A stretch of DNA of 61,724 bases, counting the filler, from Choristocarpus tenellus KU-1152 (taxonomy: Eukaryota > Protista > Phaeophyceae): the NCBI GenBank assembly GCA_964200185.2. It is 11 parts of 11 records of this genome, joined end to end, with 100 filler letters (N's around TTAATTAATTAA, not from the genome) between each part and the next. Parts side by side here need not be neighbours in the genome. Positions count along the whole stretch, not along the records: positions 35,435 to 39,946 come from CAXNAD020014214.1; positions 40,047 to 42,803 come from CAXNAD020025010.1; positions 42,904 to 46,209 come from CAXNAD020020907.1; 8 more parts are not named here. One strand, 5' to 3'. The notes under the pieces are model-generated. The model was not told the origin of the DNA. It saw only the letters and a list, made by a program, of their open reading frames with translations, and did not search any database. The position numbers and the translations under genes were made by a program. Positions 1 through 61,724 of the stretch are shown here, one piece after another (the stretch's first letter is position 1; each line of letters begins with the position of its first letter).

Positions 1-21
1 CCCCCCCAGATACTTTGACCC
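1..21. mobile_element. MITE family B, terminal fragment
   Basis: CCCCCCCAGATACTTTGACCC is the reverse complement of the family B TIR. Confidence 0.8.
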
Positions 22-303
22 AAGAAGAACTACTTGACCTTGTTGCTAAATATCGACCTGTGTTTTCACTCACTTCTGAGGAACTAGGCTGTTGTAATAA
101 TACCAGTGTTGAATTTCCACTTAAACCAGGTACAGTTCCTGTGAATCGTCCACCATATTGGACCGCACCCAAACTATGTGAAACAATCCTTAGTTGTGTG
201 GAGGACATGGAAAATCAGGGAATAATTCAACCCTCCTCAAGTCCTTGGGCGTCACCGGTATCCATAGTTACAAAACCTGATCCTCGATTCTGTGTAGACT
301 TTA

Positions 304-562
304 GAGTAAAGGTATCTTAGAGGGTAGGGCCGCGTCCATTTGGGGACCAAAATCCAATGTTGTGATTTTGATGTAATTTTGGCTATCGTGTTTGTTAATA
401 TGTGTCAACATCCTTGTTTCGGACACACCTTTTCGTAACGTATACATTTTGCCTACTCTGAAACAATTTGGAGTGTGAAAATGTCACAAAAGAACTCATG
501 GAAAGCCACGCTCCAAATGGACAAACAGGGCAAAACTCGTACCCTCTAAGATACTTTTACTC
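304..562 (+). mobile_element. MITE family A (~255 bp), TSD TTTA, inside the Gypsy RT
   Basis: TIRs GAGTAAAGGTATCTTAGAGGGTA / TACCCTCTAAGATACTTTTACTC; removing the element and one TSD restores the RT frame CVDFRLSLNK. Confidence 0.95.
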
Positions 563-2914
563 TTTAGGCTCTCATTGAACAAAAATTTGGTAGGTAATCC
601 CTGGCCGTTATCATCTATGGAAGATTGTTTGGGTACATTAGGGGGAGAAAAATACTTGTCATGTCTTGATGTTCAGTCAGCCTACTGGCAACAACCCATC
701 ACCGACGCCAGCGAACGCCCAGAAACTGCCTTTGTCACACCGGATGGAAAATGCGAATTCAAAAGGCTACCCTTTGGTGTTGCTAACACACTATGGATAT
801 ACCAACGCTTCATGTTAGAAAACGTTTCAGCTCTAGGACCGAGTATGGACTTACTCATTTATCTTGATGACATTGTACTAGCCTCCCCAACGTGGAACCA
901 TCGTATCCAACTCTTTGGGAGCGTATTGTCGTTACTGCAGCAAGTAGGAATAACCCTTAAACCATCTAAAGTCCAATTTGGCTCAAAATCAATTTATTGT
1001 CTGGGGCATGAAGTCAGCCCCAGTGGTATTGCTGTGTCACCAGATCGAACCCAGGCTATTACCACTCTGAAAGCCCCTAAATCTGTGAAAGAATGACAAT
1101 ACTTTCTAGGTTCCATGGACTTTGTTAGGAAATACATTCCCCATTTGGCTACAATAACTGAACCCCTGGTGTCACTTACAAGGAAACCACAAAAAAGTCT
1201 GGAAGAGACAAAAGTCAATCTCAACTATGGGGACAATCACAACAAAATTCTCTTATTGATTGTAAACTTCTATTAACTATGGCGTGTTAAGCTTTCCAGA
1301 TTTTACTCAGGAGTTTCACGTGGACGCTAGTGATGTTGACATGGGAGCTTTCTTGGCACATAAAAATGAGGACAATAATTTCCAAATTGTAGCCTACCAT
1401 GGTGCTCTTTTAAAGTCAACCCAAAGACAATATTCAGCATCTCAGAAAGAATGTCTGGGCGTCATCCTTGCCGTAACACATTAGCGCCCATATATTTGGG
1501 GTAAGCACTTTACAGTAGTAAGTGATCATTCGGCATTATGTTGGTTACATACAATGCAAGATACTTCCAATATGTTGACCAGGCGAGCCTTAGCCTTACA
1601 AGCTTTTGATTTCACAATTTTACATAAACCGGGACATTTACACTACATTTCGGATATGTTATCCCGGACACTGTTGGAGGAATTTATGTTGGATGAAACA
1701 CCACTTCCACTAGCCCCACTGTGCCACAATATAGGCCAAATAGAGTCGGATGTCTCCACACCCAAGATTTATCCTGCATATGATCTATCGGTGGATAAAC
1801 TAGGTGAAATTACAGAGTACGAAACGATATGGAACTATTCACTAGCGCCGTTAATGTTTTCCCAACAGTGGATCCTGAAGTACTATTCAAAGCTCAACAA
1901 ACCCAATATGGAGAATATTTCAAATATCTGGCTACTCCAGAAAAAGCCTTTTTACCAAGAAACGAAACAATGTATACCGTGTCTTACTTTTTCACCCAAG
2001 AAATGGAAGGCAAACAGAAGTTATACAAATCGTATCAACCTGGTCACCTTCGAAAGAATGATAAATTCTGAGATCAATTGGTGATACTCACTGAGGTACA
2101 AGGTTTAATACTCCATGCCCTTCATGAACATAAGGTCTCAGGACACCTTTCATTCAAGCACACTTTTGACCAGATTCGTGACCGTTTTTGGTGGCCCACT
2201 TTACATAAAGATGTTCGAGCTTGGCGTGAAAGATGCCAATCATGCCAGAGCCGCAAGACAACAACCCCTTCTAAGCTATCAAACCCTCCAGGGCATATGC
2301 CAGTAACACGCCCATTTCAGAGAGTGGCAATTGATTTGGTGAAATACAAAAATCAATCAGAGAAAAATAAATACTTACGTCTTGTCTGCTGTCGACCATT
2401 TAACGAGGTTTGCTTTGCTCAGTGCTATCCGTGACAAATGAGAGGCAACTATAGCAAAAACATTAAAAGAACGAGTGTTTTCTATTTTAAGTGCCCCGGA
2501 AACCTTATACTCAGACCAGGGTAAAGAATTTGAAAATAATCTGATCCTGGAACTCGAAAAGATCTATGGATACAAGAAAACAAAAGCAACATCATATCGA
2601 CCTCAAGGCAATAGCATTCTTGAAAGGATTCATAAGACAATGCATGGCATGCTAACTATGCATTCCCATATGAAGCAATTGGATTGGGCGTCATTATCGC
2701 CTTTTGTGCAACTGGCTCAATACCGCTTAGCTCACAATACCGCTTATAATACCACTGTACAAGAAGCTCCCTTTTATTTTAAGTTTGGGAGACGTCCCAC
2801 ATTACCAATCGATATCATTTTGGGAGAACCAGAGGCCATGCCTATTTCTACCCAGGAGTAGAGTAAGCAAACAGTGGATACTTTTCAAGTGGCATATGAA
2901 CTGGCTAGACAGAA

Positions 2915-3169
2915 GAGCCAAAGTATCTTAGAGGGTAGAGCTGCGTCCATTTGGGGGTCAAAATCCAGTGGTGCGATTTCAATGTAATTTTTGCTATCGT
3001 GTTTGTTAGCAAGTGTCAATATCCTTGTTTCAAACACACCTTTCCATAACACACATTTTACCTACTCCGAAATATTATGGAGTAGGAAATGTCGTAAAAT
3101 CCCTGAGGGAAGCCAAGCACCAAATGGACAAACAGGGATAAACTCGTACCCTCCAAGATACTTTCACTC
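2915..3169 (+). mobile_element. MITE family A, TSD GAA, inside the Gypsy integrase
   Basis: Both TIRs present; excision restores AYELARQNIGEM. Confidence 0.95.
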
Positions 3170-4087
3170 GAATATTGGTGAGATGGCTTTGCGCAATGAG
3201 TCCAAGGCTACGGAACACATCATTCCTACTTTTGAAGTTGGTGCCAAGGTGTGGCTACACAAACCCCATACTTCGGCAGACGCTCCTAACACCAACTTAC
3301 TGTCCCCGTGGACAGGACCATATGAAGTAAAAGAGAGGATAACTCCGGTAGTCTACCATGTGAAGGCGCAGGTCAACTGTTGAGAAATCACTGTGCATAT
3401 AGCACGACTTAAACCACACAAAGAGGGCAACCCTCCTGAACCAGACATTTACTCTCTTCATTATTTATTTTGGGCAGAATAATACCTGAACCAGATATAG
3501 AACAAGGTTTGAGTGTTCAACCAACTTTACTTTGTTGAGGCATTGCAGACCATAAACCTGGAGTGGGTCGTAAATCCCCACATAACTATTCATACCAGCT
3601 TAGATTTAGAGGTTTTGCTCCAGGTAGCGATGTCTGGTGGAAAGCAAAAGAAATTCCTCAGTGTGCAGAGATGATTGAAGCATACAGATCACGACACAAT
3701 CTGGATGTTTCTCCTGACCAAAGTGTACTGATGCTAACGTCTTCAAAAGCTCCCTGTGACCAAGGTGTACTGACGCCAGAGTCTTTTCAATCTTCTCCAC
3801 CACCCTCTGCCACAATAGCCGAGGAACCATCACACTCTTCACAATCACACCTGGCTCAATCAATTGCTACCATCGTTGTCGAGAACATTCAACATGCTCT
3901 TGCTTTGAACCCTCGAGGTGATGTTCCTGTGACTACATCTACTACTCACAAAGTGGTTTGCCGGCCTGATACAACATCAGATTCCACTAAAGAAGTAGAG
4001 ATGAAGTTTTGAATCCTTTTTCAAGGCGAACTCGTGGACGATTTACCCACTAAGTTGCTGGCGTTTTTTCCTTAACAAGTGCACACA

Positions 4088-4250
4088 GGCTCGAAGTATC
4101 TGGGGGGGGGTTGCGACTGTTCATTTGGGGCTAATTTTTTCATGTCGCCATTTTTGGGTGATTTGATTCCATACGTCGGATGGATAATGAAAGCGCACTT
4201 TTCCTGGTTATGGTCCAAATGGACACCCTGGTGTAGATCCCCCCCCCCCC
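4088..4250 (+). mobile_element. MITE family B (~180 bp), truncated by contig end
   Basis: Starts GGCTCGAAGTATCTGGGG; body matches 15358-15533. Confidence 0.85.
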
Positions 4251-4350
4251 NNNNNNNNNNNNNNNNNNNNNNNNNNNNNNNNNNNNNNNNNNNNTTAATT
4301 AATTAANNNNNNNNNNNNNNNNNNNNNNNNNNNNNNNNNNNNNNNNNNNN
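4251..4350. other. Artificial contig spacer N44-TTAATTAATTAA-N44; also at 13195-13294, 20344-20443, 28328-28427, 31872-31971, 35335-35434, 39947-40046, 42804-42903, 46210-46309 and 50711-50810
   Basis: The same 100-nt six-frame-stop linker occurs ten times; sequence on either side is unrelated. Confidence 0.98.
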
Positions 4351-4508
4351 GGGGGGGGTCTACACCAGGGTGTTCGTTTGGGTCAAAGTCAGAAAAAGTT
4401 CATTTACATCATCCATCCGACGTATGCAACCAAATCACTCAAAAATCGCGACATGAAAAAATTGCCCCAAATGGACAGCCTCCGCCACACCCCCAAATAT
4501 TTTGAGCC
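4351..4508 (-). mobile_element. MITE family B, truncated by contig start
   Basis: Reverse-complement match to family B; ends ...AAATATTTTGAGCC. Confidence 0.85.
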
Positions 4509-6043
4509 AGTCCAACAGGTTTATGAAGATTGTGAGGGAGTGGTTGGCCCAGAATGTGACTTGTTTTTATGCCTTGCAGGGTCCTGGACTCTGACACTTC
4601 CAATCTTTAGTTAAGACCCTTTTACCCATTTTGAAGGTCAAATTATGTACAAACGCCATGGCTATGTACACGAACTTGCTTTGATCATTAATTTTTGCAC
4701 AGGCACGCACAAACCATCCCCAAGTACAGTCCATCCATTCTATCCTCGTATAGTCCCATCCTGTGTCTTTCCTCTTGACTGCTGGCTGATGGAGCTTCTC
4801 CTCTCTTTGAGGCACAGACCACACAGCCCCTCCTGTGCCTTTCTTCCTGATGCTGCTCCAGCACTGTGCCTGCTTAGTGGTAGATGTTCTCTTTCCTCCC
4901 CAGCACTTCCCCCATGGATTATCCAAGCACACAACCCTGTTCACAGATAGTGGTGCTGATGCATACCATAAACACTGCTGATGGTGTTGACTATGGGAGT
5001 TTGAGTCAGTGATGGATCTACCAACCAAAAGTTATGTTGTCTGAATGTTACGTTTGTGAATGTAATGCTGTATTTCAAATTATGTACCAGATGTGTTCGT
5101 TGATTGATGTTGTGCGATTCATCTTCTGTTCTAGATAAGCTATTCACACTAAACACAAGCAATTCATTGGTAGTTAATGTGGACGATTACAAACCCCGCA
5201 TAGGATAGGACAAAACTTTTCTCACTCTACTTGTTGAGTCAGAGGAATCGAGGCTAAACCCATCTTGTAGCTTGTAATGTACATATATTCACACAAAGTC
5301 TTTCTCCTGTGCCAGCACATCATTTCATCGAGGATGCAATGCAGATTGTTCAACAACCCCCAAGTATTCCTTTCTTTGTGATGTTGCTGGGGCATTGTGG
5401 TACTAACCGGCAGAACTCCACCTCCTCTTTCCACCCTGCTGCAGCCCTCAACTGTTACGCACTCACAGCATTACACCCTCCAACATACCCCGTATCCTGA
5501 TCATAGAAAGTCGGCAGTAACCCATTTCAGTTGTTCTGAGTGAGATACAAGAGTGCTTACCAGGAATTTTGCAGTTGTCTGAGTAGATGTAACTCTGGAG
5601 ATGGGTGTAATTCTTCTGACAATACTTCTACCCAAGACAAAACCACGCAACTTCCCTCTACACCTTTCCTCCTGCCTCGGTCCCAACACTGTGGCTACTT
5701 AGTGGTGCATGTTTTCCTTGCCTTCAATCCCCCAGCACACACCCCAAGGGTCTACCCAGGCACAGCTTTGCACCCGACAGTACCTCATCCTGACAATAGG
5801 TGGTCAGCAGTGAATCATTTTGGTTGTTGCAAGTGAGACATAGCATTGTTGCTTAAGCAGGATTATTGATACTCGACAAGATCCTTATATGTTATATGTT
5901 AATATCTGAGTGTGTTGTTTTCTGTTAAGACCTTGAATTGCACGAATCGGTGGTTCCGGTTAAGTGCTCTGCGTATCTGTGTAGAGGCTTGAATTGAAAT
6001 CTTGTAGCAAGAGGTGACCTAGTGCATAGAAGCAATTGGTGGA

Positions 6044-7313
6044 GAGTCAAAGTATCTTAGAGGGTAGAGTTGTGTCCGTTTGGGGGCAAGAATCCAATGT
6101 TGCAATGTTGATGTAATTTTGGCTATCGTGTTTGTTAGGAAGTGTCAGTATCCTTGTTCCGGACACTGCCTTGACCGGTCAACTGTCCATACAACTCCTC
6201 GATTTCCTCTACTGAAAAGGGGACTCGGAAAGAGTGAGTCGAATATTATACAGAAAAGAACTTGAGTGTTTGCATTGAATCCAATAGCCGGGAGACACAA
6301 GAAAAGACAGGGAGTAGATATACGTGACTCTGGGTGGGGAGTGCGGGCAACCAAGTTGGTATTCACAGCGACGAGATCAAGAACTTGTAGGGCTAAGGTT
6401 TCCAATGATTCCACAATCAATTTCTGGACCTTCCATCCGCCTGCTCACTTCCGAATTTCCTTCAACTGTTTTAGAAGGATGAGAAGGGATCATGCAGAGG
6501 TTAGGAATCAGTCTTGGAGTGTGGAATAGTAAGGAAACTCAAGATAAGACCATAGGAGCAAGGCTGATACTCGTCCAGGATCGGGGGAGCATTGAGAATG
6601 GCAACAACTGGGTCACCGGAAATAGTAATACAATGGGAAGGAAGATGAAAGCTGGAGACGTTTTTTGGTATACGTTAGGGCCAACAAAATAGACCCGGTA
6701 GTATGATATCGAAAAGTTTGGCAGAGAGTAGGAAGGATTGGGCGTAGCCAATGTAGGAGGTGCAACTGTGACTCAAAGGGGGAGGTCAAATTGATCAGCT
6801 TTGAAGTCTTCTAGCTCAAAGGTAAGTATTGAAGCGGATGGTGGAGGGGTGTTCTTGGATGAATATGGAGTGTTGTAGAGCGGTGTTGAGTTGGGTAGTG
6901 TGGTAGAAAATGGTGTAGTTTTTGTAGAAAGTGGTGGAAAGTGCTGTGGAGGAAGGTGAGTGCGGTAGAAAGTGGCGGAGGAAGGTGGAGTGGATTCGCA
7001 AATATTGGCCGCATTGGTTGGCGACTGGAAAACAGAGATGAAGGTTGGTCGCACTGCTTGATTATCGGATACGCGGGATTGGTCACATTGATGGTGACTG
7101 GATATGCGGAATGTGGCTGCACTGTCGGGTGAACGGAAATAAGTGGTGAAGATTGGTCGCGCTTGTGAGTGAAAGCACCTTTTCATAACGTATACATTTT
7201 ACCTACTCCAAAACATCTTGGGGTAGATAAAATGTCACAAAAAAAACGTGGGAAGCCAAGCCTCAAACGGACAAACAGGGCAAAACTCGTTACCCTCTGA
7301 GATACTTTCACTC
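6044..7313 (+). mobile_element. Composite MITE family A carrying a ~1-kb internal insert (6167-7175), TSD TGGA
   Basis: Left half 6044-6166 and right half 7176-7313 join into a full consensus copy; TGGA on both outer flanks. Confidence 0.85.
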
Positions 7314-9460
7314 TGGACTTAAATGTGATGCATCTTGCGATATGCTCTGTGAAGAGGCTGTCTGTATACTACGAACTACAGGACTTTTCTGTGCTGCAGT
7401 CCAGGATAGTGATGTATGCTCTGAGTAGGCTTGCGGGTGTGTTAAGTCTCCATGTACTCCGTCCAGCTATGTGTAGAGATACAATTATTGTAGAATTAAT
7501 TGGAATTCAGAAATGGGGTCAACATCTTCCAATATTTTTTGTTAGTTTGAAATACTAGAGTTTGGTGTACGAGGAAAACGTGAAAGAGACTCAAGTCTAA
7601 TTCTTAAGTCAACTATTATTGTGTGTTATGTACTCATCAAATCTGTTGAACATCTACCAAATGTGTGAGACCTCCTGTAAACCACGCAAAGTGCAACGAT
7701 AGGTCATGATCAGATACTGCACAGGGCAGTATGCATGTGATGTGGATACTTGCCAATCAAAGAATCATTACTAGTTGATGGTGCTGAACTACATATATGA
7801 ATCATGGACTAAGCAGCCCATGTTTCTACACTGCCCATGCAGAGTGCAACGGTAAGTTGCGGTATTTTACCATGCAGATTGGTGTACTACAATGTCGGTA
7901 ATTGTACACTAGGGAACATTACTAGTGGACAGATCAACTGTCGACACTAGTTGATGAAACTGTACTCTGGATCTAGGAATGACAGAGGGGGAGTAGTCTA
8001 TGTTCCAATGTTTTCTAGAGGGGGTGGATAGATACTATATATGAAGGGAAAAGAAGAAATTGCACATTACTGAGGTGTAGGGATCAAGCATGTAAGAGGG
8101 TGTTGAAAGGGACACCCAAATAAGAGCAATAAAGAACATATTTGCCCATCTGAGGCACGAATACGAGCACTGCAATTCAAATGGGGAATGCAGACCACAC
8201 TCCCAATATGTACAGCATAGGGAAACAGTTATGCGGTACTCTTCTTAGTCAATTTTTCCTTGTTGATTATTTTGTGTTTGCTGGAAGTGGAGGATGAGTG
8301 AGTGTCCTCTATTCTTGCCACCTCTACTACTAGGTCTGGGGGAGACCATTGCAGGTACGGATACCCTGAGCACCAAACCACTCTGTTCTATGTAGTCCTT
8401 CAAAGAGTACTGGCTTGCATCCCGAGGTGATTTGCGTTTCACATCGTTTGATTGGGGATCTACATCATCAGTCCAGGGCCTATCTCTTGTACCACAGGTG
8501 TAGGTTCTTTGAACCAGGAACCAGGCAGTGAGGAATGAACTCCACTCATGGCATACAGTAAGATTCCAACCTCATTTCTTCAACGTTTACACCAGTTGAT
8601 CTCCTCCATCCACCGCCCACACCTTGCTTACGCAATTCTTGATCCAAGCAAATCACCTTGGATGGACTTGAGCTACTTAATGAATTTATGACCATGCGAT
8701 GTAAAGAATATAGTTATAATCCGACCAATCATCTGTCCCGAGAGGGTGTAGTAGAGAGCGATCACAGGCTGAAATATAGTTTTGATTACTTTTTTTGTCA
8801 TGGAAGACAGAGCTGACTGTTTGACCCTAAAGTTGGAAAAAATGTAGTACACTCCCTTAATATATAGTATATTCTTGCTCAGTGATTACAGTGGAGAATC
8901 CGAAGCTGACATTATGTCTATGCTATTACTTGCGAACATGTTGGGCATGACGTTTTAGTTGCCCTCCTCTGAAGTCCCAAAGTTTTAACTGCTTGCTTCA
9001 AATAATGTGGCAGTTTGGCGAAGGAAATATTTACGAATATCCAATCTTGCATCTCATCATGGCTAATTATATCTTCCTGTATTTTGTCATTATCTATTTA
9101 TCAATACATGCTACGTGATCCTCACTTATCCTATTGTTTTCTTCCTCCATGCATTGATGGTATGGCAAACTGAAGAGAGAAACCTGAGCTGAGCAGAGAT
9201 TGGATTGATTAAGGAGGCTCTCTAATCTATTATTACATACAAAACACACTGTAGAAGGTTGGTAATTATAATGCTATGTGCACGATCCTGCTATGCCTCC
9301 AACCTTGGTTTAGGCTTCCACAAGTGGGCGAAGAGGTAGTGAAGCATCCCAAGAACCTGAAAAACCCCTCATACAATTGTGGGAAGATGATACGGTTCTC
9401 TTCATGAATTATGGTTGATAACCTTAGACTTTTTTGGTGTTACTTCAGATGTGGAAGAAA

Positions 9461-9531
9461 GTTCTTGTGTTCTTGTGTTCTTGTGTTCTTGTGTTCTTGT
9501 GTTCTTGTGTTCTTGTGTTCTTGTGTTCTTG
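9461..9531 (+). repeat. (GTTCTTGT)n 8-bp tandem repeat, about 9 copies
   Basis: Read directly from the sequence. Confidence 0.95.
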
Positions 9532-10636
9532 CCCTCTTCCGTTCTTGTGATATCTACTCGTCCTCGTTTCTCATCATCCAAGGACGGATTTACCTAGTTG
9601 GAGAGCGGAAAAGTAGTACTAGTACAAGAGTAATGAAACTCATCTTTGTATGCTTGGATGATGGGAGTAAAAGAGGCACATCGGAAAAACATGGAAACAC
9701 CAAAATTAAACATGGCCACAAATATAAATACTATGTAATATTCATCATTAAGACAATTCAACTTTTCATTTGCTGGTTGTTTCGGTAGAATATCATTATC
9801 AGTTGCAACAAAACATTCCTCCTTTTATATTTTCTTGCACTATCCACATGAGATTGATAATATATATATATTTCCTCTTACCAACGTATCCTATATGTAG
9901 GTGAACTTATGGTTTATAGGGCGATAGAGTAAAGTACAAAGAATAATATAGGACAATAATCAACAATCTTTTAAACAATGTTTCTAACTGATATTTTTAC
10001 ACATATTCACTTCTTAGAAAAAAGGCATCTGTAATGGTTACTACTCTGTAAAATCAAAAAAACAAAAATTATGATACTATTGATTAATGGTTGTAGTGTA
10101 AAAACACGTACACAAACAACGTGGGTCCCCATCCCCAGACTCTTTGATAGACTGTTTGGAAATGACATATTCAAGATAAATACTGACGGGTTGTTTCCAC
10201 TTCGTAGGTTGAGGGGTGGTAGGGGATAGGAATAGAGGAGGACCAACACAGGGAGCGGAGGAATCACTCATACAGGGCATGAGGTAGAAATGGGGAAATC
10301 GGAAGGAATGGCACTTTGTTGATCGACACCTACTGTGACTGCCCCCAACACGTTGGTCCTGTGGAAGGACGGTGGGGCATCTTCTGGCTTCTAGGTTTGC
10401 TTCGTTCCCTGTGAACGTAGTCAAGATTTCGGAAGCAAAACAACGGGACCTTCGGAGGAAAGGGAAAGGGAAGATTGGCTGTTTGTAGAAAGGAGGAGGG
10501 GCTTGTACTCTTGTTTGGTTCTGGGGAAGGAGATTAGGTACCTGTCTTGGTATTGCGATCGTTCTTGTTCCATCCCGTGCCTCCTCCTGCAGGCATTGCT
10601 TGGCTCTCTCTCAGGTGTTGCTAGAGAGGGATCGCC

Positions 10637-12244
10637 ATGTCGCATGCTCCGGCAGACTCGTCATACCTACACATCGAGGGCAGTTCTAGGGATGATACCT
10701 CATCATCATCTGCCGTTCCTCCCTCAAGGGTGGTGCCATCCCCTAGTAATTCTTCGCTCCATGTAGGACAGGGACAGGGATTGCAGCAAGGCACGGGACC
10801 AGGTGCAATGCCGAGTGGGATCAGTGTTCAGGAGCTGAAACAGATGACTGCTTTGAGGATGGCGCACGCCCAAGGACATCTCTATGTTGCCAACCCTTAT
10901 CAATATGGTGAGTAAGTTTTTCTGAAATATAGAAGGGGCATTGAGTTTCCTGAGGTTATATCAACGGACCACCCAAGTACCGAGGAGATATGGTTGGTCC
11001 GAAACGATTCGTGGAGGATATCTGCGTACTTGTTAATATCATGTATTCATTTCTAATACCAGGGTTCGTAATTCCGGATGCAGTGAAACGCCCATGTCGT
11101 GGTCTTGGATGATTTTCTCTATCGGTAAGATGTGCCGGATATCTCAGTCAACCATGTTGGCATACGACAAGAAGCCTGGAGAGTGGAAACCTGAGCACTC
11201 AAAGCTGCGATAGCACTGCCCTGCGTTGTAACGCAGGGTAAGACATCACCATCGCTTCCTGGTATTATCTAATCCCAAGTCTTTCTGTTCAGTCGTAAGG
11301 TGGGGAAAGAGGGAAGGGAATGGGGTTGGCCGTGAGTGACTTACTGACGTCATCCTAGATGTGTGATTAGTCAATGCTGGCCACCCTCTCTTGGACTCCC
11401 CACCTGGTTAGCGGAGTTCGAGAGAAGTATCTGTTGCTTCGAGCAGTATGCTTTCTGACCTTTCATTTTACCTGCGTGTGTGTACATGTTGGAATATTAT
11501 GCTACTTCGTGACTTTGCTCAACGTCTTGGGGCCAAAATACAAGAGGTCTAGATGCCAATCGATTGTCCTTGTTTCTTAATGCAAAAAGGAGAGCGATGC
11601 GGGGTATTCCTTACATTGGAGACACCCAACAATTTGAAAAGTGCCTCCATTCCTCACCCTTCCGTGATCTCACAGCCTGGGTTCCTGACAGTCATAATGC
11701 ATTTCAAGATTGTCTGAAATTTCTTGATTTGTGGGCCTGAACACACACGTTGCATCCTCCTTGTTGTGTTGTGTTGTTGCTCCTCTATCTAACGTGCAGA
11801 AACTACTGAGCATTGTGCCACAGTGGTCTCACCTGGTGTGACATGAGCAGTGTGTTGATTTGGAGACGAAACACAACGGTGTGTATACCTTTGCTGTTCC
11901 CATTGAACCCTGTCCTCTTTGCCTACACCTCACATACCTCCGTATCATTCTTGCGTTTTGTACCCTCTGTCTCCTGCCCCCTTTCCCTTGCATATGTAAT
12001 ATATGGGCAAACACTGTAACCCCTCGCCCTCAATCAATCAGTTCAAAAACGTGCGGTGTCTCCTGGGCGGCGATCCGTACCACCTGTAGAATCTCAGCGC
12101 GGGCGCCGTCACAGCATCTCTGGCAGTGAAACGCCTTCCTCTGGTGGTGGAAGAGGGACATCGCCTTTGCCCAAACCGTCTGTGCAAGTGTCGTCAACGA
12201 TGCCTCATGGCTTGACAGTACAGGAGCTTAAGGAGCTGACCAAG
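10637..12244 (+). CDS. Hypothetical protein, 5' part (exons 10637-10907 and 12042-12244), with a repeated G[IL][ST]VQELK..T motif
   Basis: ATG, GT-AG intron in compatible phase 1; MPSGISVQELKQMT and MPHGLTVQELKELT in successive exons. Confidence 0.75.
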
Positions 12245-12451
12245 GTATGTGGTAGGTTTGGAGGGAGCAAGCTGGGGGTAGAAGGTGTGTTGTTTGTAAG
12301 GGGTGGCTCGTGACAGGTATTGGTTTGACTGTTGAGAGAGGGGATTCCATCTTTTTGTGCGCGCCGAGGGAGGGTGTAAAATAAAAAAAGAATGGAGTTG
12401 AGTGGGAGAAGTGCAGGGGGGGGGGAGTGATAAGGGGAACAGATTTCATAC

Positions 12452-12452
<1 letters not shown>

Positions 12453-12490
<38 letters not shown>
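12453..12490 (+). repeat. (GT)n microsatellite
   Basis: Read directly from the sequence. Confidence 0.95.
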
Positions 12491-12493
<3 letters not shown>

Positions 12494-13771
12494 ACTGTAT
12501 GGTGTATTTCCTCTATCTGTGAAAATGTAAAGAAAATATGCTGCAAGTTTTTTGTTGTTGTGACAGACGGAGCAGCGGGAGTTTGCTTGAAAATAAACTC
12601 AAAATTTTCTGTGCTTCGAGCTATGTTTTACTTGAGTATCAAATAGGGTTTTAACCATTGATGTGAGTGCTTTACTTGACTGAGTGGAAGTGGTTGTAGG
12701 CTATGTACTTAGAAATGGATAGATATGATGTGGGCTGCTCTGGTTGTGTTGATTGGTGTGCTCACATAGGTGGGAGGGAGGGGGGGGGGTCTTAATGGAG
12801 CAACGGATGTTTTTTTTTATTACACTTGTGGAGCTGTTGAAGAGGGATTTATGACATCCTCCATTCTCTGAAAATGTGTGAAGAGATTTGGTTCCCTTTG
12901 TAAATCGTTCTGACTGCACTACTGCTTCTATTGTACAAATCCTTTCATAATTGCCAAATATTTTCTATTCATTCTGGTTGAGAGGGTGAAGGGGTCTCAT
13001 TTCCCTTTAGTTGATTTCTGGCGCCTGCTGTGTTAGACTTTCATTTTTTTTGGCAATGTACTGGGGTTGTTCACATTGTTTTGAACCAAAAAGAATTAAC
13101 CATTTCCTTCAAAGGTCAAATGGTTAAGAGAAATTTAAATTTACTTTATGAAACTGCTAGTGCACAAGGCAAGAGCCCCCCCCCCCCCCCCTCCNNNNNN
13201 NNNNNNNNNNNNNNNNNNNNNNNNNNNNNNNNNNNNNNTTAATTAATTAANNNNNNNNNNNNNNNNNNNNNNNNNNNNNNNNNNNNNNNNNNNNCCCCCC
13301 ATCCCTTCCCCCAGTGCTTGCGTGTAACCCCCTTGGTGCAGCAATGGTTGCAGTGGGTGAGGAAGTGAACTAAGGGGGAGAGAATGCTTTTGTATTTGGG
13401 AGCTGAACAAGCTTGCTTTTTGTTCTTTGCCACGAGACATTGGACTGGAGCCATTAGTGACATGAGGGGTGGTGCCAACTGACAATTTTTGTCACTACAA
13501 TGACGGGACATAATAATAATAATAAAAATAATAAAATTTGCTTGCTCTCCAACTTGCACTGGTCAGGTTTATTTCGCAGAGTGATGTGGTTTGTTAGGCG
13601 AGTGGTGTTTGAGTTAGGAGCTCAAGTGTTACTATTATTATTATTGTTATGTATGTATGTATGTGTTTCTACTACTGTTACTTCAAACTCTTCTTTATAG
13701 TAGTCAATGTATGTACACATTCAAGATTATCGTTGTTATTGTTATTATTATCATTATTACTAGTATTACAA

Positions 13772-14119
13772 GTCCCTCTGTCCCACAAGTCCGTTCTTTT
13801 ATGCATGTACTTCTTCGGGATGACCTCCGATTTCAAAACGGATTTTTGCATTGGATTCCTTGACATTTTTCCATTATAAGACATTTTCTCGCTTTTACTC
13901 AACGCCGCCAATCCACCAATTCAGTCTGCCTTCTTGTGGGCCTATGCTTGGCTGACCTCTGTTCCGTATTTTCAGAACAATTTTTGGATATATATTTTCA
14001 AATATACCTCATCTTCCGTAATTATTTTCGAGGAATCCAACGAAAAATCCGTTTTTTAAATCGGAGGTCATCCGGAAGAGTTACATGCATAAAGGAACAG
14101 ACTTACGGGATGGAGGGAC
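13772..14119. mobile_element. Stowaway-like (Tc1/mariner-type) MITE with ~90-bp TIRs
   Basis: GTCCCTCTGTCCC...GGGATGGAGGGAC|TA; long imperfect inverted repeats; terminus resembles Stowaway CTCCCTCCGTCCC; TA on the right flank, AA on the left. Confidence 0.8.
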
Positions 14120-15357
14120 TATGATCATCTCAATTAGTCTTATTCTTTAGTATATTATTATTAGTACTTTGAACCATGATCCCATTGTAGGTAGTACGAA
14201 TATTATTATTAGGTGTTACGTTGTGACCAGAATGCCACAGTCCACAAGTGGCAGGACCGCAAGGTTGTCTACACTAACGGGATGGTTTGGTTAAGGGTAC
14301 TTCGTACACTGAGAATTAAGTAATGAATTTTGTTCTATCTGAATAGTGTGCAAGGTTTCAGGACCCGTTTATTTTTTATATTCCTCTCTCCTATTTTTTT
14401 TTAGTATTGGAGTGATACACTACTACTGCGTAGAGGTCTAGAGGGACTAGGACAATAGTAAGGGAGGAATGGAGGTAAAAGGTTGAATCCATTCTAGTTT
14501 TCGAGTCGTTTTGGAGTTGTATCATCTGAGAAAGTCGGAGTTAAATAGTTTTGAACTCAACGTTTTTTTCAATACACCTAGTACGATGTCTTCTTCCCCT
14601 CCAGTAATGCTTAATTTACCCTGCGCACAAATATTTCGGGAAGTAGTGCTTACATCCTTGTAGTGAGAGTATATACACGTACGTACGAAAATATATTCTG
14701 GTTTGTTGATATGAGGTATACCTTGTTTGGAAGATGGCTTTCACATCTGCAGGTTGAAAAATATGCAGTTTTCTGTACCGATGAGGAGAATGGACCTTGG
14801 CTCAAAATAGAACAGTATTATTGCTAGTTTGAGGGGTATCATGGGTTCGGGTTGTTGAGAGGTTATTAGTTAAGGAGGGTGAGTCTTGAGGATTCGAACC
14901 CCATCGACGCAATTCTTTTTTTGAGATTCCATGTGAGAAGTATAACGGAGTTGCTATACCTGACGAAGATCAAAGGGGTAATAATGTTGTGATGCAAGTC
15001 ATATAGAAGATTTGATTGAGGAGAGATGATGCTGTGGGAGTGCTGAACCCAACACATCAGAAGGAAGGCAGGAACCAAGCCACTGCAATCAGTCCTAGTC
15101 CAACAATTTGTTGCATTTAGTACCTTGAACGTACGGAAGTAGTACTTAGTGTGAGGAGTAGTTCAGTGTGTAGTGCCTCGGACCTCGGTTCAGGATAGTT
15201 CCCAGACTAAAGTGAAGACAATTGGGGCGGGAAAATGGGCAAGAACTAGTTCGCCCGTCAGACAGGTTTGACTGTTTAGGTCTAGACTGTTCAAATGTTT
15301 TTTCAAAATAAGAGACCCAGACAGATTCCAACAACTGTGTAGTATTTCAGGGCTTCT

Positions 15358-15533
15358 GACTCAAAGTATCTGGGGTGTGTGTGTCGGCTGTCCATTCGGG
15401 GCCCATTTTTCCATGTTGCGATTTTTGGGTGATTTGGTTGCATGCGTCGGGTGGATAATGTAAGTGCACTTCTCCTGGTCAGTACCCAAATGGACGCCTT
15501 GGTGTAGACTCCCCCCACTAGATACTTAGAGCC
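15358..15533 (+). mobile_element. MITE family B, full length
   Basis: TIRs GACTCAAAGTATCT / AGATACTTAGAGCC; TSD eroded. Confidence 0.85.
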
Positions 15534-16413
15534 TTTCATCAGGACTGAAAGGTAGGCAAATGCCAAGGAACTAGTCCGTGCGCCGGACCAAGTTCAGTAT
15601 TTTCTGACATGTCTAGACCAGATCCACAGAGTATTGGAACTTATCCGGTTCACAGATTGGACAGAGGCCCCAATATTTTCTCAGATGTCTGATGTTCCCC
15701 AGGACCGTTAGAGAGTATATCTGGACGACCAACCTGTGGGCTAGCCTACGGCTACGTTAAAACATTGGTGGTGTGCGGAAGACCTCGTTCAATCTTCAAG
15801 CTTAACCCAATGGAATGGTAGGTGGTGGCTGAAGGAATAACTGCAAAAAATAGGATTATTCTCTATTGTGCTCGGGATTTGTTGGGACAAGTTACATTTT
15901 GACCAGGCTGATCCCGTTTAAAAACAAAAAACTATTTTTTTCCATGTTCGCTAATTGTTTCAAAATGACTTGGTCGTGGGCTCGACTGATACCAATATGT
16001 TCTACTAAATATTCCTTTTTTTTGTTACTTTATTCTCCAGAATATCCAACCTATGGTCGTCACAAGGACTACAACCGAATCAGAGAATTCTAATTCTAAC
16101 CGATATAACTGACTGTTGCACTACGACTAGTGTACTGCCTCCATTTGCGCCTTGAATTCCACACATTGGGTTCAGTCAACCCAGTGCTTGTTCCTCCACC
16201 TCCTCCTTCAAATGTTGTGCTGGACTTGCCTTGACGGTTGCCACCTTGATCTTGGTCCTGCGTTTTGATGGGGTGGTATAGCGACGGATAGGATATCTCT
16301 TGGCGTACAATCGGTTACAGTTGACAAGTGGGGTTGAAAAATTGAAGTCAGGATTCTATTAAAGAACTCGACAATTGATAGGGTTATAACCAGTGAAATT
16401 TGTGCAGGCAACA

Positions 16414-16593
16414 GACCCAAAGTATCTGGTCGTGGTGGTGGGGGGGTCTACACGAGGGTGTCCACTTGGCAAGATCAGGAAAAGTGCAATTACATTATCC
16501 AGCTAACATATACAACCAAACCACCCGAAAATCGCGACCTGAAAATATTGACCCCAAAAGGACAGCTGCCACCCCCCTACGATACTTGGGGCC
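16414..16593 (-). mobile_element. MITE family B, full length, TSD AACA
   Basis: GACCCAAAGTATCT...GATACTTGGGGCC flanked by AACA on both sides. Confidence 0.9.
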
Positions 16594-17168
16594 AACAGCC
16601 TCCTCCGTCAACAACTGAGCTGCGAGGACGCTAAGACTGGGGTCGATATATAACCGACAACTGCTGTTTCGACATGAACAAACCACCGACTGGCCCCTGT
16701 CCGTACTAACTGCGAGGACTGATTAAAAACACTGGTTTCTTTGAAGTATTATTCTGATTATAGGTGGTAGTACCACGAGCATGTGTAGTTTTGGACAATT
16801 TCACGACGTCACATAGTATGTCAGCCTGCAACTTCCTACATCCCGCTGGTGGCAAGCTATGTAACAACAATGGTACGTTCTAATCAAGGCCAAGCAAACC
16901 TTCAACCTACGGTAGGTGCTATATACTCCAGTGTACGTACAAATTAGGGTGGATGTTGCAAATTCGAGTGGATATACACTAGGGGAGCTTAGCTCTTAGA
17001 TTATATCCAAGCTATCTGCGAATCATCCTGAGCACTTCAGGGACTTCTGAAGTGTGCTCAGTTGGCATGCACGCTGGTGGTGCTCTTCGTCGTCGCCAGT
17101 AGGCTATATTTGGAAGGCCAGATGTGATACACTAATACTGGTTGGTGCTGCCTGTGTATGTCACGAGA

Positions 17169-17389
17169 GAGCCAAAGAATCTTAGAGGGCTGAGCCACGT
17201 CCATTTGGAGGTCAAAATCCAATGTTGCGATTTTGATGTAATTTCGGTTATTGTGTTTGTTTGGAAGTGTCAATATCCTTGTTCCGGACACACCTATTCA
17301 TAACGTATACAATTTGCCTACTCCGAAATATTTTGGAGTAGGCAAATGTCATAAAAAAACCCGAGGGAAGCCAAGCCACACTTTAACTC
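17169..17389 (+). mobile_element. MITE family A with most of the right TIR deleted, TSD AGA
   Basis: Full left end; retains only the terminal CTTTAACTC. Confidence 0.85.
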
Positions 17390-17966
17390 AGAGTTACTGC
17401 GGGCGGGGAATTACTCTGTATTTTCGAGATCGTGGAAAAGGAAAATATACCTCTCTTTTTTGCATTGATGATCATTGCCGTTTGCCGGTACAGTCTGATT
17501 CAGACGTGAATATTCCAATTGATTTGATACTAACTACACAACACAAACCGATGTCCTTTTTATATATTTTTTGCTCCTAGAAACGAGGCCTTGCTTGCTT
17601 ACGCACTCCCCCCTCCGATGATCAAGTTGAGAAGAAGTGGCGAATGACCCGAAAACAGACAGTGGTGAGTATGGTGGGTGTTGGTTTGTAAAGAGAAAGG
17701 GGGACAGGGGGGTGGAAATGTCATGGACACGTTTCCTAACATTGACGTCAATTTCTTTGAATTGAGAAGCTGGCTGTCACAGACAATTCTTGGGGATGAG
17801 AAGTTTTTCTTCAATTGTAACAAATGCTGGGATGCGGAGAGGTGACTACTACTGCTACCACTAGTGGAGGAATCCAGCAAACTTGTTACTTGGTCACGGG
17901 GGATATATATCGTCTGCAATATGGAGCTATTTCAATACCAATATTTCATCAACATAGTACTATCAA

Positions 17967-18490
17967 GAATCGAAGTAAGTGAAAGGTACCCAGAGTGGCA
18001 TTTTATGGATGGTGACAAATATGCGCAAAATTACGCCATATTAGAAATGGCTAAAGGATGTTTTCCGAATTGTGTTGAAAATTTTGAAGCAATAGAGAAA
18101 TCGGCCTTCTCAAGTCAAAGACTGAAAGTATCTTAGAGGGTACGAGTTTTGCCCTGTTTGTCCATTTGGGGGTTGGCTTCCTGTGTTCATTTTTATGATA
18201 TTTTCCCACTCCAAAGTGTTTCGGAGTAGGTCGAATGTGTACGTTATGAAAAGGTGTGTCCAGAACAAGGATACTGACACTTCCTAACAAATACGACAGT
18301 CAAAATTACATCAAAATCGCAACATTGGATTTTGGCCCCCAAATGGACGCTGCTCTACCCTCTAAGATACTTTGGCTCAAACATAGTACTTCATAAATCG
18401 AGATATGGGTGAATTTGAAAAAGATCGAAAAAGTGGCTTATAATGCAAAACACCCCAAAACTGGTAACCTCTCTTTTGCTTTTTTGGCTC
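17967..18490 (-). mobile_element. MITE family C (~265 bp) with a nested family A copy
   Basis: After removing 18120-18378 the remainder aligns with the reverse complement of 51236-51501; ends ...TTTGGCTC. Confidence 0.75.
18120..18378 (-). mobile_element. MITE family A (reverse orientation), TSD AAA
   Basis: GACTGAAAGTATCTTAGAGGGTAC...TAAGATACTTTGGCTC. Confidence 0.95.
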
Positions 18491-18641
18491 AAATATACGT
18501 TCTTGGGAGTAGGGAGGGATATTGCAGGTCAAATGCTCTGCACACCACCATTGGCTCTAACCCTAACCCTAACATAGGACAAGAGGACCCATCATGGAAC
18601 TGTTTGGTGCAAAAAAGTTGCCATTCATACCAATACGTACA

Positions 18642-18897
18642 GATCCAAAGTATCTTAGAGGGTAGGGCCGCGTCCATTTGGGGCCAAAATTAAATCTTGC
18701 GATTTTGATGTATTTTGGCTATCGTGTTTGTTAGGAAATGTCGATATCCTTGTTCTGGGCACACCTTTGCATAACATACACATTTTACTTACTCTGAAAC
18801 ACTTTGGAATAGGAAATGTCATAATAAATTCCATAGGAAGCCAAGCCCCAAATGGACAAACAGGACAAAACTCGTACCCTCTAAGATACTTTCACTC
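18642..18897 (+). mobile_element. MITE family A, TSD ACA
   Basis: Both TIRs and consensus body present. Confidence 0.95.
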
Positions 18898-19388
18898 ACA
18901 TGCACTCTTCATACCAGTGGATTGACTGGTTGGTGGTGTAATATTCCGTGTTGAGACAATGCACATCTCCCTAAACCCTCTCAGCACATCTCCGGAAGAC
19001 TAAACATGCTCACACAGGTTTTTTTTTTTTTTATCATATCGCAGGTGCAGATAGCACATCGCTAGTAGTAGAACTCTGCCAAGATAATAATCTCAATGCC
19101 CTCGAACTCAAATATCTTTCTACCGAAAAGCAAAGACAAAAGGCGATTCCTTCTCGAGGGTGCATGCCATCAATATATATATATATATGTTTGAATTTGG
19201 ACAGTACAGTTGTAACGTTTGCCGAAAGTGGAGCTGTGTGGAGAGTTGCACCTGTCATCACCTCCCCATCCCTCCTTACTCTGAAGTGAGTAGCTGGCCC
19301 AGGACAATCTGCGTCTTTAGGGCACATACTCTGTGTGTACGCTCTTACATATGTGTACTGCCGACTACACCAGTTACCGAGCCAGTCA

Positions 19389-19708
19389 GACTCAAAGGAT
19401 GATATTGTCGACACTCACTGTCATGCGTTTGAAAGCACGTGTTCCACTAGAAAGTGCGTGCACGAAACGTAAACGGTTTCGTTTTGAGTCAAACCAATTG
19501 AGATGTAGGCAAGGATGCGTTTTAAGAATCCCGAGAAAGGGAAGAAAAAGACATTTTCTGAATTGTGGTGTCAACTTGTGTGTAGAAAAAATATGTATCA
19601 ATTTTGCACACTCGATAATGCACATGGAGAGTGTATTGCATGGAGTAAGAAAGACGGCTTAGAATGCAAAATGGTCCAAATCTGCCCACCTCTCAATTAG
19701 TTTGGCTT
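19389..19708 (+). mobile_element. MITE family D (second, partial copy at 50811-51215)
   Basis: Starts GACTCAAAG; shares AATTGTGGTGTCA..TTGTGTGT, GGCTTAGAA.GC and ACCTC.CAATT..TTTG.CT blocks with 50811-51215. Confidence 0.65.
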
Positions 19709-20443
19709 TCGGAACGCCTGAAGAACCTTTGCATATGTTGGGGGGAGGCGAATTACGAAAAACAATAAAACGAATTGGTGTGGTTGCATTGTATTGGCGG
19801 TCTGATTTTACTTTGACTGCGATTAACTCCAGGAGTGTGCAGCCAAGGAGAGAGGCTTAATGATTTTGTGCTTGCATTGTGGGTGGCATCACAAACAAGA
19901 AACGTCTGAACTCATCAAAACGAACCCAGTGTGTGAGGAAGATGAGCAAATAGCTAAATTCGGAGCTGGGTTTGGAATTGCAATTGGCCTTGCTGTGCCT
20001 CGCTCTTCTCTCTACAGAACCATGGGTAAGAGCAAAGAGAGGTTGTGCACATATTACACTGAACGCCCTTGCCTACATCCATGGGACCAACATATGCATA
20101 GCTCAAGTAGCCTTTGCTCACAGTACAAATGTACAAATTTCCCCCTACTCTCCTGATACCCTGACCTATGCCGCCAACACTGTGTACACCACCCTACTCT
20201 GCACCCTCCCTTAAATACATATTGCGCTGCCTCATTCCACAACTCCACCATGGCACGTTATGCATCTCTCTTGACATGTTTTGCTCTGGTGTTGGACTTT
20301 TTCCCACCCCCTCCCTTCTCCCCGCTTCCATTCCGCCCCCCCCNNNNNNNNNNNNNNNNNNNNNNNNNNNNNNNNNNNNNNNNNNNNTTAATTAATTAAN
20401 NNNNNNNNNNNNNNNNNNNNNNNNNNNNNNNNNNNNNNNNNNN

Positions 20444-20761
20444 AGTTTGTTCCCGAACGCCCTTTCATGATGCGTGTCTACATGGAGTTCAACCAAGCAG
20501 AAGAGAGGCTACTTGCCAACGGTGAGTGATGGAGTGTTGTCGTTGTTCCATGATCGCCTGATGACTCTTCTGATCTACCAAGTTGTTACCGAGTTTCCTT
20601 TGTTTGGTTCATCGTCAGTCAGCCCCTTGTTGATCTTTTCGCTGCTGATCTTTTTTATCCCTCGTGGTCTTTCTGTCGACAGCAACATGTTGCTCGCTAC
20701 TGCCTGCCGCGTGTGTCCCGCGACCGCTTCCCACCTACCCCTTGCCCCGTTCGCCCACTGC
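20444..20761 (+). pseudogene. Fragment of a second copy of the ParB-like gene (exon 3' part plus intron)
   Basis: Aligns along its length with the reverse complement of ~40480-40861; encodes FVPERPFMMRVYMEFNQAEERLLAN|gtgagt. Confidence 0.85.
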
Positions 20762-20929
20762 GATGTGTTAAAGTCCGACAATTTGCCCAAGAAATAGATA
20801 AATGCAGATTGGCGTATCTGACAGGGTGGGGGGGGGGGGGCAGATCGCAACAAACGATATCTCAGGCACGGCTGAGATATTCATACAAAGAGGTCGATCA
20901 TCATATAATGTCAATACTTCTATGCGTTC

Positions 20930-22460
20930 AATGGTAGCTTCTGTCAGAATAGTATCATCATTGTCATCCCAAGAAAGTGGACCCGCACCTTCGACACAAA
21001 TGGAAGCTGGAGGCTAAGGAGACATGGGATATGATACGATCGATAACAAGCAAGAACTGGAGGTCAAGAAGGTACTTTGGATACCTGATAGGCCATGCCG
21101 AATATTGAGCAGTGGGACCCTGGGACAAGATGACAGAGTTAATCGAGGCAATGCAGCTCGAGCTGCAATCCTGAGCCTGAGCCTGAGTCTGAGCCACAAG
21201 AATCTACCTATGGACCTAGAGCAGTGATCACAACACTTGTCCCTGAAGGGGGCACGCCCATCGATTGGAGACCCCAAGATTCTTGCTTACGGAATGAGAA
21301 AAGCAATTGCTGTATCCGCCACTAGGGGAGCAGGACATTAGCAAGAGCAGTAACTAAGCCTCCACCAGAAAGGAAAGGAGGACCTAACCGTGGGGAGCCT
21401 GGGAGCACTCTAACCGCTGGGACCATAAACTCAGGGAAGAGAACACAGAAGGTCAGCGGAAGAGGCGGCCAAGGTACAACTGGTCAACGTACGGACCATA
21501 TTACAACAAGATCCCCTACCAGAGACGAGATCAGGACCAACAGAAGATGTTTAAACTGTGGACTGATCAAGCATATTGGTCCTTGTTCTTTTGAAGGAAT
21601 ATGTACAACTGTGGAGGTAACGAAACCTTCAGATCGTTTGTCGGGCGAGGAGAGTGACACCGTCTTAACAAGCGAAGGAATTAGCTGGACCCAGAAAAGA
21701 AAACCAGAGGAAGCTTGTCAGCAACGGACTGCCTGTACAAGGCTTGTAAGTCCGGAAAGTAAATAAGATCTACTCCAGACCATCAAGAACCATCTTCCAT
21801 ATCAGAGGCACCCTGGTGAGGAAGGTTGTTAGCAAAGGACTTCACTCAACAAGAGGATGTACAAGACATTCAGTTATGATAGGCTTCAAGCCTGGGGGAT
21901 ATGATTCCCAGCGAAACCTGTGGAATAAAAGAACAGTGTGATACATGAAAAACAGATTGGCGATGTGAGTGTACGAATGACGAGGAAGAACTACCTAGGC
22001 AACGTCTATACCATGGCAGTCAAAAATCACTCGTTTACGACTATAGGTGGATGATGTGGCGGTCAGAGACCACTCATTGTAGAACAATGAAGGATGATGG
22101 TTACCTCGGAGCCACAGATGCCATTGTACCCATGGAGACAACGAGGCTAAGACGAAAACCCCGCGGATGCTGCATGAAGATCACAAACCCAAGTGGAACA
22201 AGAAAATAATCCAGGCAGGCGTAGGAAGCTACAAAGAATCCTATGTGTTGAGGTGAACAATGAGTATTCCCTCCAGTTTGAAGAGAGGCGGTAGGACCTC
22301 TATGTTACAGGCGCCCCTCAGAACTCACCTCCACAGGGTGTACAACTCAAATCCAATTAACAGATTAATGCACGTCAGCTCAGCAGAACACTCTCAGGTG
22401 AATCAAGTAGCTCAAGGAAAGTAAGTGTATCGATAACAGCTAAGAGAGAAAGAAACTGAA
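20930..22460 (+). mobile_element. Highly degraded LTR-retrotransposon gag-like remnant
   Basis: Zinc-knuckle-like RRCLNCGLIKHIGPC at ~21542; purine-rich coding-like composition with many stops. Confidence 0.4.
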
Positions 22461-24429
22461 TAGGTGGGTCCTCTAGGTCAGAAGAACTGAGCTGTTTGGA
22501 GCCGTTACTAGGATCTCTTATCATCATTTATCGTTGGGATCTTTGGTTTACAGACATTGGAATATATGTGAGACCCTTTGCGACTTTCCGGAGCTACAGA
22601 TTTTATTCTGCAACTTTTTGGCAAATCAGAGTTCCCCTTTTTGGGGTTCCCCACCGCGCGTACACTGCTCGCGTCAGTTAAAGCACGGGAAGAAATCCTC
22701 ACTCTATTCGCCCGTAACACTTGCGCTGTTCAACTGTAACAGAACCTACCTGCATACATCCTTCGATGACTGTGATGTCAACAGAATTCGGTGTCCTTGG
22801 TGAGACCAGTTTGTTGCATTTTACTACCATTTTTTGGTTGGGCAGGTCAGGCTGCTGTGATGTGCACTGAGGAGATAGTGAGATGTTTACTTGCTGCTGC
22901 TAAAACTTCCTGTCGATTGGGTGCAGCTCTGTATATCATGGTGTAAAATAAGTATTATAATCATCCTTCACTGCTGTGTGCGGCACTTGAGCCGCGAAGT
23001 GTTTCATTTTTGAGAACTGAAAAATATGGAGTGCCTGTTAGGCAGAGCACATATTGATACATATCTGATAAGAGTACAACATAGTACTGTAGACCTCCAG
23101 GGTAGTGCTGCAGCAGTATCATACCACAGAAATATGGTCAACCATTTTCTTTAGGTTGATCGGTCAATACAAGGGTGTGCAACATTGTATGTGCTGTGTT
23201 TGAGTAGGTTCAGAGGGGTCAAAGTATATTTCTTCGTGGAATATGCAGAATTTATGCAGTTAGCCATACACTGCAACTACGCAAGAAACCGTTTGCATTT
23301 GATGAGGAACTACTTATACTCAAGGGGTAAAGATCGTGTCACACTGCTCTGTTGCAACTTTTGAGTTGTCTGAAATGGGGAATTTTCGGGATTAGCTCCC
23401 GTATCTCGACTGTAAACACTCCCTACAAATTTCTTCACTAAAAAATGCTGTACACAAGTCACGTGTTTGTACCGTGAGATCACTTGGATCATGCCAACGG
23501 CTACATCAACAGCTGTGAGTGCACCACCACTGCATACAGTGGCAATGTCCATGGCAAGTCACCACCCACTTATTGCCGATGTTGCATCTCAAGTCACTTG
23601 TTTGCCATCATACCTGCCAAGTGTCACCTCCTCCAGTGATCTTGAAGTATCCTAATCTATTTACTGCGAGTATCAAGCGAGGAAACCAGACTATTGAGAG
23701 TTCTCTTGAGCTGTTGAAACCTTCAGCGTGTCAAGGTCCAGGGCCTGAGAATACTGAGAGCACTATATTTCTGTGGTAGATGTACGTACAGCATATAGTT
23801 TGATGCGTGTACTAAATGATAATATAGCACAAAAGTTCAATCCCAATATGCGAGATGAAGTGGAGTATAGCAGATACTTCCAATGTCCCGTCTATCCTAA
23901 TGACCTAGAGTCGAGAAGGTCAAAATAATAGAGTCCTACACTAACCCATCTGCCCACCAGGTAAAATGCTCAGTTGGACAAATTTGGAATAGCATATGGT
24001 ATGAGATTTTATATGCCACTATCGAATAATCTATTACAAGCATCATACTTTCAACAATGACCTACCATGAAATCCTTTAGCCTAGACAAACACTATGCCC
24101 CAGTCCTAACAGTGTAATATTCCGTCTCCCGAAACAACGATCAATTCTCTTTTTTATCTCTTTCCTGCAATTTTTATTGTACATGTAAGTATATTGGGGG
24201 ACCAATCGAATTAGAGATGATATGTGGAGAGCTAACGGATACTGGCATGAATTGTACTTTAATAAAAATAATAGTTTATAACAACGAAACCACATTAGTC
24301 ACAAATAAGAATTAATCCATAAAATACAGATACACAGGCACACAATAGTACATACACACATTTGTTGACGCATATACACACTGCCAGCAGCGGCACTCAA
24401 CAACAGCGTTGGTGAGGACGTCGATTTTT

Positions 24430-25871
24430 TCACAAAAGCTGACCAATGTACTCAGCATGGGGGTAAGCCCCAAGGAGCTCTGGCCAGTGCACTACAAAAC
24501 GGTCAGCAAGGCGGTACATAATTTTCCCTGTCAAGCTCAGCGATCTTACTCGGCAGAAGCTCTCGCAGAACACGATTCGCCCCCTCTGATCCCCGAAAAC
24601 ACGAAGAATGAAGGCTACCAGGCATATTGGGACGCAGGTACCTGCAATTGGACAAAGGAAGTGGGGCCATGCGAGCAAGGGTGTTCAGGGGGTGAGGGGG
24701 TATAAGTAGGAAGCAAAGTGACTCAACGGCAAGCAATGGTGTCAATCAGTATCAGTGGTGGCAGTGGAGGTATAGGTTGGGGGGAAGCAGGGGTTGGGCC
24801 AGCATTTCCTGGGTTAAGACAATACTCGTGGCATTTGCAAGGCCGACCACTACTAACATCCACGCAGAAACGATATAGTGTATGAATGGTACTCATAAGG
24901 ACACTTAAAAGAAATGACAATCACCCGTTGCTATCAAATTAGGCACTCTGCATATAGGATTATAGGCATAGTCTCACAAGTGGGGAATAAAAAATACAAC
25001 ATACTGGTAGGGCTCTTGGGTTCGACCTGTCTACTCCAGAGTACTGGAAGAATCATCGCAAGAAATCTTCATGCAGCCCAGGGATTAGGCAGCAATTCGC
25101 AAACAATAGGCACCTAGCCCTTTTTGTCCCTGGGAGATCAAAAGTTGACTTCTACTTTCTTACCTGGACCGTTGACTAGAACCAAATCTGGTCGGACCTT
25201 CACCACTAGGAGTGCCGAGTGTAAGGCGGCCCACAGTGTTGTCAAGAACGAAGAGAGCCAAGGTTGACCCACCTGCAAATGGGAACACTTTCATATCAGA
25301 ATGGAGCGACCACACTCACTGTTAGGAACGAGGGCCCGGACAATGGTAACCACTCGAGAAGTGATAGGTCATCCCCAAAACATTCCTGTAGCATTACCTC
25401 GCGGCTGCGTGGAATTGTAACAACCTTGCACCGGTTCGAAGTAAGATGATTAGAAGGGATTCGATCCGCACTGGTGTGATCCGTTCGGGCCACCACATAA
25501 TGTACTGGTGCGTACACCGAGGGAGACAGGTGGGCAGTGAGTTTGAGCATCTCCGAAGTGTGCCCTCCTGAAACAAAAAACGGTGAGAGGGGTCAGCCTA
25601 GGTGGGAGCTGCGCAGCAGTTCGATAATAAAATAGTCAATTTTAAGACCATAATGTCAAGGTGCATCATATTGCAAGGTAGGTGCCCTCTCCAAGGTACC
25701 TGAACCTAGTACGATCATAGTGCTAATGGTCTCCCTATCCTCATCTCGTCCAGCTAATATCGGGTCCCATGATCCTCTTCTTCGGCGACGGTAAGGAAGC
25801 ACAAACCACACTCGAAGTAAGAGCAAGGTAATGGCAGATGCTACCAGAAGGATCCATTCCTGTGCCACCAT
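24430..25871 (-). CDS. ALG14: UDP-N-acetylglucosamine transferase subunit ALG14, complete (exons 25871-25700, 25567-25398, 25272-25164, 24641-24430)
   Basis: N-terminal TM segment; IVLGSGGHTSEM, IPRSREVGQ, RPDLVLVNGPGTCVP, ESFCRVRSLSLTGK, FVVHWPEL; all GT-AG introns in phase. Confidence 0.96.
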
Positions 25872-26169
25872 ATCTCTCTAGGTTCCTGTTGGTGACATCT
25901 CAAGGAAAACTACAATACAACAACGTTCCTTGAATTGCCGTTACCGGTTACATTAGCTCCCATACCATGTCATTTTTCATGTAACTAGTAGTATTAGTCC
26001 TGTCTTGGTTGTATTCTTACCCCTATCTTGCCCTCCTGATGCTCACTATCCCCTACATCGTATAAGCATACGTCGAACGCCTTGTATCTTATGTATTGAT
26101 TGAGTGCTGTATCTGAGACTCCGCAATTGAAGCTGAAGTCTTACCTCATCGTTGGATTAGAGGTATCGC
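25872..26169. promoter_or_regulatory. Probable bidirectional promoter between ALG14 and CysRS
   Basis: Head-to-head start codons about 300 bp apart. Confidence 0.55.
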
Positions 26170-27590
26170 ATGATGAGGCAGTCTGGGGCGCTGATGGTCC
26201 TCGTTGCAGCTGGGGTGAGCTGGGGTGAGGTTGCAACCTGTCCGATAGGGATCATGGAAGTAATATTTATGTAGTATTGGTGGGTGCAAGAGTCCAGTGA
26301 AAGGTAGATGCTGACTCCCACCGGCTTAACCCCCCTACAGGCTTCCACGGATAGGGTTAGTGCGTTCGCTGGACTAGGACCATCAATCACTCCAGCTGGT
26401 GGACTCGTGGATGTGTGCCGAGGGCTGAGCTCATGCTACCTCCCTTACTTGTCGAGCCGTCGCAGGGGCCAGGTATGGGCTACTCGTATGGACTCGAGCA
26501 TACCTGAAGGAGGAGTGCTAAAACTATTTAATACGGAGGGGCGATCCAAGCAACCGCTGAAGCTCCAGACTAAGAGGTGTGCTGTCCCCATCTTTTTGGG
26601 TTGAGACCAACTAGTTGAACCTCACGGTACAATATGCTCTTTCCTGTTAAAGGAGGCACATATTGCCCTCGGCGGTAGCTTTCCAGACGACTTTCATCAG
26701 GCAAGTGACTAAATTCCCCAAGTTGTTCCTGCTCTCATTTCATTACTGTATGTTCCTTGTTGTCCAACGGACCAGGTCAGTGAAGTTCTATAGCTGTGGA
26801 CCCACAGTTTATGATGCGGCCCACATCGGCAACTTTCGGGCATTCCTCACTTACGATGTGCTGAAGCGATGGCTCCTCTACAAAGGGTGAGTCCATAGCC
26901 TCCCGAGACCACAGCTTCAATGGCACCGGCATGGCGTGGTACACAGGGCTCAGTATAACAGCCCCTGCATGTCTAACGAATGAGTGTGCTCTGCTTTTGA
27001 GCCTTCCCGCCCCCACGCCAATAAATACATGTACACCACAGAGGTGAATGCAGACTTTGCTGGATACCGCGCAACATCGAAAATGCACAGCAGTATTGAT
27101 CAATTCTGTAACAAACCATGATAGATAGCTCCATAACCCAGGGCTTCAGGTTGCCTGACGGACCCTGTGAGCAATACACTCAGCGTGCATGACTAGACCC
27201 CTGTGAAAAAGTCTTACGCAGAATTCAGTTGCCGTATCAACGTCCCACCTCAGGTAGTATATTCCACCTGCTCAAAATCGTAGAACATTTAATCCTGACC
27301 CTTATCCGATCCTTTTTGCGGAATGACTTTTCTTGCAATGGGGTCGATGTGTTGTGAATCGGGTTTAACATCCCCCCCTACTAAGCTTTGAGGTGGACCA
27401 TATATGCAACCTCACAGACGTGGACGACAAGATTATCCAGAGGATGAAACGGGATGGGGTGGGCCTGCGGGATCTAACGGAAAAGTATGCGTCCTTGTTC
27501 TTTGACGATCTCACCTCCCTCAACATCATTCCCGCTTCCAAGTACCCCCGCGCAACTGAGCACATTGATGACATTGTGAACATGATTCAG
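26170..27590 (+). CDS. cysS: Cysteinyl-tRNA synthetase, organellar (plastid-targeted), 5' part (exons 26170-26214, 26341-26576, 26776-26886, 27386-27590)
   Basis: [17 protein letters not shown] (HIGH motif), [17 protein letters not shown]; hydrophobic leader followed by VSAFAG. Confidence 0.95.
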
Positions 27591-28427
27591 GTGAGACTTG
27601 CACAGGTGTCAGGTGAAGAAAACGTTGCTGGGGAGGTGACGGTGTTCAGTTTTCTTAGCTGTTGCTGTATCTTGACTTTGGAATTTTGATCAAGTGATTA
27701 AACTTGCAGATGAGGTTGATTTTGGATAAGAGAACATGTCTTCCCACAGTTTAGTTCCAGTGCATCTGAACTTGTGTTCTAGTTGGAAAAGGATGTACAA
27801 AGGAGATGATAATGCGATGCTCCAATAACAGGTGTGATGTTGTCTCTTGCTTGTGGCTTTGGTTACATAATTTTGATTTCAAAGTAATAAGGAGCGGGAC
27901 TATGTGCTGACTCCCACAGACTTCTAAAAAATGCATTATTCAGTCAAAATGTTTGTTTTCAAGTACCTCTTGACATGCTTTTTTGGCACTTTTACCACTC
28001 TTGTGCAACATTTTTCAGTGTAATTATTATCATTATTATTATTATTATTTTTTTTGGGAAGACTCTTTTAGCATGTCGTAGTGGGGGCACCTCTGCGGAA
28101 TTCGTGGGTTTGTGAATGCAGTAAATTAATCAAGAAGTTCCATGCCCCTTGCAGTGACTATCAGGAAATGTGTGTCCCCATTGTCATGGCCCCTATTCCT
28201 GTTGATGTTCCCGATCTAGGGGAGGGGGGGGGGGGGGGGGGGGGGAAGAAAGCCGGGGGCACCGTCCCCACAAAAAAAAAAAAACGAGAGGGGAACACAC
28301 CACGGCTCCACCCCCCACCCCACAGCANNNNNNNNNNNNNNNNNNNNNNNNNNNNNNNNNNNNNNNNNNNNTTAATTAATTAANNNNNNNNNNNNNNNNN
28401 NNNNNNNNNNNNNNNNNNNNNNNNNNN

Positions 28428-31250
28428 ATTGTTCCATTACTCCACACATATTTTACCGTAACTGTCCGATAGAGTTGGAAGAGTCTAATCGAACACTTCC
28501 CTGTATGGGGTTGAAGGATCCAGCTCCACACACGAGTCCTTCTCAGACAAAGTCTTGGTTTTAGATCCAGGCAGATCATATTCTTTGATGATCCTGAATC
28601 GTTTCACTACCTGTCCACGTAGATTTGCTGATCAAGCTTTAGTGTCTTCCTTTTATGTTTCCGTGTAACATGGCATCCCATATACAATTTCACATCACCC
28701 AAATCCTTTACAGGGAATTCTTTGTTCAGGGCTTCCAGGAACACCCTGCCCTTCTCCTGCAAGTGACTACCCTTCGATATATAATCCACATGTGTGGCTA
28801 TCAGCACTTCCAACACCCCATGGTCCACTAGATGAAGTAAACAGGGGTCAGCCTCATATTGCTCGAAACCTATTATCTTGAAGGTTCCAACTAGTTTAGC
28901 AAATTTTGGACCTTTCTCGGTTCACCATGCCAGAGCTCGTAGGGAGAAATCCAATTCTGATTGGTGAGTGACACACATATTGCTCGGATCCCAAGCATAA
29001 TTCTGAGCTTCAGCCGACAGATTGAGACGACCTTTGAATTCTGGCACAGACCATTGTTGCCAATTGCTTTCTCAACAATTAATCCCAACGCTTTTCTGTG
29101 TCACCATTATATTTCGGGATAAAAGCACCTGTAAACTTCCGGCAGATCCTGTGCTTCCTCAGGACAGTTTGGAAAACAGCACTCACAAATTCTCCACCCT
29201 CATCATTGCGAATACAGCCAATCTGCATTCCACTTGGTGTATCCACGTCCAAGATGAAATCCGCTGGTGCATCTCCAGCACCATTCTTTTTGTTCAGGAA
29301 TCGTATCCATTTCATCTTGGTGTAATCATCGACGAAAATCATGGAATAATATCAACCCTAAAGGCTACCCACTGGCTTAGGTCCACTCAAATCAGTGAAT
29401 ACCTTTAGATTTTTCTTGTTGCCCGAGAATTTGTATGTCGTGGCACTGGAGCACGGTGGGCTTTGGCCTGTGAACAATCAACACATGATTCCCAAGTTCT
29501 AGTGAGGTCAATTCCGTTGGTTATTGCAGTCTCATGTGCCACCTGTTCATTAGGATGGCCAAGGCGTTGGTGAAATTCGTTGATGTTAAACTATTCTTTG
29601 ATGCGACCATTAATCCAGTGCAACCTGATTGAGGTAGAACCCCATACATGTATCCCATGTAAAATCCATTCACGATAGGTATGATGAGATCATCCAGGCT
29701 ATGATTTCCTTAAATTATCATCGAATCTCAGATCTCACATGACCCTGTCACCCTCACGTCTCGTAGATGGTTCTGACAGAGCAGGAGTTGCAGGCTAGTG
29801 TGGGCATCACAGCAACCTTTTTCATGGTCACACTGTACTCTGCATCCTCGTCTGCTGAGAGCAGTACTATCTCGATCCATCTTCATCCAGCAATGTCGTG
29901 TTCCTGTCCATCTCCAACAATCACCTCGTCCCAAGTTTTGTTTTTTTACCAACCTCGTATACCAGTGAAAGAATTTGTCAAGTGACCGCTTGGTCCAGTG
30001 TCAAGAATCCATTCTTCGACATTCAGTGTTTTCTCCACATCGCAGTTTAGCTTGTTGGTCACGACCAGTGCTCCTCCTCTGGGTTGGTGTCTCCCGCCAA
30101 CATTCGTATAATGCGAAACACTATACTGAATGCTCTCGCTTCCATTGGTACCATCATTGTCTCCACCATTCCCGGCACCTCCACCAGCAGTATGACCACG
30201 ATCTCCCGAGTCCCAATGTTGTTCACAGCATGTTTCTGCCGAATGTCCCATCTTCCCATAGATGTCACATTCCTTGTGCCTGCTGGGATATTATTTATTG
30301 CTGTAGTCTCCCATCTTGCCACAGGCGTCGCATTTTATCCGCTCCGACTGCAGTGCCACATTCTTCCTCCTGGCCGTCAAAGCTGCCGTCGTCCTTCCCG
30401 GTTGGACACCTATGTATGTTTCCAACTGGCGAAACCTGTTCACAAGTCCCTATTCTAACTCCGTCCTAGTTAGAATTGGTGCTCTCATTAGCAATGTTTG
30501 TGGCTCAAGTTCGTATTCTTCTGGCAGTCCAGTCAGAATGGTTATGTTCAGTTCTTTTTCGTTGTTTACTTTAACCCAATGTAGTTAGCCTTTTTCCCAG
30601 TCGCCGGGCTTTCAGTATATATGGTTGAGGTTCCTCCTCAGGTCCAACCTTGATGGACCAGAACTCGCCTCAAACCTAAAGTCTCTCATCTGAAGTACAA
30701 GGTTCATAATACTCGACCGGTCCATGGCGTTTCTGGGTCCATTGTGCTCCATCACGATCTCCAGTGCCATTCCCTTATAATTAATGAGAATTGCCATCCT
30801 TCCCCTGTTGTAAATGTCCCACTCATCCACGCTCCCTCGATCTGCTCCTTCCTGCAGATGGTCCAGCTCCCCGATGAACGCGTGCGATGTCCTGGTCGTC
30901 GTTATGAAAGCTCTCGGAAACAAGTTTTCCATGCAATCCACTCTTCGGTCTCACCGTTTCACACAGGTATCTTCAATCTGTACGCCCAATCCCTGCTCCT
31001 CTGCAGGGATTGTGATTGCAATTGCTGTTCCTATTGTTCCAGCTGCCCTATCGCAACCTGCCCTCTTAGCTGGGCCAGTGCATTTGCTATGACCAAAGCC
31101 ACATGCTCCTCTAGCTGCGCCTTGATCCCCACTTGAACAGCTGCCTCGATTTCAGCGGCCATGTCTCGGTCACCCCCTGAAACCATGACATCCTTGACTC
31201 TTCCTTCTGCTGCCTCCTTAAATCAAGCAGTACATGCGCATCCTTTGAGT
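28428..31250 (-). mobile_element. Degenerate Ty1/Copia LTR retrotransposon (gag-protease-integrase-RT) with an internal deletion
   Basis: Gag NGETEEWIAWK; protease EEWILDTG..GHLT; HQRLGHPN; integrase IFVDDYT..WIRFL, IRNDEGGEF, SPYELWHG; RT ADPCL..HVD, KDLGDVKLYMG; integrase precedes RT. Confidence 0.93.
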
Positions 31251-31603
31251 CTGTGGTGCACTATACGGAAGATATCTCGTTTTAAAACGTGTTTGCACAC
31301 TCCCATAGAGCATGGTGCTTTACCACGAAGAAATTATGTGGAATGCGCTATATAAGTTAACAGCGAAGAGTGAGACCTATCCGCAAAGGGGGGAATTAGT
31401 TCCTAGTCTCCATTGTCATGCTTTCACAACGGGATTGATGTATCACTGATAGAAACATTTCCTAAAATGCTTCTTCAACTTTACTTAATTCCAATATTCT
31501 GATCAATCACTAATCTACCGTCTTACATACATTATCTTGAAATGGAAATAATTAATTCGTCATGTGTGTGGAAAGCATGTTTGCCTGTTATTATACTGTT
31601 ATT

Positions 31604-31860
31604 GAGCAAAAGTATCTTAGAGGGTAGGGCCGCGTCCATTTGGGGGCCAAAATCCAATGTTGCGATTTTGATGTAATTTTAACTTCGTGTTTGTTAGCAA
31701 GTGTCAATATCCATGTTCCAGACACATTTTCATAACATATACACTTTACATGGTCCTACACACATTTGAGTACGAAAAATGTCATAAAAGAACCCATGGG
31801 AAGCCAAGCCCCAAATGGACAAACAGGGCAAAACTCGTACCCTCTAAGATACTTTCACTC
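31604..31860 (+). mobile_element. MITE family A, TSD ATT
   Basis: Both TIRs and consensus body present. Confidence 0.95.
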
Positions 31861-32498
31861 ATTGCCGTATGNNNNNNNNNNNNNNNNNNNNNNNNNNNNN
31901 NNNNNNNNNNNNNNNTTAATTAATTAANNNNNNNNNNNNNNNNNNNNNNNNNNNNNNNNNNNNNNNNNNNNGTGTTGGTACTGCTGCTGCCGTGCTGTAA
32001 GCACGCCCTGAAACTGGATCCCCGTTGATGAGAGGGAGCAAATATTTTTTTTTTGTTTGGTGTGCTTTGCAGTCGGTGCCTGGCATTGAATGTTGTGGTG
32101 CTGTTTGGGGTAAGTTTTGTTGTAGCGTGTTACCCCAAAGGTGGTTGTGTTCTCATGTCTGGATGTGGTCAATGCTCGTGGGTTCGAGGAGAAGATTTTC
32201 ACGACGGGCACAGACAACTCGGGTGTACCGTCGCCAGTGCTCTTAGGCCTTCCAATATTCTAGAAAACTGTTGCGTGCACATGCCACACACGTGGGGGCC
32301 GACGCGTCAGTATACGTCGATGACACGAGAATCAGGCATTGATGTACCTCGACACAATACAGGAATGCACTGTGCTGCGCCCGTTGCCATGTAGTGCAGA
32401 AGAGAATAAAAAGTAATAAAAATAAAAGTCTCTAATTGAAACCCTTTTTTTCCCCTTTTTTTTCTTGTTGCGGCTTGGGTTGTACCTTAATTCGACAG

Positions 32499-35220
32499 AA
32501 ATTGTCCGATCCAGGGGACAAAGTTCGGCTCTTGCAGGAGCTCAAGCTGACGCAGATGCTCAAGCAGGTACTTGATTTCGCTGTCTGCATCCCCCCCTTA
32601 CTTGATTTTTTACCCTGTGTTTCTGCATGGAGGAGGTTTTGTGCGCTTTCATTCTTGATCCTAGCTGTCAACTCGAAGCTGTTGGGTTTAGATGAGAGCG
32701 CAGGCAGTGCATAGTGCATTTTTTAGTGGTAATGACACGATTTGCCAATGAGGGGCTATGGCACCTTCACATGTTTGTGCATGGAGAATGATTGTGTACT
32801 GGTCAGGTTGAAAAGACACATTTCTTGTGTGGTTAAGTCTATATCGGAGTACAACCAGGTGCATTTTAATCTCAAATGTGGAATTGATGAGGTAGCACAA
32901 TGGAGGAGGGGGCCACGGGAAGCTAAGGGGGTTGATGCAGGTATAGTTGAACCCAGACAGGTCTCTTAATGTTAAAGTGAGTGCAGGGTATATATTGACA
33001 CCATGGCTTTTAATTATCTGCTGCTGGGGGCTATCTTGAGGGGGGCAGGTGCCCTTATCAGATGAAACTGTCGCCGTAAAGATTGCGGAACTAGTTGATG
33101 CCACTGGGCAGCAGCTCCTGGGTGTCTGGGACAGGATAGAGGAGGCGCTGGAGGCAAGCCCAGCGGCGGCAGGAGTGGGTGGGAATGGCGGTAAGGCGAA
33201 GGAGAATGGGGATAGGTTAGGTTTGGTAGGGGTGGACAAATAGAGCCGTTGCGAAGTGTTGAGATAGGGAGTGAAGGGGGGTGGAACTGGTGCAGGTGTG
33301 TGATGTTGTGGTACTTTCCAGCTGTGCTTTGAAGGTGCACATACAGAATGGGGGATGTGCCTCTTCATTGAGGGAAGGCTTGCATCTTGAGGACAGTGTA
33401 GGTGGGGGTATTCGATTTGTTAGCTTGGGTTTGTTAGTGAGGTGCGCTGTTTGGCGTTGTGCACATGTATGTTGTAGGTAGGCTGGTGGAAGGTTGCGGT
33501 ACTGCGGTGCTAAATGTGAAAAAGTGTATATGCTTGTGCAATGTTCTGTGTACACTCTACCACTATGAGAGACCCTAAGAGCTCCCTCTCCTGTGATGAT
33601 GCAATCTTCATACATATGCAGCAGCGGCTGCCCCCCTTGTAGCTACCGCAGTGGTGGCATCAGGCATGCTGCAGGAAACTCTCCCCATGCTCTGGGCCTG
33701 CTTGTCCCAACCGGACATGGATGTGGCCCAGGCTGTGCTGGGAATGGTTGGAGCTCTTCTCCAGACCCTCAAGCGTCAAATGGTGGCTGATGATCAGGGG
33801 AGTTGTGCAGGTGCTGCTGCTGGAATGGGAGCGGGGGGAGGGAGGGGGGTGGGAGAACTTCTGATTCCGAAAGGGAGTCGATTCCAAGCTATCGAGCATC
33901 TCCCCCAGCTCTTGGCAGCTCTGTATCATCGAATGAAGTGAGTGTGCCATAAGTTTGGAAGGGGGTGGGTGGGGGGGGGATTTCACACTTGCTCTGGTGA
34001 ATGTATGTGTGTTTATTTCATGGGGTGGCTTGATAAATAATGTGATCTGGTGTTGAGGGTGCCATCGCAGGGGCAGTCAGGTGTCACCCTAGTATAAAAG
34101 TTGTGAGCCTTTGGGATGGGACAAGTGGGAGATTTGCAAGGGTGGGGGCTGGTTGATTCTGATTCCTTATGTAGCCAGTGTGTGTTATGCAGTGTGTATA
34201 GACTGTTGTCGTTAACCGCTACTGTAGGGTAACATTTTCATAATCAATGGTATCACAGGTGATGGACCACTCCCATTGAGTTAAACGATGTGGAAGGTAG
34301 ATTCTATTGAACCCTTTTGAAGCTGTAAAACAATTTCCTGAACATATTTAGTTGGGAAGTTAAGTTGACGAAAATGAGTTGACCACAACGCAACGTGGAC
34401 TTTCCTGCGCCTTGTTCCTGAAATGATGCACGCAAGTGCAGACTGTTGAAACACGGGATAAATGTATGTGGCTAAGTGCAACTGCTGCCACTGCAGGTCA
34501 AGTCAAGTCAAGTCAAGCCATGTGCTGTGTTTGTTTGTTGTTGGATGATAGCATGTAACGTAGAAGATCGTCATCTCACAGGTCGTCCTTCCCATCCACA
34601 AAAGCCTTCACTGTCCATCCGGACCTTGCATTCTACAGCTTTTAGCTTCCAAGTGCAGTAAGCCATAGGCACACTACGAAACGACGGCATCACAGTCTCC
34701 AACAGGATGGAGCACTGCAGCAAAGGCCACTAGAGTAATCTCATTAGGATTAAGCAGGCGTGAGATAGGGCCAGGACGCGCCTTCGTCCCAATCAAACCG
34801 CACTGGCTGAACCAAGCAAGCAGGATCCTCGCCGTCCACTCTCACAGCGTACAGACACGATTACAACCTCTTTTTTTCCCCAAATAACGCACCGGTCCGC
34901 ACTCCCCTTCCACGCAAGGTACCCCCCAGACTTCACTTTCGACCCCAGCGATGAGGACGAGGGGGACGAGGAGATGCTTCGTTCACAGCTCCGCAGGCAC
35001 TATGTCAATGCTGTGCGGCAGTCCCCCTCGATCGTGCTGAGCTTCCTCTGCCAGGCCCTCTCCACCCTCCCCACCCCACTGTCCTCGCTGCCCTTTCAGG
35101 ACCTAGAGGTAGCACTCCGAATACTTCACCATTTTGGGGAGGGGTGTGGGGCTGGCGCGAACATTGTGGCTGCGGCTGCCACTGCTGTGTCTCCGTGTTC
35201 AGTGAAGCAGGGGAAGGGGA
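32499..35220 (+). CDS. XPOT: Exportin-T (XPOT/Los1)-like, internal exons (~32499-32567, 33049-33190, ~33622-33937, 34919 onward)
   Basis: DPGDKVRLLQEL; RMKYPPDFTFDPSDEDEGDEEMLRSQLRR; DLEVALRILHHFGEG; helical-repeat character; spliceable. Confidence 0.8.
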
Positions 35221-35434
35221 AGGGGGAACAACAGGGGGAGGGGCGGGGGGGGGGGGGGGGGGGGTGGGGGGGGGGGGGGCGGGGGGAAAGGAGGGGGGGG
35301 GGGGGTGAGGGGGAGAGAGGGGAAGGGGGGGGGGNNNNNNNNNNNNNNNNNNNNNNNNNNNNNNNNNNNNNNNNNNNNTTAATTAATTAANNNNNNNNNN
35401 NNNNNNNNNNNNNNNNNNNNNNNNNNNNNNNNNN

Positions 35435-35502
35435 GTGCGACCAAATCACATCAAAAAAGTGAAAAACGGACGCCGACACCCCCCCCCAAGATACTTTGAC
35501 CC
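35435..35502. mobile_element. MITE family B-like terminal fragment
   Basis: ...CCCCCAAGATACTTTGACCC. Confidence 0.7.
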
Positions 35503-37220
35503 TCATCGATCAGAATTCACTGGTCCTTCATTGCACTATGACACCTCTTCGACACAACCAACCTGCCACCTTACATGAGAACGATTAATTCTATCTCAGG
35601 TTTCAACAAAAAGGGACACCGCGATCTCGAAAAAAACAAAATAATATAGAAAAAAAAATGTCAAAAAGAAGTAGCAGGTTCGATCCAACACAACATATAA
35701 TCAGTGTAAGCGAATATGGATATCCTTTTTCCCTCCTTACCAGCAGCCTCGGGCTGGCAAGAGTAACCTCCAACAGTGGAAATGGCTAATACCTCAGCCT
35801 TTCCTTTCCTTCTCGAGGGGACAGTCTGTGTCTGCGTGGTCCTCGGAAATACCAGCAGCATCCTCTTGAGATTAAACTTTAGTATTATTATTCCTTATTT
35901 CGTGATATTTTCCGTGAATAGGGTGGAACTCGCACCATCCGTCCAATCTTAGGCGGGGCTCAGGTTTGCACTCTCAAACCTATTTCCTACCCCATAATCT
36001 GTAAGAGAACCTACCAGAGTTACGCCGAGTCGTGGCCCAAAATAGCATAGAACAGACTATCAGCGGTATATAATGCCTTTGCAGGTTGTTGGGAGGGCGT
36101 TGCCAATGTACCATGTTCCGACCGCCAGAAATTATGGAGGGCAACGTTCACCAACACCCAGTACCTGAAGTCCACCCTCTCCTCTACTCGCACTAAATGT
36201 TCAACAAGCAATTTACATCAGTATTGGAAGAAAACTCTATCCCTCAATATTAATAATCTATATCTAGTTTCCACAAAGTTAGTCGCTTGAGAGGACGTGA
36301 GAAGCACAGGATTGACAGATCAGGACTACACCTCACACATTTATTGATAAATCTATTGATTAGAATATCATGGCGTATCCATAGAGATTCTATTGGCTGG
36401 TTTTGTGTTGGGGCTCTGATTTGGTTACCCCTTGAGAGATGACGTACCCAATTCTATTCGATGTGGGCAAAGATACTTGGTTCTATACAATATTTGGTGA
36501 TTTTTGGTTTGATTGATGACGAGGAAACACGACATGTGATCAAGAGGACGTGGGAGGACCCTCGGGAAGACTCTTATCCACACACTCTACAAACTCATAT
36601 TGTAATTGTAAAACCGAATGACTCTGGAAGAACCCTCCCTCTCCACCTGCAATAGTTTACTAGAGGTACGTGTTGGACCTGGTCTCCACATTACATTTAA
36701 CTATATATCCCTTTTTTCTGTTTTACTTCTCAACAAATATCTAAGAATGATTATGTACTATTCTATTGTCGGTGTATCTCTTGTACAGCTACTACATTAA
36801 CAACCACTACTACTAATGTTAATGTTAATGTTGTGTATGTATATTGTAGGTTTATGTTGTAAGGAGGACAAATCAAAATAGATCAGAGAAACACTACACG
36901 CACAAAAACACATTTATATATATGATGGAACACTACCCTAACTCTGGAGTTTATTTTTTCAGTCCTTCATAGGTTTGTACACCTAATTCTCGTTCGATTG
37001 TATTCGACTTTACTTGGTAGGGGAGGGAGCATCGCGAGAGTAAGACGCGAATATTCCCCCCCCCGACCTCTGTGCCCTATTAATAGATCCTTGCCTTTGG
37101 TATTTCCGGGGGAAGCTCTCAAGGACCAGGAGCCAAGGAAGGCAGAAGTTGGAAGGTAGCGTTGGAGAAACACTTTATTTGTCGGTGTGAGACAGCTTTG
37201 TCCAGCTGTTCTCTGAGAGG

Positions 37221-39655
37221 ATGCAACAGGGTGACATCGTAGCCGCAATTGACCTAGGGACAAGCCGTACGGCTTACGCCTACACGGTTATAGGGCGGGA
37301 GCATATCTGGCTGGGTGTGCCCGACTCTGCCGACGACGACCGCAATGCAAGTTGAACCGTTTGAGTGGAGTGGGGCAAGTTAGCATTTTGAGTTCTGCAT
37401 AAGAATGTTAGTGTTCCTCCAGGGTAGTGTTTGCTATGACCGTGGAAGTGACTGGTTTTCGTACCTTCTGTAGTGCTCTCGGTCCTTGGGTTGAATGAAA
37501 GAGGACAATGCTGGTTTTCTGATATTTTCTGAACCCCGACGCACCTTTCCCGATTGACCTTCGTTAGGTGGTGGGTACCCGGGGTGGACATTTTTCATGG
37601 TACCACTAGATTGTCCTCTTTGGCATAGCCTTCTATGCTGCTTGTGGCTCACCCCCTTTCCCGTATTTCTGAGTCGAACTCCGCGGTGTTCCTACTTGTG
37701 CTAATCTACATTTTCGACCCCAGCCATGCAACTTCATGTATCCACCACCTCGATCCAGTCAAGTTTTCCTCTAATGACGGATAAAAGCTTAGCTGTAGAC
37801 ACCGCCCCTCAGGTCCAAACTGATTGCCCTGATGCCCCTGTTGTCAATGTATAAATACATCCTCCCTCTTCCACTACGCTCATCTGTTTCCGCACCTGCG
37901 CTGACCCTCCCTCTGCTGCCCTTTTCAGGTGGAGCGTAAAACTCTCACAGCGGTGCTTATGCAACGGGTGTCTGAATCGCGGTCTGACGGGGGCTGGGAG
38001 GTGGTGGGTTTCGGAGACACAGCGGAGGAGGACTACCTAACTGCTAAGGCGGAGGATATGGACGATAATGAAAACTTGGTACTTTTCAAGTTTTTCAAGA
38101 TGGAGCTTTACCAGGGGGGAAGGTGCGTGTGGAAGTGTGACTGCCCTTCAACGTGAGGGGAAGGGGTGTCTTTGGAGAGATGTATTCTGCCTGGATGTCG
38201 TAAGCCTATCAAACCGATTTCAAATCTTCACATCCCATCTTCAGACTTTCCAGATTTCAATCTGTTGATGAAGCTCCACTCTCTGTCAGAACTTCAGCCC
38301 TTGTTGAACAAGATGTATTGGAGTCCGACTTGAGCAAACTCCCCGCAGTACAACCCTGCTTTTGTTATCAGTCTTCATGGCCAGCCCTATCCAATTTCCA
38401 TCAAGGAGTTGAGGAGGAACCCACTCATTGCATGGAGTGCACAGCTCTTGACAGATTCATTTTCGTTGATGTTCAGAATCTGTTGGTACCTTAGGTGTTG
38501 TCATATATATACCTATGTCTGGAGTACAAAAGGCTTGTCTACCTATGTACAAAAACGTTTTGATCACTGTACGAGAATCTTGCTTGAAACCGTTTTTTCT
38601 TGAGTTGTTTTTCTTCCAAGGTGTACGAGTCCATGCAGGAGAATGCCTGTGACCCAATCCATTCCGTGCTGAAGGCGTGCATTCTGGGATAACCTTCTAA
38701 TCATGCGTTTTTTGGCATACAAATGCACATGTAAAGAGCAAGACCCTATTCCATAGATGCTGTGTGTTTTCATACGAAGGTCAATCTCACATATTCAACA
38801 CCTTAGGTTCAAACTGGTCGGGGATGGGGTCCATGGTGGTTTCTGTACTCCTGTGGTAACACCTTGACCAAGATCGGTTGTGGAGATAGGCTCGAGCAAT
38901 GCAGGCGTCAGTACTTGATTTTCTTGTATTCTATGTGTCAGGTTTGTTGTTTTTCTTATTTTTCAAGTTTGAGTACATCGGCAAAGAGAGACTTTTGTTC
39001 ACCTCCATGCATAAAAATAGAACTGGAAAATTCCTTCCCCAGTCAGAACGTCACTTTGACCCTATTCCTCAATCCGTTTGTCGCGGCCTTCGGCCGTCAG
39101 ATGTGAGAACTGTCCGATTTTTCTGAGGGCTGCGTGTGGGATGCCCTAAGCATTGGAAGGTTATCTGAGGGCTGCGGCAGAAGTATGACTTCTTTTCTGT
39201 AAAGCACTATCTATCTTGGGAGACTCGACAGAAAAATGGAAGTAATTTCCAACATTTGGGCACTACTGTACCTGTACAATTTTTCTGTACAAAGATACAA
39301 AACATACATATTTATGTATGTGTCTGTGTATTATGTAGTTGGCACTATTTTTTATTCTTCTTTCACGTTTTTTTTTTCTTCTTCTCTGTGTTCTGTACGG
39401 ATCGACTTCAACATTCAAGACCTTCCGCCTCGCTTCACCTCTGACTTTGTTCCCATCCTCAGGCATTAGACACATGCACACGCACACGCACACGCATACA
39501 CAAACACAAACACACACACACTCACACACTCACACACTCACACGTCTTAAACCAGCAACATTTTAGAGTCATTCTGTTGCAGTCTCAACTTTCGTGGATG
39601 TTTGTGACATCCGGGTGCTGATCCTTCTGTGCGGCTGTGTCCCTTGCATTGATTG

Positions 39656-39696
<41 letters not shown>

Positions 39697-39834
39697 CTGT
39701 GATGAAGGGAGCAACGTGCCCGGATGGATGTGGATGAGCCCACAGCAAAGGCAGTTGGAGGAGAAGTGCTCCCGATGATCTTTGTCGTTAGCAAGGCCAT
39801 TGAGTACATCAAGAACCAAATTCTGGACCGAGTG
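37221..39834 (+). CDS. HSPA12-like atypical Hsp70, 5' part (exons 37221-37346, 37929-38122, 39708-39834)
   Basis: VAAIDLGTSRTAYAY; KTLTAVL...VGFGDTAEEDY...LFKFFKMEL; AVGGEVLPMIFVVSKAIEYIK; first intron needs a GC donor. Confidence 0.85.
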
Positions 39835-39861
39835 GTGAGGCTTTGAAAAATGAGAGAGAGA

Positions 39862-39896
<35 letters not shown>

Positions 39897-40323
39897 GGCC
39901 TCCGGGCCGTTTTTTTTAGAGCTCAGTTTTTTTTTTTTTTGTTTTTNNNNNNNNNNNNNNNNNNNNNNNNNNNNNNNNNNNNNNNNNNNNTTAATTAATT
40001 AANNNNNNNNNNNNNNNNNNNNNNNNNNNNNNNNNNNNNNNNNNNNCTGGGGGAGGGTGGGGGGGGGAGGGGGTATGATACTCAGCGGCCTGGCCTACCT
40101 AGTGCTGAAAGAAAAAACTGTTCACTTCGTCTGTGATTTTGCACACACACATACTACATGGTCACCCGAAACCAAGCATTTGGTTGACAGGGTTGCTAAA
40201 CGCGGGATAACAATCTCAACTTAGGTTGAACAGGAGGACACAGAGAGATCTTCACAACAGCTGTAACCCAACAAGAGGGGGAGTAGAGCGCCACCATCCC
40301 ACCAACGTTGACAACTCCCTCAC

Positions 40324-41038
40324 CTTTTTGTACATTTTGCGGATCTCTGCTAGTGACAATTCTTTTTTCTCGTCTGGCGCTTGATAGCTTCTTCGAGCTC
40401 GTGCTGAAAATATACCTTATCGTACAGCGTGCGCTCAACCACACTCTCGGTCGCGTCGTTGAATGCTATAAGCGTGGCGGTGCAGTGGGCGAACGGGGCA
40501 AGGGGTAGGTGGGAAGGGGTCGCGGGACACACGTGGCAGGCAGTAGTGAGCAACATGTTGCTACTGACAGAAAGACCACGAGGGATAAAAAAGATCAACA
40601 ACGAAAAGATCAACAACGGGCTGACTGATAATGAACCAAACAAAGGAAATACGGCAACAACTTGGTAGATCAGAAGAGTCATCAGGCGATCATGGAACAA
40701 TGACAACACTCAAATTACTTAGTTGCTTAGCTGATTAGGAGAGTCAGGCGATCATGGAACAACGATAACACTCCATCACCCACCATTTGAGATTAGCCTC
40801 TCTTCTGCTTGGTTGAACTCCATGTAGACCTGCATCATGAAAGCGCGTTCGGGATCAAACTCTCTCTTCAACACCGTTATTCTATGGTTTCCGTCCAGTG
40901 TTCGTCCTTGAACGGCAAGCGCAGTGTCAGCGGTGAGCTGGTCCCCGTTGCCTAAGCAGTCTCGTTGGATGATGGTGGACGGAGCAAACTGCTCGAGCCA
41001 GCCTTTTTCACGGATGGACTTGCTGCCGCACGCAAGGC
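40324..41038 (-). pseudogene. Spliced ParB/Sulfiredoxin-like domain gene (exons 41038-40784 and 40465-40324), probably transposon-borne; one frameshift in an A-run
   Basis: Manual translation GLACGSKSIREKGWLEQFAPSTII...RTLDGNHRITVLKREF...VYMEFNQAEERLISN|AFNDATESVVERTLYDKVYF...ELSLAEIRKMYKK; phase-1 GT-AG intron; fits the ParB pattern SI..xG...P..V / DGxHR / xN. Confidence 0.75.
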
Positions 41039-41104
41039 CTGCTGTTTTATTTCATTTGGTCGGTCGGTCCCCAAAGAACTCAGTTTCTCTTTCCGTTGAT
41101 AATT

Positions 41105-41895
41105 GTGTTATAAAAAATACGAATATCGAACAGTATATGATTTCATATTTAAAACAGATAGAGAGTATCAGTTTTTTGTGACCTTTTCGTTTCGGAACAT
41201 TTCAAACATATTAGATCAAGGAAGTATGTGGTTTGTATTTTTATTTGTTGATATTAAGAATAGAATATTTTTATTATTTCATAAAAACCCTAATGCATGT
41301 GTTTTGACTGTTCAAGGGTTTCGGGTGGTCCGACGGATCGCCCGAAACTCAAAAACCGCTTTTTGTCGACATTTGTATTTTTTTAAATACAAAAGTCGAC
41401 AAAAAGCGGTTTCAGTATTTTTAAAAATTATAGGGTACCAGTTTTTTTGTAACCTTTTAGTTTCGGAATATTGGAAACGTATAAGACCAATAAAGTACGT
41501 GCTTTGTATTTTTTTAAATTGTAAGAACGGATATAATCGGATTTACTATTCCTAAAAACCCTAATGCACGTGTTTTGGCAGTTCAAGGGTTTCGGGTGAT
41601 CCGACGGATCGCCCGAAACTCAAAAACCGCTTTTTGTCGACATTTGTACTTTTAAAAATATATGTCGAACAATATAAGATTTTGTACTTAAAACAATTAG
41701 AGGGTGTCAGTTTTTTGTGACCTTTTGTTTTCGGAACATTGGAAACGTACAAGATCAATAAAGTATGTGCTTTGTATTTTATAAAATTGAAATTACGAAC
41801 GTAATCGAATTTTTAATTTCTAAAAACCATAATGCACGTATTTTCCGGATCATGGATCTCAGGGTGGTCCGACGGATCGCCCGAAGCTCAAACAT
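41105..41895. repeat. Three tandem AT-rich ~270-bp units, each with a 35-bp GC-rich palindrome
   Basis: GGGTTTCGGGTGRTCCGACGGATCGCCCGAAACTC at 41316, 41587 and (variant) ~41854; flanking blocks repeat with the same period. Confidence 0.92.
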
Positions 41896-42133
41896 CGTTC
41901 ATACACCCGGCTTCGAATTCAATTCTATTGTGCCCAAGACCGACTGTTGCCTGAGACCAGATTAGAATCTAGTTTTTATTTCATCACAGCAAGAATATAT
42001 GCGTTTTCCAGAACACGGATTTTATTTTGGTCCGATGGGTCTCTTCAAATTCAAACATCATACGCCTGGCTTTGAATTCAATTCACTCCTAGACCTTTTC
42101 ACTGCCCAAGACCGCCGGTTGCCCGAAAACACC

Positions 42134-42610
42134 ATGACAGTTGCTCCCACAGCAAGGGGGTGGCTTTTGTCGCCTGCGCCGCCCCCTGTGTTGCCCCCTT
42201 ATCAGCCCGCCAACAATGATGCGCTGGAGCTTTCTACCATTGACGCTTCAGCGACCGGCGCGAAGCTTCGCTGAGAATGGGCTGAACCCATCCTGGTCAA
42301 CGAACAGGGTGACTGCTGCAAGCGCTTAGCCTGTGTGAAGAAAGTTCGCGGCAGATAGCGAGTCCTTCCTTGCCCGCACATTGGCGAAAGAGCAGGATAT
42401 CATCCAGGCGTGTGAGAACCGCCGCGATCGCAAGCACTTCGTTGGTGACCGTGTACTTATCATTAAGTTGGGGCCTGGAGGCGGATCTATGCTCACGGCC
42501 GGCATTCCTGTTTGTACGCAGTTTTTCAAGGCATCGTTCGGAATATCCAATCATGCCATCGACGCTTGCAAAGGTACACCTAATGCAAGAGCATCCTCCG
42601 GCGTGGAGAG
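42134..42610 (+). pseudogene. First exon of a Sola/DUF7869-type transposase (one stop, one frameshift)
   Basis: ATG at 42134; DCCKRLAC and IPVCTQFFKASFGIS (VCxxFFxxxxGIS, typical of the Sola-type N-terminus); donor AG|gtggg. Confidence 0.7.
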
Positions 42611-43137
42611 GTGGGTTTGATGTATGTACACAATGTTATTTGTACTCGGTATTGTTTTGATGTGCGACAAACTTGTTGGGAACGGCAAAAAGATTCCTAC
42701 CAAGATCTTGACAGTTCTACGGTCTGCTATCGAGGCGAGGGAAAGGGGGGGGTTTGTGGGAGAAGGACGGAAGACTAAATTCAAGGGACGAGGAGAGGAG
42801 AGGNNNNNNNNNNNNNNNNNNNNNNNNNNNNNNNNNNNNNNNNNNNNTTAATTAATTAANNNNNNNNNNNNNNNNNNNNNNNNNNNNNNNNNNNNNNNNN
42901 NNNCCCCTCCCCCTCCCCCCCCCCCACACCCAACAAACCCCCCCCCCCCCCCCCCCCCCCCACCCCCACCAACCCCCCCCCCCCCCCCCCCCCCTGCAAA
43001 CATATTTGAATTTTAAATGCTAAGGACAAAACACCTAAGCACTATCAATACACACACACTCTCTCAAAAACCAAACCAGTCCCCCCCCCCCTCCCCCCCC
43101 TCCTCCCCTCCCCTCCCACCAACATTCAACCACAAAC

Positions 43138-45773
43138 CTGAGCCATCGGCGTCGCTCCCTCCTCCGGCCCCCTGGCAGCAAATATCGTATGCAGCGCCTT
43201 CTGGTCGGCAAGCAGCTGATCAGATTCATCCTGTAGCTCAATACGCAGCATCTCATCTGTCTTGGACTCCTCAACAACCTCCCTTGTCAAGAACATCTGC
43301 CCCGGAATGGTCGGATTCATTCCAAACGATTCAGAGTTCACGTCCAGAATATACGCCTGCCTGAACTTGCTCCTGTTCATCAGCAGCAGGTCAAACCGCT
43401 GCTTCTCCACCCAAACCCCGTCCATCCCGTCCTCTCCGTAGAGGAATTGCACCACCTGATCGTTTTTCATTGGACGATACGTTGCCGGTCAACACTGGAG
43501 CAAAAGTATATCTTAGAGAGGGTAGACCCACTTCCATTTGGGGACCAAAATCCAATGTTGCGATTTTGATGGAATCCTTGACCATCGTGTTTGTTAGGAA
43601 GTGTCAATATCCATGTTCCGGACACACCTTTTCATAACGTACACGTTTTACCTACTCCGAAACATTTTGGAGTAAGTAAATGTCATTTAAAAAATAAATA
43701 AATGGGAAGCCAAGCCCCAAATGGACAAACAGGGCAAAACTCGTACCTTCTGAGATACTTTCACTCACTGGTTACTCCGTACAACAGAAGGAGTAGCTCT
43801 GACCACGGGTCAGGATATTCCTCAGAATAATGCCAACATAATAATAATGATTGCACAAGTGTTGTCAGGGTTAGGGTTACTTGTTTGTCCATCATCATCG
43901 ACAAAATTTCGAGGTGCTGTAGGCTAAACACCGGGGGCTGCCGTGTCCTTAATCATCTTTGCAGTTTCACCACGAGAGAGACTCAGCGAGCAAACACACA
44001 ATCAACGATATCGCTATCAACGGATGAATACATTCCACACCTAAGGTCATTTCCAGCACTGCCATCTAATCAACACTCTCCATAATCATGTGACACACAC
44101 TTCCCACCTATTCCATCCCCTAAATGCTTTCCCACAGCACACTAAATGCCCCCCCCCCATCCGTTCCCTCACTTGATTATTTTGGTTCCGCAGGGTCCCA
44201 TCATACTTGGCACTAACTGCCTCCAATGCCTTCACCAACCGACGTTGTATATAGCCAGTCTCAGCTGTTTTCACCGCAGTATCAATAAGACCTTCTCGAC
44301 CTCCCATAGCATGGAAGAAGAACTCCTGTTCCATAGTGTGTGTGTGTGTGTGCGTGTGTTTGATGTAGTTTTTACATTTTTTTTGTTTTGTACATACGTG
44401 CGTTTGGAAAGCAGGTGTAGGTACCCAACAAAAAAATAAAAATAAAAATAGTCTAAAAAAAGACAAAAAGAGGTAACCAACCATCAAAAGCCTTTCTACA
44501 AGTTTCATCCCACTGAACACAACACCAAATCACTTACATCACGCACTGACAGTCATACACTACTACCCTGTACCCCCCCCCCCCACACTGCCCAGACACA
44601 GGCCAAGACAACACAAGACAGACCAAAGCACCATCAATGATCATGTCCTCGGGCCAACCCATAGAATAACAAAGGTGCACAAACTTGTCTAGGGAGTAGA
44701 AACTTATCTTCTCACTTCTGCAGCCTCCTATCTATTACAAACTAGAAGGATTACACTTGCGATTTTGGTGATATTGCAGAAGTGGCGTGTTTAAGGATAA
44801 ACGCAGACATCTCTCCCTCTCGGGCAACCTGCCATGATATCAAAATGGCGCCAATTCCCCTACCATGAATCCAATTTCACCTGTGGGGAAAGGCCTCTCA
44901 GGTAGGAATTCTCTACAAATCCTCTGCTCTCTGGACCCAGGTCATCCTGCAACAAGCACACACAAACACAACGCACGAAGGGCCAGTTTCAGTAGAGCAC
45001 ATTTAGGTATTCGGGTAAGCACGGGATTGCTGGCGCATTTCATCTCATTTGTACATTCAATATCAAACAATCATTTACAACATTATCTTTTTCAATGCTA
45101 AGTCCATGCACGTCACCTTTAAAACTATCACAACCGACGTAACTAAACAAAAAACAAAAATAAAAACACACAAAAATCACCCCTGTTCTGACCTCTCCCC
45201 CCCTTCCAACCCTCCCAAAGTCAATACGACCTTGCTCAACACTCAACACCCAATACAAACACCCCAAAACAGCATACGACTCCTTCAAGAGACCATTGCA
45301 AGACCCTTGGTGGCTGAAGGCACAGTGAGCACACACCATAATGCTACACGAATCATACCAACTCTGACTTGGGGGCATCACTGACTTCAAACAACCCCTA
45401 CAACTGCACCACAGCATGTAAATCTTCATTGTGGTGTAGCAGTGGAACTTTCAGCCTGCAATACATTCACACCTAAATCTTTTTCCACAGGGACACCCTC
45501 CTGAGTAAGTAACACAATCACAACCTTGAGGCACGGGCATGGAGTCAACAGCACAAAGTCAACCCAACCCTAACCCTCATAGGTGCGCTTCACCTGCATC
45601 ACCTCAAGTCCAGCAATACATACATACACAATACATACATAATACATACACAGAGAGTACGTCATTGGTATTGGGTGTCAGCTGACCTTTGCGAAGTGAG
45701 GAAGAGTTCGCCTCTTGAATCCATATGGAATGCGCTGACCCTCCACGTTCTGCTGTCCCACACATGCCAAAAT
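43138..45773 (-). CDS. RPB1: RNA polymerase II largest subunit, internal exons (45773-45687, 44946-44881, 44325-44173, 43455-43138)
   Basis: [23 protein letters not shown]; [19 protein letters not shown]; [31 protein letters not shown]; QFLYGEDG. Confidence 0.97.
43498..43766 (+). mobile_element. MITE family A, TSD ACTG, in an RPB1 intron
   Basis: Both TIRs present; ACTG on both sides. Confidence 0.95.
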
Positions 45774-46309
45774 CTGTAAAAAAAATAATATAAATAAAAA
45801 ACAAAGTCAAAAACAATTAAAAAAAAGGATTGTGAGGAAAAATATTCTGTGGTGAGGTACAAGGACTACTACCATTACATACGTACTATATAACATTACA
45901 TATGTACTATATAACATTACATGTGTGTGTATGTTGTCGATTGAGATGGAGCGTATTAGGCATACTAAGTAGCATTCACAATAAAAAAACACACACACAC
46001 ACCAACAAATCATCAAGATCAACATCATCAGTAGGGGGGGGGGGGTGTTGCTATAAAATTGTTGGCCTTAAGCCAAAGCTTCACCTCCACTCCAAAGCAG
46101 TGCACCATTGCCCCTGAAAGACTACAGCCTGCAGTAGAGAGACCACGCTACCCCAGGCACAAAAAACCTCCTTCTCAGATACACCCTACATTCCCCCCCC
46201 CCCCCCCCCNNNNNNNNNNNNNNNNNNNNNNNNNNNNNNNNNNNNNNNNNNNNTTAATTAATTAANNNNNNNNNNNNNNNNNNNNNNNNNNNNNNNNNNN
46301 NNNNNNNNN

Positions 46310-49300
46310 GTTTCCATGGTTCGCCAATGTCAACGTAGCACGAGGCCAACCCCGTCGACGGGAGTCAGCTTCTTCCTTGTCGCTGTCCGATGAGGAAGAG
46401 TCTGTTTCCTCGAGCCCGCCGAGATCATAGTCACCGCTGACGAGATTATCTCCTCCACCCGAGCGTTCGCCCTGGTCAGTGTCTTCGACGTCGCTGGTAC
46501 CAGTTCTAGCACCATCGTCATCGGTGGGAAGCCAATGGACAGGGAGGTCGAACTCTCGTTCCCCTGTCTTTCTGAGAAGCCGCACAGACTCGCTTTGCTC
46601 GTGTTTCGCTCTCCGAACGGCTTCATTGTCTGTGAAGGTGGAATCCATGAGCACGAGAACATCAACGGTATGGAAGCATGAATGTTACTTTGTAAGCAGG
46701 CGTGAGGTTTCACGGATGCGCTCGGGGAGCATGCAGTGAGAGGGAGGGTGTATATTTCGTCGGATTCGTATCTGTTGAGTACAAGACCGATACCCTCAAA
46801 ACATTTATCGGGAGTAATCTATAGTACTTTTTATTGTAACATGCGACGATCACTACGCAGGAGGATGGAAAATTTTTCGAGATTGTTTTCGTAAAGGGGA
46901 TAAAGGCTGCCTCTTCCAGAAGTTGCACCAGATTTTTTTGGCTGCCACCGAATATAAAAACTAGTCATCAACTCCTCTCACGAAAAAATCGACTTACACA
47001 GTGGGTACGCAGCAGCGAGGCGCTCGTGCGATGCCTGGTACCGCTGCTCCACCTTCAGGATGACGTGTTCAGGAACGCTCCTGAGCTGGTAGGGTGGTGC
47101 ATCTTGGATACGAGGCGGGTGGCCGATGAAGAGGTCGTGTGGAGGGGCGTTGGGGTCGATAGCAAGGTCTACCCCTATTCCACTCCATTCGGTGCTGTGC
47201 ATGTATCTCTAAACGCTAACCTTAACCCGCGCCCATCACCGCCTTTTTCAACGCGAAAAGCCCTGTAGCTCGTGATGTTGGGGACACGGTTGACGCGACC
47301 GCAAAGGAGTCCCTTGAAGTTTCCCTGATTCCGTAGGGTCTTGCAGTAGACAGGAACCTCTGTGAATATGCTCTTCCCTTTTATACCACGTGAGAACCTG
47401 AAGGTGAAACGGAAGCAAGTTAGTTTTGAGGCGGGGGTGAAAGAAACGAAGTGGAGAAGCAAGATATATATGCAGGCACATGCTCCTCAGCATGTATATG
47501 GAAGTATAGATATAATAAGGGGAGATGCGTACATTTTTTTATTGTTTTGTTTCTACAGTAGTTTACGAAACATTTTTGGCAGCTGCTGTTATCTTTCAAT
47601 TTCTTGGTGGGGAAATCAAAAGCCAATCAATCAATTACAGTGTATAACCATAAACCATGCATGGATGCAACAAGCATGAGCCGCAAGCCTCAAGGTAGTA
47701 TCTGTCCGTATCAAAACATTATGTGGCTATCGCATTTGCATGTCTTGCCTAATTACCTGGAGAAGATCTGATCGATTTTGATGTGCGTGTGCCCCACCAT
47801 CATAACATGTATCTCGAGCGCACGAATGATACTCGCCGTGACCAACAGCCCCGCATATCCGAGAAAGAAATTGTTCTTGTTCTCTGAGACGCAGTTGTCG
47901 ACCTGGCCAGCTTGGGGAGTTGGGAGCGAGGGAGGGATAGGCGTGAGGCCGATATGTCAGCCCATTTCGCCGCGTTTCGTGGAGGAACAGGGTATGTTTC
48001 CAGTAGTGCTAGAGCGCAAGGTCTACATCACCACCATAATACATGCAAGAAGCAACACACTAACCAAAACTAAAGACCGTGCAGTTAGATTTTTGGTGAC
48101 CGGTATTCAGTGAGTATGTGTTGAGTAGGTCGTGTCAAGATGAAACGTTTTTACCTGCCAATGCGCGTGCTGGATGATGTGACTCCCCGCTTGATCGAGG
48201 TTGTTGTGGTACTTGTCAATAAGCCTAGTGAGGGCAAGGTGGGTGGCTGTGCAGACAAGGTTACAACCTGTGCGAAAGATGATGTCCGTCGTTAGTTGGC
48301 AAATAGTACTCTGCTTACTTTCGCGTTGTATATTTGGAGCTAAAAAGAGGGGTAATGGAATTTGTTTTTGCATTGTAGAGCACATACACCTGAATGGCTG
48401 ATATACATGTCTGTGGGTTTCCCTCCTCGTTGATTAGATCTTACGCTCCTCTCGCCCTAACCCTAAGCTGATGCGTAGGATGGCAGGGGAGCACAGCGCA
48501 TCATCAGTTAATCGACTGTTCACTAGGTCTGCGGTATATGTAGGCACATGGTGTAGGGATGTACTCGTCCTCGGGTATCTAATCTTAGGCAGGTCCACTT
48601 GCCACGACAGTAAATGAGTGGTGCGTGCGCTAAAGCATCTATTCAGTCATGTGATTGTTTGCCACGACCAACATTACGTACCTCCTCCAAGATTGATAGG
48701 AGTGAAGAACACCTCTGCGAACTGGCCATCGACGTGTGCAGCCATGATTTTCTGGCGCTCGGAGTAGCCCCTGATAAGAAGGACATGAACCAAAGAATCG
48801 TGTAAAGAAAGGTTCTACTCTGCGTCGTCATCATGACGATCGGAATAGGTAGTGGAATTATGTGAGTCTGTTTTGGCGGTTATTTCTTGGGACTTTGCAC
48901 TCATTCGTAGAATAAAACAGGGTCGTCAATTCTGTTCTGCGTGTGGCTGCACAGACTTGTTGTCAGATGGACTATGCGTGCGTGTGGTTACCTGTCACCG
49001 CCGTGGGTAGGTGGGTAAAGTGCTGGGAGGGCGTGTGCTGTCTTTTCTCGGCGTCTACGGACATCAACACGAAGTCGAGAGGCTTGCCGTCGGCTTTGGC
49101 CCGCATGGCGCTGCTGGTGCGGTTGGCGATGACCAGCCGATCCGCTTGGATAATCTGGCGAATGGGGGAGAGCAACATCACGTCTGTAAATCAATTAAAT
49201 CTGCTCAGAGCTGTAAAAAAATAGCCACTTGTTAACACGTATCAGGTTAGTAACAAAATAGAGCATAGGTTAAAAAAAATGTTTGTCTTTGGATATGTTT

Positions 49301-50573
49301 TTTAATGCTGCATTCAATACAAACACAGTATTATCGGGATTATCGGAAGCACGTACGTACGGGGCCTGAGAAGCCGCTACAGTACCTGTCCGTCCTACAT
49401 CCCGTTGTACACGACCAGGAAGCAGTCTCATACAACGTGTGTGGGAAGGTAATAAGAACATTTTTGCAGTGATTGAGGGTTAGGCTGCTGCCATTAGCAC
49501 CTTCGTGGAAGTCTTCATTCGCAAATGGAAACAGACATTCAAAATGGAGGGCAATGACGGTGACATATTGCCACTGTACACTTGTTGCAAAATCAACGCT
49601 GGGCACATACCTCTCGATAGTCTGACAGCTCCTTATCGATGGACTCGAGGATAGTGGAGTCGTTCGTGGGTTTTACACCAGGCGCACCGTGCCGCTTCTC
49701 TTTTAAGGTGACACATATGTCACATTTCATAAACTCACCTCCTACCCTCACCCTGATGTTGGGCCTGTCCTCTCTGAGCAACCGGAGGAAGTGCACCCTG
49801 CTTACCTGTTTGGAAGGGTCGTCAGGATACACCCGTATTGCCTCTTTGCAAAAATCCTTGTATAGCTCCTAATTAAAAATGTTGGTTGTGTGGGCAAGTG
49901 AGGAGTTGTTGAGAAGGAACACTCGAAGAACACCCCTGGAAGATCTCTCGGAGGCGGGCTGAGCAATAACTTGACTGAGAATGCGGAAGACAGGATCAAG
50001 CAAGCTTACATCGTGCGTAACGAAAGAGCAAACACAATGATCTTCGTAAATCTGCCATGAGCGTAATTCTGTTCGGGCCTCGCTGCCGTTTACAGAAGCG
50101 GCAAAGGAGGCGAATATACCATCATAATCATCATCATCGCGAAGCGTTTTAGACACACGAAGTACACACTTTTCCTTTCAATGTCAGACCGGGACCGGGG
50201 CCGCAGAGTATGTGTACACGACGTCGAAATAACAGTTACTGTGCCTTCCTTCGTAAAAGTGACGAAGAGTATCATCATCAACATTGTAGTCTCAACATAG
50301 CAAACGAAATAATAGCCCTTGGTACGAATCTTCACATGTTCTTTGAACCTTAATATCAGACCGGTCCAAGTAATGAACATTCTCCAACACAGGGTGCGGC
50401 CAACCTCTCCACAACTAACGGCAAAAACTACCTGTTTGTTCGCGGCGTAGATCACAATTGTGGACTTGTGAGGCATGAACTGCCCGTATGTATCAGCCCA
50501 GTAGTCTATCCAGGACATCACCAGGTCTCGCTTCGGAGCCATGTCCTTATCTTTGCTCGTAACGTTCCTATTG
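46310..50573 (-). pseudogene. Intron-rich Sola/DUF7869-type DDD transposase, 8 exons (50573-50432, 49868-49611, 49154-48992, 48770-48682, 48267-48155, 47902-47757, 47397-46998, 46629-contig end)
   Basis: YGQFMPH; FMKCDIC; LMSVDA (first D); QVDNCVSENKNN (second D); MVGHTHIKIDQIFSR (third D); all GT-AG; at least two frameshifts. Confidence 0.88.
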
Positions 50574-50810
50574 CTGTAGCGCACGTATGTATATAAATGG
50601 ATGGGAGATGTGTTAGAGGTGGATACAAGGGACGGGGGATGGAATCCTAGAAGGATCGTATGCCAGCAGCGGATCTCTAATTCTGTAGATAATTACGCGT
50701 GGTAACGAGTNNNNNNNNNNNNNNNNNNNNNNNNNNNNNNNNNNNNNNNNNNNNTTAATTAATTAANNNNNNNNNNNNNNNNNNNNNNNNNNNNNNNNNN
50801 NNNNNNNNNN

Positions 50811-51215
50811 CTTAAAAAGTGCCGCAACATTTGCAAAAAAAACATATTGGCACTTTTTCCCGCACCATTTTCGGTCAAAACCATCCTCAAAAGTACGCTC
50901 CATCCTCAATTTTTAAAATCCACTGTTCATTGGAAAAAAGAGCATTTGCTTCAGTACTTAATTGTGGTGTCACTTTGTGTGTGGAAAGGGGGAATATCGA
51001 CTTTGCGTACACCATCAAAATGACTACTTTTTCTCATTCTTCTATCTCGCTCTCTATATGCATGTGTATGTTTGTATAATATGCATTGTAGTATTTTTAA
51101 TGCGTAATCCATGGTGCACATAAAGCAATGATATAGAGTATATCCCGTAAGTGTAAGGACGATGGCTTAGAAAGCTTAAGGGGCCAAGCTATCCTACCTC
51201 GCAATTGTTTGACTC
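50811..51215 (+). mobile_element. MITE family D, right part
   Basis: Homologous to 19389-19708; ends TTTGACTC. Confidence 0.65.
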
Positions 51216-51235
51216 ACAGTTGCACTATCTCCTCC

Positions 51236-51501
51236 GAGCCAAAGTAAATAAATGAGGGGTACCCATATATTGGCCATTTCGCATTTTAAGTCTACTTTCA
51301 ATCTTTTGCAATTTATCCATGTTGCTATGGATGAACTTCCAAGTTTGTATTGAGAGCATTTATTTCTCTACTGTTTGAAACTTTTCCAACATAGTTGAGA
51401 AATATCCTACACATACTTTTAAAAAAATGTCAAATTTTGCATATTATATTTGTCAGCATCTGTGTAATGCAACTCTGAGTACCTCTCCTTTACTTTTACT
51501 C
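51236..51501 (+). mobile_element. MITE family C, full length
   Basis: TIRs GAGCCAAAGTAAA..GAGGGGTACC / GTACCTCTCCTTTACTTTTACTC. Confidence 0.8.
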
Positions 51502-54500
51502 CCCACATCCTGTGTACATGGCCTCTAACTCTCTCTCCCTCATTCCCTCTTCAGTCATGCAAAATATGGTAATAATGTGGAATATATAGTAACGAAAACG
51601 CGATTATTTGGCTTGTTGACCCCCTTCAGATTTGACCCTCTACAACTGCTTGTTGACTTGGTGAATTCTTGGACCTAGGTTCTATGGGAAGTATACAAAA
51701 AGGTCGGATGTTGTGGTCCTGACTCACTACAAACGTTCATGCGATCATGTAACAATCATTATCGGTGGCAAGTTGCTGAGTGAATAACTAGTTGTGGAAA
51801 CTTCCTACCCCCCCCCTTCCCCCACTGTAGCCACAAGTTGCCGGAATAGGGCTCAGCATATGTGAGTCTAAAATATGTTTGTAAAGCTCCATACAACAAT
51901 CTTTGATGTCACTATCGTCTAACATGAAACTGCCTCCATTCATACATTCTCGTTATCATATTCGACTTGTTACATGGGTGTATCAATTGGACGTAGTTCA
52001 ACCTTGTAATGACAGAGCACGAGTGATTCTTAGGTATGCAAGACAACTCGCCACTCTCCGACACACTTCAATATACCCCCTTGCCAAGCAATTGTGTCCC
52101 TGACCCTCTTCAGTGTATACGTGTATGTACCATTCGCGACATTGTACACCGGATAATATTGTTGTAGTAGTTGCTATGTTTTGGTGACAATATGACAAGA
52201 CTAGAGTCCGAAGCGTAACAATGGCAGTCCCCATTGGGTAGTTGGTGAGATGGAGTGGTGCAACCTTTTCAGGACAGTAATACTCGCTAGCGCAACCCAC
52301 TGGAACAAAGTTTTTGTATGAAGTACCATAGAAGGAAGGCACACAGAGCGTTGACTTTCCTAGGAGTGTGGTTCCGACTGGAACAAAACCACCGACTGTA
52401 GATTTTTTAAAGCGCATCGTGATAATGTAAAATGAGGTTCCAAGTATTACCTACCACCTCAGATCAGAATTTGAACAAACCATTTACAGAGTATTACCCT
52501 CAGAAAGTGTTTGGTCAAACACCAAATCATAATCGCTAGGAATTTGAAATGGTGACGGCCTTTCTATGGATGACATCATCTTAACAAAAACATATCGTTG
52601 TTGAGAAGGGAAGTGTTTGACCATGAGATGGGTACCTCCCTGTGGCACATGCAAGTGTTTTCCACACGCTCTACTATAACCCCATTGGGTGCGCTGACCC
52701 TGTAAACGATGATAATCAGGGTACAGGGATCAGGCCAGTTAAAGCGTTTTAGTTGAACAAAAAATACTCACAACAACAGAAAATATCAATATGTAAGTAC
52801 TTGAAAATGTGTGCTCTGCATGATCGATGACGGCATACATTTATTTGATTGATGATGTTGCATTGATACTGTTAATATTGAATAAAATCAATGAGTCGCT
52901 TCTCCTGTAAACGATTTGACATAACATCATTGCTTATTGTCCTATAATGCACGCTCCAACACATAGCGTGCTATTCACTTCATAGTCCACAACACATCAC
53001 AGTAATACTCCAATCAAAGAGAATACTAATTCTGTACTTCGGTGCATCATAGTCCTCCGGTAGTGGGTTTCGCTTTGTCCGATCACATGCACACACACAT
53101 TAAACAATAGGACACGACGGCCTATGGCAAAGGAGGCACTGTTGCACACCAAACTGCAAAAACAGGGGTGTCACATTGAGGCATATATATGCCAGTTTGT
53201 GCTGATGCAAAGTGCACAGCCTGTTAAGAATTCGGTATGGTGGCACAGGACATTACACATATTGCCTAGGTAACCTGTTGTAAAGACCATGTCAATGCAG
53301 GTGGACCATAGTTCATGGGAGATTTGTTAAGATGAAAGACAAATTGAACATTCATGGGAGTTAAGCAGGACTTGGTTGACACAAGTGATGTCTTGGGCTG
53401 AAGTGCCCATCCCCAAGTATTGTGCTGCTGGTTCAAGCACCATGAAGAGAAAACTTGTCTGACATGAAAGGGCATAAATGGACTGTATGTTGCAAGAACG
53501 ATAATGGAAGTAAGGCTATCACATGTATGCCCTGTTTTTGGTGTTGAAGAAATGTACTCTGAAGAATTTGTGAACATGGAAGAGCCGTAATCACTGAGGC
53601 CAGGGCATTCTTTCGAGTCAGGCGCTTTATATGAAGGTTCTCAAGGTACCTTGACAAGGCACTCTGTGTGGGGAGGTCAAAACCTACTTTCATACTATTT
53701 CCTCTAAAGTTTTACCTTCACATGGATGTTTGTGAGACAATACAAAAATAGTTTCAAAACTAGCAGGAACAAGTACAGCAGTGGGCGTGACAGACTGGTA
53801 AACAGAAAACAGAAAAATTAAAATTTCATATTCTACTACTAATAGTAACCGGACAATGCATTCCCTAGGCATCATTCATGCACATCACAAGGGGACAATG
53901 CAATATACACAGTACCACAGTCCGTTGTTGTTGGTACATGAGCTTTCCCTGTGAACCAAGGAAATGCCAAAATGGGCTGATTTAAAGCGACCAAATCTTG
54001 TCCAACAGAAGGTGCAGGCCTGCATGCTAATATGCTCTACGGAGGAGGTACAAACAGATGTCGGTCTATTCTGTTATCATGGAATCCACTCGGCATGGAT
54101 CATCACATCGCACAGGTCAATGGATGCAGAGGGTGTTTGTGTGTTTTTGTTGATGTTATGTGCAGTTGACCACAATTCCAATCAACCAACAACGGTTCTG
54201 ATTATAGAAAGTGAAGTCAACTGCCTTCATTGTCAACATTATCGGATTCATGATGCTGGACCAAGATGCACATGAAACCTTACAGTAAAAAATCAACTTT
54301 TGGTGTCTCTAAAGTAGCAGTGTAATCTGGGATTCAACAAAAATTCCAGCAAAAATACCTTAGAGAGGGAAAGGGGGGAGGGGACAGGACATCTACACAA
54401 TATGGAGGCAAGCTATCTAACTTTGTCTTAATTTCTCTCCTTACATCAAATATATAACTACACAGGCAAGTTCATTGAATCAAAACTCAACCACCAAGCC

Positions 54501-54722
54501 ATAACGTTTCCTGAACACTGGGGAAAAAATCCTACCAACTACTTTCGCCGGTATTAAATCACACGCCAACATCAGAAGGTAAAATTAGATGGAAAAATTA
54601 ATCAAACCCTTCCACAACAGCCCAATCCAGCACCACACATGTATCTACATACAACAAGAGTAACCAGAGATCCTCCAAGACATCCTGGTGTGTCTCCTCA
54701 TAACCCAGGAAAGGTGTTGAGT

Positions 54723-55468
54723 CTAAGCTGCACTGAAATGAGAAGGAGCTTTATTTTCATCTTGAGAAGAGTATTTCTCGTACCCGCTGCCACACACCAC
54801 CCTCAAAACGACCACCAACACTGACAAAAGCTCCGTCAGCTGGAAGACAATCAGAGTCTTTCCGAGGTCTGATGGCGCCAATCTGTCCATCCTGCTGATC
54901 AACAGGTAGACCTCAAATATTTTTTGGACCGCATACAGTACAGCAGCAGAGACAAACAAACTGTTGTCCCTATGAACACTGGAGCCCATGCCGCAGGACG
55001 CGAACAAGCACACTAGAAGCGAACTTGCCGAGACTGTGCTAAGTGCAAGACGGAGAGTATCATCTCCTTCAAAGGGGCCCCAAACAGGTAAGAACAGAGC
55101 CCAAGGTATTAGAGAGATGACAGAGACCCCCACTCCGAGAAAGCCTATGCGAAGGATGTGTTTCGCAAGTTTCCCCCTCTCGCCTTTAGGGTGAGCCAAG
55201 ATGTGTATCGGATCTCTTGCAGCCAGCTGTGCTATTTTCGGCAGGCTAAGATCTTGTCCATGGCGTTTGACGATGAGCAACCCGAGCGCGAGAGCGAAGA
55301 CCTCTCCTGCCAATTCCAAGCTACCAGTTGTCAGGAAGTACGTCTCCTCGAATTGTGTGAATATGTCGCGTTGCGTCACAACGTAGTAGAACTCCACCAA
55401 TGTCTCCACCACCCCAGCCGTCCCCAACACTTGCACCAAGAGATCCATTAGAAAGGCAGCCCACAGTT
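54723..55468 (-). CDS. Unknown polytopic membrane protein, long terminal exon (~6 TM segments)
   Basis: Clean 241-aa ORF with several hydrophobic segments; acceptor tttacttgcag just upstream suggests further 5' exons. Confidence 0.75.
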
Positions 55469-57832
55469 CTGCAAGTAAAGAGTAGATTGGTCAGAAGGGG
55501 CGCTTGGTGACAGGCAACGGCCCATGAGACCACTCATGAATGAAATGATATTTCGACAAGACACCTCATCTCTTGATTGATTGCACAGAGGCTAGTCTAC
55601 TGGGATTCATTCAACTGTGATCAGAAGCCTGCATGTTTTCCACAAAAGCTTGCCCATCCGAAATACAACCCAAATACATTGTGTAGCCTAAGGTTCTCGT
55701 TCATAGCCTCAATCTACTGCCGTATGGTACAATATGGTGATAGTCCTAGAAGCGGATGACTTGCAAAACCGACATACTCTGTTTACCTTCATAGTTGACC
55801 CTGGACACAACCCCATCCCCACCTAACACGCCGATTCATGTGAAAAGAGATACAAAATACTAGGGCTAAACCTACCTCTATGTAGGGATTATTGAAGTTT
55901 GCAATGCTTGTGGCCTGTTGATTCAAATGTCTTCCTTCCACCTGCCACTGGTTGAAGAGGAAGTGAAGATGAAATAGAGGTGTTAATATCATCCAAGAAT
56001 AGAGACTTGTTTGTTTCTACCTGACCAAAATTTTCCTTGCACTAGGCCACGCATTTGTGTAAAGGTAAAATATGTAATATACCAGGTAACGACGTTGTCG
56101 CTGCGCTAAGACCCAAGTCCAAGCACGGTTGCTCACACTTCAATTTCGAATTTGACGTTCAGACCAAGATCTGAACTTAATCCTCGAAGTGGAAGCCTCT
56201 GTCACTAGTATGCACAATGCATATGTCTGGTAGTTACCTTCCCCAACGAGATTTCTCGCTGGACAACCGAACACCTGTAGTCTGACCGCCTATACTCAAT
56301 CCGACATCCGACCAGTCGATGATGAACCTCCCAAGAACCCGAGGGTCCTCTGTCCTAACATCTTAGAAAAAACAAAATCTTTATTCCATTTTTTACAAAC
56401 TCAAGCAAGCTCTGGGTGAGCCCTAGAGTCTAATGGAGTATAATATACAAACATGACACACCTTTTTGAACGGCTTGAAAAAGAACTCAGGTATCATCGC
56501 TCACTTTCTATGCCCTGTTCCTCCGATAATCTGATCTGTTTAACTTCCCTGTGCGTGAGGCCTGTTGAAGACAGTGTCTAATCCTACGAAAAGCTATGGC
56601 TTGGAATGTGGGTCAGAAGCTGACCACGATCCTCCCAACTCCAAGGGGTGATGGGGATGGCAAGTTCATAGACCTTCTGGTGAGTGGTACCACTCCCAAG
56701 AAATATACATGGGGTGACATCCCTAGTAAAAGATAAGCTCATGCAGTGGGTCTCAAAAAGGGACCTAGCATGATCTTCTTTGTTTCTAACAAGAGTGGAC
56801 ACAGCAAGTGAAATGCTGTCTTTACTTGAAGTTGGACAGTACTTTGTTGGATTCTGATCCCAATCCCAGTCTACTGTCAACATCCCCTTACATTTTTTGG
56901 AGGGGTGCTTGCAAGCCAAGCAGTATGATACGTCGGGGGAAATATGTCTCCGCAGTCTTTGATAGAGCATCCATGCAGAAAGCCAAATTCCCCTTGAAGA
57001 TGAATTCTTCCAAGGGATTGTTGTAAGCAGGATGGCACAAAATTCTGCCATAGGCACATCAAGCGGACTATTAAGCAAGCGTGAATCCTCTGTGAGCTAT
57101 AGGCAAAGCTGAGTACAAGGTCGATGCGCACGGTGCAATGTATTTGATGTGGGGGATAGGGAGTGGATCGTTCTTTATGGATGCGACTTAATATTTTGAT
57201 AATCTTAGAGTGGGAATGGGGGCTTGAAATTCCCAGGTGGTGAAGCAAACACAGCAGTGTGGAGATCTTCTTTCCCTAGGAACTACCAGTGATTTATCAG
57301 GTAGCCCTAGGGCTGCGACTGTAGTATGTTAAGGGCAGCAGCAGTGCACTTCAAGGTAATGGATGGTTGCTTCTGGAACACGCGAAAGAAAGCAGGATGG
57401 AGATGGAGGAGCTAATGTGGAATGGTAGATCATAAAATTGAAGGTTGGGTCTATCAAGCATTCATGGATGGGATCACGGTTTGGATATATTATGGTGGTC
57501 CCTGAACGGCTGATGCACCGTGAATGGGAATGTTTGCCTGCAATTGCAAAGTCTGTGTACAATATTATGGTGGTACAGTACGGTACCTGTATCAACTTTT
57601 AATGGCGGTATCGTAGTAAATTGCAAACACATTGTGAAGTGGTGCTTAGAATATTATTACTGGACCAAAAAAACAGTGGCACGAGCAAGAACCACCCCAT
57701 TCATTCCTTGAAAGTTTGGTGAATCACCGCCTACCCCAACAAACCAATACATTCATGCCTCCCACCTCCCACCTCCCATCGCCTTTCCCCCTTATCCCCT
57801 CTCCTTGTGATGCACCTCTATTGGTCAACCAG

Positions 57833-59804
57833 GGAACAAGCTTCTCGCAGAAGAAGCGCTTGGCGCCTGATTGGATGTCAGGGATCAACGTGTGCATGAT
57901 GGTACTGGTACCCCTGGTGGCTACTTCAGTTGCCAAGCCTGTCCTCCAAAACAAGAGATATGAGTTGGCTGTGAAAGACATCAAGGCAAAGGCTAAGGAA
58001 AGGGTTCAGGAGATGACCGTAATCGAGAAGAAGAGCAGCGCCAAGCGAATTTCCGGATCTTTCACCAAGCGAAGTTCTGACCCACCTGACAAGGTGAGGA
58101 TACACAGTGTAGTGATTTCACAACTCGGTTCTGCAATGTTTCTATTTTTTTATCCATGGTATTACACAGTACGATCTGTTGAATATATTGGATATTACAG
58201 TAGTAATGATTCAAAGTATCTTAGAGGGTAGAGCCGTATCCGTTTGTGGTTTAATATCCAAAGTTGTGATTTTGATGAAATTTTGACTATTCTGTTTGTT
58301 GGGAAGTGTCAATATCCTTGTTCCGTAAGCAACTTTTCATAATGTATACATTTTGCCTACTCCTAAATATTTCGGAGTAGGAAAATGCCATTAAAAAAAA
58401 ACTGTGGGAAGCCAAGCCCCAAACAGACAAACAGGGCAAAGTTCGTACCCTCTAAGATACTTTCACTCAATGGTAATTTTTGAAGACCATGGTACAGTAC
58501 AGTGCGGCAGGGTAGGGTGGTTCACCTTCAAAATTTTGTACACCTGTACCATAGCACCAATTCGGAAAAAGCAACTATGGTACCACGAACCATGTCCCAT
58601 GTACCGAGTACCTCTATTCAAAATGTGCAGTGTGGTATGGTAGTTCCACGATTTTTGATGGGTCTTTTACATTTGGACGGTGTGATGTGGTATGGTATGG
58701 ACTTTTCAATTTTTTGAGATTTTGATGGTATGGTATGGACAGTATGGTCAGTCCAGTGTTATCCACTGTACCCTCAAACGTCAAATGAAGCATATTAACC
58801 TCGTGCTTGACTCGTTGTTTGTCATGTCGTTACTCAAGATGTACCATAGATTGATAGATAGTACACGGCACATGGACTTTGAATAATTGAAACCAGATTT
58901 TCATGAAAACAAATCTGTTGTTGGTGAGAGACAAACCTGCGCTGTTCTTTCGTGGTACCCCCTCCTTGATAACTGAGAACTGAGTCACGATAATTCAAAA
59001 TAATATATATATAAAATAATATACATATTTAAAATAATATTATATTTGACGCGTTTTATTTGTTTCATCTTATGTGCAAGCAATATACATTCGGAGAGCT
59101 GGGTAGGCCCCAGGGGCACCTCCGGTGGCACATCTTAGCTTAAGAGTCTCACTGACAGGCGTTCCGGCTTGCCGCGTTTGACGACACCTCCGGAGGGACG
59201 TATGCAGTTACACCTGACGTATGCAGTTACACCTGACGTATGCAGTTGCACCTGAAGTATGCAGTTACACCTGACGTATGCAGTTACACCTGACGTATGC
59301 AGTTGCACCTGAAGTATGCAGTTACACCTGACGTATGCAGTTACACCTGATGTATGCAGTTGAGAGTGTTGCTGAGGAGGGTCCTCCGATCAGTTCAGTT
59401 ACACCGGTTGCGAAAGGGTCCTCTGATTCTCGTAAGAATATCCATACATTCCCTGTCTCTTTGAGCTCCCCCTCGAATGACTCTTGTCTGTCTAAGGTCC
59501 TCTTTACTGATTGTCATTGGCTGGGTCTTGTCTGTCTAAGGTCACTACATCCTACTGTTCCTTTAGATTCGAGCTTCGAGCTTTGAGCTGGATGCATTTT
59601 ATTTTTTATTTTTTTCTGTGTGTGGTTAGGGTTGGGGTCGGGGTTAGGGTCGGGGTTAGGGCTAGGGTTGGGCTTATCTGTACGCACCTTGCCCACGCAG
59701 CCAGCCGTGGGCGCTTTTCTTAAGGTTTGTCCTGGCCGCCAGCCTTGGTCGGTTTCTCTCAATTCAGTCCCTGTTTCATTCTCCGGTCCGATGTCCTTTT
59801 ACAT

Positions 59805-59856
<52 letters not shown>

Positions 59857-60803
59857 ATGGCTGTCGTCACCACCCGCATTAGATATCCAAGCCGTTGATA
59901 CAAAAACGCAAGATGTTCTTTGTTGTAGTGATACTACATTGATACGTGTGCTTTATGTTTGTTTTTTTTATACAGTACGGTGACAGGTGTGGACGGCTCA
60001 GTAGAGTATTTGTATAGCAGGTCCCGTTTTGGAACGGTCCGGTACCGTTCCTCTCAGATTTTCTGTTGCATTCGAGACCCTTTTTTTTTTTCACTGTATG
60101 GTATAGTAATGATTACCTTTTTTAGGACGTTGTCAGTAAAGGTGTAACTGTCAATTCCACGCTACCTTGCAACAGTGATTAATATTAAACTATTTGGACA
60201 TTACGATAGAGCAGCGATGCTACTACCGGGTTTTTTTTGTACTGTTTGGGTACCGTGGTCATCAGTCGGTACTTGCGACCTTGGCAGGCCTTGCCTTTTT
60301 TATCCTTGTCTCCCTTGTTAACTTGCACTGGCCTGGCCTGACCCATGGCATGAAGGTACTACACGTACTCTCACAATTCTCACATCTGAGTCATTTTTAC
60401 CTCCATGTAGCTGACCTAACTGTCAGTAGAGATACATCTGCATAACCCTAACCCTAAGTTGAACTTCTGAACCGCCTCGCATGGTGATGATCCTGAAGTG
60501 CCACCCATTCGTGCTAAAAAGAGTAAGACGTTTTACCTTTTTTTTCATCCCAGTTATATACGTAAGTATTCTGTATTTTCATTCGCCTTTTTTTTTTCTT
60601 GTGTGTGAGAATATATGGAGGCGTGAACGCCAAACCTTTTGTCTTCATTTGATACGGTACAATGCGCATACACACACATACACACACACACATATACACA
60701 TACACACATACACACACATACATACATACATATATACACACATACACACACACATACATACATACATACATACATACATACATACACACATACACACATA
60801 TAC

Positions 60804-60851
<48 letters not shown>

Positions 60852-60945
60852 GTTGAGTTTGTTTTTGACAATTTCATGCAACTTGGTCAGGTGAAGTTGC
60901 TGATATGGAAGGCGATGGAGGTGGAAGAGGAGCAAAGGAGAGATG
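57833..60945 (+). CDS. Unknown membrane protein, putative exons 57833-58093, 60266-60355, 60891-60945
   Basis: Open segments bounded by cag| and |gt (last one |gcaagt), with hydrophobic stretches; no family recognised. Confidence 0.45.
58208..58468 (+). mobile_element. MITE family A, TSD AAT
   Basis: Both TIRs and consensus body present. Confidence 0.93.
59198..59362 (+). repeat. 19-bp minisatellite (ACGTATGCAGTTACACCTG), about 8.7 copies
   Basis: Read directly; head-to-tail, no spacers. Confidence 0.95.
60668..60846 (+). repeat. Compound (CA)n/(TACA)n microsatellite
   Basis: Read directly from the sequence. Confidence 0.95.
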
Positions 60946-61284
60946 GCAAGTGTTCTGACCCCACCCTAACCCTAGCCCTAACCCTAGCTGCGTACCTGCT
61001 CCTTTGTGTTGGGTTTTTTTCCACGTAGCCGCCACGTGGTCTGGTGGCGAGGTATGGGTGGCTCTGTGGCGATGTAGGTCACAGTGGTGGTAGATGGTGT
61101 CATTGTGCGTGAGTCTTGTCTTGGGCCTTAAAGATCGGGTTTGGATAGAGCGCCTTCCAAAAGGACGATTGTATTGGAGGGTTTGGTCTACTGGGAGCTT
61201 TGCAGTGCGATTCAGGATTGTAGATGATGCTGACTCAATTTGGGGGGTTAGGATTAGGGAGTGGTCGAGACAAATGGTCCTGTT

Positions 61285-61310
61285 TGGGTTAGGGTTAGGG
61301 TTAGGGTTAG
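61285..61310 (+). repeat. Interstitial telomere-like (TTAGGG)n tract
   Basis: GGGTTAGGGTTAGGGTTAGGGTTAG. Confidence 0.85.
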
Positions 61311-61660
61311 ATATTCGGTGTCAACCTTGCTGGGACTGCTGGCAGGTATTGCAAACTAATCTGACTTGGTTGCAGTATGCTTTGTTGGAGAACATTTTAT
61401 TTTCTTCTCTATGTGTGTGTGTGGATGTATGTATGCATGTGTGCCCATTAATATGCCCTTAGAGCTCTATATCTCCGCCTGTCTCTGCATGTGGACAGAA
61501 AAATCAAAGAGCATCCTTTAAAAAAAAGAACTTATGTTCAGCATTATCCTGGGAGTGATATAGAGTGATAAAGTCCGCATACTCGAAGGGAATAATTTTC
61601 TCAGAAAATTATATAAAGTGTCTTTGAACTAGAGATACAACACGAGGCTTCTCAGGTTCG

Positions 61661-61686
61661 GACTCAAAGTATCTGGGGGGGGGGGG
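61661..61686 (+). mobile_element. Isolated MITE family B terminus
   Basis: GACTCAAAGTATCTGGGGGG. Confidence 0.7.
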
Positions 61687-61724
61687 CACTGTGAGAGTAC
61701 AAAGATGTATGTGATGGTGGTGTG

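Follow-up and report, generated by a model that had tools for sequence, protein, structure and literature searches.

A probable degenerate Sola1 transposon copy with a divergent ParB-like gene and conserved intergenic palindromes in the brown alga Choristocarpus tenellus

ParB-like accessory genes of algal transposons

The closest described system is Sola1-1_Ec32 of Ectocarpus, an element of 21.5 kb with 282-bp TIRs, AACCG..CGGTT termini and a 4-bp TSD (Genome Biol 2025, PMC12477816). As described in that account, a gene on the strand opposite to the transposase encodes a ParB-like domain together with a DNA methyltransferase, and its product was proposed to attach to the transposon that encodes it and to modify it. 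A second case is known from a red alga, Bostrychia moritziana, in which ParB-like accessory genes of Plavaka (KDZ) transposons adjoin tandem inverted-repeat arrays and a self-binding hypothesis has been put forward (Petroll et al. 2025, bioRxiv 10.1101/2025.02.11.637652). Eukaryotic proteins with a ParB-HTH module fused to a Dam-type methyltransferase have also been described in chlorophytes and chytrids (Iyer et al., Bioessays 2015, PMC4738411; Iyer, Abhiman & Aravind 2011).

Here, we analyzed positions 40047-42803 (the piece, from CAXNAD020025010.1) of a 61,724-nucleotide stretch of Choristocarpus tenellus KU-1152 DNA, filler between its joined parts included (the window). The piece very probably comes from the middle of a degenerate copy of a cut-and-paste Sola1 transposon that is present in high copy number and has two divergent spliced genes, one of which codes for an accessory protein with a ParB/Srx fold, and palindromes that we infer to be sites for a protein of the element. 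Neither the element ends nor the catalytic region of the transposase falls inside the piece, and the Sola1 assignment therefore stands on the homology of transposase exon 1 and on relatives. A preliminary description had proposed a two-gene DNA transposon in which a Sola-type transposase is paired with a divergent ParB-like accessory gene, and this proposal is borne out by the recurrence of the pairing in a second C. tenellus contig (L001), an unrelated Logan contig (L005) and Pylaiella littoralis (L009). Its statement that no such system had been described has to be withdrawn, since the same layout is in print for Sola1-1_Ec32 (PMC12477816) and the self-binding idea for Plavaka (10.1101/2025.02.11.637652). 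Discovery of a new system therefore does not stand, both the architecture and the hypothesis having already been published; the only new detail is that the DNA separating the two genes contains a conserved palindrome, whose core reads GRTCCG-N(1-2)-CGGAYC.

Several features are shared with Sola1-1_Ec32. Both are brown-algal Sola1 elements whose accessory gene lies opposite to the transposase strand and begins with a ParB-like domain; transposase exon 1 of the piece has the same N-terminal motif order (CCxLxC ... DRKxFV ... GSMxAAGxPVC ... CKGT..A.AS); the catalytic motifs match those of the L009 relative, and the L009 element is comparable in size (19.2 kb) and termini (TAACAG...). On the other hand, the piece represents another lineage, with exon 1 only ~38% identical to the Ec32-type protein P0031 (E 1e-14), and the text of PMC12477816 that was consulted does not mention an intergenic palindrome. 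Furthermore, the accessory protein of Sola1-1_Ec32 has an N4C/N6A DNA methyltransferase domain, whereas none was found in the accessory gene of L009 (annotated product, 1368 aa), which is the gene that the methyltransferase search covered. No Pfam family is on record for this L009 gene, its open stretches of at least 80 aa had no Pfam match, regular expressions detected neither a DPPY-type nor an FxGxG-type motif in any plausible exon, and ESM Atlas gave no methyltransferase either.

The Plavaka accessory protein PAG3 likewise begins with a ParB-like domain, and inverted-repeat arrays adjoin its gene as they do in the piece, L001, L006 and L009; PAG3 was also hypothesized to bind and modify its own transposon. 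It differs in that its partner is a Plavaka/KDZ transposase of a red-algal host instead of a Sola1 transposase of a brown-algal one, and in having a 2OG-dependent oxygenase domain, which neither Pfam nor ESM Atlas detected in the L009 accessory gene. The Dam-type fusions, which we compared by description, are similar in being eukaryotic, of prokaryotic or phage origin, and in combining a ParB-type module with DNA modification, but no methyltransferase domain was detected in the C. tenellus/L009 lineage.

Gene content and decay of the copy

The features of the piece are listed in Table 1. The minus-strand gene had been noted before as spliced and of ParB/Srx character, and both points are now confirmed by its GT..AG intron, its DGNHR motif, a modelled ParB/Srx fold and a contig of run X3 in which 40466 is joined to 40792 with 7 replaced letters, giving EERLIAN/AFN at the predicted exon junction. 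Intron 1 also has two internal repeats, one direct (62 bp) and one in tandem (15 bp x2). The spliced model was searched exon by exon. The exon 1 remnant is 83-89% identical to the L001 open reading frame (ORF) and its homologues include P0001-P0015, some of which come from C. tenellus, while the next, helix-turn-helix-like exon lies past the piece edge and has a homologue only in L002 (1490-1711), L005 (2925-3152) and L009.

Table 1. Features of the piece, in order of position in the window
Feature	Position	Strand	Evidence or remark
ParB-like intron 2, start	40047-40323	-	donor AAG/GTGAGG at 40324/40323; collinear with L001, L002, L006
ParB-like exon 2 (AFNDATESVVERTLYDKVYFQHELEEAIKRQTRKK / ELSLAEIRKMYKK)	40324-40465	-	translation split over two frames; P0004 and L001 in frame here
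ParB-like intron 1, 318 nt, GT..AG	40466-40783	-	read from sequence; X3 contig joins flanking exons
ParB-like exon 1 remnant, includes DGNHR motif	40784-41039	-	~residues 62-146 of intact L001 ORF
282-bp deletion breakpoint	41039-41040		relative to L001 1876-2157; boundary between two blastn alignment blocks
AT-rich tandem array, 271 bp x 2.8	41126-41892		Tandem Repeats Finder score 914
Palindrome 1, core GGTCCG-A-CGGATC	41316-41350		DNA hairpin -12.3 kcal/mol, z -4.4; motif scan
Near-perfect palindrome, 60 bp, 28-nt arms (AAACCGCTTTTTGTCGAC...), junction of units 1/2	41353-41412		inverted repeat, 96% complementary; hairpin -28.8 kcal/mol, z -11
Palindrome 2, core GATCCG-A-CGGATC	41587-41621		hairpin -14.7 kcal/mol, z -5.8; motif scan
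Palindrome 3, partial: outer arms lost, 9-bp stem	41862-41882		hairpin -5.2 kcal/mol, z ~0; core with 0 mismatches
Region upstream of transposase start	41893-42133	+	two ~160-bp direct repeats; degenerate fourth core 42029-42041
Sola1 transposase exon 1, pseudogene	42134-42610	+	CCxxLxC ... DRKxFV ... GSMxAAGxPVC ... CKGTP region
Transposase intron 1, start, cut by piece edge	42611-42803	+	donor AG/GTGGGT at 42610/42611

Pfam ParB_N (PF02195) had no match at E values up to 10 for the exon of the piece, the L001 ORF, P0001 or P0002; Pfam returned no matches for any of the exon pieces of this copy or for the intact relatives, and phmmer and profile searches of PDB sequences gave chance matches only. 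Weak matches to TIGR03187 (DGQHR) and to PHROG ParB are in agreement with a ParB-like protein, as is the lead given by ESM Atlas (0.92). For a structure model we used the L001 ORF, which is intact and shares 83% identity with the remnant in the piece; the pLDDT of the model is 66 overall and 70-89 in the core. When this model was compared with the PDB by Foldseek, the best 48 matches were all Srx, ParB, Noc, KorB, PadC or SbnI. Comparison by VIA with the N-domains of ParB, Noc and PadC gave Z scores of 9.3-9.6 and rmsd values of 2.2-2.5 A over 87-92 residues. Noc aligned over 91 residues with a Z score of 9.6 and an rmsd of 2.4 A, and ParB-CDP had a Z score of 9.5. The model thus assigns a ParB/Srx fold of the DGxHR type to the N-terminus of the gene product.

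This modelled N-domain fold is shared with the bacterial ParB, Noc and KorB clamps, which act at parS, NBS or OB palindromes. Further likenesses are a predicted helix-turn-helix-like segment following the N-domain, where exons 2 and 3 read ...SLAEIRKMYKK / VGVTTPAKTTLQNW, and short multicopy palindromes near the gene. However, the GERRxR nucleotide-binding box of the CTP-dependent ParB clamps is absent from the ParB-like sequence: LDGNHRI occupies the strand-helix turn equivalent to the CTP box, and the Glu and the first Arg of GERR are replaced, giving GNHR, which resembles the DGxHR branch (DndB, ParB-like nucleases). The gene also differs from the bacterial ones in being eukaryotic and spliced, and there is no ParA partner here.

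The plus-strand exon, described previously as exon 1 of a transposase, corresponds by homology to exon 1 of Sola1 transposases, the catalytic core lying outside the piece. Searches found 68 relatives of it, among them the intact homologue P0007 (E 4e-31), and the corresponding exons of L001 and L009 match each other with an E value of 1e-30. The rest of the transposase can be followed in L009, where the next exon lies 1.5 kb downstream of exon 1. Its later exons match Pfam DUF7869 (E 5e-22) and carry the MMxDxANQ / DNxxxENKNN / VGHTHIxIDQIFS motifs of the curated Sola1-1_Ec32 transposase. We found no literature on DUF7869 or PF25273.

Both genes of the piece are broken. The 282-bp deletion at 41039/41040 extended from sequence upstream of the ParB-like gene through its ATG (MSSLL...) and the first strands of the domain, so that the start codon and the first ~33 codons are gone; the L001 ORF (1975-2421) is unbroken across the corresponding gap, and one contig of run X3 diverges at 41039. 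Exon 2 has lost its frame through one base missing in a T/A run (~40362-40369), behind which, after 40369, other copies have an extra T. Transposase exon 1 has a stop codon (TGA, 42272-42274) and a frameshift caused by an extra base near 42341, a base that is missing from about half of the other copies; L001 is open over the same stretch. This copy of the element is dead.

The element itself is multicopy, as had been proposed from related sequences in the window. Runs X1 and X2 contained 4367 and 3207 contig pieces, respectively, with 85-99% identity and with every bin covered, and L001, L002 and L006 are further copies in the same assembly, 70-92% identical to the piece.

Linkage of the two genes and the ends of the element

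Another concern was that the two genes had become neighbors by a chance nested insertion or deletion around 41040-41100. The deletion is real, and three loci have one gene only: L004 and L006 contain the ParB-like gene with no transposase exon close by, L008 has it the other way round, and the surroundings are fragmentary or rearranged in each case. What the deletion removed, however, is the 5' end of the ParB-like gene, and the linkage recurs beyond the piece. L001 is collinear with it at 90-92% identity and has the same divergent pair. The same divergent order is seen in L005 (transposase exon 1103-588, minus strand; ParB-like 1775-2134, plus strand), with protein identities of 55-64%, and in L009 (ParB-like exon 7275-7793, minus strand; transposase at 9941, plus strand), with 25-38%. 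An equal arrangement has been published for Ectocarpus. Chance adjacency is thus highly improbable, and comparative sequence evidence assigns the ParB-like gene and the transposase to one element.

The ends of such an element are visible in L009, where both genes lie within 194-bp TIRs (94% identity) at 223 and 19389, which delimit an element of 19.2 kb; a third, independent end was found in L008. The flanks of the L009 element (TTTT vs TTAC/ATTA), which are themselves pieces of other copies, show no clean TSD.

Intergenic palindromes and their possible binders

The preliminary description mentioned three repeats of ~270 bp between the genes, each with a 35-bp palindrome. The repeats stand, as 2.8 copies of a 271-bp unit, while the palindromes need correction. 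The core GGTCCGACGGATC occurs at 41327, 41598 and 41866, and a degenerate fourth at 42029 (8 matches vs 0.54 expected). Considering that the third stem is weak (z ~0) and the other two fold strongly, there are two full palindromes and one partial one instead of three equal ones, with the fourth core as a remnant. A unit-by-unit alignment pairs each array unit with its own ortholog in L001, and the number of units differs among copies, as seen from contig joints that skip 269-275 or go back 269. The 60-bp palindrome is also present in L001. Its AAACCG...CGGTTT arms resemble the AACCG..CGGTT termini of Sola1-1_Ec32, a resemblance that might hint at a nested miniature element.

The core GRTCCG-N(1-2)-CGGAYC was found only in the intergenic region of five loci (the piece, L001, L006, L005 and L003), with 2-3 occurrences per locus vs 0.05-0.16 in shuffles. 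Across the lineage, one to four core copies lie between the two start codons, and in C. tenellus they are embedded in the ~270-bp array. L010 and L011 have only short upstream sequences, and the 218 bp that precede the start in L011 contain no core. L009 has an array of its own ~400 bp upstream of the ParB-like start, consisting of four 60-bp repeats that each contain CTGTGACACAG. The conservation of the palindrome core makes it likely that some functional cis-element is located there.

It could be argued that the array is an unrelated AT-rich satellite or MITE, which was inserted between the two genes in an ancestor of the C. tenellus subfamilies and has been transmitted with them since, and whose palindromes have no role for the proteins of the element. 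Its GC content of 0.27-0.39 vs ~0.5 in the flanks would fit such an origin, as would the short inverted sequences that bound each unit and the 60-bp palindrome located where units 1 and 2 meet. Fixed nested insertions are frequent in giant brown-algal DNA transposons, according to the account of these elements in PMC12477816. The 271-bp array is moreover absent from L005 and L009 and is therefore lineage-specific as such. The core, however, is present without the array in L005 and L003, where no other intergenic DNA can be aligned to the piece, and L006 has kept the palindrome with stem letters changed on both arms. We regard an origin from an unrelated repeat as rather unlikely.

If the palindromes do serve as binding sites, the question is which protein they serve. 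They might be recognized by the N-terminal DNA-binding domain of the transposase itself, or by a host transcription factor at a bidirectional promoter, instead of by the ParB-like protein. Binding to repeated motifs, whether subterminal or internal, is common among DNA transposases, and the cores of L005 and L003 lie 154-279 bp upstream of the transposase ATG, farther from the ParB-like start. On the other hand, the TIR of L009, the one relative with visible ends, contains neither the core nor its own intergenic palindrome CTGTGACACAG. In addition, tandem inverted repeats also occur beside ParB-like genes in Plavaka elements, whose transposases are unrelated, and this suggests that the factor they have in common is the ParB-like partner. 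Binding by the transposase or a host factor instead of the ParB-like protein is thus unlikely.

Our preferred reading is an element with two divergent intron-containing genes, one for a Sola1 transposase and the other for an accessory protein, in which a DGxHR-type ParB/Srx domain would precede first a helix-turn-helix-like stretch and then a long C-terminal region. The region between the two start codons would act as a shared control region, and its palindromes would be putative binding sites of a dimeric protein encoded by the element, most likely the ParB-like protein or, alternatively, the N-terminal domain of the transposase. Binding there may control the two divergent promoters or tag the chromatin of the element itself, a role also put forward for the relatives in Ectocarpus and red algae.

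A stronger version of this reading, drawn by analogy with bacteria, is that a eukaryotic ParB homologue encoded by the transposon uses the palindromes as parS-like sites, on which it would load as a dimer, possibly with a nucleotide cofactor, and by spreading or bridging would control the divergent promoters or shield the element from host silencing. We consider this version quite unlikely. If true, it would represent a working ParB/parS-type system in a eukaryotic nucleus, apparently without a methyltransferase of the Ectocarpus type.

With these data, the recently described algal DNA transposons that carry ParB-like accessory genes now include an early-branching brown alga among their hosts and a second lineage within Sola1. 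They also provide a conserved candidate binding site that is directly testable, such as was not given in the available sections of the published Sola1 accounts.

A divergent gene pair in one element

The ParB-like gene and the transposase are parts of one element. A second C. tenellus contig (L001) was collinear with the entire piece (40047-42803) at 90-92% identity and carried the same divergent pair, which was also found in a Logan contig (L005; 55-64% protein identity, with intergenic DNA not alignable to the piece) and in a Pylaiella littoralis contig (L009; 25-38% protein identity). In L009, 194-bp inverted repeats with a sharp start at TAACAGCCG (positions 223 and 19389) flank both genes and delimit a 19.2-kb element, and a third independent end of this repeat type was present in L008, a relative with the transposase only. 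Divergent co-occurrence inside shared TIRs, for which the preliminary description had proposed a test, was thus seen in L009. No TSD was confirmed for the L009 element because the DNA on either side of it consists of pieces of other copies. One gene was observed without the other in L004 (an ENA contig), L006 (same assembly as the window) and L008, all in fragmentary or rearranged contexts.

Features of the piece, in window coordinates
Feature	Position	Strand	Details
ParB-like exon 2	40324-40465	minus	donor AAG/GTGAGG at its end
ParB-like intron 1	40466-40783	minus	318 nt, GT..AG
ParB-like exon 1 remnant	40784-41039	minus	reads ...SKSIREKGWLEQFAPSTIIQRDCLGNGDQLTADTALAVQGRTLDGNHRITVLKREFDPERAFMMQVYMEFNQAEERLISN
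AT-rich tandem array	41126-41892		period 271, 2.8 copies; Tandem Repeats Finder score 914
Palindrome 1	41316-41350		hairpin z -4.4
Palindrome 2	41587-41621		hairpin z -5.8
Palindrome 3 (partial)	41862-41882		hairpin z about 0
Palindrome 4 (remnant)	42029		hairpin z about 0, not significant
Transposase exon	42134 (ATG) to 42610	plus	donor AG/GTGGGT at 42610

The plus-strand exon matched the intact 162-aa homologue P0007 with an E-value of 4e-31, and an exhaustive HMMER search recovered 68 relatives, each a short ORF call. The P. littoralis relative is located on a 229-kb contig (L009), where exons matching Pfam DUF7869 (E 5e-22) lie downstream of this first exon. The curated transposase of the published Ectocarpus element Sola1-1_Ec32, printed in the supplement of PMC12477816, has an N-terminal layout in common with the window exon, and its core motifs (MMDGANQ, DNTVAENKNN and MVGHTHIQIDQIFS) recur in the L009 exons; therefore the earlier assignment to a Sola-type transposase was right and, more precisely, the enzyme is Sola1.

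Several additional sequences were noticed around these genes. A long low-complexity stretch within the L009 transposase intron (13135-16495; PNPTQP-like in several frames), which looks like a minisatellite or nested repeat, is common to L008 19237-21021. Just upstream of the 5'-truncated transposase copy in L008 are two ORFs without introns (4917-7714; 283 and 408 aa) that had no Pfam match and may belong to another mobile element. G-rich, (TGGGGGAGGG)n-like low-complexity runs occupy both ends of the piece (40048-40073 and 42747-42803) and may be the reason for the contig break there.

Fold, probable transcription and decay

The ParB-like homologues were short unannotated predictions only, several of them from C. 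tenellus GCA_964200185.2. In searches of the spliced model exon by exon, Pfam gave no match for the window exons or for intact relatives, and PDB sequence searches gave chance matches only. The first exon of L001 is uninterrupted (148 codons), and an AlphaFold model of this ORF, built from a 13-row alignment with L001 at its head, had a confident core. The first 48 Foldseek matches in PDB all belonged to the ParB/Srx superfamily, and with VIA-align 87-92 residues of the model superposed on the N-terminal, nucleotide-binding domains of Noc, ParB and PadC at Z 9.3-9.6 and an rmsd of 2.2-2.5 A, so that the fold suggested for the minus-strand gene was recovered. In place of the GERR box the protein has GNHR, and hence CTP-clamp behaviour is not to be assumed; this sequence is similar to that of the DGxHR branch within the superfamily, in line with weak matches to TIGR03187 (DGQHR). 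The sequence of exons 2 and 3 is suggestive of a helix-turn-helix.

A contig from one public sequencing run (X3) fuses exon 2 to exon 1 at the exact predicted junction (EERLIAN/AFN). Intron 1 is therefore real, and some ParB-like copy is probably transcribed. This intron contains an exact 15-bp unit present twice and a 30-nt sequence directly repeated at a distance of 62 bp (40589-40618, 40682-40773), and one 62-bp unit is absent from some copies (joint 40681 to 40744). A solo ParB-like first-exon fragment (58% identical) was observed at 9986-10507 of the 1.14-Mb L004, adjoining an RVT_1 retroelement ORF, with neither later ParB-like exons nor transposase within 10 kb.

The window copy is dead. 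Compared with L001, 282 bp are missing at 41039/41040, including the ParB-like ATG and the first ~33 codons. A single base has been lost from ParB-like exon 2 near 40369, and the frame of transposase exon 1 is interrupted by a TGA (42272-42274) and by one additional base near 42341. Other copies from public runs differed at both frameshifts, about half of them lacking the additional base near 42341. In L001 (~650-670), the start Met of MxVAPTARGW (conserved in the window, P0007 and a further homologue, P0017) reads L in an otherwise open transposase exon, a substitution by which this copy may also be non-functional. In two runs, thousands of contig pieces (85-99% identity) align along the piece and leave no part of it uncovered; thus the family is high-copy.

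Tandem array and palindromes

Three ~270-bp repeats, each with a palindrome, had been described. The array and two strong palindromes stood, and the third palindrome proved partial. Unit number differs among copies, and the three units of the window and L001 match one for one, implying that the triplication is older than these two copies. In the more divergent L006, repeats are spaced ~270 bp, and the palindrome occupies the same place with stem letters altered on both arms (TTCGCGGTCCGCGCGGATCGCGAA). Upstream of the L006 array (320-850) is a foldback/MITE-like structure with 82-nt inverted arms (88% complementary), part of which was found again at 3464-3600 of L002, from the same assembly; the structure is possibly a nested insertion by which the L006 transposase exon was displaced.

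The 271-bp array was absent from L005 and L009. The core palindrome, GRTCCG-N(1-2)-CGGAYC, was nevertheless present there twice between the two genes of L005. A further locus, L003, has a single copy, a perfect palindrome of 20 nt that lies 176 bp before the transposase ATG; the rest of both loci is free of the core (0.05-0.16 expected per locus by shuffling). P. littoralis has four 60-bp tandem repeats (L009 8033-8227), each with the palindrome CTGTGACACAG, at ~400 bp upstream from where the ParB-like gene starts; this motif is absent from the L009 TIRs, and we regard the repeats as a different but analogous feature. A separate palindrome with 19-nt arms (9854-9892) lies ~50 bp upstream of the L009 transposase exon, and the inverted second copy at ~20992-21030 repeats both features.

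Relation to published elements

The preliminary description identified a real feature and read it correctly; its statement that no such system was known was not borne out. In the 21.5-kb Sola1-1_Ec32, a gene with ParB-like and DNA methyltransferase domains lies on the other strand from the transposase. Citing Iyer et al. 2011 and Petroll et al. 2025, the authors of that study suggested that proteins of this type bind the transposon that encodes them and modify it epigenetically (PMC12477816, Genome Biol, Sept 2025). A ParB-like accessory gene with a 2OG oxygenase domain, PAG3, was reported in Plavaka elements of Bostrychia (bioRxiv 10.1101/2025.02.11.637652). Both the architecture and the hypothesis are therefore already published.

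The element of C. tenellus and its relatives is a Sola1 lineage separate from Sola1-1_Ec32, and searches of the P. littoralis relative revealed neither a methyltransferase nor an oxygenase. A further difference is the presence of a defined, conserved core palindrome. Sequence conservation argues for a palindromic site with a function in the control region that the two genes share, whichever protein reads it. What remains as a testable proposal is candidate binding of this conserved palindrome by the ParB-like protein.
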